Shown: positions 1 to 64,000 of the stretch, one piece after another
Layout: each line of letters begins with the position of its first letter
How positions within the stretch are numbered: the first letter of the stretch is position 1
Origin: an uncultured Campylobacter sp.
Lineage (GTDB): Bacteria > Campylobacterota > Campylobacteria > Campylobacterales > Campylobacteraceae
NCBI RefSeq assembly: GCF_947255105.1
Contig: NZ_CAMYFP010000002.1
Span: forward strand, 84,120-148,119
Length of the DNA: 64,000 nt
Direction of reading: 5' to 3'
Made by a program: the position numbers and the translations under genes
Notes under the pieces: generated by a model
Database searches by the model: none
Told to the model about the DNA's origin: nothing
What the model saw: the letters and a program-made list of their open reading frames with translations, nothing else

Positions 1-1105
1 CAACTATCAAAATATCTCCAAGTTTTTTTGCCTTGTTTAGATACTTGATGTGACCAGCGTGCAAAATATCAAAGCAACCATTTGTAAAAACTATCTTTTT
101 ATCACTATTTTTTAGAATTTGGCAAATTTCATCTAAGCTTTTTATTTTTTCTTCCAAGTTTGTGCTTGATGATGATTTGGAGTATTTTTCTATCTCATCT
201 AAACTAGCAGTCGCACTTCCTACTTTTCCAACTACAACGGCAGCGGCTTTGTTTGCAAGACTAAGAGCAGAAACTATGTCCATTTTATTTGACAAAGCAT
301 ACCCCAAAGTCGCAAGCACCGTATCTCCAGCGCCAGTTACATCAAAAACCTCTTTTGCAATTGCCGGTATGATTTTTACTTCATCGTTGTTGTATAGCGC
401 AATGCCCCGCTCAGAAAGAGTTATGATGGAATATTTTAAATTTAATTCATCTTTAAGTCTTTTTAAGGCTAATTTTAGTGAAGGTTCATCATCAATTTTC
501 ATCTTTAAAGCTTGCATTGCCTCTTTTAAATTTGGTGTTAGAAGTGTTGCATTTTTGTATTTGGAGTAGTCACTTCCTTTTGGATCTATCAAGATAAATT
601 TAGAGTTTTCATTTGCTATTTTTATGATTTGCTTACAAAAATCGTCTCTTAAAACGCCTTTTGCATAGTCACTGAGCAAAACAGTGTCATAGTTTTTGAT
701 GATATTTTTCAAAGAGCTTAAAAGCTCATTTTTGGAAGTTTCTAAAATATCATCTTTACTCTCCTTATCAAACCTTATAACTTGCTGATGAACTGCCATA
801 ATGCGAGTTTTATGAGCACTTTTTCTCTCTTTTTCTTTTGCTATTTTCTCAATCTTTACACCCATATTCTCAAGCATTGAAACTATCTCTTTGCCGGACT
901 CATCATCACCAACGACACTCATCACGCCAACATCACAATCAAGAGCTTTTAAATTTGCCATTACATTTCCAGCTCCGCCTAGACGCTTGTTTTCGCTCCT
1001 AATATCAATAACCGCAACAGGCGCTTCAGGGGAAATTCTATCACACTCGCCCCACAGATAGTGATCTATCATCAAATCGCCAACAACTAAAATCTTAGGC
1101 TTCAT
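1..1105 (-). CDS. hldE: Bifunctional heptose-7-phosphate kinase / heptose-1-phosphate adenylyltransferase HldE (RfaE). Partial: the C-terminus runs off the window edge.
   Basis: Reverse-strand translation from the ATG at 1105 reads [30 protein letters not shown]..., matching the HldE kinase N-terminus. The frame stays open to position 1. It overlaps the hldD stop by 11 nt. Confidence 0.8.
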
Positions 1106-2075
1106 TTTTTATACTTTCATATATTTTTTTAATCTCAGGAATATAGCTTTTAATTCCATCTTCAAGACTAAATTTAGGCTCATAAGAGAGATTTTGCTTG
1201 CTTAGAGAAATATCAGCTTGTGTGTGGAATTGATACTGTTTGATAAATGGATTTTTGATATATTCACATTTTAAATTTGTATTAAGTTCGCTTTGTAAGA
1301 TATCAACAATTTCTTGAAAGCTCCTTGCAACTCCAGTAGCTGCGTTATAAACTCCACTTTTATCAGATAAAAATGCCAGATGATTGATTGCAACAATATC
1401 TTTTATATAGACAAAATCTCTTTTTATCTTATCGCTATCTTCAAAAAGCCTTGGATTTTGCCCATTTAAAATTTGAAGTCCAAACTGCAAAACCATAGAG
1501 GCGGTTTTATCTTTGAAAAACTCATTTTCACCATAAACATTAAAATATCTAAGCCCAATACAATGAATTTTTTCGTGATATTTTAAAGCTAGTTTATCCA
1601 TCATGAGTTTTGAAAAGCCATAAACATTTCTAGGTTCTTCACTATGCCAAATCTTTTGCGGACTTTTGGCGTTACCATAAGTTGCCGCTGAACTTGCATA
1701 AATCATCTTTGCATCAATTTCTTTGCAAATATCAAGAAGCTTTGCAAAGGCATTTAAATTTGTTTTTATCATTATGCTTTGATCATTTACCGTAGTGTCA
1801 GAGATGGCAGCTTCATGAAAAATTGCATCAGGTTTAAATTTCGCGATACCTTTAAGAGTTTTTTCATCATTTATATCGCCCTCTAAAACCCTGCCGCCAA
1901 ATTTAAGCAAGTTTTTATAGTGACCAAAACTCTTTAAGTTGCCATTATCAAATCTCTCACCCGTTCTAAAAATATCCACAACTAAAACATCAGCGCCTAA
2001 ATTTTCAAAATAAGTTGCCAAATTTGAACCTATAAAACCAGCCCCGCCAGTTATAACTATTTTTTTATTTTTCAT
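1095..2075 (-). CDS. hldD: ADP-L-glycero-D-manno-heptose 6-epimerase (NAD-dependent epimerase)
   Basis: 326 aa with an N-terminal GGAGFIGS Rossmann motif and the HldD/RfaD length and context. It sits between hldE and gmhB. Confidence 0.8.
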
Positions 2076-2607
2076 CTTTTTTCCTTATATAATTAACCAT
2101 TTCTTTAAGCTCATTTATGCAATGAAAGTCACCATTTGTGCTATTTTCATCTCTGTTCAGTAAAAACAAATTTTTAACTCCGGCATTTTTCCCAGCTTCG
2201 ATATCGCTTAGTTTATCGCCTATTAAGTAGGATTTTGAAAGGTCTATGCCAAGCTCATCTCTTGCTGCTAAAATCATTCCAGGGTTTGGTTTCCTGCACT
2301 CACAACCACTTAGATGAGGACAAAAATAAACTTTATCGATATCTATATCTCGCTTTTTAAACTCATCTTTCATATAGTCTGTTAAAATTTCAAAATCTTT
2401 TGTAGTGTAGTAGCCTCTTTGGATGCCGGATTGGTTAGTGATAATGATGATTAAAAAATCTCTTTTTTTAAACTCTTTTAAAAGCTCGAAAATTCCATCG
2501 ATAAATTTGAAATCTTCTATTTTAAAAACATATCCAAAATCTTCATTTATAACGCCATCTCTATCCAAAAATAGTGCCTTTTTTTCATAAGTTTTCATGA
2601 AAGACAT
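2065..2607 (-). CDS. gmhB: D-glycero-D-manno-heptose 1,7-bisphosphate phosphatase (HAD family)
   Basis: 180 aa with the HAD motif LFLDRDGVIN and a CPH...C Zn-loop. It overlaps hldD. Confidence 0.8.
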   Translation of the reverse strand: MSFMKTYEKKALFLDRDGVINEDFGYVFKIEDFKFIDGIFELLKEFKKRDFLIIIITNQSGIQRGYYTTKDFEILTDYMKDEFKKRDIDIDKVYFCPHLSGCECRKPNPGMILAARDELGIDLSKSYLIGDKLSDIEAGKNAGVKNLFLLNRDENSTNGDFHCINELKEMVNYIRKKDEK

Positions 2608-2653
2608 TATACAAATTTATGCTAAACACCACTAATTTTTAAACTTTTCCAGC

Positions 2654-3170
2654 TTAGTAGCCCTCTTTATTGAGCTTTGCAAATGCATCACAACCTTGTT
2701 GAAAACCTAAGTCGCAAGCCTTGCCAAAATACTCCTTTGCCATGCTATAGTTCTGTCTTACACCTTGACCACTATAATATAAAGCCCCAAGATTGGCGCA
2801 ACCTAAATTCACTCCATTATCGCAAGCTAATTTATAGTATTTAAAAGCTTCTGTATAGCTTTGTCTCACACCTTGTCCACTCTCATATAAAAATCCAAGA
2901 TTGGTGCAACCTAAATACTCTCCATTATCACAAGCAATTTTAAAGTATTTAGAAGCTTCTGTGTAGCTTTGTCTCACACCTTGTCCACTCTCATATAAAA
3001 ATCCAAGATTATGACAACCTAAATACTCTCCATTAATTATCACAAGCAATTTTAAAGTATTTAAAAGCTTTTTGATAATCTCCTGCCTTATAAGCTTTGA
3101 GGGCAGTTTCAAATTCATCTGCGACTAAAACAGCACAGACAACAGATAGTAAAACTATAATCTTTTTCAT
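2654..3170 (-). pseudogene. Sel1-repeat / Hcp-like cysteine-rich secreted protein, frameshifted paralog of 3280..4116
   Basis: The N-terminus MKKIIVLLSVVCAVL...FKYFKIACDN (ATG at 3170) is interrupted near 3033-3040 by an extra 4 nt (ccattaattatcacaagc versus ccattatcacaagc in the neighbour). The downstream ORF 2654..3118 continues the Sel1 repeats in another frame. Confidence 0.7.
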
Positions 3171-3268
3171 CTTATACTCCTTTTTAAATTTTGGTTATTT
3201 CAGCATTTTTATTTTTTAAATATAAAATAGACCGCCAATACAAGAAAAATAAAACCTATTAATAATCT
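3171..3268. repeat. Copy 1 of a ~98-bp direct repeat; copy 2 is at 4117..4213
   Basis: Near-identical sequence (cttatactcctttttaaatt...aaaacctatta) upstream of both Sel1 genes. Copy 2 covers the 3' end of the DMT gene, so copy 1 is a truncated duplicate of that gene end. Confidence 0.8.
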
Positions 3269-3279
3269 ATAAAATATAG

Positions 3280-4116
3280 CTAGTAGCCATATTTGCCAAG
3301 TGTTGCAAATTCATTACAACCTTGTTGAGAACCTAAGTCGCAAGCCTTGCCATAATACTCCTTTGCCATGCTATGGCTCTGTCTCACACCTCGACCGCTC
3401 TCATATAAAAATCCAAGATTGGCACAACCTAAATTCACTCCATTATCACAAGCTAATTTAAAGTATTTAAAAGCTTCTTTGTAATTTTGCTCCACTCCTT
3501 GACCATTGCGATATAAAAGTCCAAGATTGTAACAACCTAAATAATTTCCATTATCACAAGCCAATTTACAGTATTTAAAAGCTTCTGTGTAGCTCTGTCT
3601 CACACCTTGACCACTCATATATAAAAATCCAAGATTATTACAACCTGAATACTCTCCATTATCACAAGCTAACTTATGGTATTTAGAAGCTTCTTTGTAG
3701 TTTTGCTCTATACCTTGACCATCGCGATATAAAATTCCAAGATTGTTGCAACCTAAATACATTCCATTTTCGCAAGCTAATTTATAGTGTTTAGAGGCTT
3801 CTGTGTAGCTCTGTCTCACACCTTGACCACTATAATATAAAAATCCAAGATTGTTGCAACCTAAATACTCTCCATTGTCACAAGCTAATTTATAGTATTT
3901 AGAGGCTTCTGTGTAGCTCTGTCTCACACCTTGACCACTATCATATAAAAATCCAAGATTGGTGCAACTTCTATATTTTTTATTGTCACAAGCTAATTTA
4001 TAGTATTTAAAAGCTTTTTGATAGTCTCCTGCTTCATAAGCCTTGCGGGCAGTTTCAAATTCATTGCCAAGCAAAACAGCGCAGACAACAGATAGCAAAA
4101 CTATAATCTTTTTCAT
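3280..4116 (-). CDS. Sel1-repeat / Helicobacter-cysteine-rich-protein (Hcp)-like secreted protein
   Basis: 278 aa with a signal peptide and 7 tandem ~36-aa repeats, each with paired Cys (KLACDNG.YLGC.NLG.LY..GQGV.Q). Confidence 0.8.
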   Translation of the reverse strand: MKKIIVLLSVVCAVLLGNEFETARKAYEAGDYQKAFKYYKLACDNKKYRSCTNLGFLYDSGQGVRQSYTEASKYYKLACDNGEYLGCNNLGFLYYSGQGVRQSYTEASKHYKLACENGMYLGCNNLGILYRDGQGIEQNYKEASKYHKLACDNGEYSGCNNLGFLYMSGQGVRQSYTEAFKYCKLACDNGNYLGCYNLGLLYRNGQGVEQNYKEAFKYFKLACDNGVNLGCANLGFLYESGRGVRQSHSMAKEYYGKACDLGSQQGCNEFATLGKYGY

Positions 4117-4213
4117 CTTATACTCCTTTTTAAATTTGGTTATTTTAGCATTTTTATTTTTTAAATATAAAATAGACTGCCAATATAAGAAAAATAAAAC
4201 CTATTATGTGATT
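4117..4213. repeat. Copy 2 of the ~98-bp direct repeat (see 3171..3268)
   Basis: Direct sequence comparison. Confidence 0.8.
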
Positions 4214-4522
4214 GATTCTTAAAGTTTCATTTCTAAAAACTAGCAGCGTAAATGCCGTAAATACAACTAGCGTAATAACTTCTTGCAAGACTTTTAGTTG
4301 CCATATATTAAACGCACCGCCATTTTCCACAAAGCCATATCTGTTTGCAGGAATTTGAAAACAATACTCAAAAAATGCAACTCCCCAACTAAGTAAAATT
4401 ATCCAAATAAGACTAAGTGAGCTAAAAGTTGGTAATTTACTAAGTTTTAAATGCCCATACCACGCAATTGTCATAAATATATTTGATAAAATTAGCAAAA
4501 TTATCGTGTAGTATGGCTTCAT
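4154..4522 (-). CDS. Small 4-TM DMT-family membrane protein (DUF486-like)
   Basis: 122 aa and hydrophobic. Its start overlaps the methylase stop by 4 nt. Confidence 0.5.
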   Translation of the reverse strand: MKPYYTIILLILSNIFMTIAWYGHLKLSKLPTFSSLSLIWIILLSWGVAFFEYCFQIPANRYGFVENGGAFNIWQLKVLQEVITLVVFTAFTLLVFRNETLRINHIIGFIFLILAVYFIFKK

Positions 4523-5334
4523 TTTAGTTCTTTAAAAATTTTAAAGTCATCAATTTTATTAAAAATTTTATCTCTGTTTTCATCAAGCTCTTTTTTTCTA
4601 GCTAAACTAATATCAATAAATTCTTTTTCTTTTTCAATTCCTATAAAATTTCGACCTAGTAAATTTGCAGCAATTCCAGTTGTAGAGCTTCCACTAAATG
4701 GATCACAGATAGTTGAGTTTTCATAACTTGCCATTAAAATAAGCCTAACTAAAAGCCTTAAAGGTTTTTGAGTTGGGTGTTTACCACAACTTTTTTCCCA
4801 AGGTGCAATGGCAGGAAAAGCCCAAACATCTTTCATCTGTTTATTGTCGTTTATCTTTTTCATAAGCTCATAGTTAAAAATGTGTTTGTGTTTTTCACTT
4901 TTTCTAGCCCAGATAATCTGCTCTGTTGAGTGAGTGAGATAACGACAACTGAAATTTGGTGGTGGATTTGTCTTTTGCCAAGTGATGATATTTAAAATTT
5001 TATAATCAAGCTTTTGTAATACCCTACCAATCGAAAAAATATTATGATAAGTCCCGCTAATCATAATCGAGCCGTTATCATTTAACGCATTTTTTGCTAA
5101 ATCAAGCCATTTCAAATTAAACTCATCAATCTCATCAATACCGAAACTTTTATCCCAAACGCCTTTATTTACGCTTACGATTTTTCCGCTTTGTATGCTA
5201 AGCCCATCGTTTGATAAAAAATACGGCGGATCTGCAAAAATAAGGTCAAATTTACTTTTAAATTTCGGCAAAATTTCAAAAGTATCACCATTATAAAGTG
5301 TAAATTTTTTATCATTGCTTATAAATTTAGCCAT
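4519..5334 (-). CDS. N6-adenine DNA methyltransferase, DpnA / M.MboIC-like (GATC family)
   Basis: 271 aa with the DPPY motif (FADPPYF). There is long colinear similarity to DpnA (SVNKGVWDK, ITWQKTNPPPNFSCRYLTHSTE, GKHPTQKP, DPFSGSSTTG). Confidence 0.8.
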   Translation of the reverse strand: MAKFISNDKKFTLYNGDTFEILPKFKSKFDLIFADPPYFLSNDGLSIQSGKIVSVNKGVWDKSFGIDEIDEFNLKWLDLAKNALNDNGSIMISGTYHNIFSIGRVLQKLDYKILNIITWQKTNPPPNFSCRYLTHSTEQIIWARKSEKHKHIFNYELMKKINDNKQMKDVWAFPAIAPWEKSCGKHPTQKPLRLLVRLILMASYENSTICDPFSGSSTTGIAANLLGRNFIGIEKEKEFIDISLARKKELDENRDKIFNKIDDFKIFKELK

Positions 5335-6154
5335 TTTTTACCTTGTCAATAAAGTCTTTTAAGTTGAATAAGTTGTAAATTTCAACACTTTTATAGGCTT
5401 CTTCAAGTTTGTTTTTGGCGCTTAACCAACCTTGTCCGTCTGTTATCCAAATAAATTTATATTTATTATTTAAAGAAATTTTTGCATTTAGTTCGTTGTA
5501 GCCTCTTGCAACTTCGTTTAGTTTTGAACCGCCTGAGTTATAGAAATTTGTCTCAATTAAATATGCAAAATTTTTAGATTTTATAACAAAATCAAATCTT
5601 TTTAGATCCTTTCCCAAATCCAAATCTACAAAATTAGTGCTTTGTACCTGTTTTTCATAATTAATTTTTTCTTTATCTAGTTTTTTGGCAATTAAATTTT
5701 CAAAATTTGTTCCGCCTCTATTTTTCCTAGCATTTGTATCTAAGCCTACCTCTATACCAAAAACATAATCATTTAAATTTTTAATTTCTGAGTTTTTGAA
5801 AATTTCTTCAAGCCCTGTTTGTTTGAAAAAATCATAAATTTGTTTTGGGTTTTCAAAATAGGCTTTTAAATCTACTAAACTTCCACATTCATCAAGTAGT
5901 TTTGTATTTTTATCTCGCACAGCAATCAACAAATTTAACACAGAAAAACACTCTTTATTTATGTTAAATAAAAACTGAATTTCTGACTTTAAATCCTGCT
6001 TATTTAGCAAATAATTTAATTGGTTTAAATGAATAGAGATCTTTTTTATGTTTGTAGAGCATTTTTTAAAATTTACAAAATAATCAAGTGTCGCATTTGT
6101 TTTTTGTAGAGTTTTTAAAAAATCATAAAATGAAATTTTGTTTTTCATTTTCAA
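5327..6154 (-). CDS. Type II restriction endonuclease, DpnII/MboI family (predicted GATC)
   Basis: 275 aa with DpnII-family motifs: GIEVGLDTNARKNRGG, KRFDFVI, LIETNFYNSGGSKLNEVARGY, WITDGQGW. It overlaps the valS stop and the M start by 4 nt at each end. Confidence 0.75.
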   Translation of the reverse strand: MKMKNKISFYDFLKTLQKTNATLDYFVNFKKCSTNIKKISIHLNQLNYLLNKQDLKSEIQFLFNINKECFSVLNLLIAVRDKNTKLLDECGSLVDLKAYFENPKQIYDFFKQTGLEEIFKNSEIKNLNDYVFGIEVGLDTNARKNRGGTNFENLIAKKLDKEKINYEKQVQSTNFVDLDLGKDLKRFDFVIKSKNFAYLIETNFYNSGGSKLNEVARGYNELNAKISLNNKYKFIWITDGQGWLSAKNKLEEAYKSVEIYNLFNLKDFIDKVKNG

Positions 6155-8766
6155 ACTTCCAAACTTCTTATCTCATTTTCAACTTTACTGAGTTGATCTT
6201 TTGCATTTTCTAGTCCTTCGCGGTTGGTTTGCACAACCTCAGCTGGGGCATTAGCGATAAATTTTTCATTTTTAAGCATTCCATCAAGCTTTAAAATCTC
6301 TTTTTCAAGCTTTGTTTTTTGTGCGTTAAGGCGTTTCAAAATTTCACTTAAATCAACTCCGCTTAAAGGTACAAAAACGCTTAAATTTTGACTTACATCA
6401 GCTACTGCGTCAGTTACTTTTTCATTTACAAATTTAACATCTTCGCATTTTGCAAGAAGTTTTATAAATTTGAGTTCATTTTCTAAATTTATACTTTCAT
6501 TTAGTTTGATATAAGCAAGTGGAATTTTTGAATTTCCTAAATCAATCGTAGCTTTTGCACGACGGATTGCTATAATACTTTCTATAATAAGGCTAAATTT
6601 TGCTTCGATGTCATCATTTTGCTTAGTAGATTTTGGATATGGCATTATCATAATTGAGTCTGAGTTTTGTAAATTTGTTCCGCTTAACTCATGCCACAAA
6701 TACTCACTCAAAAAAGGCATAAAAGGATTTAAAAGTTTCATAGCCTCTTTAAAAATTGCACCAAGTTCTTTAACTGCACTTTTTTGGGCCTTGCTTAGCT
6801 CAATTCCCCAGTCGCAAAACTCATCCCATAGGAATTTATAAATTTCATTTGCAGCATCGTTAAATCGGTATTCATCAAGGTTTTTTCTAGTTTCACTCAC
6901 GCAGTTTTGAAAACGAGAAAACATATAAGTTCCAAGCTCTGTTTTAAGCTCTAACTCGCTTAAATTTGGAAATTTATTTTCATTTAAAAGCAGGAATTTA
7001 TGAGCGTTGTAGAGCTTGTTTGTAAAATTTCTAACTTGAACTAACTTTTCCTCACTTAGCCTAATATCGCGCCCTTGAATGCATAAAAGTGCTAAAGTAA
7101 AGCGCAAAATATCGGCACTATACTCATCAATTTTAACGAGTGGATCAATGACATTACCGCTACTTTTGCTCATTTTTTCGCCTGTTGCAGTTTTAACAAG
7201 AGCGTGAAGATAGATATCCTTAAATGGTAGTTTTTTTAGTGCATTTTCGCTTTGAAACATCATCCTTGCAACCCAAAAAAACAAAATATCAAAGCCAGTT
7301 ATTAACATTGTATTTGGGTAAAACTCTCTTAGGTCATTTTCAAACCATTTTTCGTTTTTATAGTTTTCATCATTGCCCCAACCAAGTGTTGAAAATGGCC
7401 AAAGTCCGCTACTAAACCAAGTATCAAGGACATCATGATCTTGATAGAAATTTTTGCTTTTACATTTTGGACAACATGATGGATTTTCATCTTCATCCGC
7501 CCATTCATGACCACACTCATTGCAGTAAAATACAGGAATTTGATGCCCCCACCAAAGCTGTCTTGAGATACACCAATCCTTTAATTCTCTCATCCATGCG
7601 TTAAAACTATTTATCCAATGAGCTGGGAAAAACTGAGCTTCGCCATCATTTACAGCTTTTATGGCATCAGTTGCAATCTCTTTTTTTACAAACCACTGCT
7701 TTGAGATATATGGTTCAACGATATTTTTGCAGCGATAACAATATCCAACTTGATTGGTATAGTCTTCTGTTTTTTCAATATTGCCGATTTCTTGAAGTTT
7801 TGCTACAACTTTTTCTCTTGCGTCTAGTCTTTCAAGTCCTTTAAACTCACCACATTCATCGTTTAGTATACCTTTTTCATCAAAAATTGTAATAAACTCA
7901 AGGTTGTGGCGGTTGCCAACTTCATAGTCGTTTTGATCGTGCGCTGGAGTTACCTTTACCACGCCAGTTCCAAAACTCATATCAACATGCTCATCGGCAA
8001 TTATTTGAATTTCGCGACCAATTAGTGGTAAAACTACTTTTTTGCCAATTAGGCTAGTATATCTTTCATCGTTTGGATTTACCATAACAGCTGTGTCACC
8101 AAAGTAAGTTTCAGGGCGAGTTGTGGCAACTACTACAAACTCATCACTATCTTTTAAAAAATATCTTAAATAATAGAGCTTTCCAACATGCTCTTTGTGT
8201 TCAACTTCTACGTCACTTAGTGCTCCGTCGTGCGTGCACCAATTTACCATATAATTTCCGCGGATTATAAGACCTGAGTTATAAAGACTTACAAATGCCT
8301 TTCTAACAGCACTTTTAAGCCCATCGTCCATTGTAAAACGAAGTCTTGACCAAGCAGGGGTAATGCCTAGTTTTCTCATCTGTTTTAGGATAGTGCCGCC
8401 ACTTTCTTCTTTCCATTTCCAAATTTCATCAACGAATTTTTCACGCCCAAGACTCTCTTTTGTGATACCTTTTGCTAAAAGTTTTTTTTCAACAACATTT
8501 TGAGTTGCTATTCCTGCGTGATCCATACCTGGTTGATAGAGTGTTTTAAAGCCGTCCATTCTTTTGTAACGAGTCATAATATCTTGCAAGGTAAAAGTTA
8601 AAGAATGTCCGATATGAAGCACTCCTGTGACATTTGGTGGTGGCATCATAATACAGAATTTTTTTCCATTTTGGATATTTTTATTGCCATCAACTTCAAA
8701 ATAGCCTCTGTTTTCACAAATTTGATAATATTTTTCTTCAATATCTTTTGGGTTGTAAAAATCCAC
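6151..8766 (-). CDS. valS: Valine--tRNA ligase
   Basis: 871 aa with the HIGH motif (PPNVTGVLHIGH), a KMSKS motif (KMSKSSGN) and a C-terminal coiled coil. Confidence 0.95.
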   Translation of the reverse strand: MDFYNPKDIEEKYYQICENRGYFEVDGNKNIQNGKKFCIMMPPPNVTGVLHIGHSLTFTLQDIMTRYKRMDGFKTLYQPGMDHAGIATQNVVEKKLLAKGITKESLGREKFVDEIWKWKEESGGTILKQMRKLGITPAWSRLRFTMDDGLKSAVRKAFVSLYNSGLIIRGNYMVNWCTHDGALSDVEVEHKEHVGKLYYLRYFLKDSDEFVVVATTRPETYFGDTAVMVNPNDERYTSLIGKKVVLPLIGREIQIIADEHVDMSFGTGVVKVTPAHDQNDYEVGNRHNLEFITIFDEKGILNDECGEFKGLERLDAREKVVAKLQEIGNIEKTEDYTNQVGYCYRCKNIVEPYISKQWFVKKEIATDAIKAVNDGEAQFFPAHWINSFNAWMRELKDWCISRQLWWGHQIPVFYCNECGHEWADEDENPSCCPKCKSKNFYQDHDVLDTWFSSGLWPFSTLGWGNDENYKNEKWFENDLREFYPNTMLITGFDILFFWVARMMFQSENALKKLPFKDIYLHALVKTATGEKMSKSSGNVIDPLVKIDEYSADILRFTLALLCIQGRDIRLSEEKLVQVRNFTNKLYNAHKFLLLNENKFPNLSELELKTELGTYMFSRFQNCVSETRKNLDEYRFNDAANEIYKFLWDEFCDWGIELSKAQKSAVKELGAIFKEAMKLLNPFMPFLSEYLWHELSGTNLQNSDSIMIMPYPKSTKQNDDIEAKFSLIIESIIAIRRAKATIDLGNSKIPLAYIKLNESINLENELKFIKLLAKCEDVKFVNEKVTDAVADVSQNLSVFVPLSGVDLSEILKRLNAQKTKLEKEILKLDGMLKNEKFIANAPAEVVQTNREGLENAKDQLSKVENEIRSLEV

Positions 8767-8827
8767 TTTAAACTTCCTTTTCTTATAAAAATAGCTTAAT
8801 ATTAGCTAAATTTGGCTTAAAATTCAT

Positions 8828-11800
8828 TTATTTAACCTTGATTTCATAAGCTTCAAGGCTATAATCATTTATCTTTTCATCATACATTGACTCAGCGTTT
8901 GCTTGTGGAAGTTTGCAAGTTCCACTTAAAACAACTTTAAAAGGAGTATAAAATGTTATGCTTTCACCGCTATAAACAGGTGGTAAAAAGTCTGTTACAG
9001 AGCCATCTTTTATCTCTTTGTGAACCATTAAGATATCATCTTTAAGTCTTTTATCTCTTATGTTTTGGATAATTCTTTCATTGACTATCTCAAGGCAAGA
9101 TGGGACTTTTTGATAGACTAAGATGTCATTAAAGTTTTGATTGAACTTAAGTGTAATTTTGGCAAATATCAAATCATTTATTTTTAAATTTGCTAAATCA
9201 ACTAAGTTTCCACTACTATCTACAAATTCCCTCTTTATGTTTAAACTCTTCATCTCTAAACTATTTTTAATAGGCTTTGGTTTGTAGTCATAGCTAATTA
9301 GCGAATAATAGGCTTTATTGCTTGACTCGATAGTTAAATTTCTATCTTTTAAGTCTATGTTTAAATTTGCATTTTGGCTAAACATATAGAGATCATCGCC
9401 ATTTTTTACCTTTATTTTTAAGCTTTTGTCTTTGACTTGTTCTTTTTCAAACTCGTTTATTGCTAAAAGAACAAAAGCTCTATCTTGGGTTGATTTAATG
9501 CTGTTTTTCAATAAAACTATCTCATTTAAAAGTTTTTGACTTAGCTCATCATCTTTCAAATATCTTAAATTTAGATAGAGCGAAAAGCTTAAATCTCTAA
9601 TTTTTGAGGCGAAATTTAGCTCTTTATTTTGCATTTTATCTATCTCAAAAGCCTTTATCTGCTCTTTTATGCTTTCTAACTCTTTGTTTAGTCCAGCATT
9701 TTTCAAAATAGCAGCTGTTAAGAAAAGCTTAAGCAAGTCATCTTTATAAAATTTATTGTCTAAAAGTAGATTTATCTTTTCATCTAAGTTGTTTTTTGAA
9801 TTTTGGCTTAAAATATACAAGGCGTAAATACTAGTTAAACTTGAGTTTATGCCCTTTTGTTTTAGGGATTTTAGAGCTTTGTTAAGTGAAATTTGCGGCA
9901 CTTCAAAGCCATTTTCTTTTAGAAGTAAAAGCGCGTGAGTTGCATAGGTACTAGAAAACTCATCTACATTTGAGTTGGCCCTCCAATATCCAAAGTCGCC
10001 ATTTTCATTTTGTAAAGCCAAAAGATCTCTTATGCCCAAATTTATGAAATTTTCTCTGTCTGTTTTGCCTGCTTTGTTTGCTGGGTTTAAAAACATAAGT
10101 GCTAGAAGTTGTGAGCTTTTTTGTTCGCTGCAGCCATACGGATAGTTTATGAGTTTATCCATCTCATCTATAAAAAGTGTTTGCAAATTTGATGAAATTT
10201 GAACTTTTACTTTATCTAATTTATCAAGCATAAACTCTTTTTTACCTTTAAGTATGCCGCTTTTTATCTCGGTATTTAATGAGCTTGGCTCTAAAATTTC
10301 AAAATTTAAATTTGTAGTTTTATCATCTATTGTGATATTTATATCTCCTTTTCCTAGGCTTAAAGCCTTTGTTTTTACAATAAGATCTTTAAAACTATTT
10401 TGTGCAATGCTTAAATTTTTATCATAAGAAAGCTCTAAATTTAGGCTTTTTGATAGAGTAATTTTTGGTTTTAACTCTTTGTCTGTGTTGTTAAAAATTT
10501 TAAAGACTAAATTTACTTCATCGCCATTTAAAAGATAGGCAATGAGTGGGACTTTAACTAAAATATCATCTTTTATCACTACAAAAGTGCTCTCTTCGCC
10601 GATTTGATTTTCATCAATGGCAATGGCGTCAAGGCGGATCTTTGTGTTGAGATTGGCTGGGATAAATTTGCTAAATTTAGCGGTGCCATTTTCATCAGCA
10701 ATTGCTGTTTGCATAAAGATAAAAGTATCGATTTTTTTATTTTCCAATGGATCTAGATATTTTTTCATAGCAGCACTTTTTAACATCTCGCCACTTCCAA
10801 ATTTAAGCACTTTTCCATCATTTATAAAGTTTGTAAGCTTGTCATAAATGTCAAAATCACTTCCTAAAACTGCTAATTTTGTCTTAAAAAACTCATAGCT
10901 TTTTGGACTTTTTTGATTAAGTAGATTTAAAATTCCCTCTTCAACTCCAAATAGGGCGATTTTGGTATTTGGTTTGGTGCGAACTTCAACTTCTAAATTT
11001 TGAGCAGATTTTACTAAATTTGGAGCTAAAATTTGTGGTCTGAGATTAAATTCGGAGCTGTTGTTTTCTATGTAAATTTGTTCCCATGCTTTAAATGGCA
11101 AGAAAGTTGAAGGAGTATCACTAAGTCTTAAAAGTTTGGCCTTTATATATCCACCTTTGAAATTTAGCGGCACTTTAAAGCTTAAATTTGTCGCTTTGCC
11201 AGATAGTTTTACTATCTTATAATCGATTAATTTATCACTCTCAAAGCTTACTAACATTAAAGGATCTTTTAGGGCTGAGCTAATAGTTACGGATATATTT
11301 TCATCATCATTATAGATGAGTTTATCGGTTTTTATTGAGGCTTTGCTAAGTCTTTTTGTAGGTACTAGCTCGTCACTTCCAAAGCCACTTACTTCAAAAC
11401 TTACCACGCTTTTATGAGAGCTGTTTAGATCCAAAACTTCAAGTTTATAGTTTCCAAAACCGGGATTTTTTATAGTTAAAAAATTATCTTTTATATCAAA
11501 ATCTTTAAGTTTGCTATCTTTTTTAAACCATGATAAAAAGCCCTTTTCATTGAGTGTGTAAATCCACTCCTCTTTGTATAGGCTAGCTTTTAAAGAGCTT
11601 TTTGTCTCATTTAGAGTTACAGGGTCGATAGTTATAAAACTAGCTTTTAGATCTTGGTTTTGATCTAGGATATTTTTCTCTAAATTTATGCCAACAATGC
11701 TTTTAAATGGATAAAGCTTACTTTGCGAATATCCAGCTACATTTTTGCCACTGTCATTTAGTAAAAAACTTGCTTTGATGTTTATAACTGAGTTTAGCGG

Positions 11801-13924
11801 GGCGTTAAAAGTTGGTAGGATGAGAATTTTAGAACTTGCATTTTCATCTAATAATATAGTTTTTTCATCAAAATATAAATCTTTTTCATTTAAAGAGTTG
11901 TCATCAAAAGTATAATCTTTGAATTTATCATTTTTAAAGGTGCTATTTAAAAAAGATACGCTTAAATCGCCGCTTAAATTTGAGGCATTTTGACCAAAGA
12001 GATAATTTGCACTCAAATTCAAAAGTGGTTTTTCATCTTTTGTATAAAATTCTTTGCTAAATTTCACATTTACTTTTAAATTTTGTGGGATAAAAGACTC
12101 GATAAAAAAATCTTTTCTTGCTAAGATTTTATTTTCAAAGATAACTTCAAGCCTTTGTTTTCCACTTGTTTTAAAGCCTTTTTCTATTTTAAAATCTAGG
12201 CTTCCAAACTCATCTAATATAAAAGATTTTTCATAGATTTTAGAGTTTTGTGCGTCATAAACCCTAACTTTTATCGGCAAATTTTTAAGAGATTTAAAGT
12301 TTTCTTTAAGGACGATGATGCCTGAAATTTCGCTATTAGGTCTTATAATATCACTTGTTAAATAGACATAAGCTTTTGGTTTTTGAGTAGACTTTAGATT
12401 TTGAAACAAAACATCTGCACCCTTTGAAGTGCTTTCTACTGGTTCTTGAGTAGTATTTGTATTTTGAAACTCATCTAATATAAGGAAATTTCTCTCATTA
12501 TTTAAATTTGCCAAAATAGACTTTGGTTTTTTATCAATTATGTTTTTTTGACTAAACTTAAAGACACCTTTTTCATCGGTTATTCCTTTGGCAATGATTT
12601 TATTTTTATTTGAAAAAATGGTGATTTTGGCGTTTTTTACCACTTCATTGTTTGAAAGCCTGTTTACAAAAACAAAAATTTCATCTTTAAAAATCTTTGT
12701 ATGAAGTGCTAAATCACTATAGTAGATAAATTTATTTATACTTTTTAATCTCTCATCTTTGTCTTTATAGAAAATCTCAAGATTATAAATTCCATCTTTG
12801 TCAAAATCAAACTCCAAAAGAGTTTTTATCTCTTTGTTTGGCTCAAAATCAAGATGGAAATTTTGACTTTTTTCATCGCTAAAAGTAGTTTTGCCATCAT
12901 CGAAATTTAAAAAATATCTTAAATTTTCATCACTTATTTTTGTTAAAACAGTTTTTATCTCTTTTAAATTTATACTTTTTAGGGCGATTTTTCCCTTGCT
13001 TGAGATATATGGTTTGTCATCTAAAAACCAAATTTCAGGGGCAAAATCAGCTGTTTTTAGCCTAAATTTCAGATCTTTTTTTAAAACTTTATAGTTTTTC
13101 TCGCCAAAACCTTTTTTAAGAGTTATCTCATACTCGCTATTGTCCTTTAAATCGCTACTTACGATATCAAAATAACTTTTGGAGTTTTCATATCCACTAT
13201 TTATGACTTTGAAATTTTGCGTATCATCGCAACTTACCAAAACGCTATTTAACCATAGATAATCATCCATATAGAGCCTAAAACCAAGCATTTTATCTGG
13301 ATATGAGAGTGGCTTGATAAGAGTGGTATCAAGTTCTAAAGTTTTAGAGCTTTTAAGTTCATCATCACTTTGGCTAAAACTATTTAAAATAGCGTCATTT
13401 TCTAAGGAACTATTTTTAGGATTTTTTACATTTTTAGAGATTTTTAAGGTGTAAGAATTGCTACTTAAAACTTCTATTATTGCCTCAGATGAGCTTAAAA
13501 TATGCAGTTTAAAAGGCACTATTTTTTCATCTAGAGTTATAGCTTTTATATTTTCTTTTAAATTTGTAACTTCATCATTAAAAGAGATAAAATATCTATT
13601 TTTATCCATTTGTTGAAATTTTTCTATTTGAAATTTATCGCTTTTAAAACTAATTTTTTCGTCATTGTATGAGCAGTTAAAAGTAGTCGATGTTGGCAGT
13701 ATTGTTTTTGAGTAAAAGGTTATAAGCTCATTACTTTCTTGATGAAAAATACCATCAATTTTAGGCTCACAAGTTATAAAATCATCCCTAAAAACTTTAC
13801 CAATTTTGGAGTTATCAAACGTTTTACTATAAAACTCAACTCTATCTTTATAAACTTTTATCTCATCTATGGCATTAGCAAAAATAAAATTTAAAACCAG
13901 TAAAAAAACAGCTACAAATCTCAT
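8828..13924 (-). CDS. Bacterial alpha-2-macroglobulin family protein (periplasmic)
   Basis: 1698 aa with a signal peptide and the thioester motif GCSEQ in YPYGCSEQKSS. It is paired with pbpC. Confidence 0.8.
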   Translation of the reverse strand: MRFVAVFLLVLNFIFANAIDEIKVYKDRVEFYSKTFDNSKIGKVFRDDFITCEPKIDGIFHQESNELITFYSKTILPTSTTFNCSYNDEKISFKSDKFQIEKFQQMDKNRYFISFNDEVTNLKENIKAITLDEKIVPFKLHILSSSEAIIEVLSSNSYTLKISKNVKNPKNSSLENDAILNSFSQSDDELKSSKTLELDTTLIKPLSYPDKMLGFRLYMDDYLWLNSVLVSCDDTQNFKVINSGYENSKSYFDIVSSDLKDNSEYEITLKKGFGEKNYKVLKKDLKFRLKTADFAPEIWFLDDKPYISSKGKIALKSINLKEIKTVLTKISDENLRYFLNFDDGKTTFSDEKSQNFHLDFEPNKEIKTLLEFDFDKDGIYNLEIFYKDKDERLKSINKFIYYSDLALHTKIFKDEIFVFVNRLSNNEVVKNAKITIFSNKNKIIAKGITDEKGVFKFSQKNIIDKKPKSILANLNNERNFLILDEFQNTNTTQEPVESTSKGADVLFQNLKSTQKPKAYVYLTSDIIRPNSEISGIIVLKENFKSLKNLPIKVRVYDAQNSKIYEKSFILDEFGSLDFKIEKGFKTSGKQRLEVIFENKILARKDFFIESFIPQNLKVNVKFSKEFYTKDEKPLLNLSANYLFGQNASNLSGDLSVSFLNSTFKNDKFKDYTFDDNSLNEKDLYFDEKTILLDENASSKILILPTFNAPLNSVINIKASFLLNDSGKNVAGYSQSKLYPFKSIVGINLEKNILDQNQDLKASFITIDPVTLNETKSSLKASLYKEEWIYTLNEKGFLSWFKKDSKLKDFDIKDNFLTIKNPGFGNYKLEVLDLNSSHKSVVSFEVSGFGSDELVPTKRLSKASIKTDKLIYNDDENISVTISSALKDPLMLVSFESDKLIDYKIVKLSGKATNLSFKVPLNFKGGYIKAKLLRLSDTPSTFLPFKAWEQIYIENNSSEFNLRPQILAPNLVKSAQNLEVEVRTKPNTKIALFGVEEGILNLLNQKSPKSYEFFKTKLAVLGSDFDIYDKLTNFINDGKVLKFGSGEMLKSAAMKKYLDPLENKKIDTFIFMQTAIADENGTAKFSKFIPANLNTKIRLDAIAIDENQIGEESTFVVIKDDILVKVPLIAYLLNGDEVNLVFKIFNNTDKELKPKITLSKSLNLELSYDKNLSIAQNSFKDLIVKTKALSLGKGDINITIDDKTTNLNFEILEPSSLNTEIKSGILKGKKEFMLDKLDKVKVQISSNLQTLFIDEMDKLINYPYGCSEQKSSQLLALMFLNPANKAGKTDRENFINLGIRDLLALQNENGDFGYWRANSNVDEFSSTYATHALLLLKENGFEVPQISLNKALKSLKQKGINSSLTSIYALYILSQNSKNNLDEKINLLLDNKFYKDDLLKLFLTAAILKNAGLNKELESIKEQIKAFEIDKMQNKELNFASKIRDLSFSLYLNLRYLKDDELSQKLLNEIVLLKNSIKSTQDRAFVLLAINEFEKEQVKDKSLKIKVKNGDDLYMFSQNANLNIDLKDRNLTIESSNKAYYSLISYDYKPKPIKNSLEMKSLNIKREFVDSSGNLVDLANLKINDLIFAKITLKFNQNFNDILVYQKVPSCLEIVNERIIQNIRDKRLKDDILMVHKEIKDGSVTDFLPPVYSGESITFYTPFKVVLSGTCKLPQANAESMYDEKINDYSLEAYEIKVK

Positions 13925-16075
13925 CTAAAATCCTTTTATCTCTATATTTGAAGTGGATAAATTTGAGTTTTCATCTAGGCAATAAATGGTATGCTTGCCA
14001 CTTTTAAGCTCAACGAAATTATCACTTGCACTATCAACTTTTTTATAATCCTCATCATCAACTTTTATAAAAACACTTTTACCTAAAAAGCTCATACATT
14101 TTACACTAATTTTGCTTATATCTCCCATAATCACGGCATTGTTATAAGGAGTGGCTATGAGCGGGGGTTTGTTTGTAAAAAGCTCTTTGCAAGGACTATT
14201 TAAGATCTCTTTTTCATCTATTATTTTGTTGATTAAAAGGTGATTTAACTGCTCATTTGTAAGGAGTTGGCAGATGTCTTTAAGAGCAACATTTTCTATC
14301 AAAAAGTCATCTTTATAGTTTTTGCACTCTTGAAATTTAAACTCATCAACACATCTTTTTTCTTTTATTATCCCGCTTGGCTCTTTTAAAAACTCCAGCT
14401 TTTCTCTTTTGTTTAGGAAGCTATAAATTTCAAATAAAAGTTTAGCCGAACTTTGTGTGGCACTCATATTTTTGGTTGGCAAGCCACTAAAGTTTCCAAG
14501 CCAAATTCCAATGGTATAATTTTTATCATAGCCAACTACTAAAAGATCAACACCGTTTGCACTAGTGCCAGTTTTAAAGGATATTTTTGGCATATCCAAA
14601 GTATTTTGCCAAACCGAATTTAAATAGCTTCTTGGTGAATTGCTTAAAATCTCACTTACTAAATAAGCGCTCTGTTTTGAGAAAAGCTTTTCATTTTTAT
14701 CTATCAAAAAACCAGCAAATTTAAGTGGTTTTAGTTCACCGCCATTTGCAAAAGAGGTGTAGAGATGAGCTAGGTCTAAAAGACTTAAAGATAGCCCTCC
14801 AAGTGCGATTGATGAGCCATAAAAGTTTTTGTTATTTTTAACTAAATTTGCCTTTAAAAGTAGCTCATAAAGTGAGTTTTTTTCTAGCTTATCATTTAAA
14901 AAAACAGATATTGTGTTTATAGAAAAATTAAGTGCCAAATCAGCAGGAACAACACCTAAGTAATCTTCATAGAAATTTGTAGGCCTGTACTCATTTATAT
15001 AAATTTCACTATCAATTAAACGCTGTTTTGGGGTGATCAGTCCGCTATCAAAAGACAGAGCATAGATAAAGGGTTTAAGTGTTGAGCCGACATTTCTTTT
15101 GGCTAAAACACCGTCATTAAAGCCGTTTTGAGCCTTTAGGTCATGACTTCCTACATAAGCAACTACCTCCATCAAAATATTGTCAATAACAACAATAGAA
15201 GCGTTGTTTATATTGTGATTTTGTAAATTTAAAATTAGATTTTTAGCACTTTGTTCTATATAATTTTGCAAATTTAAATCCAAATTTGAGTTTTTCAAGT
15301 TGTTTTTAAAAGCTAAATTACAATAGTGAAAGGCGCTATTTTTTGCGCTAAATCTTTTGGGCGAAAAACTCTCTTTTAAAGCTCTTTTGTAGGAGTTTTC
15401 ATCTATAATTTTATCTTTTAAAAGATTTTTTAAAACTCTATTTTTAATGGTTGTTAGGTTTTTGTTTTTATCTAGGCGATTTTGGTTTGGGTTTTTAGGG
15501 ATTGTTGTTAAAAGTGCTATTTGAGAGATGCTTAACTCATCTAAGTTTTTATTAAAATAAAAATAACTTGCCGCTTTTATGCCTGTGATGTTTCCACCGT
15601 ATGGGGCTAGATTAAAATAGAGTGTTAAAATTTCATCTTTTGTGTAGTTTAGCTCGATCTGCAGGGCTCTAAAAATTTCTATCAATTTATTTTTATAGCT
15701 TCTTTTTTTTGGCTCTATCATCCTTGCAATTTGCATTGTTATGGTTGAAGCGCCGATTTTGTTTGGGCTTGTTAGGTTGTGAGAAAATGCTCTTATGATA
15801 GAAAATGGATTTACACCAAAATGATAGTAGAAGTATCTATCTTCAAAGCTTATGATACTTTTTTTTAAAATAGGTGGAATTTCATCTGTTTTATAAAACC
15901 AAAGACCATCATCATTTACCCTTTGTGAGACTATTTTGCCATTTTTATCATATAAAATGTAAGACTCTTTTAAAAAGAGCTCTGTTTTATCAAGTGGAAA
16001 TGCCAAATTTAAGATAAAAAATAAAAAAGATAAAAAAAATACGATGAGAAGTAGGGCAACGATAAATTTTTTCAT
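13925..16075 (-). CDS. pbpC: Penicillin-binding protein 1C (transglycosylase/transpeptidase)
   Basis: 716 aa with an N-terminal TM and GT51 transglycosylase motifs (GASTITMQIARM). It is immediately downstream of the A2M gene, which is the conserved A2M-PbpC pairing. Confidence 0.75.
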   Translation of the reverse strand: MKKFIVALLLIVFFLSFLFFILNLAFPLDKTELFLKESYILYDKNGKIVSQRVNDDGLWFYKTDEIPPILKKSIISFEDRYFYYHFGVNPFSIIRAFSHNLTSPNKIGASTITMQIARMIEPKKRSYKNKLIEIFRALQIELNYTKDEILTLYFNLAPYGGNITGIKAASYFYFNKNLDELSISQIALLTTIPKNPNQNRLDKNKNLTTIKNRVLKNLLKDKIIDENSYKRALKESFSPKRFSAKNSAFHYCNLAFKNNLKNSNLDLNLQNYIEQSAKNLILNLQNHNINNASIVVIDNILMEVVAYVGSHDLKAQNGFNDGVLAKRNVGSTLKPFIYALSFDSGLITPKQRLIDSEIYINEYRPTNFYEDYLGVVPADLALNFSINTISVFLNDKLEKNSLYELLLKANLVKNNKNFYGSSIALGGLSLSLLDLAHLYTSFANGGELKPLKFAGFLIDKNEKLFSKQSAYLVSEILSNSPRSYLNSVWQNTLDMPKISFKTGTSANGVDLLVVGYDKNYTIGIWLGNFSGLPTKNMSATQSSAKLLFEIYSFLNKREKLEFLKEPSGIIKEKRCVDEFKFQECKNYKDDFLIENVALKDICQLLTNEQLNHLLINKIIDEKEILNSPCKELFTNKPPLIATPYNNAVIMGDISKISVKCMSFLGKSVFIKVDDEDYKKVDSASDNFVELKSGKHTIYCLDENSNLSTSNIEIKGF

Positions 16076-16192
16076 GGCAAAATTGTAGCAAAATTTATCT
16101 CTTTTATAAGTTTCAAATCCACCATAAATTTAGAAAATTAATCTCTCATCAAGCAGAGTTTGATATGATAACTACTTTTCAAAGGAGAAAAA

Positions 16193-18220
16193 TTGCCACT
16201 AACAAAACTAAACAAAGAACAGCTAACAGCGGCTACTGCGCCACTTGGTAAAAATTTGGTTATAGCAAGTGCAGGGACTGGCAAAACTTCAACTATAGTA
16301 GCAAGGATCGCTCATCTTCTAAATAGCGGAGTTGAGGCTCGGAAAATTTTGCTGCTTACCTTTACAAACAAAGCTTCTGCACAGATGATAGCTAGGCTGG
16401 AGCGCTACTTTGACAAAGATATTACAAGTGCAATTATGGCTGGAACTTTTCACTCAGTTAGTTTCAAGCTATTAAAAAAGTTAAATAAAAATATCGCTTT
16501 AAAGCCGCCGCGTGAGCTTAAAATACTTTTAAAATCGCTCCTAGAAAGGCGCAAGTTTTATCATCTTGGTGATCAAAGACCATATGGAGGTGCTTATCTT
16601 TACGATATCTATTCGCTTTTTCAAAACAAGGAGTTAGATAAAAATTTTTATGAGTGGTTTTGTCAAAATTATGATGAACAGGCACTCTATGCTGAAATTT
16701 ACAGTGATGTTATTGATGAGTTTGAAAGAGAGAAAGAGCGCTTTGGATATGTGGATTTTAACGATCTTTTGATACGGATGAAAAGAGAGCTAAAAAAGGG
16801 CGCACCTATCTACTTTGATGAGATTTTGGTTGATGAATATCAAGATACCAACACATTGCAAGGGGCACTTATCGACGCTTTTACTACAAATAGTCTTTTT
16901 TGTGTTGGGGATTTTGATCAAAGTATTTATGCTTTTAATGGTGCAAACATCGATATTATCGGCAGTTTCAAGGATAGATACAAAGATGCTAGAGTCTATA
17001 ACCTAAACATCAACTACCGCTCAACGCCGTCCATTTTAAAACTTGCAAATAGAGTCATCGCAAACAATCCACGCCTCTATCCAAAAGAGCTAGTTGTCCA
17101 TAGAGATGGCAACTTTTCAGCACCAAAACTCTTGGTTTTTGATGAACTTTTTTCACAATACAAAAATATCGCAAAGAGTATCGAGGCTTCAAAATATAAA
17201 AAAGAGGATATCGCAGTCATCTTTAGAAACAACTCAAGTGCCGATGGAATGGAGGCTAGCCTTAGAGAGCTTGGAATTGCAAGCAAAAGAAGAGGCGGAG
17301 TTAGCTTTTTTGATAGTGTGGAGATCAAGGCGGTAATTGATATCATCTCCATTCTTATCAATCCAAAGGATATAATGGGCTTTATCTCGACCATCTCATA
17401 TGCCGCAGGTGTTGGAAATGCTGCTGCAAAAGAGCTTTATGAGGCACTTTTAACACTTGGCGATGGAAGTATCATAAAAGGACTTTTGAGTCCAAACAGA
17501 GAGGCTAGGATCTTTGAGCAAAAACAGCGCAACTATCAACTTGGGCTTTTTGATGAGATAGATCTACTTGAAAGTGCCGATAGATTTGATGGGCTAGAGA
17601 GTGGGTTTAGCAACAATCCCGTGCTTTCATATCAAAAACTAACAAAAGATGGCGCTAAATTTCTAAACTCACTCTATCTTTTGGCTAAAAATGTCAAAAA
17701 AAATAGTTCCTCCAACTCAACTATTGAGCAAATCCTAAACTCCCAACTATATCAGCTAATCTCCCTTGATATCGCTAGAAAAAGAGCCACTAGAAAAAAC
17801 GGCACCATAGATAGTGAGCTTCAAAAAGAGGCGCTCATTCGCATAAACAATAAGTCAAAAATTCTTTTTGAGATAGCCAAAAAGCACTCAGAGCTTTATG
17901 ATTTTTATAACTTTTTAACCATCTCAAGAGCTGAGTTAGAAGAGGGCAGTGGGGTAAATTTGCTAAGTGTTCATGCAAGTAAAGGGCTAGAGTTTAGGCA
18001 AGTTTTCATAGTAGATCTTGCACAAAATCGCTTCCCAAACATCAAGCTTATGGGAATGGGCGGAAGTTTGGAAGAGGAGAGAAGACTTTTTTATGTTGCA
18101 GTTACTAGGGCGATGGATGAGCTTGTTATGAGCTATGCAAAAAATGACAAAATTAGAAAGATAGAGTATAAGCCAAGCATCTTTTTGCAAGAGGCTGGCT
18201 TTATAAAGGAGGGTTTTTAG
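16193..18220 (+). CDS. UvrD/PcrA-family ATP-dependent DNA helicase
   Basis: 675 aa with Walker A (ASAGTGKTST) and the UvrD motifs DEYQDTN and VTRAMDEL. Confidence 0.8.
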   Translation: MPLTKLNKEQLTAATAPLGKNLVIASAGTGKTSTIVARIAHLLNSGVEARKILLLTFTNKASAQMIARLERYFDKDITSAIMAGTFHSVSFKLLKKLNKNIALKPPRELKILLKSLLERRKFYHLGDQRPYGGAYLYDIYSLFQNKELDKNFYEWFCQNYDEQALYAEIYSDVIDEFEREKERFGYVDFNDLLIRMKRELKKGAPIYFDEILVDEYQDTNTLQGALIDAFTTNSLFCVGDFDQSIYAFNGANIDIIGSFKDRYKDARVYNLNINYRSTPSILKLANRVIANNPRLYPKELVVHRDGNFSAPKLLVFDELFSQYKNIAKSIEASKYKKEDIAVIFRNNSSADGMEASLRELGIASKRRGGVSFFDSVEIKAVIDIISILINPKDIMGFISTISYAAGVGNAAAKELYEALLTLGDGSIIKGLLSPNREARIFEQKQRNYQLGLFDEIDLLESADRFDGLESGFSNNPVLSYQKLTKDGAKFLNSLYLLAKNVKKNSSSNSTIEQILNSQLYQLISLDIARKRATRKNGTIDSELQKEALIRINNKSKILFEIAKKHSELYDFYNFLTISRAELEEGSGVNLLSVHASKGLEFRQVFIVDLAQNRFPNIKLMGMGGSLEEERRLFYVAVTRAMDELVMSYAKNDKIRKIEYKPSIFLQEAGFIKEGF

Positions 18221-18222
18221 CA

Positions 18223-18268
18223 AATTTAGCCAAAACAGATATAAAACAGCTTTTTTGTGGCTAAATTT
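18223..18268 (+). terminator. Possible hairpin downstream of the helicase
   Basis: Inverted repeat aaatttagcca ... tggctaaattt (11 bp) with a 24-nt loop that contains cagcttttttg. The structure is weak and atypical. Confidence 0.25.
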
Positions 18269-18337
18269 ATAAAAGTATTTAAATTTCAGCTAAATTTTAT
18301 AATTTTCTAGCTAAAATTACAACTTATATTTTCAATT

Positions 18338-18412
<75 letters not shown>

Positions 18413-18601
18413 TCCGAATTTTTCCTTGTTTATCAAAAACACCAGATATAACTCCATCCACTATTGAAAACACTTTACCAATAATAGTTGCTTTTGCCGC
18501 ACCTTTAGCAGTTTCTGTAACAGTTTTCATTCCTTCACAAACCACCATTAAAAGCCATATAGCCACTAAAACTTGATAATGCAATATCTTTAATAGTAAT
18601 A

Positions 18602-19057
18602 TTATTCATATTTTATTCCTTTTTCTTTTAATTTATATATAAAATTATCTATGTCATTTTTGTTATAGAAGCTTTGATGAAAAGTTAAATTTATAAGGTT
18701 TTTCGTTGATAAAATAAACATAACTTCATTATTTAATAAATTATTATACTTTATAAGTGCTTTTATATTTTCCAACTTTATATTAACTTTAAATATAAAA
18801 TAATCTAAAGTTAAACTATTTTTGTATAGGATTATCTTTCTTAAAAAATAAGATAAATAATAGACATAAAATAATAGTAAAAAAAATAAAATTCCAATTA
18901 TTTTTGCATAGCTTTTGTTACTTTCAAAAAGCAGAATATAACAAAAACAAGTTGCAAACAACACCGAAATAAACATTTTAGAGCCACCTAAAATATTTTT
19001 CTTTTTAAGCACAAACTCAGTAACTTTTATATTTGTGTTATTTTCCATTTCATTCAA
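18602..19057 (-). CDS. Hypothetical membrane protein (2 TM plus a cytoplasmic tail). It occupies the third 'TM gene' slot of the array.
   Basis: 151 aa. It is preceded by the same intergenic element as the other TM genes. Confidence 0.4.
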   Translation of the reverse strand: MNEMENNTNIKVTEFVLKKKNILGGSKMFISVLFATCFCYILLFESNKSYAKIIGILFFLLLFYVYYLSYFLRKIILYKNSLTLDYFIFKVNIKLENIKALIKYNNLLNNEVMFILSTKNLINLTFHQSFYNKNDIDNFIYKLKEKGIKYE

Positions 19058-19182
19058 CCTTTACGCCACAAATTTATAACTTTTAAAATTATAAACATTT
19101 TTAGTTATATTTTGGTTACTTATTTTTAATATTTTTAAATTTTGTATAAATTTGTATCTTTTAACACTATTAGAGCTATCTT
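19058..19182. repeat. Intergenic element, copy 3 of 3 (also 21157..21250 and 23165..23250)
   Basis: Shared core cgccacaaat.tataacttttaaaattataaa..tttttagttat.atttggtta. It likely carries the promoter for the downstream TM gene. Confidence 0.7.
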
Positions 19183-19864
19183 TTAAGATAACACTATTTG
19201 TTGGTTTAGTAAATTTAAAGACATGGATTTGATGCCGTGTTCTTTACCTATCCAACTTGTTTTAAATGCTACACCATCTTTGTTGTGGTCAAAATATACT
19301 CCATCACTTAAATTTAGAGTTGAGATTTTACCATCGTTATTAAGGTCAAGGGTAAGGGGGTCGTAGAGTTCAGCATCAGCTGTTGGACTAAAGAAGTTTT
19401 TCCAATAATTAATTATGTCGTTTAATAAATCTTTAAAAAATATTTCAATCGTTTGCATATAAGGGTTTAATATTAAAGTTTGTGTAAAACCAGCTGGTAT
19501 ATTGCAATAACCATATTAACATCAGGCTTAAAAGTATTAGCAAAAGGTTCAATTATTCCTGAATCACATAGCATATCCATTGCCCAAATAGTACATTGTG
19601 AGCCCCTTAATAAATTATATCCATTTGGATTTTGAGACGATTTATTGATATTATTTATTAAATCGTCATATTGTTTTTGGGAAATATCCATCTCATAAGA
19701 ATATTGATAATTGTGCGATTCATCATCAAAAACTTTATCATTACCCCAAACTCCAGTTTTTCTAGCCCAAAGCCTCTTTTTATCTCTACTTCATTTTTGT
19801 CTGTGACTCCTAAAAATGTATGTGGAATTCCAACCACATCAAAATATATTGTAACTTTTGGCAT
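19183..19864 (-). pseudogene. Cassette A enzyme-like gene (paralog of 21251..21940), disrupted by at least 2 frameshifts
   Basis: Three consecutive ORF pieces (19864-19658, 19691-19473, 19458-19183) together reconstruct a protein colinear with copy B. One shift lies in an A5/T5 run at 19768-19772 (GFGLEK|TGVWGNDKVFDD). Another lies between VIAIYQ and PAGFTQTL near 19500. Confidence 0.65.
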
Positions 19865-19867
19865 AGC

Positions 19868-20251
19868 CTATCTCTTTGTATTATCAATTGTAATTTTTAA
19901 AAAAGGTTTTTCTTTAAACTCAATCTTGCAACTTTTTATTTCATTGTTTTTTTTACATATAGTTTTTGGATTTTGTTTATAAACATTTACTTTTACATTT
20001 ATGTTTTCTAATTTTTTAACATTATCAATATTTTTTAAAAACAATTCAGTGTCATTTTCTCTACTTAACCCATAAATATTTATATCGCATCTATTAAAAA
20101 AACATGCCCAAGAGTGTGTTATATTTTTATCTAAATTTTTTAACATTAAGGCAATAGCATTTTTATTACTAGCACTTAAGCACTCCCTGCCTTCACAACC
20201 ATATAAAAACAAAGAAAAAAGTATCAATATAATATTTTTTTTCATTACCAA
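19868..20251 (-). CDS. Small lipoprotein, cassette A (putative immunity-like partner)
   Basis: The N-terminus MKKNIILILFSLFLYGC has a lipobox Cys. The first ~24 aa match the copy-B lipoprotein at the nucleotide level, and the C-terminal part is diverged. The true ATG start is probably at 20245. Confidence 0.55.
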   Translation of the reverse strand: MVMKKNIILILFSLFLYGCEGRECLSASNKNAIALMLKNLDKNITHSWACFFNRCDINIYGLSRENDTELFLKNIDNVKKLENINVKVNVYKQNPKTICKKNNEIKSCKIEFKEKPFLKITIDNTKR

Positions 20252-20255
20252 ATCC

Positions 20256-28578: not shown

Positions 28579-29436
28579 ATGAAAAAATTTATAGCCATAA
28601 GAGAAAAAGCCGCTGCAAAAAGAGTAAAAACTAATAAAATAGTAAATTATGTCTCTATTTTCTTTGCAGTTTTGGGACTGTTTTTTTTAGTGTGGATAAT
28701 GGTAACTTTGATAGTTAAAGGAATAGCTGGATTTAGTAGTTCTATTTTTATAGATGATACTGTTTTTGGCGGGCTTAGAAATGCTCTTATTGGACATACT
28801 ATTTTAGTAGGAATTGCCTCAATTATAGGAATTCCAATTGGACTAATGGCTGGAACATATCTAAGTGAATATGGCGGAGCTAATGATAGAAAATCAAACT
28901 TTATAAGAAATATGAGTGATATTATGATGAGTACGCCATCAATTGTAATTGGTGCATTTATTTATGCTGTTGTAGTATCGCCATTTGGTTCTTATAATGG
29001 ATTTGCTGGAGCTTTGGCTTTGGCCGTTATGATGATACCAGTTGTATTAAAAACAACTGATGATATGCTAACTTTGGTTCCACAAAGCCTAAGAGAAGCG
29101 GCGTTTGCTTTGGGTGCACCAAAATATAAAGTTACAATGCAAATTGTATTTCGTGCGGCCAAAAATGGAGTTTTGACTGGAGTTATTTTGGCTGTAGCAA
29201 GAGTTTCAGGTGAAACTGCGCCGCTTTTATTTACTTCAGGTGCGTGGGATTTTTTAACTTTAAATCCATTTGCTCCAATGCCAAGTTTGACAAATACAAT
29301 TTATGAATTTACCCAAAGTCCTGATGCAGACTTAAACTCAGTTGCATGGGCGGGAGCATTTTTGTTAGCGGTTGTAGTTTTGGGTGTAAATATAATTGGA
29401 AGAATTTTAATAAAAACAAAGAAAAATAAAGGATAA
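28579..29436 (+). CDS. pstA: Phosphate ABC transporter permease
   Basis: 285 aa, 6 TM, position. Confidence 0.8.
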   Translation: MKKFIAIREKAAAKRVKTNKIVNYVSIFFAVLGLFFLVWIMVTLIVKGIAGFSSSIFIDDTVFGGLRNALIGHTILVGIASIIGIPIGLMAGTYLSEYGGANDRKSNFIRNMSDIMMSTPSIVIGAFIYAVVVSPFGSYNGFAGALALAVMMIPVVLKTTDDMLTLVPQSLREAAFALGAPKYKVTMQIVFRAAKNGVLTGVILAVARVSGETAPLLFTSGAWDFLTLNPFAPMPSLTNTIYEFTQSPDADLNSVAWAGAFLLAVVVLGVNIIGRILIKTKKNKG

Positions 29437-29439
29437 TTT

Positions 29440-30225
29440 ATGGCAACAATAACAGAAGTTAAAGAAAATCTTGCTTTAAACATAAAAGATTTCTCATTTT
29501 GGTATCAAGGAAGCAAGAAACCAAATTTAAATAAAATTAACATGCCAGTGGCTGATAAAAAAGTAACTGCATTAATCGGTCCATCAGGATGTGGTAAATC
29601 AACTCTTTTAAGGTCAATTAACAGAATTCACGATCTTTATCCAGGAAATCGCTATGAGGGTGAAATTTCTTTTTGTGATGAAAATATTTTAAACAGCAAT
29701 ATTGATTTGATAAATTTAAGGATAAAAATCGGTATGATTTTTCAACAACCTACTGCTTTTCCAATGAGTATAAAAGATAATGTTGAATATGGCTTAAAGC
29801 TTCAAGGCATAAAAGATAAAAAAACACTGTCTCAAATCACTGAAAGTGCCTTAAAAGGTGCAAATATCTGGGATGAGGTAAAGGATAGATTAAATGATGA
29901 TGCCGCAGGACTTTCAGGCGGTCAAAGACAAAGACTTTGTATAGCAAGAGCCATTGCAGTAAGTCCTGATATTTTGCTTTTTGATGAGCCAACTTCAGCA
30001 CTTGATCCAATCTCTACAATAGCTATTGAAGAGCTTATATATAGACTAAAAGAAAACTACACAATTGTCATTGTAACTCACAACATGCAACAAGCTCTAA
30101 GAGTTAGTGATTATACAGCATTTATGTATTTAGGAGATTTAATAGAATTTGGCAAAACTGAGCAAATATTTAAAAACCCAAGAGAAAAACTTTTACAAGA
30201 GTATGTAGGTGGAAAATTTGGATAA
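29440..30225 (+). CDS. pstB: Phosphate import ATP-binding protein
   Basis: 261 aa with Walker A (GPSGCGKST), the ABC signature (LSGGQRQRL) and Walker B. Confidence 0.9.
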
Positions 30226-30682
30226 TACTCATTTGCCAAAGGGCATTCAAGATAAGTTAATTAAAAAATTAAAATCTTTAAACCCAAGAGAAATTTGGAT
30301 TTTTGGAAGCTATGCCAAAGGAACTCAAAAGCCAAGTAGCGATATAGATCTTTTTGTGATTAAAAAAAAGATAAAAAAAGATTTTCACGAAGATATTGTA
30401 AATTTAAGAAATGAGCTAAATAAGCTAGGAGAAAAATATGGTATTGATATAGATCTTTTTATAGATACAAAAGATTTAGTTGAAGAAAAACTTTTAGATG
30501 AAGATGAGTTTTATACTTCTGTTTTTGATGGGGCTAGTAGAATTTATACAAAAAAAGATGGGATAAATATTTCGATTTTACTTCAAAAAAAGAGTTGGTT
30601 TGATAAAATTATGCAAAAAGTTAAAATTATTTTTATGAAATTTTTTGGAATTAAGGATAGCAATGCTGCGAAAAATAGTTAA
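30209..30682 (+). CDS. Minimal nucleotidyltransferase (Pol-beta/MNT superfamily) domain protein
   Basis: 157 aa with a GS...DhD NTase motif ([22 protein letters not shown]). It overlaps the pstB end by 17 nt and the next gene's start. No HEPN partner is visible. Confidence 0.55.
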
Positions 30683-31484
30683 ATTTAGTTTTATTTTTTT
30701 ATGCATAAATTTATTAAATGCTTATGAGCTTAAAGGATATGGTGCAACATTTGCAGGCGATAAAGTGGTTGAACTTTCAAATTTATATAAATTAAAAACT
30801 AAAAATGAAATTTTATATTTTCCAATTGGATCAAGTGGCGGAATAAAACAAGTTTTGCTTAATAAAGCTGATTTCGCAATAGTTGATATAGCTTTTAAAG
30901 ACGACAGTTTAGAGTTTATACCATTTATAAAAAGTCCAATTTCCATAAGTTATAATTTGCCAAATATATCAAATTTAGTTTTAACTCCAAATTTGATATC
31001 TAAAATTTTTATAGGAAAAATTAAGTTTTGGAATGATAAAGAAATAGCTCTTTTAAACCCAAATTTAAATCTACCGAATGAAAAAATAATCTTTTTTCAT
31101 AGATATGATGGATCTGGTACTACATTTACAATATCATCTTTTTTAAAAAACAATAGTGATTTTTGGAATTTAGAAAACAGTGAGTTTATAAATTTTAAGC
31201 TAGGAATTGGAAAAAGGGGAAATAAAGATTTAGCTCTTTTTATAAAACAAACTCCTTATTCTATTGGATACACTAGTTACTACTATACACAAAATTTAAA
31301 CTCAGCTTATTTACAATATAAAGGTACAATTTCTCATCCAAAAGATGATAACTATCCTTTGCAAAATTATAGTTACTTTATATATAAAAAAGATAGTTCA
31401 AAAAAAGAAAACATTGAAAAATTTATTAAATTTACAAAACAAAACTACGATCCAAAATATGATAAATTAAGCTATTTTGACTAA
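30645..31484 (+). CDS. Second, divergent PstS-family phosphate-binding protein
   Basis: 279 aa with a signal peptide and PBP motifs (HRYDGSGTTFT, SIGYTSY). The real start may be the Met at 30663. Confidence 0.6.
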   Translation: MELRIAMLRKIVKFSFIFLCINLLNAYELKGYGATFAGDKVVELSNLYKLKTKNEILYFPIGSSGGIKQVLLNKADFAIVDIAFKDDSLEFIPFIKSPISISYNLPNISNLVLTPNLISKIFIGKIKFWNDKEIALLNPNLNLPNEKIIFFHRYDGSGTTFTISSFLKNNSDFWNLENSEFINFKLGIGKRGNKDLALFIKQTPYSIGYTSYYYTQNLNSAYLQYKGTISHPKDDNYPLQNYSYFIYKKDSSKKENIEKFIKFTKQNYDPKYDKLSYFD

Positions 31485-31711
31485 AATCAAGCTATTTTAT
31501 TATAAATTCATATAAATTTAATTTATTTTATTATTGATTTAATAGAACTAAAAAAGAAATTTGGTATAAAAAATATTTTAAATAATTCAAATTTTATTGA
31601 ATATCAAAACTATTTTTTAATAATAAATTTCTGCAGATATTTATTATCTTTATGGTAAAAAAGAAAAAATAAACCACCAAATTCTATTTATAAATTATTT
31701 TTTATTTACCA

Positions 31712-31741
31712 TTATAAATTATAATAATAAATATCATTATA
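31712..31741 (+). promoter_or_regulatory. Putative Fur box upstream of cfbpA
   Basis: The sequence ttataaattataataataaatatcattat resembles the GATAATGATAATCATTATC-type Fur box. It lies about 15-40 nt upstream of the ATG. Confidence 0.4.
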
Positions 31742-31753
31742 TAAAGGAAAAAG

Positions 31754-32758
31754 ATGAGAAAGATTATTTTTTCGGCTTTAATTGTTGCAAGCTCTTTGTT
31801 TGCAGACTCTGTTGTAAATGTCTACTCTTCAAGACATTACGACTCAGATAAGATGGTTTTTGATGCTTTTACTAAAGAGACAGGCATCAAAGTAAATGTC
31901 ATACAAGACAAGATAGAGTCTATTACTCAAAAACTTGAGCTTGAGGGCAAGGATACAATAGCTGATGTTTTTATGACAGTTGGTGTTGGCGATCTTTACA
32001 ATGTAAAGCAAAAAGGACTTTTACAGCCAATAAACTCAAAAATTGTAGATGAAAATATACCGCTAGATTTGATGGACAAAGATAAAAACTGGGTAGGTGT
32101 CACATATCGTGCTAGAGTTTTGGTTTATGATCCAAAGAAGATAGACAAAAAAGAGCTCTCAACCTATGAAGCGTTAAGCGGTGATAAATTTAAAGGTAAA
32201 ATTTTAACTCGCTCATCAACATCATCATATAACAAACACCTAATAGCCTTTTTGATAGCAAAAGATGGCGAGGCAAAGACAAAAGAGTGGGCAAAAGGCT
32301 TGGTTACAAATTTTGCAAGAGCTCCAAAAGGAAATGACAGAGATCAGGCAAAAGCCATAGTTTCAGGTGTTGGAAGTGTGGCTATAATGAATAGTTACTA
32401 TATGGGTAGAATGTCTGTTTCAAAAGATCCAGTAGAGCAAGAGGTTGCTAGAGATTTAAAGGTATTTTTTCCAAACCAAAACGATGGAGGAACTCACATC
32501 AATTTAAGCGGCGCTGGTGTTACAAAATATGCTAAAAACAAAGATAATGCAGTTAAGTTTATAGAGTTTTTAACAACTCCAAAAGCACAAGAAATTTTTG
32601 CTAAGACAAATTTTGAGTTTCCAGCCAACCCAAAAGCAGAGCCTGCTGATATCGTAAAATCATGGGGAGAGTTTAAGAAAAGCAAGATTGATTTTGATGA
32701 AATAGGCAAAAACCTCACAAAAGCTCAAATGATAGCTGATGAGGTAATGTGGAAATAG
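31754..32758 (+). CDS. cfbpA: Fe(3+) ABC transporter substrate-binding protein
   Basis: 334 aa with a signal peptide. Family similarity is to FbpA/AfuA (YSSRHY, tyrosine-rich). Confidence 0.7.
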   Translation: MRKIIFSALIVASSLFADSVVNVYSSRHYDSDKMVFDAFTKETGIKVNVIQDKIESITQKLELEGKDTIADVFMTVGVGDLYNVKQKGLLQPINSKIVDENIPLDLMDKDKNWVGVTYRARVLVYDPKKIDKKELSTYEALSGDKFKGKILTRSSTSSYNKHLIAFLIAKDGEAKTKEWAKGLVTNFARAPKGNDRDQAKAIVSGVGSVAIMNSYYMGRMSVSKDPVEQEVARDLKVFFPNQNDGGTHINLSGAGVTKYAKNKDNAVKFIEFLTTPKAQEIFAKTNFEFPANPKAEPADIVKSWGEFKKSKIDFDEIGKNLTKAQMIADEVMWK

Positions 32759-34371
32759 TGCGTATGATGAAGCGCTTTAAGAGGTGTGATACACCTCTTA
32801 TTTTTACTTTTGTCTGTTTGGCTCTTGTAATATTTCCAATTATCTATATATTTTTTGGGATCTTTAACCAAACAAACGAATCGACTGAATTTTTATTTAA
32901 AACACAGCTTAAATTTTACATAAAAAACAGCTTTATAATACTTTTTTTTACAGGAATTTTTACAGGCATTATAGGAACTTTTTTAGCCTATTTTGAGACA
33001 TTTTATGAGTATAAATTTAAAAATTTCTTCAAATTTACCCTTATTTTGCCATTTGCAATCCCTAGCTATCTTTTTGGGTATATTTATGTTGATTTTTTCA
33101 GCTATTCTGGCTGGTTAGTAACTTTTTTAAGGCAAAATTTTGGTATAAGAGCCCATTTTGACATTATGAATATTTACGGTGCTATTTTTGTGCTAACACT
33201 GGCTTTTTATCCATATGTCTATATCATCTTAAGAGGATTTTTAAAAAGGTTTCCGCAAAACTATATAGAAGCATCGCAAAATTTAGGTTGCACTCAAGTA
33301 AAAACCTTTTTTAAAGTCATCTTGCCTCTTAGCAAACCTGCAATTATAAGCGGCATGACGCTTTGTTTGATGGAGTGTTTGAACGCTTATGGAGTGCCAA
33401 ACTATTTTGGACTTCATGTATTTAGCACAGGAATTTATAAGGCTTGGGTTGGGTATGGCGACTTAAATGCAGCTATAAAACTTGCTTCGATTTTGCTTTT
33501 TTTAGTCTTTTTTATCATAATAGTTCAAAAGTTACTGCAAAAACCATATTCCATAACTGTTACAAAAAGACAAAAGATAAGAGCTAAAAAATTAAGTAAA
33601 AAGAGTGAAATTGCTGTTGTTTGTCTAATTTTTTTATTTTTATTTGTAGCTTTGTTTTTGCCACTTCTTCACATTTTTATCTGGCTTTATCAAAGTTATA
33701 GCGATATAAATTTAATTTCGCTTTTTAGCTTAAGCAAAAATACAATTTTACTTACAACATTTTCAGCCATGCTGATAGTAGTTTTTTCTCTGTTTATCAA
33801 CGAATCTTTGAGACTAAAAGATGGTAAGATCAAAGAGATAGCAACTTCATTTGCAAATATTGGCTATAGCATTCCAGGCTCAGTTGTAGGTATCTCAATG
33901 CTTGCTATATTTATAAATATTGACAAGTCAATGCAGTGGCTATATCGGCTTTTAGATGTGAAAGCAACTCTTTTTTTAACGTTAAGTCCCTTGGTTTTGG
34001 TCTTTGCTTATATGATTAGGTTTTTGTCTTTAGGATATATGGGAGTTCAAAATAGTCTCAACCAACAAGGAAAAAAATATTATGAAGCTTCTTTAAGCCT
34101 TGGAAAAGGAAAACTAAAAACATTTTTTTTGGTAGATTTGCCAATGATAAAACCAGCTATTTTAAGCTCATTTATACTTGTTTTTATCGAGATAATCAAA
34201 GAACTTCCATTAAGTTCGCTTTTGACTCCGCCAAATTTAAAAACTCTAGCTTTTGAAATGGATAGATATGCAAGTGATGAGCAGCTAGCTTTAAGTGCGG
34301 CTCCTGCTATTGTGGTTGTTGGCATAAGTTTAGTTTTGCTGGTAATTTTAAATAAACTAAAGGACAAATAG
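32749..34371 (+). CDS. cfbpB: Iron ABC transporter permease (two fused permease domains)
   Basis: 540 aa with 12 TM and two EAA-like loops. Confidence 0.7.
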   Translation: MEIVRMMKRFKRCDTPLIFTFVCLALVIFPIIYIFFGIFNQTNESTEFLFKTQLKFYIKNSFIILFFTGIFTGIIGTFLAYFETFYEYKFKNFFKFTLILPFAIPSYLFGYIYVDFFSYSGWLVTFLRQNFGIRAHFDIMNIYGAIFVLTLAFYPYVYIILRGFLKRFPQNYIEASQNLGCTQVKTFFKVILPLSKPAIISGMTLCLMECLNAYGVPNYFGLHVFSTGIYKAWVGYGDLNAAIKLASILLFLVFFIIIVQKLLQKPYSITVTKRQKIRAKKLSKKSEIAVVCLIFLFLFVALFLPLLHIFIWLYQSYSDINLISLFSLSKNTILLTTFSAMLIVVFSLFINESLRLKDGKIKEIATSFANIGYSIPGSVVGISMLAIFINIDKSMQWLYRLLDVKATLFLTLSPLVLVFAYMIRFLSLGYMGVQNSLNQQGKKYYEASLSLGKGKLKTFFLVDLPMIKPAILSSFILVFIEIIKELPLSSLLTPPNLKTLAFEMDRYASDEQLALSAAPAIVVVGISLVLLVILNKLKDK

Positions 34372-34976
34372 TGTTTTTAGAGCTAAAAAATATCTCTTTT
34401 TCATATAAAAAAGATCAAAACCTAATCTCAAATTTAAACTTTTCTTTGCAAAAAGGAAAACGTCTAGCAATACTTGGCGAAAGTGGAAGTGGTAAAAGCA
34501 CGATTTTAAGGCTAATTAGTGGCTTTGAGAATTTAGATAGTGGAGAGATCTGGCTAGATGGTCAAAATATCACTTTTTTACCACCAAACAAAAGAAATAT
34601 AGGCTATCTTTTTCAAGACTATGCGCTTTTTCCACATCTTAAGGTTTGGCAAAATATAGGCTTTGGCATAAAAAATGATAAAAAAAGAGTTGATGAGATG
34701 CTTGAGCTGATTAGAATGAGTGAATATAGAGATCTTTATCCCCATGCTTTAAGTGGTGGTCAACAACAAAGAGTAGCACTTGCAAGGGCGTTAGCAATAA
34801 AACCTAAACTTTTACTTCTTGATGAGCCATTTAGCGCTCTTGATGCAGGCTTAAGGACAAAAATAAGAACCGATATAAAAGAAATTTTAGATAGCCTTGA
34901 GATAACTTCGATTTTAGTTACTCACGACCTAGATGATGTTAAAAACTTTGCAGATGAAAGCTTTATGCTTAAATAA
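34371..34976 (+). CDS. cfbpC: ABC transporter ATP-binding protein (short FbpC-like)
   Basis: 201 aa with Walker A (GESGSGKST), signature (LSGGQQQRV) and Walker B. Confidence 0.7.
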   Translation: MFLELKNISFSYKKDQNLISNLNFSLQKGKRLAILGESGSGKSTILRLISGFENLDSGEIWLDGQNITFLPPNKRNIGYLFQDYALFPHLKVWQNIGFGIKNDKKRVDEMLELIRMSEYRDLYPHALSGGQQQRVALARALAIKPKLLLLDEPFSALDAGLRTKIRTDIKEILDSLEITSILVTHDLDDVKNFADESFMLK

Positions 34977-35228
34977 AGGCAGTAGCTTTTAAAATCTACA
35001 TTCATATTGATGGAAAATACAATCATTTAAAACCAGATATTTATAAAAGTGTAGTTATAAATAATCTTTCTAAAAATATTCGATAAATCTTATGCATAAT
35101 GTAAAAAATAAGAAAAAAGTGTGGTATATAGCTATTTGATGAGAAAATTCCTGTTTTTACTGCAACTTTTTTTGCTGTTTTAATCAATTTAACCTATGTC
35201 TATTTTAAACATAGGTTAAATTTAAAGA

Positions 35229-37955
35229 TTAAAATTTATAGTCCAAATTTAGATGAAACGTTCTTCCAGGAGCTGGTGTTAAACCCATGTTGTTAGCGTC
35301 TAAATAGTATCTATTTGTCAAGTTGTCAATTGTCGCTAGGATTGTTAAATTTTTAGTTGTGTTATGTTTTGCATAGATATCTACTATAGAATAAGCGTCC
35401 CATTCAGCACTGTTTGTCTCTCCAATTGGTGTATCTGTTGGCTGCCATATAGAGACAAATCTTTTGCTTGTGTAGCTATATCTTGCGCCTATGTCAAGTT
35501 GTTTTTTAAAAAGTCTTGTTCCAACATTGGCATAGAGTGTCGTTTTTGGAGGGACTGCGTTTGATAAATTTGACCCACCAATTCCACCTTTATAGCATTT
35601 TTGCTCACCAGGTTGTAGATTTTCATCTTTTTGGCAAAATTCTGTTTGTAAGATTTGATTTACTCCTAAATTTGAATAAAATCCACCATTGTCAAAGTAA
35701 AGTGAACTCTCTAGGCCTCTAAACAGCGCACTTTCTATATTTGTAGTTTGTTGGAAGCTGCTTCCAATAATGTTTGAGCGAGTTAAATAGTTTTTTGTGT
35801 AATTGTTATAAAATGCAAGCTTCAAGCCTAAAACATTATCAAAATCACCTAAATTTTCAAATAAAAAGTTTCCTCCAACCTCAAAGTCAAAGTGCTCTTC
35901 TGGTTTTAAAGTCGTAATTTTTTCGCCTTGATTTTGCTGTCCAAAACCCTTTGTGGCTTGAAAAAGGCTTGGATTTCTCACAGCTTTTGCATATTTTATA
36001 TATAAATTTGCATTATCATTTGGCTTAAAGGTTAGCATGAAAGCAGGGCTTATTGCATTTGTTTTTATGTCTGGGGTGTAAATTTTAGTTGGACTATAGA
36101 CTAATACGCCATTTTTACGCACATAGCAAGCTCCATTTATACACTGTTCTAGAGGATTGTTATCTTTTATTCTTGCGTTTATATATCTAAGACCAAAATC
36201 AGCCTCCAACCACTCTAAAAAAGGATATTTTGCCCATAAAAAGGCACTTATTTCATCTCTTCTTGCATCTCTTTCATAAAGTTTTCCAACAGCTGAATTA
36301 TTTTGTAAGACAATATCATTTGGGTCAATATTTAGTTTTTTAGCAACCTTTTTAGCCAATTCAAATGGACTATTTATATTTGGATAATTCTTTTTTATAA
36401 GACGATCTGTTGTATCGCTTGGCGGAGTAAATCTTTCATAAAAATAAGAAACTCCATAATTAAGCATTAAAGGCTGATTGATTAGTTCAATTGTGCTTGT
36501 ATTTTGTAAGCTAAAGCCAAGTTGCTTAGAGATTAGAAAAGATGCATATCTAGAGTCTGATTTAGAGTGCATAGAATTTTCATCCAAATCAATCAAATCT
36601 TCAATAAATGGCATATACAATGATGTGTCATTTTTGGTATAAAATGTGTTAAATTTCAGATCTACATAAGGATTTTGAGGGTTATATCTATATCCTGTGC
36701 TAAAAGAGTCAACTATAACTTCACCGCCTTCGCCTTGCAAAGCTCCGTCACTTCTAATGCTAGTTTGAGATGGCATAAGCTCGCCAAAATTTGACTCATA
36801 TCTGCTATAAGCAAAGTTAAATGTGTGAAAATCGTTATATAAATTTAATTTAGCTAAATATGACTTGTTTTCTTGAAAGGTATTTAAGACCTCTTCTCCA
36901 GCTCTATAATATGTATAATTATTTTTATCAAAAACAAGTTTTTTAGATATTATGTCGTATGATTGTGGAGCTATAGTATATTTTTTCAGTCTTGATGAGT
37001 AGTATTTTTCATATTTTGATAGATCTTCTATCTCTGTTGGTAAAAACTCATTAAAATTTGGATTTGGCTTGCCATTGATAAATCTTTGTGAGCTCTGCGT
37101 TCCTACGATTTTAGGTGCTGAGCCATGCTTTCCTGCAAAGTAGTTTCCTTGATATTTTCTAGCATATCCCAAAACTATATCTGCATTTTCCCATTTTTTT
37201 GCAAATGCCAAGCTTCCATTCCAGCTTTTTCCCAAATTTTGAAATAAATTTCCATTTTGATATCTTGCTGGTGTGTCGTATGTTTGGGGATGATCTTTTA
37301 AAAAAGCCTTGCACTCATCATCATCTTCATCTTTACACTTGTCAACCCACTTTGTGCGATATCCTCCTCTTGTATAAAGTGGTGGTTTTTTGTTTGTATT
37401 AGACATTATGCCACCTGCAATTCTAAACCCCCAGTCTTTATCATCAGGTATAATATCTTCCCAACCAATAGTTTTCATTCTTATGACTCCGCCAGTTGCA
37501 CCAACGCCATCAGCTCCAAAGCTTACACCTTTTTGCACTTCGACGCTAGATAACAAATCCGGATCAAGATAAGTCCTAGTGCTAGATCCTGCATATCCTT
37601 GCCAAGAAGGTGTAGATCTAAAAGCTCCATCAATTATCACAGGAACTCTATTTTCATTTTGCAAACCTCTAATGTTAACTGTTATTGCACCGCTGTTTCT
37701 TTTGTTTGTAACAAAAACTCCTGGAATTCCACTTAAAAAATCTCCAACCGAACTACCGCGAAATCTTTGAATATGGGTTTGATCTACATATGAGTAAGAG
37801 CCAGCTTTTGTGTAGGTTTTAAGCTCACTTTTACCGTGATAAATTTGCTGTTGTCCAGTTATGGTAATATCATCAAATGAAATATCAGCCTCATTTCCAA
37901 GGGAAATTGTTACTACAACTGCCAAAATTGCTGCTATAGCTATCTTTTTTTGCAT
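35229..37955 (-). CDS. Large TonB-dependent outer-membrane receptor (TbpA/LbpA-sized)
   Basis: About 908 aa counting from the Met at 37955; the ORF as listed extends to 37985. It has a signal peptide, a plug domain and a C-terminal ...LNLDYKF terminal aromatic residue. Confidence 0.75.
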   Translation of the reverse strand: MQKKIAIAAILAVVVTISLGNEADISFDDITITGQQQIYHGKSELKTYTKAGSYSYVDQTHIQRFRGSSVGDFLSGIPGVFVTNKRNSGAITVNIRGLQNENRVPVIIDGAFRSTPSWQGYAGSSTRTYLDPDLLSSVEVQKGVSFGADGVGATGGVIRMKTIGWEDIIPDDKDWGFRIAGGIMSNTNKKPPLYTRGGYRTKWVDKCKDEDDDECKAFLKDHPQTYDTPARYQNGNLFQNLGKSWNGSLAFAKKWENADIVLGYARKYQGNYFAGKHGSAPKIVGTQSSQRFINGKPNPNFNEFLPTEIEDLSKYEKYYSSRLKKYTIAPQSYDIISKKLVFDKNNYTYYRAGEEVLNTFQENKSYLAKLNLYNDFHTFNFAYSRYESNFGELMPSQTSIRSDGALQGEGGEVIVDSFSTGYRYNPQNPYVDLKFNTFYTKNDTSLYMPFIEDLIDLDENSMHSKSDSRYASFLISKQLGFSLQNTSTIELINQPLMLNYGVSYFYERFTPPSDTTDRLIKKNYPNINSPFELAKKVAKKLNIDPNDIVLQNNSAVGKLYERDARRDEISAFLWAKYPFLEWLEADFGLRYINARIKDNNPLEQCINGACYVRKNGVLVYSPTKIYTPDIKTNAISPAFMLTFKPNDNANLYIKYAKAVRNPSLFQATKGFGQQNQGEKITTLKPEEHFDFEVGGNFLFENLGDFDNVLGLKLAFYNNYTKNYLTRSNIIGSSFQQTTNIESALFRGLESSLYFDNGGFYSNLGVNQILQTEFCQKDENLQPGEQKCYKGGIGGSNLSNAVPPKTTLYANVGTRLFKKQLDIGARYSYTSKRFVSIWQPTDTPIGETNSAEWDAYSIVDIYAKHNTTKNLTILATIDNLTNRYYLDANNMGLTPAPGRTFHLNLDYKF

Positions 37956-38011
37956 CGCATATCCTAAATAAAATATTAACGGCAAGAAATATAACCAATC
38001 TTTTCTTAATA

Positions 38012-38118
38012 AATGATTATAAATATCAAGATTATAATAAGCAGAAAAATTTATCAGATCAAATTATAAAAATAGAACTAATCTTAAAAACGATAATATT
38101 TATAATTATAATTATAAA
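38012..38118. promoter_or_regulatory. Divergent promoter region with two Fur-box-like sites
   Basis: The sites are aatgattataaatatcaagattataataa (38012-38040) and gataatatttataattataattat (38092-38115). They lie between two divergently transcribed TonB-dependent receptor genes. Confidence 0.4.
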
Positions 38119-38213
38119 GTCTAATTTAAGTTTTAGACTATTATAATAATTTTCAAAATTATTTTAAATCAAATAAATAAAAGGTTGTAGCCATATATAC
38201 TAAAAAAATAAAT

Positions 38214-40400
38214 TTGCTTAATGACAAAATCTTAATATCAGTTTTTCTAATGTTTAGTCTGCATTTAAATGCTAAAGAACTGGACTTTTCTGCCATAGAA
38301 GTCACTGCCAAAAAGATAGATGAGGACAAAAAGGGTTATTTAACGCCTGGTGCCATTACTACAAAAGGCGATGAGATAGGAGCCAAATCAACCAAAGATA
38401 TTGATAGTGTGGTAAGAAGTATGAGTGGGACTTATACACAAGTTGATGAGGCAAATGGTGGAATTTCAGTAAATATTCGCTCTCAAACTGGATTTGGTAG
38501 GGTAAATACTATGATAGATGGAGTAACTCAGACCTATTTTGGCTCATCAAGCGACCAAAGTGCGGGAGTTCATAGCTTTGCGACAAACATTGGGACTTCA
38601 GCTCACGGAGCGTTGATTGATCAAAATTTTCTAGTTGGGCTTGAAATTGAAAAAGGCACATTTAGTGGGGCAAATTTTGGCACAGCAGGAAGTGTGGATT
38701 TTAGGACAATTGGCGTTGATGATATTGTAAGAATTGGCAAGAATTTTGGCTTTTTAGGTAAATATTCATATGGAAGCAACAAAATTGGACCAAGCTATAT
38801 GGGGAGTTTTGCTGGAAAATATGAGTTTGAAAATGGCTTTAAATTTGGCACTTTGTTTGGGTATAGTGGCAAGAAAATAGAGCAAAATTATAAGGTTGGC
38901 GGTGGAGATAAAAAACAGCTAAATGATGAAAAGATGATGAGACAAAGTCCTAAAAACAGGCTTTTTAAACTTGAGTTTGAGGGCGAGAAAAATAGGGCGA
39001 TTTTTTCATATAGAAATTATGACAACCATCTAGCAAAGAGAAAAATTAATAGTGACTCTTATCAACTAAACTACAACTTTAAGCAAAACAATTTAATTGA
39101 TATTGGCTTAATAACTGCATATCAAAAATCCACTCAAGACTTTGATAAAGGCGCATCTCTTGGGTGGTTTGTCTTAGATAAAGAGGGAATGATGGAGTCG
39201 CAAAACAGGGCTTTTAGCTTTGATATCAACAATATAGCCAAGTTTAATATTTTGAATAATTTATACTATGAAGCCAAATTTGGAATGAGTTTTTTGGATA
39301 ATGACTATCAAAGAATTACAAATGATAAGGATTGGAAGACTTTTACAACGGAATTTGGTCTTATCCCAGAAGGTCAACAAAAGATTTATAACTACTACCT
39401 TAATAACTATTTTTTATATGATAATTTTAGCCTTGATGCAAATTTGAATTTACAAAAGTTTAAGCTAAGCGGACAAAAAGGGAAGTGTTCTGATGAAAAC
39501 TATCTTTGCTATCCAAAAGAGGCGGGAAATTTAACCTTGAAAGATACAAATTTCAACTACTCTTTTTTAGCATCTTTGCATTTAAGTAACTATTTTATAC
39601 CATTTGTCGGCTATACAAAGGCAACAAGAGCTTTAAATGTTCAAGAGGTCTTTACAAGTGGAGCTTATGATACAAACATCAATACTAACTTAAAGCCAGA
39701 GAGTGCAAAGACTTTTCAAGTAGGATTTAACTCTTTTATGCACGGGCTTTTGGCAGATGATGATACTTTTGGACTAAAAATTATTTATTATAAACTCAAT
39801 ATGGATAATTACATCTATGATAGAGCTATTTTGCTTGGCGGTATGTTTTTTGCAAGAGATAATGCAAAAGCCAAATTTGAAGGATTTGAAGTTGAGACAA
39901 GTTATGATGTGGGGTATTTTTATACAAATTTAAGCTACTCATATCAAAAAGCTCTAAAATTTCCGATCTCTGACTCACAAAAGATAGCAGGACATTTGGG
40001 AATGGGTGGTGGACAGACGCAGTTTAGTGAGCTTCCAAGAAGCTATGCGACGCTTGATATTGGTACAAGATTGTTTGATGAAAAATTAACTTTTGGCTCA
40101 AGTATAAAATACACTGGCAGAGCAAAAAGAGTAGATCCAAGAACTGATTTTAACACCAATCCACCATATTTCTCAGCTGAGTCAAAAACTGCCAACAATT
40201 ATCGATTTATATGCCATTTATGAGCCAAATGACAATTTAAGAGTTAAATTTGAAGTGCAAAATTTGACCGACAAAAACTACATGGACGCACTCTACACCT
40301 TAAACTCAAATGAATCGCAAGTTGGAGCTAACGATATTACACTTTTTGACAACAAAGCAAGAGGGCGAAGTTTTATAGCCTCTATTGTCTATAAATTTTA
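38214..40400 (+). pseudogene. TonB-dependent receptor with a TTG start and a C-terminal frameshift
   Basis: The ORF 38214..40223 ends ...ANNYRFICHL*. The conserved receptor C-terminus (IIDLYAIYEPNDNLRVKFEVQNLTDKNYMDAL...IASIVYKF*) continues in the +1 frame to 40400. The shift is near 40195-40205. Confidence 0.6.
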
Positions 40401-40410
40401 AGGAGTTTTT

Positions 40411-41262
40411 TTGAAAAAAATATTTTTGTTAAGTTTGTTGCTAGTTTTATTTGGCGGATGTGTAAACAAACAATTAGATGTTCCAGCTTCATATAGTGAT
40501 TTTAGTATCGTAAATTTGGACGATAATAAGACGATAAGTTATGATGAGTTTATCGCAAAACTTAGTAAAAGCGATATTGTGATGCTTGGCGAAAACCACA
40601 TCAACAAATATCATCACTTTATGCAAAACAAAATCATAAACGATCTTCATAAATTTAGAAATTTAAGTGTAGTTTTTGAAATGCTTAGTGTAGATAGGCA
40701 AGACTCAATAGACAAAGCCAAACAAAACATCCAATCTATCAAGCCAAAAGCTTTGAAAAAGGCGATAGATTGGGATAAAAGATGGAATTATAACTTCTAT
40801 AAAGATATTGTTGAGAGTGTTTTTTATAGCGATATGGAGCTAATTGCTGGCAACATAACAAATGATGAGATAGCTACGATTTATAAGGGCGCAATGCCTT
40901 TAAATGGGAGCTACTCTACTGCAAAAAAGGTAAAAGATAGCCTTTTTGATATTATAAAAGTTTCTCATAAATTTAGCGATGACGATAACGAAACTATCTC
41001 TAAAATGGTTGAAATTCAACAATTCAAAGACCGAAGAATGGCCGATAAACTAGTTCATAGCTCAAATTTAGCCATTTTGATAGCTGGACGAAATCACACT
41101 GATAAAACAATTGGCGTTCCACTTCACATACTTGACTTTAACGAAAATAAAAAAATGATCTCTGTTGGTCTTGGATATTGGCAAGAAGAGGTTGATGACA
41201 AGAGCCAAAAAGAGCAAGATTATTTGATTAAATTTCATAAATTAAACAGGGAGAAAAAATGA
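40411..41262 (+). CDS. chaN: ChaN-like heme/iron-associated lipoprotein
   Basis: 283 aa with a signal peptide and Cys (LFGGC). The length and context match the C. jejuni chaN-ctuA arrangement, next to TonB-dependent receptor and exbB/exbD/tonB genes. Confidence 0.55.
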   Translation: MKKIFLLSLLLVLFGGCVNKQLDVPASYSDFSIVNLDDNKTISYDEFIAKLSKSDIVMLGENHINKYHHFMQNKIINDLHKFRNLSVVFEMLSVDRQDSIDKAKQNIQSIKPKALKKAIDWDKRWNYNFYKDIVESVFYSDMELIAGNITNDEIATIYKGAMPLNGSYSTAKKVKDSLFDIIKVSHKFSDDDNETISKMVEIQQFKDRRMADKLVHSSNLAILIAGRNHTDKTIGVPLHILDFNENKKMISVGLGYWQEEVDDKSQKEQDYLIKFHKLNREKK

Positions 41263-41530
41263 GTAAAAAAGGTCTATTTTTATTTGGCTTTGTGCTGTGC
41301 TTAAGTGTGCAAAGCAAAGAGATAGATTTTGATACGCTTGAAGTATCGGCAAAAGAGATAAAAAGCGATGATAAAAGCTTTGTAACGCCAGGTATTATAT
41401 GGATGTGCTAAATGCATTTAATGACACAACCAATCAGCTCACTTATGATAAAAATTGGAATGAGGTACATCTTTTTGACAATAAAGCAAGAGGGCGGACA
41501 TTCATTGGAAGTGTTGAGTATATATTTTAA
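41259..41530 (+). pseudogene. Remnant of a TonB-dependent receptor paralog with an internal deletion
   Basis: A receptor-like N-terminus (MSKKGLFLFGFVLCLSVQSKEIDFDTLEVSAKEIKSDDKSFVTPG) is joined near 41395 to a receptor C-terminus (YMDVLNAFN...LFDNKARGRTFIGSVEYIF*) in another frame. Both parts are paralogous to the 38214 gene. Confidence 0.65.
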
Positions 41531-41538
41531 GGAGATTT

Positions 41539-42453
41539 ATGAAAAAAATATTTTTTAGCTTTTTTATTGTTGTTGGAATTTGTCTTGCAAATGAGTCTAT
41601 TGGTGGCTCAAATTTGGCTATTGAGGGCAACTTAAGCAGCAATGAAGCTAACAGCACAAATGTTAGTTATGAAGCAAACGACACAAATAAGGCAATAGTT
41701 GAAGCTAACATAACAGCTAAGAGCAATATAGCAGAGTCAAATTTAAGTCCAAAAACAGATGAAAACGATAGTTTGCAGAGTATAGAGGCTCCGGATTTAG
41801 CCATCAAAAGCGTAGATTTTACACTTTATGGGCTTTATGAAAATGCCGATTTTGTTGTTAAATTTGTTATTTATATTTTAGTTATTTTTTCTTTTGTTAC
41901 TTGGGCGATCTTTTTAGCAAAAATCTTTGAGTTTAGAGCCTATCAAAAGATTATAAAGTCCGATTTTGCCCATATAAAAGACGCTGTTTTTTTAGATGAT
42001 TTACCAAATTTAAGTGGCAAAAGTTTTATGACGCTCTTTAAAAACGAAGCCACTAGCGAAATAACAAAGTCATTTGGTTTGGATGGTGCAAAAGAAAGGA
42101 TTAGAGCCTGCTTTGAAATAAAGATAAACTCAACTATCTCTCAAGCTAGAAATTTGACTATAGCTTTGGCAAGCATTGGCTCATCGGCTCCATTTATTGG
42201 ACTTTTTGGCACTGTTTGGGGGATAATGAACTCATTTATTGGCATTGCAAACTCCAACGACACAGGACTTGACGTGGTAGCTCCAGGTATCGCAGAGGCA
42301 CTTTTTGCCACTGCTTTTGGACTGGCTGCTGCAATTCCTGCTGTGCTTTTTTATAACTATATCACAAGAAAAACAGCCAAATTTGCAAATGAAATTGATG
42401 AGATTGCAACTGCCATCTATCTCATCGCCGATAGAACTTTGGATAAAAAATGA
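41539..42453 (+). CDS. exbB: ExbB (MotA/TolQ/ExbB proton channel) with a long N-terminal periplasmic extension
   Basis: 304 aa. The C-terminal half carries ExbB motifs (IGSSAPFIGLFGTVWGIM). Confidence 0.8.
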   Translation: MKKIFFSFFIVVGICLANESIGGSNLAIEGNLSSNEANSTNVSYEANDTNKAIVEANITAKSNIAESNLSPKTDENDSLQSIEAPDLAIKSVDFTLYGLYENADFVVKFVIYILVIFSFVTWAIFLAKIFEFRAYQKIIKSDFAHIKDAVFLDDLPNLSGKSFMTLFKNEATSEITKSFGLDGAKERIRACFEIKINSTISQARNLTIALASIGSSAPFIGLFGTVWGIMNSFIGIANSNDTGLDVVAPGIAEALFATAFGLAAAIPAVLFYNYITRKTAKFANEIDEIATAIYLIADRTLDKK

Positions 42454-42854
42454 TTAAGCACGATATTCAAAAAGAGCTAAATGAGATAAATGTAACACCA
42501 TTTATCGATGTAATGTTGGTTTTGCTAATTGTTTTTATGGTTGTAACGCCACTTATGACAACCTCTGTCAAGGTTGAGCTTCCAAAATCAAGCCAAAACC
42601 TAAAACAAGACAAAGAGAAAAAGCCACTAATTTTATCGATTGATAGGGAAAATAAGCTATTTTTAGATGATGAAGCTATAAATTTGGAGAGCCTAAAGGA
42701 GATTTTATTTGCCAAGACAGGTGGAAATTTTGACGAAGTGATCTATTTTTATGTCGATAAAAGCGTAGAATACGAAGTGCTAATAGGTGCCATAAACAAC
42801 ATAAAAACACTTGGATATTCCAAAATCGCGCTCTCATCAAAGTTAGATAATTAA
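42450..42854 (+). CDS. exbD: ExbD
   Basis: 134 aa with an N-terminal TM (TPFIDVMLVLLIVFMV). Confidence 0.8.
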   Translation: MIKHDIQKELNEINVTPFIDVMLVLLIVFMVVTPLMTTSVKVELPKSSQNLKQDKEKKPLILSIDRENKLFLDDEAINLESLKEILFAKTGGNFDEVIYFYVDKSVEYEVLIGAINNIKTLGYSKIALSSKLDN

Positions 42855-42858
42855 TACT

Positions 42859-43725
42859 ATGCAAAATAGCAATCTCATCACTGGCATTATCGGCTCGCTC
42901 TTTTTACACGCATCGGTGCTATTTGTCTTTTTGTATAGTCCTTATAAGCCAAGTTTAAGCGGCGGACAGATAGGCGATATAGGGGATTTTGAGTCTGTTA
43001 TGATAGTTTCTGATTTGCCAGTTGGAAAGATTGAAGAGATTAGTATAGATCAGATAAAAGCTATGCAAAATTATGAGGCATCACCAGATATAGATGAGGC
43101 AAAGAGCGATATAACAGAGCCTATAAAAGATGAAAAGATATCAAACTCGATTAGTGATTTGGAGATACCAAGCGAGATAGAGATTGCAAAAGCCCAAAAA
43201 ATTTCACCAAAAATAGCTAAAAAAGTGCAAAAAAATAAGCTAAAAAAGAGTGTAAAAAAGGAGAAAAAAAGAAGAGAGCTTGACAAAAATAAGCCCATCT
43301 CTCACATAAGTGGAGAGGTAAATTCCATAGCCAAAGGTAGCCATTCAAGCGTTCCAGTTAAAGGAAGTGGTAAAAAAGTATCATCACCATCACCAGGAAG
43401 TGGCAATGGTAAAACTGCTAGTTGGCAAGGCTTGGTCAATGCTCATCTAAACAAAAGGAAAAAATATCCACTCTTTTCTCTTGCAAACTCACAAGAGGGA
43501 AGAGTTTTGCTCTCTGTAGAGATGGATGCAAATGGAAAAGTTATCGCGGTAAAGATAGCAAAAAAATCCAAATTTGAAGAGCTAAATAGAGCAGCAGTGG
43601 AGCTACTAAAACTCTCTTCACCTCTTCCAAAACCGCCAAAAAGCACAATGGGTGGAAAAAAGAGTATAATTTTAAGAATGCCAATAGAATACGACATAAA
43701 AAAGTATAAAAAGTCTTTAAGATAG
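42859..43725 (+). CDS. tonB: TonB energy transducer
   Basis: 288 aa with an N-terminal TM, a Lys/Glu/Pro-rich linker and a C-terminal TonB domain. Confidence 0.7.
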   Translation: MQNSNLITGIIGSLFLHASVLFVFLYSPYKPSLSGGQIGDIGDFESVMIVSDLPVGKIEEISIDQIKAMQNYEASPDIDEAKSDITEPIKDEKISNSISDLEIPSEIEIAKAQKISPKIAKKVQKNKLKKSVKKEKKRRELDKNKPISHISGEVNSIAKGSHSSVPVKGSGKKVSSPSPGSGNGKTASWQGLVNAHLNKRKKYPLFSLANSQEGRVLLSVEMDANGKVIAVKIAKKSKFEELNRAAVELLKLSSPLPKPPKSTMGGKKSIILRMPIEYDIKKYKKSLR

Positions 43726-43733
43726 GGTAAATT

Positions 43734-45293
43734 TTGATAAAAAACTACATTTATAAATTTAGTATCATTTTTGTTCTCTCGCTTATTTTTGGTGGGCTAA
43801 ATATCGCAATTTTGGCATATATCAACAAATTCATCTTAAATTTAACAGAGCCAAATTTAAAAATAATGCTCTTTTTTGCAGCTCTTATACTCTTTTTTTT
43901 CATTGCAACATTTTTTATAAGAGTAGTTATAACTAAGATAAACAATATCATTATTTATGAATTAAGGGTTAAATTTGTGCTCAAAGTCTTAAATACAAAG
44001 ATGATTTTTGATGAAAATAAGCCCAAAATTTTAGCCTCACTTTCCAAAGATATTGGCAGCATTTCAAATGGTTTTATGCGTCTAAGTGACGCAGTTCAGG
44101 GATTTGTTTTGGTCATTTTGTCGCTAGCTTATTTTTATTATCTATCAAAAGAGATGTTTTTATTCGTATTTTTGTGGTTTGGCTTGATATTTGTCTTAAC
44201 TTATATTTTTATAGGCAAAGCAAGGACTAGCTACGCTTCTTCAAGAAAATTTGATGATGATTTATATAAAAGTTATGAGACGCTTTTAGGCGGTTTTAGG
44301 GAACTTCGCATAAGTAAAAAGAGAGAAGATAGCTTTTTGGCCACCTTTTTTCAAGAGGCAACTTCTCAAAAAAACGCCAACATAAAAGCAGAAATTTATG
44401 GCAACCTATCAAGTAATTTTTTAAATGTAATGATGCTTTTTGGGATTGGTTTTATCATGTTTTTATCGCTTGGTTTGGGAGTTTCAGACTTCAAAACAGC
44501 AACTACCATAAGCCTTTCTATGATGTTTTTAAGAGCGCCTTTTATGATGGCTGTCTCATCGATACCTTCTATTTTGGTTGCGCTTATCTCCATAAAAAAG
44601 ATAAAAGAGCTTAAATTTGATGAGATAAAAGAGTCATTTGGCAACCAAACTGCGATGAAATGGAGTAGGCTATTTTTAAAAGATATTGATTTTGCCTATT
44701 TGGATAAGAAAATTTTAAATGGTCTAAGCTTAACAATCAAAAAAGATAAAATCATCTTTTTAGTAGGTAAAAATGGCTCTGGCAAATCCACTCTATTTTC
44801 GATATTGTGCGGACTTTTAACTCCACAAAGAGGCGAGATTTGGATAGATGAAAAAAGGTTATGCGATGAAGACTTAAGAGCTTTTCAAAACAGCATAGCA
44901 GTTGTTTTTAGCGACTTTTTTTTATTTGGCGAGATACTTAATTGCGATGAGAGTTTTATTGACTTTTGGCTTGAGAAACTAAAACTTAAAGATAAATTTA
45001 ACTTAAATTTGGAAAAAAATAGCTTTAAATTTAGTAGCTTCAACCTCTCAACAGGGCAAAAAAAGCGTCTTGCTTTGCTTGAAGTTTTGGCCTTAGAGAA
45101 AGATTTTTTAATGCTTGATGAGTTTGGTGCAGATCAAGATCCTGAGTTTAGAGAGTATTTTTATAAAGAAATTTTGCCATTTTTAAAAAATAAGGGAGTT
45201 GGTATTTTTGCTATAAGTCACGATGATAGATATTTTAAATTTGCAGATGAAATTTACAAAATGAGCGATGGAAAGGCACTTCAAATAAAATGA
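43734..45293 (+). CDS. ABC transporter fused permease/ATPase (possibly a peptide or siderophore exporter)
   Basis: 519 aa with 6 N-terminal TM and a C-terminal NBD (GKNGSGKST, LSTGQKKRL, LMLDE). Confidence 0.6.
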   Translation: MIKNYIYKFSIIFVLSLIFGGLNIAILAYINKFILNLTEPNLKIMLFFAALILFFFIATFFIRVVITKINNIIIYELRVKFVLKVLNTKMIFDENKPKILASLSKDIGSISNGFMRLSDAVQGFVLVILSLAYFYYLSKEMFLFVFLWFGLIFVLTYIFIGKARTSYASSRKFDDDLYKSYETLLGGFRELRISKKREDSFLATFFQEATSQKNANIKAEIYGNLSSNFLNVMMLFGIGFIMFLSLGLGVSDFKTATTISLSMMFLRAPFMMAVSSIPSILVALISIKKIKELKFDEIKESFGNQTAMKWSRLFLKDIDFAYLDKKILNGLSLTIKKDKIIFLVGKNGSGKSTLFSILCGLLTPQRGEIWIDEKRLCDEDLRAFQNSIAVVFSDFFLFGEILNCDESFIDFWLEKLKLKDKFNLNLEKNSFKFSSFNLSTGQKKRLALLEVLALEKDFLMLDEFGADQDPEFREYFYKEILPFLKNKGVGIFAISHDDRYFKFADEIYKMSDGKALQIK

Positions 45294-45314
45294 GTGCCAC
45301 GCCCACCAAAGTTT

Positions 45315-45809
45315 TTAAAACTTATTTTTCAATCTTAAAAACTTTTCAACTTGCTCTTCTTTTAGCTCTCTTTTCTCGTCTCTACTTAGATAAAACTTAA
45401 AAATAGTTTCATTTTTCTCATTGTAAAAATGAACGCTATGACCCAAAACTCCCATAAATTTAGTGGATACAAAACCTATCTTTTTGACGCTATCTTCTTT
45501 TAAATGTCCGCCAAGATATCCCATCGCACCGCTGAAATTTAGATATCCTCTTGCTTTTTTGGGTGGATTTATTTTAGACTTGAACTCGATTATAAACTCA
45601 GGTGTATTTTTACAAAACATAACTTCGCCCCAAGTTGCAATCTCAGCCAAAATTGCCTCTAAATTTGAGCCGCAAATCTCTTTGAACTCCTCTTTTCCTC
45701 TAAATTTCAAAATCTCATATTCACTTACTTTTAGCTTCATCGCCGCCTCAATAACACTCATATTTTCATTCTCAAATAGAGCTTTAACCTCTTGTTCTAA
45801 ATTTCTCAT
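45315..45809 (-). CDS. ChuX/HutX-family cytoplasmic heme utilization protein
   Basis: 164 aa, colinear with the ChuX family (WGEV...GYLNFSG..GHLK...KFMGVLGHSVHFYNEKNETIFKFYLSRDE). Confidence 0.65.
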   Translation of the reverse strand: MRNLEQEVKALFENENMSVIEAAMKLKVSEYEILKFRGKEEFKEICGSNLEAILAEIATWGEVMFCKNTPEFIIEFKSKINPPKKARGYLNFSGAMGYLGGHLKEDSVKKIGFVSTKFMGVLGHSVHFYNEKNETIFKFYLSRDEKRELKEEQVEKFLRLKNKF

Positions 45810-45898
45810 TTATCTTCTCCTTTAGTCTAAAATAGATGATACTGGATATTATAATTAAAAAAATAGTTAAATAGGTAAATAAAAGCGAAAAATATTTT

Positions 45899-45926
45899 AA
45901 TAATTATGATTTTATTTATCATAATT
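45899..45926. promoter_or_regulatory. Putative Fur box in the hutX / exbB2 divergent region
   Basis: The sequence aataattatgattttatttatcataatt. Confidence 0.4.
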
Positions 45927-45981
45927 TAAGCCGTAAATTTATATAATCAGCTTTGATTATTATATACTTTATCAATAAGGT

Positions 45982-46605
45982 TTGTTTTATATGTTTTATT
46001 ATATGCAAGTTGGCGGCATCTTTATGTGGCCTATCTTTTTTCTTGCTGTCCTATCTCTTGCTGCAGTTTTAGAAAAACTATTTTTATATTTTGTGAGATT
46101 GAGGGATTTGGGTTCTAAATTTAAGTTAGATATCACCAAAAACTTAAACAACCAAACTTTTGAGAAAATAGGTGAAATTTATCAAAACTATAAAAATCCA
46201 CTGGCAAAAGTAGTTTGTGCAGCTTCTAACTTCTATCTAACCAACAAAAACATATCAAAAAGCGAGTATGAATTTCTAATCAAAACTATGATTGATGATG
46301 AAATTTCAAAACTTGAAAAAAACAACTGGATTTTAGGTATCTGCATAAGTGCATCGCCACAACTTGGGCTACTTGGCACAATTGTTGGAATGATAAAGTC
46401 TTTTGGCGCGCTAAGTGCTGCAGGTGATCCAACCTTGGTTGCAGGCGGAATTTCTGAAGCGCTCTATACAACAGCTTTTGGGCTTTTGGTTGCAATACCA
46501 GCTTTGGTTTTTCACGTCTATTTTATAAATAAAAATGACTCAATTATGGAAAACTTGGAAAAGATAGAGTTTTTGCTCTTAAAAAAGTTTGAAGGCCTTA
46601 GATGA
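45982..46605 (+). CDS. exbB: ExbB (second copy, short form)
   Basis: 207 aa (the start may be 46012). It has 3 TM and a MotA/ExbB motif (GLLGTIVGMIKSF). Confidence 0.75.
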   Translation: MFYMFYYMQVGGIFMWPIFFLAVLSLAAVLEKLFLYFVRLRDLGSKFKLDITKNLNNQTFEKIGEIYQNYKNPLAKVVCAASNFYLTNKNISKSEYEFLIKTMIDDEISKLEKNNWILGICISASPQLGLLGTIVGMIKSFGALSAAGDPTLVAGGISEALYTTAFGLLVAIPALVFHVYFINKNDSIMENLEKIEFLLLKKFEGLR

Positions 46606-47012
46606 GAAGAGTAAGAAGACGCAATTTTTATAGCATCTCCATAATAAATTTAATAGACATAATATTTATTTTGCTTATATTTTTTATGATTACGACCACT
46701 TTTAAGCAAACTGAAAGCTTGGATATAAATTTGCCAAAAAGCAAAACCTCTTTTAATAAAAATAGCGATGTAAATGTTGTAATTTTTTATGATTTAAATG
46801 AAAAAATCACTATAAAAACTGATAATAAAGTCCTATTTAGCTCAAATTTAGATGATCTATCAAAAGAGATAGGTGAGCTAAATTTAAACACATTCAAAGC
46901 AGTTCATCTAAGTGCTGATAGCAAACTTGACTATGGAAAGATAGTAAATTTAATGTCAATCTTAAAAGAAAATAAAATCAAAAATTTAAATTTAGATATA
47001 GAAAAATTTTAA
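46602..47012 (+). CDS. exbD: ExbD (second copy)
   Basis: 136 aa with an N-terminal TM. Confidence 0.75.
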   Translation: MRRVRRRNFYSISIINLIDIIFILLIFFMITTTFKQTESLDINLPKSKTSFNKNSDVNVVIFYDLNEKITIKTDNKVLFSSNLDDLSKEIGELNLNTFKAVHLSADSKLDYGKIVNLMSILKENKIKNLNLDIEKF

Positions 47013-47023
47013 AAAGGAGCATT

Positions 47024-49039
47024 ATGCGTAAAGTTTTAGTTTATAGTATTGTTTTGCAATCTTTACTTTTTGCAGATACAAGGCTTGAGACAAGTATCAT
47101 CTCTACAACGGGTTTTGAGGACACTTTGGCAAATGAGGTAAGAAATGTTAATGTTATCACAAAAGATGATATCCAAAAGAGAGGTTATAAAAGCCTAAGA
47201 GATCTGTTTAAAAATACTCCAAGTATCTATATGTCTAAAAAAGCCTTTGGCGATGTTATCGATATGCGTGGTCAAGGCGAAAAGGCAAATACCAATGTCC
47301 AAATCATGATAAATGGCGTGGCGATGAATATGACTGATTCATCTCATACCTCTATGCCTTTTGATGCTATTAATGTAGATGATATTGAGCGTATTGAGAT
47401 TCTTCCAGGTGGTGGATCTGTGCTTTATGGAAGTGGCACACAAGGTGGAATTATCAATATAATTACCAAAAAAACAAGGCAAGATTTCTATGCCAATATA
47501 GCATCAAGATATCAAAGTGGAGGTTCGATAAATGCTAGGTTCAATATCGGTGCAATGGCAACTGATAGGCTATTTTTAAGGGCTAGTGTTTTAAAAGATA
47601 AGAGCAACGGCTATAGATATGGCGAAAAAAGCAATGGTGCATATGGCAGTTTTGGGTTGGATTATCAACTAGGCGACAACCAAAACTTAAGTCTTGATTT
47701 TTCTCACTATAGCGGCGATCAAACAGTAGCTGGTGGAGTAAGTAAAAAAGAGCTTGATAAAAACAGAAGAGCAACTGATGGTTCATACTCTACGACAGAT
47801 ATAAAAATGACAAATTTAAATTTAGACTATGGCATTAAATTTAACGACAGCTGGCAGTTTAATACAACTCCTTTCTACCAAAAAACCAAGTTTCAACCAA
47901 AAGGTAGTGTTTCTGGTTTTGAAGATAAAAAAATTGGTGCTAGAAATAAGGTAAAGTATAACTATGAGAGTGGAAATTTAATATTTGGTTATGACTTTAT
48001 TTACAACAAAGGCATAAATGATGGGCATTTTGACTATATGATACCAGGGCGACCAGGAACGCCACCAATGCGTTATGTAAGCACTTCAAAAGGCTCTACC
48101 AAAAAAATCACAAATTCATTTTTCATACAAAATTTATTTGAGATGACAGATAACTTTTCTCTAACTACTGGCTATAGATTTGACCATGCAAGCTACAAAA
48201 TCACAAAAGATACTCGCACAAAAATGGCTCCTCTTCCTGCATTTCCTACGACACCATTTAAGGTGGCTACTCTTGATCTAGAAAAGAGTGAAAACAACCA
48301 TGCTTTTGAAATAACCCCTAGTTTTGCCTATTCGGATACAGGAAAGGTCTATTTTAAATTTGAAAGAGGCTTTACTAGTCCATCAGCAAACAAAATGCAA
48401 AATAAAGACAGGGTAAAGGGATACTATCCAAGCAATATCAAATCAGAGAAATTTATAACCTATGAAGTTGGTGTGAGAGATTTGGTTTTGGAGCAGTTTT
48501 TTCAAGCAACAGCTTTTTATACAAAAAGCAAAGATGAGATAACAACCGATATGGTAGGCATGGGCGAGCAGTGGAAGCAATACAACATCGGAAAGACTGA
48601 AAAATGGGGCTTGGAGATTGGTCTAGAACAAAGCTTGATAGCTGATAAGTTAAAGCTACAAGAGAGCTTTGCCTACACTAGCACAGAGGTTAAAGATGCA
48701 GGTAAAAACAGGTGGATAAAAGTTGGCGAAGTTGTGCCAAATGTTCCAAAATATAAATTTACTCTTGGGGTTGATTTTGAGATAACTAACAATGTAAATA
48801 TTTTTAGCGATACCACCTTTTATGGTAGCCAAAAAAATAGCAGCTACGAGAAAATCTCATCATACAGCTTAACAGATATTGGTGCAAGATTTAAATACAA
48901 AGGCTTTAGTCTAACAGCTGGAATTAACAATCTTTTTGATAAAGAATTTTATAACTCAGTCTCTGGAAAGGGAAACTATAAAATTTATTCTGTAGGCGAT
49001 GGCAGAACTTATTATACGGAGTTTAAGTATGACTTCTAG
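47024..49039 (+). CDS. TonB-dependent receptor (ChuA-like; heme or siderophore)
   Basis: 671 aa with a signal peptide, a plug domain and a C-terminal ...YTEFKYDF. It is followed by an ABC importer and heme-degradation genes. Confidence 0.7.
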   Translation: MRKVLVYSIVLQSLLFADTRLETSIISTTGFEDTLANEVRNVNVITKDDIQKRGYKSLRDLFKNTPSIYMSKKAFGDVIDMRGQGEKANTNVQIMINGVAMNMTDSSHTSMPFDAINVDDIERIEILPGGGSVLYGSGTQGGIINIITKKTRQDFYANIASRYQSGGSINARFNIGAMATDRLFLRASVLKDKSNGYRYGEKSNGAYGSFGLDYQLGDNQNLSLDFSHYSGDQTVAGGVSKKELDKNRRATDGSYSTTDIKMTNLNLDYGIKFNDSWQFNTTPFYQKTKFQPKGSVSGFEDKKIGARNKVKYNYESGNLIFGYDFIYNKGINDGHFDYMIPGRPGTPPMRYVSTSKGSTKKITNSFFIQNLFEMTDNFSLTTGYRFDHASYKITKDTRTKMAPLPAFPTTPFKVATLDLEKSENNHAFEITPSFAYSDTGKVYFKFERGFTSPSANKMQNKDRVKGYYPSNIKSEKFITYEVGVRDLVLEQFFQATAFYTKSKDEITTDMVGMGEQWKQYNIGKTEKWGLEIGLEQSLIADKLKLQESFAYTSTEVKDAGKNRWIKVGEVVPNVPKYKFTLGVDFEITNNVNIFSDTTFYGSQKNSSYEKISSYSLTDIGARFKYKGFSLTAGINNLFDKEFYNSVSGKGNYKIYSVGDGRTYYTEFKYDF

Positions 49040-50003
49040 TCATAAAAAATATCTTTTGGTATTGATGGCAATTAGCTTTTTAGTTGCCATCATATCAGCT
49101 TGTATAGGAGGAGCTGATATTGGACTTAAGGATATTTTTGCCTATTTTAATGGAGATCTGTCAAAAAGCAAGGAGATTATTCTTTTAGAGATTAGATTTC
49201 CAAGAATTTTAATGGCATTTTTAATAGGCATCTTACTTGCAACAAGTGGTGTTGTAACGCAAAATATCTTTTTAAATCCAGTAGCAGATCCCTACATCAT
49301 AGGAATTGCAGCCTCTGCAACTTTTGGAGCTGTCATAGCCTATCTTTTTAGAATGAGCGATATTTATTATGCTATCTTTGCATTTATCTCATCGGCAATT
49401 TTATCCCTACTTATCTTTAAAATTTACACAAAAGCAAGAAATATCGCAACACTTTTGATAGTTGGTATTGCATTTTCATCTTTTTTGGGTGCTTTTACCT
49501 CTTTTGCAACTTATATGATAGGAGAAGAGAGTTTTAAGATAGTTGCTTGGATGATGGGATATTTGGGTGGTGCTTCGTGGAGCAAAATCGCACTTTTGAC
49601 GCCACCTTTGATCTTTACTTTTATCTATTTTCATTCAAAAAGATATGAGTTAAATATCCTTTTAAGTGGCGACGAAGAGGCAAAAAGCTTAGGCGTTGAT
49701 GTTGATAATATCAAAAAAAGATTGCTTATCATCTCAGCTCTTGCAGTTAGTTTTAGCATCTCATTTACAGGAATGATTGGCTTTGTAGGACTTATTATCC
49801 CGCATATCATAAGAATGCTTTTTCAAACTTCAAATAACGCCGTCATACTTCCATTTTCAGCACTCATTGGTGGGCTTTTTTTACTATTTTGCGATATGCT
49901 TGGAAAAACTCTACTTGCCCCAACAGAGATACCAATAGGCGTAATTACCGCCTTTTTTGGTGCTCCATTTTTCCTATTTTTGGCTTTAAAAGGTGGTAGA
50001 TAA
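49029..50003 (+). CDS. FecCD-family iron/heme ABC permease (ChuB-like)
   Basis: About 324 aa counting from the Met at 49029; the ORF as listed starts at 48999. It has 9-10 TM. Confidence 0.75.
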   Translation: MTSSHKKYLLVLMAISFLVAIISACIGGADIGLKDIFAYFNGDLSKSKEIILLEIRFPRILMAFLIGILLATSGVVTQNIFLNPVADPYIIGIAASATFGAVIAYLFRMSDIYYAIFAFISSAILSLLIFKIYTKARNIATLLIVGIAFSSFLGAFTSFATYMIGEESFKIVAWMMGYLGGASWSKIALLTPPLIFTFIYFHSKRYELNILLSGDEEAKSLGVDVDNIKKRLLIISALAVSFSISFTGMIGFVGLIIPHIIRMLFQTSNNAVILPFSALIGGLFLLFCDMLGKTLLAPTEIPIGVITAFFGAPFFLFLALKGGR

Positions 50004-50764
50004 TGGAAGTTAAAAATTTGGAGTTTTCTTTTTATAAAAAAGAGATTTTAAAAGGGCTAAATTTAACTGCAAAAAGAGGCGAATTTATAGGAATTTTAGG
50101 GCCAAATGGCTGTGGAAAAAGTACTCTTTTGAAAAATATCTTAAAGATTTATAAGCCAAAAAGTGGGATTATAACTCTAAAGGAGAAAAGTTTAAAAGAG
50201 TATTCCCAAAAAGAACTTAGCCAAATTTTGGGCTTTGTTCCACAAAAAAGTCAAATCTCAATGCCACTTTTAGTTGAAGATATCATCTTAATGGGAAGAT
50301 ACTCACATCTAAAAAGCTCATTTTATGGTTATGAGAAAAAAGATTTAGAGGCAGTTGATGAGATAATGAAGCTTTTAAATTTGGAAAATTTCAAAAAAAG
50401 AATTGCTTTTACGTTAAGTGGTGGCGAGTTTCAAAGAGTGATTTTAGCAAGAGCTTTGGTTGGAAAGCCTGAAATGTTGCTTCTTGATGAACCAACCTCG
50501 GCACTTGATCTAAACTATGCTGTAAATATTTTAAAGATTTGTAAAGCCATTGTCAAAAAGCAAAATATTGCCTGTGTTGTTGTACTTCACGATCTAAATT
50601 TAGCTTCACTATTTTGCGACAAAATAATGTTTTTAAAAGATGGCAAAGTGGCTTATAATGGCACTGCTAAAGAGCTTTTTACAAAAGAGATATTAAATGA
50701 AATTTACTCTTTAAAATGTGAAATATTAGAGCATGAAAACAGACCCGTTGTGGTTGCTATTTAA
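50003..50764 (+). CDS. Iron/heme ABC ATP-binding protein (ChuC/HmuV-like)
   Basis: 253 aa with Walker A (GPNGCGKST), signature (LSGGEFQRV) and Walker B. Confidence 0.8.
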   Translation: MEVKNLEFSFYKKEILKGLNLTAKRGEFIGILGPNGCGKSTLLKNILKIYKPKSGIITLKEKSLKEYSQKELSQILGFVPQKSQISMPLLVEDIILMGRYSHLKSSFYGYEKKDLEAVDEIMKLLNLENFKKRIAFTLSGGEFQRVILARALVGKPEMLLLDEPTSALDLNYAVNILKICKAIVKKQNIACVVVLHDLNLASLFCDKIMFLKDGKVAYNGTAKELFTKEILNEIYSLKCEILEHENRPVVVAI

Positions 50765-50773
50765 GGAGAAGAG

Positions 50774-51571
50774 ATGAAAAAGTTTTTAAGTATTAGTTTT
50801 TTAAGTGTTAGTCTGCTTTTTGCAAAGGGAGCTATTATTTTAGATCCAGCTGTTGTTGAGATATTTTATCTCTTAAATTGCGAGGATAAAATAACAGCCA
50901 TTGCAAAAACCCAGCAAAGTAAAATTTGGCCTGAAGAAAAAACAGCAAATCTTCCAAGCGTTGGAACTTATGTAAAGCCAAATTTAGAGCGTATTATTGA
51001 GCTTGATCCAGAGATCGTAATTACAAATTTTCACTCAGGCGAAATTTTAGATGACTTAAAAAGATTTAAAATAAACTATAAAGATACTCAGGCAAATTCC
51101 ATCAATGCAATTTTTGATAATATCAAAATCGTTGGTGAGTTTTGCAAAAAAGAAGATGAGGCAAAGAAGCTAATAGATAACTTTAAAAGCCAAATTTCAA
51201 AATTTAACACATCTAAATTAAAGGGCAAAAAAGCTATATTTTTCTACTCTTCTTCAAATTTAATGTCATTTGGAAAAGAGACCTTGCCAAGTGACATCTT
51301 TAAGTCATTAAATTTGATAAATTTAGCAGATAAACTTGATGGAAAAACACCAATTGTTACAAATGAGTTTTTGATAGAGCAAGATCCTGATTTTATGGTT
51401 GTTGTTGGCAATTTGAGTGTAGATGAGTTTTTAAAACAAAACCCAGTCTTAAAGCACACAGCTGCAGCCAAAAATAACAAAATTATCATAGTTGGCTCCT
51501 CATCATTGCTTAGAGGAAGCCCAAGATTGGTAGATGAGATAAAAAGGCTCTATGAAGAATTTATAAAATGA
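50774..51571 (+). CDS. Periplasmic binding protein (ChuD/HmuT-like, Peripla_BP_2)
   Basis: 265 aa with a signal peptide. Position and class match. Confidence 0.65.
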   Translation: MKKFLSISFLSVSLLFAKGAIILDPAVVEIFYLLNCEDKITAIAKTQQSKIWPEEKTANLPSVGTYVKPNLERIIELDPEIVITNFHSGEILDDLKRFKINYKDTQANSINAIFDNIKIVGEFCKKEDEAKKLIDNFKSQISKFNTSKLKGKKAIFFYSSSNLMSFGKETLPSDIFKSLNLINLADKLDGKTPIVTNEFLIEQDPDFMVVVGNLSVDEFLKQNPVLKHTAAAKNNKIIIVGSSSLLRGSPRLVDEIKRLYEEFIK

Positions 51572-52230
51572 GATACTTTTTACTCTCTTTGCTTTTTAAT
51601 GCGCTCATCCTGCTTGTGCCGCTGCCATCAGCCTCAATTAGCACATATGCAAAAGATGATCCAATTAGTATCAAGCTTAGTTTAGATTTTGTCTCTAAGA
51701 GTGAAGAGAGTACTTTGATAGATGATGAGATAAAAGAGAGCGAGGTTGATATAGAAGAGTTAAAAGAGCCTTTGATAGAGGAGCCAAAGGAAGTTATAGA
51801 AGAGATAAAAGAGCCGCAAGAGGTTGTAAAAAAGATAGAAGCTCCAAAAGAGCCAAAAATAGTAAAAGAAAAAAGGGTTAAAAAGGCTAAAAAAAGTAGC
51901 ATACCGCCAACTCAAAACTTGCAAAAGAGCTCAAATTTAGAGAGTAGGGGCTTTTGTAAAGAAAATGTTGGATTTAAGATTGTAAATGAAAAAAAAGAGT
52001 ATGAGTTGCCTAAAAAAGCAAGAATGTTGCGGCTAAGGGGAGATTTTAGGGCTGAAGTGAAATTTAGACTTTTAAAAGACGGCAGTGTGAAGATTTTAAG
52101 CTCAACTGGCGATAAAATTTTTAAAGAGGCTGCTATAGAGCTTACAAAAGAGCTTCAGATTGAAATAATTGATAAAAATAGCATTGGTTGCGATATTACC
52201 AAGCCATATATTTTTAGAATGAAAAGGTAG
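51568..52230 (+). CDS. TonB-family protein (additional copy)
   Basis: 220 aa with an N-terminal TM, an E/P/K-rich linker (EPKEVIEEIKEPQEVV) and a C-terminal TonB-like domain (YELPKKARMLRLRGDFRAEVKFRLLKDGSV). Confidence 0.55.
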   Translation: MRYFLLSLLFNALILLVPLPSASISTYAKDDPISIKLSLDFVSKSEESTLIDDEIKESEVDIEELKEPLIEEPKEVIEEIKEPQEVVKKIEAPKEPKIVKEKRVKKAKKSSIPPTQNLQKSSNLESRGFCKENVGFKIVNEKKEYELPKKARMLRLRGDFRAEVKFRLLKDGSVKILSSTGDKIFKEAAIELTKELQIEIIDKNSIGCDITKPYIFRMKR

Positions 52231-52233
52231 TAA

Positions 52234-53487
52234 ATGTTTAAAGAGCGAGTTAAAGGTCATCATAGACAAAACCTAACAAGACCAACAATGGCAAATCCAA
52301 AGGAATTTGAGGATTTTTTAAATACAAAACCACTGGATAAAAATGGCATTATCTATTTTCACATACCATTTTGCGACAATATCTGTTCGTTTTGTAACTT
52401 AAATAGAAAAAAACTAGAGGGAAAACTTGATGAATATAGCGATTTTTTGGTAAAAAATATTAAGTATTATGCCAAATTTCCCTATATCAAAGAAAAAGTT
52501 TTTAGTAGCATTTACTTTGGCGGCGGGACACCGACAACTTTAAGTTTATCAAATTTAGAGAAAGTTTTAAAGGCGATTAATGAGAGTTTCAACATCGCAA
52601 AAGAGGCTGAGTTTAGCTTTGAGACAACACTTCACAATCTAAATAAAAACAAGATAAATTTAATGCAAAGTCTAGGAGTCAATCGCTATAGCATTGGTAT
52701 TCAGACATTTTCAAACAAGGGTAGAAAACTCCTAAATAGAGTTGGCGACAAAAGCAAAGCGTTGGAGAAGCTAGGCTTGATAAAAGATGAGTTTAATGGC
52801 TTTGTTTGCACTGATATCATCTACAACTATCCAAACCAAAGCGAGGATGAGATTTTAGAAGATGCTAGGATTTTAAAGGAGCTAAAGATTGATAGTACAA
52901 GTTTTTACTCACTTCAATTTCACGAAGGCTCGGCTTTTTTGAAAGAGAACGATCCAAATTATTATGATTTAAAAACTGACTTTAAGCTTCATAAGCTCTT
53001 TTTAGAAAGTATGCTTGATGATAGTGATTATGAGCTTTTAGAATATACAAAAGTTGCACGAAAAAATCGCGATAGATATCTATATATAAAGCTTTCTCAC
53101 GAAGGTGTTGATATATTGCCAATTGGAGTTGGGGCTGGCGGAGGGCTTGGAAATTTTGGGATTTTTTCTATGAGCCAAGAGATGAAAATGATATCGAAAA
53201 AAACAGCTGCTCAAAAAGAGTATGATCTATTTTCAAATTTGTTTCAATACGATAAAATCGACATCGCAAGAGTAAAAAGTTTTTTAGACGACAAAACTTT
53301 TGATGAAATTTATAAGTTTTTTAAAACTTGTGAAAGTGAAAAGTTGTTAAAAATAGAAGAGGGTTTTTTGATATTTAATATAGCTGGAATTTTTTGGGGA
53401 AATAGTATCGCTGAAGAGAGCTTGAATTTGACAAAAGAGTATTTTTTACAAAAACATTTAAAAGAGATTGAGGGAGAAAATTTATGA
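52234..53487 (+). CDS. Radical SAM, HemN-like, anaerobic heme-degrading enzyme (ChuW/HutW-like)
   Basis: 417 aa with a CxxxCxxC radical-SAM motif (FCDNICSFC). It sits inside a heme-uptake cluster. Confidence 0.6.
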   Translation: MFKERVKGHHRQNLTRPTMANPKEFEDFLNTKPLDKNGIIYFHIPFCDNICSFCNLNRKKLEGKLDEYSDFLVKNIKYYAKFPYIKEKVFSSIYFGGGTPTTLSLSNLEKVLKAINESFNIAKEAEFSFETTLHNLNKNKINLMQSLGVNRYSIGIQTFSNKGRKLLNRVGDKSKALEKLGLIKDEFNGFVCTDIIYNYPNQSEDEILEDARILKELKIDSTSFYSLQFHEGSAFLKENDPNYYDLKTDFKLHKLFLESMLDDSDYELLEYTKVARKNRDRYLYIKLSHEGVDILPIGVGAGGGLGNFGIFSMSQEMKMISKKTAAQKEYDLFSNLFQYDKIDIARVKSFLDDKTFDEIYKFFKTCESEKLLKIEEGFLIFNIAGIFWGNSIAEESLNLTKEYFLQKHLKEIEGENL

Positions 53488-53987
53488 AAACATTAGTTTT
53501 ATACCATTCACTAACTGGCAACACAAAAAAAGTTGCCACTGCAATTGCAAAAAGCAAAAATGCTGATCTAAAAAGCATAGATGAAGAGTTTGATTTGGAC
53601 AATTATGAGTGTGTTATATTTGGATTTTATGTAGATAGAGGTTTTTTTGTGCCAAAGGCTGAAAATGTAGTAAAAAATATCAAAAACAAGACAATGGGTG
53701 TATTCTTTACTTTGGGTGCCGAGCCAGATGGCGATCATGCAAAAGATTGCGAGAAAAAAGCGATTGATTATTTTATAAAGCTAGGCAACAATGTAAAAGC
53801 AACTTTTTGCTGCCAAGGAGCAATCGATCCAAAGGTAATCGAACAGATGAAAAAAATGGCTGAAAAAATGGGCGATAAAGCCATACATTTAATAACTCCT
53901 GAAAGAAAAGCAAGATGGAAAAGAGCGGCCTCACATCCAGATGAAAATGACATAAAAAACGCTGTTTTGGCCTTTGAGAGTTTATAA
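53484..53987 (+). CDS. Flavodoxin-like protein
   Basis: 167 aa. The N-terminal FMN-loop motif is LVLYHSLTGNTKKVA. It overlaps the hutW-like stop. Confidence 0.6.
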   Translation: MKTLVLYHSLTGNTKKVATAIAKSKNADLKSIDEEFDLDNYECVIFGFYVDRGFFVPKAENVVKNIKNKTMGVFFTLGAEPDGDHAKDCEKKAIDYFIKLGNNVKATFCCQGAIDPKVIEQMKKMAEKMGDKAIHLITPERKARWKRAASHPDENDIKNAVLAFESL

Positions 53988-54093
53988 ATTTAGCAAAAAG
54001 TAGAGTGATTTTTAGATAAAAAGAGCCATTTGCAAAATTGTAAATAAATGAGTGATATAATACTAACTTATCATTACAAGTTAAAGGAGGGAT

Positions 54094-54447
54094 ATGAGAA
54101 AAATAGTATTTGCAATGCTCTTTGCATCAACTTTTATCTTCGCAGGTGGCTTCGTTAGTTCAAAGTCCCCGTCAAAAAGCGAAGCTATAAGCTCAGTAAA
54201 AGAGGCTTTGGCTGCCAAAGATGATGAAAAAGTCTCAATCAAAGGCTATATTAAAAAGTCCTTAGGCGATGAAAAATATGAGTTTAGGGATCTAAATGGC
54301 GATAGTATAATAATAGAGATCGACGACGATAAGTGGGGCGGTGTGAGTGCCGATGAAAAGACACTTTTAGAAATTTATGGCGAAGTTGATGACAATAAAT
54401 TTAAGAAAAATGAAATAGATGTAAAAAAATTAAGGTTGGTAAAATAA
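54094..54447 (+). CDS. Periplasmic OB-fold (YgiW/BOF family) protein
   Basis: 117 aa with a signal peptide and a charge-rich OB fold. Confidence 0.5.
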   Translation: MRKIVFAMLFASTFIFAGGFVSSKSPSKSEAISSVKEALAAKDDEKVSIKGYIKKSLGDEKYEFRDLNGDSIIIEIDDDKWGGVSADEKTLLEIYGEVDDNKFKKNEIDVKKLRLVK

Positions 54448-54448
54448 A

Positions 54449-54967
54449 ATGAATGTAAGTAAGATTAAATTTGGTTCAAATCCAGACAAGATAAATGCTG
54501 TTATTGAGATTCCATATGGTTCAAACATCAAATACGAGATAGACAAAGAGAGTGGCGCTGTTTTTGTTGATAGGGTGCTTTACTCATCTGTTTTTTATCC
54601 TGCAAATTATGGTTTTGTGCCAAATACTTTGGCAGAAGATGGCGATCCGATAGATATTTTGGTGCTAAACGAATATCCACTTCAAGCAGGCTCTGTTATC
54701 CCTTGCAGACTTATTGGCGTTTTGGCTATGGAAGATGAAGCGGGAGTTGATGAGAAACTTTTGGCAGTTCCAGTTAGCAAGATAGATCCTAGATTTGATG
54801 ATATAAAGTCCATCGACGACCTACCAAAAGCTACACTAAACAAGATAAAAAACTTCTTTGAAACTTATAAGTTGCTTGAGCCTAACAAATGGGTAAAGGT
54901 TAAAAATTTTGAAAGCGCACAAAAAGCAGCGGAGATGTTGCAAAGTGCCATAGAGAGATACAAATAG
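54449..54967 (+). CDS. ppa: Inorganic pyrophosphatase (family I)
   Basis: 172 aa with the motifs IEIPYGSNIKYEID and DGDPIDILV. Confidence 0.9.
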   Translation: MNVSKIKFGSNPDKINAVIEIPYGSNIKYEIDKESGAVFVDRVLYSSVFYPANYGFVPNTLAEDGDPIDILVLNEYPLQAGSVIPCRLIGVLAMEDEAGVDEKLLAVPVSKIDPRFDDIKSIDDLPKATLNKIKNFFETYKLLEPNKWVKVKNFESAQKAAEMLQSAIERYK

Positions 54968-54979
54968 TTTTTATAGACA

Positions 54980-55017
54980 ATCCAAAGATAGACCTGTTTT
55001 ATCTTTGGATTATTTCA
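54980..55017 (+). terminator. Hairpin downstream of ppa
   Basis: The stem is atccaaagata / tatctttggat (11 bp) with a 9-nt loop, followed by a T-rich stretch. Confidence 0.5.
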
Positions 55018-55351
55018 TCTATCTTTAAATTTCATCTTTAAGCCCCGCCCAAAAATTCAAATTTAGCAACTCAAATTTAGCTCTCTTTTGCCTATTGAAA
55101 TTTAAAGTTCTCTATCTTTATTTTTAGATAAAATATCTTAATAAAAGTAAATGTTTGATTGTGATATTTGATATTAAAATGTATTTTTAAAGAAATTTTG
55201 CAGAAAATATCAAATTTTTTTCAAATTAAATGCCTAAATTTAGGCTCTTCAAAGAGAATTTTCAAATTTAATTTAAATTTAAGTTAGCTGTTAGCTTTTT
55301 GATAGAGTGTTGTGATAAACTTCCTTATTCTTAATTTAAAGGAGAAAAAAT

Positions 55352-56044
55352 ATGAGAAATTTCATTAAAAGTGTTGCAAAATCAGTTGCAGTTATTACTT
55401 TGGTTTTTGGTGTAAGCGCTAGTGCTGCAGTAGTTGAAGGAAAAGACTATCAAGTTTTGGAAAAACCAATTGCAAATGCCCAAGGCACCGTTATTAAAGT
55501 ATTTAGCTATGATTGCCCATTTTGCTACAAATATGACAAGTCAGTTGTAGTTCCTGTGATGAAAAAAGTTCCAAATATGAAATTTATGCCTTATCACCTC
55601 TCTACAAAAGGTGTTTTTGGTATCTATGGAAGTGAGTTGTTAGCTACTATGATTGTTCTTGATGAGAATGCTGGAGTTGATCTTTTGAGTGATAATTCTA
55701 AATTTAAAAAGGCAAAATTTGCTCTTTATGATGCATATCATAACAAAAAAGAGAGATGGGGAGCAGATGCTAGTGTCAAGGCAAATTTAGACGCATTTCT
55801 TAAAGTAGGTTTGGACGCTGTTGGCATGAGCATGGATGAGTATAACAAAGCCAAAGAAGATCCAAAGGTAAAAGAGCTTGTTAATAGATGGGGCGTAGAT
55901 AACACAGGCGATGCTTATATGGTTGCTAAGATTCAAGGTGTTCCAGCATTTGTTGTAAATGGTAAATACCTAATCATCACTAAGTCTATAAGAGGCATCG
56001 ATAGTATGGCAGAGACCATCAACGAGCTATCAAAACTCAACTAA
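55352..56044 (+). CDS. DsbA-family periplasmic thiol:disulfide oxidoreductase with a CPFC active site (DsbL-like)
   Basis: 230 aa with a signal peptide and a CPFC thioredoxin motif. It is followed by a DsbB-like gene and three AssT paralogs, like the E. coli assT-dsbL-dsbI module. Confidence 0.7.
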   Translation: MRNFIKSVAKSVAVITLVFGVSASAAVVEGKDYQVLEKPIANAQGTVIKVFSYDCPFCYKYDKSVVVPVMKKVPNMKFMPYHLSTKGVFGIYGSELLATMIVLDENAGVDLLSDNSKFKKAKFALYDAYHNKKERWGADASVKANLDAFLKVGLDAVGMSMDEYNKAKEDPKVKELVNRWGVDNTGDAYMVAKIQGVPAFVVNGKYLIITKSIRGIDSMAETINELSKLN

Positions 56045-56059
56045 GAGATAGAGGTTATT

Positions 56060-56716
56060 ATGAGTTGTTTTTTTAGCAGATTGAAATCATCACCGATAAA
56101 TACTATCGCTGATTGGCAAGATAGCAGGGCGCCATGGCTTATATTGACTATTGCAATGGCAGGTCTTGTTATCTTGGCACATAGTTTTTTCCAAAACTAT
56201 ATCTATATGTTGCCTTGCGAGCAGTGCGTTTATATTAGATTTTCTATGCTTGTTATGGCACTTGGTGGGCTTGTCGCTTTGATAAATCCTAAAAATTTAA
56301 TACTAAAGCTTGTAGCCTATGTTCTAGCTTTTTATGGTGGTATAATCGGTGTAATGTATAGCGTAAAGCTAGATAACATTCACAAAGCAGTTCATGGCGA
56401 TGATCCTTTTGGAGTGCAAGGTTGCTCAACAGATCCTACTTTTCCATTTAACTTACCACTACACAAATGGGCTCCTGATTGGTTTCAGCCAACAGGAGAT
56501 TGTGGATATGACAACCCAATAGTGCCAATGGACGCAACTCTGAGTGGCATTCAAAAATTCTTTATAGATTTTTACTCTGATGGTTGGTATTTGTGGCCAG
56601 CATCACATTTTGGCAATATGGCACAATGCACGCTTTTAGCCTATGTTGTTGCGCTTGCAATACTTGTTGCTATGCTTGTTTGCTTTGTTATAAAAAAAGT
56701 AAAAAAAGCTAATTGA
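56060..56716 (+). CDS. DsbB/DsbI-family disulfide bond formation membrane protein
   Basis: 218 aa with 4 TM, a first periplasmic loop CEQC pair and a second loop with Cys. Confidence 0.65.
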
Positions 56717-56736
56717 TTTTATTTTAAGGAGAGAGA

Positions 56737-58584
56737 ATGAAAAAAATTCTTAGTTCGGTTTTAGTTGCTGGTATGCTTGTCTCAGTTGGAGTGACAACTT
56801 CATTTGCAATTGGTGGAGCAAGTGGTGCCAAGACTGATTATGTAGTTCAAGGAAAAATTGGTGAGTTAGTTGTAAATCCTTACGATATAGCTCCACTAAC
56901 AGCTGTTATTAAAAATGGCGGATATACAATAAAAGATGTAACAGTTAGAATCGTGCCAAAAAAAGATGGTCAAGAAATTAAATATAAAGTAGCAGATGGT
57001 GAGCTTAAAACTCATGGTGGAATTCCTGTTTTTGGGCTTTATCCTGATTATGTAAATACAGTTGAAGTTGAATACACAAGAACATATAAAGGTGCCGATG
57101 AGAAGATAAAAGAAGATTATAAAATTTATACCGCTCCTGTTTTTGGTGATGTTAGCGGTATGAGAGGTCAAAAGGGTGTATTTTTTGATGAGATCAAAGT
57201 TACAAAACCTGCAACTGAGAAATTCAAAGATAGGCTTTATTTTGTGAATAACTTTCAACCAAAGACTGGAAAAGGCACAAAGGTTGTATGGAATAACCCA
57301 ACAGGTGGAGCATTAGAGTGGAACTATACTCCTCAAATCTTTATCCTTGATACAAAAGGTGAAATTAGATGGTATATGGAGCCAAGTAAAATTTATAATC
57401 TAAAATCAGCATTCCACGCTGGCGTTATGATGGGCTTTAAACAAAATGATGATGGTGATATAACTTGGGGTTATGGTCAAAGATATGCAAAATATGACAT
57501 TATGGGAAGAGAGATCTTTAACAGAGAACTTCCTGCTGGATATATTGATTTTTCACACTCAATGGATGATAGCCCAAATGGTCACTACTTCTTAAGAGTT
57601 GCTAATGCAAACCTAAAAAGAAATGATGGCAAAAATGTTCGAACTGTAAGAGATGTTATAGTTGAAGTTGATCAAAACGGTCAAGTTGTTGATGATTGGA
57701 AACTTTATGAAATTCTTGATCCATATAGAGACAATGTCCTAAAAGTGCTTGATCAAGGTGCAGTTTGTCTAAATATCGATGCAAAAGCTGGTGGTCATAC
57801 ACTAAGTGATGAAGAGCTAGCAAAGCTTGATGACAATGATAAATTTGGCGATATTGTAGGAAGCGGACCAGGAAGAAACTGGGCACACGTAAACTCAGTT
57901 GATCACGATGCCGAAGATGATAGTATCATCATCTCATCACGTCACCAAAATGCAATTATCAAGATAGGTAGAGACAAACAAGTTAAATGGATTTTAGGAA
58001 ACCCAGTTGGCTGGAAAGATAAATTTAAAGATAAGCTTTTAACTCCAGTTGACAGCAAGGGTAATAAAATTTCTTGCGGTGATGATGGTGCAAAATGTCC
58101 TGGATATGAAAGCGATAAAGGTGGCTTTGACTACACTTGGACACAACATACTGCATTTAAAATTGATGAGAAAAGCAAAGGCGATATCATTTATGTAAGT
58201 GCGTTTGATAACGGAGATAGTCGTGGTATGGAACAACCTGCACTTCCAACTATGAAATACTCACGCTCAGTAATTTATAAAATAGATCAAAAGAAAAAGA
58301 CAGTTGAGCAAGTTTGGGAATATGGAAAAGATAGAGGATTTGATTGGTATAGCTCAGTTACAAGCTTAACAGAGTACCAAGCTGACAAAAACTCAGTTAT
58401 GGTTTATTCAGCAGTTGCTGGAATGCAGTTTGACATCGCAACAGGAAATCCAACAGGTCTTCCAAGCCCACATATTAACGAGTTTGAATGGGGTGCAAAA
58501 GAGCCTGGTATTGAAATCATTATGACAAATGCAATGGGTTATCAAGCATGGCCATTTAGCATTGAAAAGGCATTAAGCAAATAA
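56737..58584 (+). CDS. astA: Arylsulfate sulfotransferase (AssT/AstA) paralog 1
   Basis: 615 aa with a signal peptide. It is about 70% identical to the two downstream paralogs. The assignment rests on size, periplasmic location and the dedicated Dsb pair upstream. Confidence 0.6.
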   Translation: MKKILSSVLVAGMLVSVGVTTSFAIGGASGAKTDYVVQGKIGELVVNPYDIAPLTAVIKNGGYTIKDVTVRIVPKKDGQEIKYKVADGELKTHGGIPVFGLYPDYVNTVEVEYTRTYKGADEKIKEDYKIYTAPVFGDVSGMRGQKGVFFDEIKVTKPATEKFKDRLYFVNNFQPKTGKGTKVVWNNPTGGALEWNYTPQIFILDTKGEIRWYMEPSKIYNLKSAFHAGVMMGFKQNDDGDITWGYGQRYAKYDIMGREIFNRELPAGYIDFSHSMDDSPNGHYFLRVANANLKRNDGKNVRTVRDVIVEVDQNGQVVDDWKLYEILDPYRDNVLKVLDQGAVCLNIDAKAGGHTLSDEELAKLDDNDKFGDIVGSGPGRNWAHVNSVDHDAEDDSIIISSRHQNAIIKIGRDKQVKWILGNPVGWKDKFKDKLLTPVDSKGNKISCGDDGAKCPGYESDKGGFDYTWTQHTAFKIDEKSKGDIIYVSAFDNGDSRGMEQPALPTMKYSRSVIYKIDQKKKTVEQVWEYGKDRGFDWYSSVTSLTEYQADKNSVMVYSAVAGMQFDIATGNPTGLPSPHINEFEWGAKEPGIEIIMTNAMGYQAWPFSIEKALSK

Positions 58585-58590
58585 TTAAAA

Positions 58591-58617
58591 TTTAGGGGGA
58601 ATTTTTCTCCCTAAATT
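58591..58617 (+). terminator. Hairpin after astA paralog 1
   Basis: The sequence is tttaggggga attttt ctccctaaa, followed by a T-rich stretch. Confidence 0.5.
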
Positions 58618-58688
58618 TATCTCTCTTTATAAATCTAGATAAAAGTTTCAAATTTGAGATTTCTATCTAAATTTAAAAAGGAGAGAAA

Positions 58689-60533
58689 ATGAAAAAAATT
58701 CTTAGTTCAGCCTTAGTTGCTGGAATGCTTTTAGGCATTGGAGTCACGACCTCTATGGCAATGGGTGGTCCAAGTGGTCCAAAAACAGATTATCCAAATC
58801 CTGGAAAAATAGGTGAAGTTATAGTAAATCCTTATAAAATCGCCCCACTTACAGCAATTATTAGAAATGGTGGTTATGAATTAAAAGATATCAAAGTAAC
58901 CATAGCCCCAAAAGAAAATGGACAAACACTTAGCTATCAAGTAAGTGATGCAAAAGCAAAGGGATATGGTGGAATTCCTATTTGGGGACTTTATCCTGAT
59001 TATTACAACACGATAAATGTAGAATATACTAAAATTCACGGCTCTAAACAAGAAAAGATAAAAGAGACTTATCACATTTATGCAGCACCAATATACACAG
59101 AAGTATCTGGCACACCAGATCAAAAAGGCTCAATGTTTAGCAAAATCGAAGTTAAAAAAGTAGCCGATAAATACAAAGATAGACTTTATCTAATCAATCA
59201 CGTAACAAACAAAAGTGGACAAGGCACTAGAGTTGTATGGAACAACCCAATGGGTGGAGCAATAGAGTGGAACTTTTATCCTCAAAATTTCATCATCGAT
59301 ACAGCAGGAGATGTAAGATGGTATATCTTTGCAAATCCAATATATGACTTTGATAAGGTTTATGGAGCAGGCGTTATGATGGGCTTTAAACAAAACCCTG
59401 ATGGTCAGCTTACTTTTGGATACGGACAAAGATATGCTAAATATGATTTAATGGGAAAAGAGAGCTTTAACCGTCAACTTCCACTTGGATATAATGATTT
59501 TTCACACTCATTTGATGTATCACCAAAAGGAAACTACTTCTTAAGAGTTGGTAGCTCAAATACAAAAAGACTTGATGGCAAAAATGTCCGCACTGTTAGA
59601 GATGTTATTATCGAAGTAGATCCAACAACTGGTGATGTTGTTGATGATTGGAGATTGTATGAGATACTAGATCCTTATAGAGATGTTGTTTTTAAAACTC
59701 TTGATCAAGGTGCAGTTTGCCTAAACATAGATGCGAATTTAGCAGGTCAAACTCTAAGCGATGAGGATTTGGCAAAACTTGATGACAATGATAAATTTGG
59801 AGATATCATAGGAAGTGGAGCTGGTAGAAACTGGGCGCATGTAAACTCAGTAGATCACGACGCAGAAGATGATAGTATTATCCTTTCAAGCCGCCATCAA
59901 AGCGCTATTATTAAGATAGGAAGAGATAAACAGGTAAAGTGGATTTTAGGCTCACCTGAGGGGTGGAGTGATAAATTTAAAGATAAGCTTTTAACTCCAG
60001 TAGATAATAAAGGAAATAAAATAGTTTGTGAAGCTAACGGTTCAAAATGTCCAGGATATCTAAACGAAAAAGGTGGATTTGACTACACTTGGACACAACA
60101 TACTGCATTTAAAATAGATGCAAAAAGCAAAGGCGATATCTTATATGTAACAGCTTTTGACAATGGCGATGGTAGAGGCATGGAACAACCAGCACTTCCA
60201 TCAATGAAATATAGCCGTGGAGTAATTTACAAAGTAGATCAAAAGAAGATGACTGTTGAGCAAGTTTGGGAGTATGGTAAAAATAGAGGTCATGACTTCT
60301 ACTCTCCGGTTACATCAATTACAGAATATCACGCTGATAAAGATTCTATTTTAATGTATTCGGCAACAGCTGGTGGAGCGTTTGATTTTAGCACAGGTGC
60401 TTTTGCCTCACTTCCAAATCCAACTCTTTTGGAATTTGATTATCTAGCAAAAGAACCATCAGTTGAAATCCAGATTTTTGATACAAATGGATATCAAGCT
60501 ATTCCTATAAATTTACAAAAAGCTTTTAAGTAG
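58689..60533 (+). CDS. astA: Arylsulfate sulfotransferase paralog 2
   Basis: 614 aa, paralogous to 56737 and 60627. Confidence 0.6.
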   Translation: MKKILSSALVAGMLLGIGVTTSMAMGGPSGPKTDYPNPGKIGEVIVNPYKIAPLTAIIRNGGYELKDIKVTIAPKENGQTLSYQVSDAKAKGYGGIPIWGLYPDYYNTINVEYTKIHGSKQEKIKETYHIYAAPIYTEVSGTPDQKGSMFSKIEVKKVADKYKDRLYLINHVTNKSGQGTRVVWNNPMGGAIEWNFYPQNFIIDTAGDVRWYIFANPIYDFDKVYGAGVMMGFKQNPDGQLTFGYGQRYAKYDLMGKESFNRQLPLGYNDFSHSFDVSPKGNYFLRVGSSNTKRLDGKNVRTVRDVIIEVDPTTGDVVDDWRLYEILDPYRDVVFKTLDQGAVCLNIDANLAGQTLSDEDLAKLDDNDKFGDIIGSGAGRNWAHVNSVDHDAEDDSIILSSRHQSAIIKIGRDKQVKWILGSPEGWSDKFKDKLLTPVDNKGNKIVCEANGSKCPGYLNEKGGFDYTWTQHTAFKIDAKSKGDILYVTAFDNGDGRGMEQPALPSMKYSRGVIYKVDQKKMTVEQVWEYGKNRGHDFYSPVTSITEYHADKDSILMYSATAGGAFDFSTGAFASLPNPTLLEFDYLAKEPSVEIQIFDTNGYQAIPINLQKAFK

Positions 60534-60538
60534 TTTTT

Positions 60539-60564
60539 AGCCCTTAAATTTAAGGGCTTTTTTC
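60539..60564 (+). terminator. Rho-independent terminator after astA paralog 2
   Basis: Perfect stem agcccttaaa/tttaagggct followed by tttttt. Confidence 0.7.
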
Positions 60565-60626
60565 TAAATTTAGACAAAAGTCTCAAATGGTGAGATTTCT
60601 ATCTAAATTTCAAAATAGGAGAGAAT

Positions 60627-64000: not shown

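What the first reader, a model, noticed from the sequence alone, without database searches (positions are those of the whole stretch)
4154..8766. DpnII/MboI-type restriction-modification pair inserted with 4-nt overlaps between valS and a small DMT gene
valS, the REase, the methylase and the DMT gene are stitched together by ATGA-type overlaps at 6151-6154, 5327-5334 and 4519-4522. The mobile-looking R-M pair therefore sits inside a housekeeping transcription unit and is probably translationally coupled to an essential gene. That is a good way to make it hard to lose. Only a DpnA/M.MboIC-type methylase is present; this family can methylate single-stranded DNA. No Dam/DpnM-type partner is in the window. 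That matters in a naturally transformable organism.
Basis: partly seen in the sequence, partly recalled or inferred. Interest (0 to 1): 0.55.

Follow-up and report, generated by a model that had tools for sequence, protein, structure and literature searches.

The report
GATC restriction cassette in a swappable defence slot
An ordinary two-gene restriction-modification system (predicted to target GATC) sits between the valyl-tRNA synthetase gene and a small membrane-protein gene of a Campylobacter ureolyticus-like bacterium, in a slot that holds nothing, or other anti-phage systems, in related strains and that is exchanged between species.

Summary
The genes are real: valS (6151-8766), a DpnII-family endonuclease (5327-6148), a DpnA/M.LlaDCHIB-type m6A methylase (4519-5334) and a DMT_6 gene (4154-4522), all on the minus strand. 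Two of the three claimed overlaps hold: ATGGCTAA between R and M, and ATGA between M and DMT_6. The valS/REase "overlap" needs a non-conserved TTG. The conserved start is ATG 6148, 2 nt after the valS stop.

The "hard to lose" idea is contradicted. Among fetched C. ureolyticus-type loci, 18 have valS joined directly to DMT_6, 4 carry this R-M pair, 1 carries Kiwa and 2 carry PD-T4-4. C. portucalensis has a PabI-type R-M there. All 25 C. hominis-type loci carry the R-M pair, 3 of them decayed.

The last ~390 nt of valS, the cassette and DMT_6 are 93-100% identical between C. ureolyticus and C. hominis, while the rest of valS is 77%. One allele pair differs at 3 of 1994 nt. The ATGA overlap comes from an allele-specific +1 frameshift.

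A single DpnA-type methylase is the normal epsilonproteobacterial layout (as described for HpyIII). This is a new member of known kinds: an R-M cassette at a small, integrase-free defence slot.

The parts
6151..8766 (-). valS (valine-tRNA ligase, 871 aa). Its last ~390 nt belong to the tract shared between species.
   Evidence: NF004349, 1113 bits; the 5' part is 77% identical to C. hominis and the last 390 nt are 93-97% identical.
6151..6163 (-). Left junction: the variable valS tail (..S LEV*). The last few codons and the stop of valS differ with the cassette present: LEV/LEI/LDV with this R-M pair, LKN in empty sites, LKNE with Kiwa, LEKAK with PD-T4-4.
5327..6148 (-). DpnII-family type IIP restriction endonuclease, 273 aa, start ATG 6148. 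TTG 6154 is an unlikely alternative start.
   Evidence: PF04556, 310 bits; PADLOC REase_II, 286 bits; 37% identical to R.LlaDCHI; the RFD, IETN(F/Y)Y and GGSKL blocks are conserved; 273-aa public calls.
5327..5334 (-). 8-nt R/M overlap ATGGCTAA (methylase ATG inside the end of the REase gene). Overlaps of 8-11 nt recur in the C. hominis, C. fetus and C. sputorum homologues.
4519..5334 (-). Beta-class N6-adenine DNA methyltransferase of the DpnA/M.LlaDCHIB type, 271 aa. DPPY at residues 35-38 and DPFSGSSTTG at 211-220. Predicted specificity is GATC.
   Evidence: searches (PF01555, 197 bits; 56% identical to the M2 methylase of pSRQ700; CcrM 180 bits; H. pylori 'DpnA' 5hek 115 bits; motifs invariant), PMC4687069.
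4960..5260 (-). Mosaic patch in the methylase gene: 78-84% nt identity to the C. hominis allele, inside a tract that is otherwise 91-99% identical. Differences are mostly synonymous, since the proteins are 95% identical.
4546..4546 (-). Extra C (GATGAC versus GATGA-T in 269-aa alleles). It frameshifts the methylase tail so that it ends on the TGA of ATGA instead of the TAA one base before the DMT_6 start.
4523..4534 (-). Right junction 'leader' TAAAGAACTAAA just before the DMT_6 ATG. The same bases end valS (LKN*) in empty sites, end the 269-aa methylase alleles (LKN*), and end a relic of a PabI-family REase in PD-T4-4 alleles.
4154..4522 (-). DMT_6 (DUF486) small membrane protein, 122 aa. It is the right flank of the slot and part of the tract shared between species.
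   Evidence: PF04342, 139 bits; 95-100% nt identity between species.
4200..6530 (-). Approximate extent of the tract that is 91-99% identical to C. hominis, against 72-86% for the rest of valS and about 45-55% for the A2M gene.

Best explanation
Window 4519-6148 is an intact two-gene type IIP restriction-modification cassette. It consists of a DpnII/MboI-family endonuclease followed by a single DpnA/M.LlaDCHIB-type m6A methylase, and its predicted target is GATC. The host is a Campylobacter ureolyticus-like genome.

The cassette occupies a polymorphic slot between valS and a DMT_6 gene. Cassettes in this slot have no evident promoter of their own, no terminator, no integrase and no flanking repeats. 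They point the same way as the flanking genes. They supply the last codons and the stop of valS on one side, and on the other side they run into a short fixed leader before the DMT_6 start. Expression is therefore most likely by read-through from valS (inferred). Methylase translation is likely coupled to the REase through the 8-nt overlap (inferred).

The slot turns over by homologous recombination in its conserved flanks, which are the last ~390 nt of valS and the DMT_6 gene. This is presumably driven by natural transformation (inferred). It produces empty, DpnII-type R-M, Kiwa, PD-T4-4 and PabI-type R-M states, and it crosses the C. ureolyticus / C. hominis species boundary. This resembles the 'cassette mechanism' of the pneumococcal dpn locus (my knowledge, not checked here).
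For: Gene identities.

Organism: the valS protein falls in the C. ureolyticus 90% cluster.

Empty sites: valS stop, one base, then the DMT_6 ATG, in 18 C. ureolyticus-type loci.

Other occupants of the slot: Kiwa KwaA/KwaB in L096 (E 6e-6 and 4e-12). PD-T4-4 A/B in L212 and L213 (352 and 32 bits). In C. portucalensis L003, a type II methylase (338 bits) plus a PabI-family REase (PF09522, 123 bits), preceded by two unknown ORFs.

Same layout in C. hominis: 25 of 25 fetched loci.

Interspecies tract: the valS 5' part is 77% identical, against 93-97% for the valS 3' 390 nt and 95-100% for DMT_6. L111 (C. ureolyticus) and L109 (C. hominis type) differ at 3 of 1994 nt across RE-MT-DMT_6. The identical 269-aa methylase occurs in both species.

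No mobility signatures: no terminator-like sites in 3900-9100 and promoter-like hits at the chance level. No junction repeats beyond AT-rich chance matches.

Relic evidence that the slot was occupied before: the PD-T4-4 allele reads ...LAKTHKHDCLEILNYILKN* in the frame ending 1 nt before the DMT_6 ATG. The C. portucalensis PabI-type REase ends ...LSKAHKYDCLEILNYIIQGNK*.

The same R-M2 pair is wedged into other housekeeping gene strings elsewhere: carB|R-M|nadC in C. fetus, with an ATGA overlap to carB. In C. sputorum it lies between the genus-wide D12 methylase and purH.

GATC assignment: PF04556 family membership. In addition, C. coli SMRT data assign 99.66% m6A at GATC to a dpnA-type gene homologous to H. 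pylori hp0092 of the MboI-isoschizomer HpyIII system (PMC4687069). GATC is at 0.55 of expectation in the window.
Against: No transcript, methylome or enzyme data exist for this organism. Specificity and activity are inferred from homology only.

GATC depletion is no stronger than for several other palindromes (GGCC 0.24, GTAC 0.35, CATG 0.36), so it is not specific evidence.

Campylobacter promoters are poorly captured by the sigma-70 scan, so an internal promoter in the valS 3' end cannot be excluded.

The slot-state counts come from look-ups seeded with particular proteins and are not population frequencies.

Whether the event that separates R-M+ from empty alleles was an insertion or a deletion is unresolved. 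valS tails SLEV, SLKN and SLEN all occur in relatives.

The Kiwa assignment rests on weak scores.

Natural competence of C. ureolyticus and C. hominis was not examined.
Confidence: 0.8

Rival explanations
1. The R-M pair is an addictive element that has locked itself into an essential operon by translational coupling to valS, so that it is hard to lose.
For: The valS stop lies 2 nt before the REase ATG, with a GGAAG Shine-Dalgarno-like motif inside the valS tail. There is no terminator-like site. The C. fetus homologue overlaps carB by ATGA. All 25 fetched C. hominis-type loci carry the pair.
Against: 18 C. ureolyticus-type loci have a clean valS-DMT_6 junction and 3 have other defence cassettes. 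REase-truncated alleles exist (L118, 207 aa; L218-220, 233 aa), and so do fragmented REase genes in C. showae. So loss, replacement and decay all happen without damaging valS. The valS tail is simply re-supplied by whatever follows it.
Confidence: 0.15
2. The pair is functionally an orphan (epigenetic) GATC methylase with a dead or silenced REase, kept for gene regulation rather than defence.
For: The methylase is much more conserved across the genus than typical R-M genes: about 80% aa identity in C. fetus, C. curvus, C. showae and C. sputorum, with long invariant blocks. In C. showae the methylase is intact beside REase fragments. Truncated REase alleles occur in C. hominis.
Against: In the window the REase ORF is full length. 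It matches the DpnII profile end to end at 310 bits. It keeps the blocks shared with R.LlaDCHI, the REase of a described lactococcal R-M system. It is 94% identical to the C. hominis protein, with the R/M overlap preserved.
Confidence: 0.15
3. The cassette moves as part of a conventional mobile element (transposon, integrative element or phage) rather than by flank-mediated homologous recombination.
For: R-M genes are often linked to mobility genes in other genomes (PMC2853133). A 71%-identical methylase pseudogene lies on a C. jejuni record in the plasmid collection.
Against: No integrase or transposase gene lies in or next to the slot in any state. There are no terminal inverted repeats or target duplication at the junctions. 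High identity extends into both flanking core genes, with a sharp drop about 390 nt into valS, which is the signature of homologous exchange.
Confidence: 0.05

Closest known systems
HpyIII / HpyAIII R-M system of Helicobacter pylori (hpyIIIR-hpyIIIM, hp0091/hp0092), an MboI isoschizomer, and its C. coli homologue
   Same: A chromosomal system in a naturally competent epsilonproteobacterium with one DpnA-type methylase. GATC m6A is assigned to the dpnA-type gene in C. coli BfR-CA-9557 and to hp0092 in H. pylori. The locus is polymorphic in H. pylori, where hpyIIIR is absent and hrgA is found in some strains (PMC4687069). The R-then-M two-gene order in H. pylori is my recollection.
   Different: No H. 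pylori sequence was compared here, so the relationship is through the literature only. The genomic site (valS|DMT_6) and the alternative occupants (Kiwa, PD-T4-4, PabI-type R-M) are different.
DpnII system and the dpn cassette locus of Streptococcus pneumoniae (dpnM-dpnA-dpnB; alternative DpnI and DpnIII cassettes)
   Same: A DpnII-family REase and a DpnA-type methylase. Alternative, unrelated cassettes lie between the same flanking sequences and are exchanged by transformation (the cassette mechanism is my knowledge; the DpnA role is in PMC3573125; DpnIII at the same locus is in PMC4471560, listed).
   Different: There is no DpnM (Dam-class) methylase. The gene order is R-M2 rather than M1-M2-R. 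No competence-regulated promoter is evident. The cassettes are fused to the flanking coding sequences.
LlaDCHI (LlaII) system on Lactococcus lactis plasmid pSRQ700
   Same: The window methylase is 56% identical over 236 aa to the plasmid's second methylase. The REase is 37% identical over 274 aa.
   Different: pSRQ700 is a plasmid-borne three-gene cassette with a Dam-class first methylase. The window has two chromosomal genes.
Core defence hotspots and R-M indel/substitution loci (P. aeruginosa cDHS1/2; R-M allelic substitutions in Helicobacter, Campylobacter and Neisseria)
   Same: Conserved core genes flank a site that carries different immune systems in different isolates (PMC10250203). R-M loci are frequently indel or substitution polymorphisms between conspecific genomes (PMC2853133).
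   Different: The slot here holds one small system at a time (0-3 kb). It lies inside a co-oriented gene string with shared stop and start codons. It shows no mobile-element genes. It is shared at near identity by two species.

Membership tests
DpnII-family type IIP restriction endonuclease (PF04556) | Full-length match to the family profile above the curated cut-off | tested here: met
   310 bits against a cut-off of 23, profile positions 2-276 of 278. PADLOC REase_II, 286 bits.
DpnII-family type IIP restriction endonuclease (PF04556) | Conservation of blocks shared with the REase of a described family member (R.LlaDCHI) | tested here: met
   37% identity, with the RFD, IETN(F/Y)Y, GGSKL and W(I/V)TDGQGW blocks aligned.
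DpnII-family type IIP restriction endonuclease (PF04556) | Cleavage of unmethylated GATC | not testable with these tools
   Inferred from family membership and from the C. coli / H. pylori literature.
DpnA / M.LlaDCHIB-type (beta-class) m6A methylase | Beta-class motif order: DPPY near the N-terminus and the AdoMet-binding FxGxG-like motif near the C-terminus | tested here: met
   DPPY at 35-38 and DPFSGSSTTG at 211-220, invariant in 14 homologues. PF01555, 197 bits.
DpnA / M.LlaDCHIB-type (beta-class) m6A methylase | Closest similarity to the second methylase of DpnII-like cassettes | tested here: met
   56% identity, E 5e-95, to the M2 gene of pSRQ700, which lies between a Dam-class methylase and a DpnII-family REase. 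The other Gram-positive plasmid hits are 50-57% identical and most also carry a DpnII-family REase.
DpnA / M.LlaDCHIB-type (beta-class) m6A methylase | Methylation of single-stranded DNA | not testable with these tools
   Known for pneumococcal DpnA (PMC3573125). That paper states that no ss-methylases had been identified in other transformable species.
Canonical three-gene DpnII system (dpnM-dpnA-dpnB) | A Dam-class (PF02086) GATC methylase in the cassette | tested here: not met
   valS abuts the REase. There is no further methylase-motif ORF in the window. The PF02086 gene next to the pair in C. sputorum belongs to a genus-wide ~365-aa family also present in C. jejuni, C. coli and C. lari, and on the window organism's own scaffold (P0239). 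It is therefore not a cassette component.
Canonical three-gene DpnII system (dpnM-dpnA-dpnB) | Gene order of methylases first, REase last | tested here: not met
   The order is REase then methylase, with an 8-nt overlap.
HpyIII-type two-gene GATC system of epsilonproteobacteria | REase followed by a single DpnA-type methylase | tested here: met
   The window and homologous pairs in C. hominis, C. fetus and C. sputorum.
HpyIII-type two-gene GATC system of epsilonproteobacteria | Sequence homology to hp0091/hp0092 | not tested
   No H. pylori sequence was available in the collections used. PMC4687069 reports 76% nt identity between the C. coli dpnA-type gene and hp0092.
Core defence hotspot / cassette locus | The same conserved flanking genes with different defence systems, or none, between them in different isolates | tested here: met
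   Five states between valS and DMT_6.
Core defence hotspot / cassette locus | Evidence of horizontal exchange of the occupied locus | tested here: met
   The flank-plus-cassette tract is 93-100% identical between species whose valS 5' part is 77% identical.
Transposon-like or long-target-duplication R-M insertion | Terminal inverted repeats or a direct duplication of target sequence at both junctions | tested here: not met
   Only AT-rich chance repeats were found, and none are at the junctions 4520-4540 / 6150-6165. The sole junction similarity is an 8-nt AAAATGAA around the two start codons.

The most novel reading that the evidence does not exclude
The valS|DMT_6 junction of the C. ureolyticus / C. 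hominis / C. portucalensis group is a minimal defence slot with no integrase and no evident promoter. Single anti-phage systems (GATC R-M, PabI-type R-M, Kiwa, PD-T4-4) are spliced seamlessly into an essential-gene transcript, borrowing the stop and start codons of their neighbours. They are swapped within and between species by transformation. The sole methylase of the GATC cassette is a DpnA-type enzyme. If it methylates incoming single strands as pneumococcal DpnA does, it would let R-M+ cells keep importing unmethylated heterologous cassettes. That would be the missing 'ss-methylase in another transformable species' noted by Johnston et al. 2013.
Probability: 0.3. Interest if true: 0.6.

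Novelty: new member of a known kind. Interest (0 to 1): 0.4.

Why it matters
The R-M pair itself is routine. The locus is useful for three reasons.

First, it is a compact, well-delimited natural example of defence-system turnover without any mobile-element machinery. The junctions are resolved to the base and there is a visible relic of an earlier occupant. This helps in studying how naturally competent bacteria shuffle immunity genes.

Second, it documents near-identical DNA shared by two human-associated Campylobacter species (3 differences in 2 kb).

Third, it offers isogenic-like natural variants (empty, R-M, Kiwa, PD-T4-4) for testing whether a lone DpnA-type methylase protects transforming DNA. 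It also corrects the intuitive but wrong idea that embedding next to an essential gene stabilises an R-M system.

Tried and rejected
1. TTG 6154 as the REase start. Rejected: it is not conserved in sister alleles, public calls use ATG 6148, and a Shine-Dalgarno-like GGAAG fits the ATG.

2. The idea that the methylase tail and the empty-site valS tail would show whether the R-M+/empty difference was an insertion or a deletion. This is unresolved. The shared TAAAGAACTAAA turned out to be a constant leader that is also present after a PabI-REase relic. valS tails in outgroups (SLENI, SLEVI) do not decide the question.

3. The C. sputorum PF02086 methylase upstream of the pair as a DpnM-type partner. 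Rejected: it belongs to a ~365-aa family present throughout the genus, including C. jejuni, C. coli and C. lari. From my own knowledge this is probably the RAATTY/CtsM-type enzyme.

4. PDB hits. The best is CcrM (GANTC enzyme, 180 bits), and the H. pylori entry named 'DpnA' scores only 115 bits. These names are not informative for specificity. There is no solved relative of the REase.

The species was identified through cluster members instead.

6. The metagenome scan with DMT_6 gave almost only distant homologues, plus one further empty site, L132.

7. BLASTP of the called 58-aa ORF of L212 against the PabI-type REase found nothing, because the relic lies in another frame. The frame ending at TAA shows it.

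8. The nucleotide-level relic alignment is only about 3 sd above shuffles. The claim rests on the 15 identical residues in the last 17 aligned positions, at the same distance from the DMT_6 ATG.

9. The promoter scan is uninformative: 19 hits against 21 expected.

Full report
**1. What is in the sequence**

On the minus strand the window carries, in order:
- an alpha-2-macroglobulin-like gene (8828-13924)
- valS (6151-8766, 871 aa)
- a 273-aa ORF (5327-6148)
- a 271-aa ORF (4519-5334)
- a 122-aa ORF (4154-4522)
- two Sel1-repeat genes further downstream

Family assignments:

| Gene | Best family match | Score |
|---|---|---|
| valS | NF004349 | 1113 bits |
| REase | PF04556 DpnII, profile positions 2-276 of 278 | 310 bits |
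| REase | PADLOC REase_II | 286 bits |
| Methylase | PF01555 N6_N4_Mtase | 197 bits |
| Methylase | PADLOC MTase_II | 337 bits |
| DMT_6 | PF04342 | 139 bits |

The exact proteins occur in public data as "uncultured Campylobacter sp.". Their 90% clusters are dominated by Campylobacter ureolyticus and, for the R-M genes, also by C. hominis.

**2. The junctions**

- R/M junction. The methylase ATG (5334-5332) lies inside the end of the REase gene, whose TAA is at 5329-5327.
- M/DMT_6 junction.
- valS/REase junction. The supposed overlap at 6151-6154 is TTGA and needs a TTG start. The first ATG is at 6148, 2 nt after the valS stop, with GGAAG 8 nt upstream. Public gene calls give 273 aa. Sister alleles read GTT TAA AA ATG and have no TTG. 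valS and the REase gene abut but do not overlap.
- The ATGA overlap with DMT_6 is allele-specific. Methylase alleles of 269 aa end ...DDLKFLK(N/G)*, with TAA, one base, then ATG. This tail agrees with the genus-wide consensus ...DLKFL.... The window allele and some C. hominis alleles carry one extra C (window 4546). It shifts the last nine codons to ...DDFKIFKELK* and moves the stop onto the TGA of ATGA.

**3. Type of R-M system**

- The methylase has the beta-class motif order: DPPY at 35-38 and DPFSGSSTTG at 211-220.
- Against the plasmid collection, its best non-Campylobacter relatives are methylases on plasmids of Gram-positive bacteria, and most of those plasmids also carry a DpnII-family REase.
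- On pSRQ700 (the LlaDCHI/LlaII plasmid, from my knowledge), the match is to the second of two methylases. That gene lies between a Dam-class "DNA adenine methylase" and the REase.
- Identity to pSRQ700 is 56% for the methylase (E 5e-95) and 37% for the REase (E 7e-50).
- "DpnII/MboI-type REase plus DpnA-type methylase" is therefore correct.
- PDB names are not helpful. The best hit is CcrM, and there is no solved REase relative.
- GATC specificity is inferred. PF04556 enzymes recognise GATC (family knowledge). In C. coli BfR-CA-9557, SMRT sequencing found 99.66% of GATC sites m6A-modified. REBASE assigned this to a dpnA-type gene homologous to H. pylori hp0092, the methylase of the MboI-isoschizomer HpyIII system (PMC4687069).
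- GATC is at 0.55 of its Markov expectation in the window. GGCC (0.24), GTAC (0.35), CATG (0.36) and ACGT (0.39) are lower still, so this is not specific evidence.

**4. Is the lack of a Dam/DpnM partner unusual?**

- No further ORF in the 64 kb has a methylase motif IV, apart from a C-terminal NPPY in an unrelated 669-aa ORF.
- All Campylobacter relatives examined have the same REase-then-methylase pair with an 8-11 nt overlap: C. hominis, C. fetus and C. sputorum. In C. showae the REase is fragmented.
- In C. sputorum a PF02086 methylase lies just upstream. That protein belongs to a ~365-aa family found at about 60% identity throughout the genus, including C. jejuni, C. coli and C. lari. It also occurs on the window organism's own 368,133-bp scaffold (P0239). 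It is a core gene next to which the pair happens to sit, not a DpnM partner.
- The one-methylase layout is therefore the regular epsilonproteobacterial form. The sole methylase must protect duplex DNA.
- Whether it also methylates single strands, as pneumococcal DpnA does (PMC3573125), cannot be tested here.

**5. The surroundings change the interpretation**

I looked up other alleles of DMT_6, valS and the methylase to see what lies between valS and DMT_6. The counts below are from look-ups seeded with particular proteins, so they are biased and are not population frequencies.

| valS type | Content of the slot | Loci fetched | Source calls |
|---|---|---|---|
| C. ureolyticus | Empty: valS ...RSLKN*, one base, DMT_6 ATG | 18 | 15, 16, 17, 55 |
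| C. ureolyticus | This R-M pair | 4, plus the window | 6, 24 |
| C. ureolyticus | Kiwa: 191 + 278 aa, KwaA E 6e-6, KwaB E 4e-12 (L096) | 1 | 16, 44 |
| C. ureolyticus | PD-T4-4: 450-aa AAA_15/21 ATPase + 188 aa, PD-T4-4_A 352 bits, PD-T4-4_B 32 bits (L212, L213) | 2 | 52, 53, 54 |
| C. portucalensis | Two unknown ORFs + type II methylase (338 bits) + PabI-family REase (PF09522, 123 bits), overlapping each other and both flanks | 1 | 12, 14, 44 |
| C. hominis | This R-M pair | 25, of which 3 are decayed | 19, 24, 26, 47, 68 |

The three decayed C. hominis-type loci (L218-220) have a 233-aa REase, a 244-aa methylase and no DMT_6. One further C. hominis-type allele (L118) has a 207-aa REase call.

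The slot is therefore a small defence-system hot spot. The R-M pair is readily absent, replaced or degraded. This contradicts the idea that it is "hard to lose".

**6. How the slot turns over**

- Against C. hominis, the window is about 45-55% identical in the A2M gene and 72-86% identical through most of valS.
- Identity jumps to 91-99% at about window position 6530. It stays there through the last ~390 nt of valS, the REase, the methylase (apart from a 78-84% patch at 4960-5260) and DMT_6, down to about 4200.
- In a multi-allele comparison, the valS 5' part separates the species cleanly: 77% between species and 94-98% within. The valS 3' 390 nt and DMT_6 are 93-100% identical regardless of species or slot state.
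- A C. ureolyticus assembly (L111, GCA_027277505.1) and a C. hominis-type contig (L109) differ at 3 of 1994 nt across RE-MT-DMT_6. The identical 269-aa methylase is annotated MULTISPECIES.
- No integrase or transposase gene appears in any state of the slot.
- There are no terminal inverted repeats or target duplications at the junctions.
- No terminator-like site lies in 3900-9100, and promoter-like matches are at the chance level.
- The simplest mechanism is homologous recombination in the two conserved flanks, which carries whatever lies between them. This is plausibly driven by natural transformation and includes transfer between the two species.
- This matches the indel and substitution classes of R-M polymorphism described for Helicobacter, Campylobacter and Neisseria (PMC2853133). 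It also matches the classical cassette mechanism of the pneumococcal dpn locus (my knowledge) and, more generally, core defence hotspots (PMC10250203).

**7. Anatomy of the junctions**

Left junction. All states share ...GAG ATA AGA AG. The last codons and the stop of valS then differ with the occupant:

| Occupant | valS tail after the shared S |
|---|---|
| This R-M pair | LEV*, LEI* or LDV* |
| PD-T4-4 | LEKAK* |
| Kiwa | LKNE* |
| C. portucalensis (PabI-type R-M) | LEVI* |
| Empty site | LKN* |

Right junction. All C. ureolyticus and C. hominis states except Kiwa share TAAAGAACTAAA directly before the DMT_6 ATG (window 4534-4523). This leader supplies the stop codon for whatever gene precedes it.

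Relic of an earlier occupant. In the PD-T4-4 allele, the frame that ends in this leader reads ...LAKTHKHDCLEILNYILKN*. The C. portucalensis PabI-type REase ends ...LSKAHKYDCLEILNYIIQGNK*. The two tails sit 16 and 17 nt respectively from the DMT_6 start.

- The leader therefore looks like a relic of an earlier PabI-type cassette.
- The "empty" sites look like deletion derivatives rather than a pristine ancestral junction.
- Whether the particular event separating R-M+ from empty alleles was an insertion or a deletion remains open.

**8. Embedding in housekeeping gene strings is a habit of this R-M family**

- In C. fetus the pair follows carB with an ATGA overlap and precedes nadC.
- In C. showae it also follows carB. 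There the REase is fragmented and a pair of genes with NmeDI_C and DpnD-PcfM domains lies upstream.
- In C. sputorum it lies between the genus-wide D12 methylase and purH, with overlaps or 2-nt gaps.
It shows nothing about stability.

**9. Verdict**

It is wrong on its main functional inference, that the pair is hard to lose.
- What is there is a new member of known kinds: an HpyIII-like two-gene GATC R-M cassette occupying a compact, integrase-free defence slot that is exchanged between C. ureolyticus and C. hominis.
- I found no paper describing this slot. Campylobacter searches for GATC methylation, for defence hotspots and for C. ureolyticus R-M genes turned up nothing on it.
- Shown here: gene families, junction sequences, slot polymorphism, the tract shared between species, and the relic.
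- Inferred: GATC specificity, read-through transcription, R-to-M translational coupling, transformation as the vehicle, and any ssDNA activity of the methylase.

Noticed in passing
window 2654-4116; also L083-L131 downstream of DMT_6: The genes just downstream of DMT_6 are Sel1-repeat (cysteine-rich, Hcp-like) proteins. Their number and size vary from strain to strain: ORFs of 170, 206, 242 and 278 aa, in one to three copies. This is a second hypervariable stretch next to the slot.
   Followed up: partly
window 1095-2607, compared with L083-L097: After the Sel1 genes, the window (and L001/L002) continues into heptose/LOS genes: a HAD phosphatase, an epimerase, then PfkB/CTP-transferase, SIS, Wzy_C and glycosyltransferases in L001. 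Other C. ureolyticus contigs continue into an ABC transporter with a NIL domain. So there is a rearrangement breakpoint here.
   Followed up: no
window 4960-5260: A roughly 300-nt patch of the methylase gene is only 78-84% identical to the C. hominis allele, inside a tract that is otherwise 91-99% identical. The changes are mostly synonymous. This suggests a mosaic of two diverged alleles of the same gene.
   Followed up: partly
L003 5687-6941 (C. portucalensis): Two ORFs with no family match precede the PabI-type R-M in the slot and overlap valS and each other. One is 266 aa. The other is 154 aa and hydrophobic, so probably a membrane protein. They may be an unrecognised defence or accessory module.
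   Followed up: partly
L214/L215 1778-4298 (C. showae-type): Downstream of carB lie a 236-aa protein with an NmeDI_C domain and a 63-aa DpnD-PcfM protein. These are followed by three fragments of the DpnII-family REase and an intact DpnA-type methylase. It looks like an REase-dead locus with a newly inserted gene pair. In the pneumococcus, DpnD belongs to the methyl-dependent DpnI cassette (my knowledge).
   Followed up: no
L218-L220 (C. hominis-type): A decayed allele: REase truncated to 233 aa, methylase called as 244 aa, and DMT_6 replaced downstream by short ORFs that include a Fic fragment.
   Followed up: no
whole window: Several 4-bp palindromes are strongly under-represented against a Markov expectation: GGCC 0.24, GTAC 0.35, CATG 0.36, ACGT 0.39, CGCG 0.42, GATC 0.55. 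From my knowledge, GTAC is the PabI-family target, which would fit past exposure to the PabI-type cassette.
   Followed up: partly
L099 1-1767: One C. ureolyticus-type contig shows only the C-terminal 257 aa of valS, preceded by an unrelated 291-aa ORF. This could be an assembly chimera or a disrupted copy.
   Followed up: no
L125 1734-2413 (C. jejuni record NZ_CP038863.1 in the plasmid collection): An unannotated, apparently disrupted copy of a methylase 71% identical to the window enzyme lies on an 86-kb linear record that also carries phage-like genes (DUF3310). Relatives of this methylase may therefore also travel on mobile DNA in C. jejuni.
   Followed up: no
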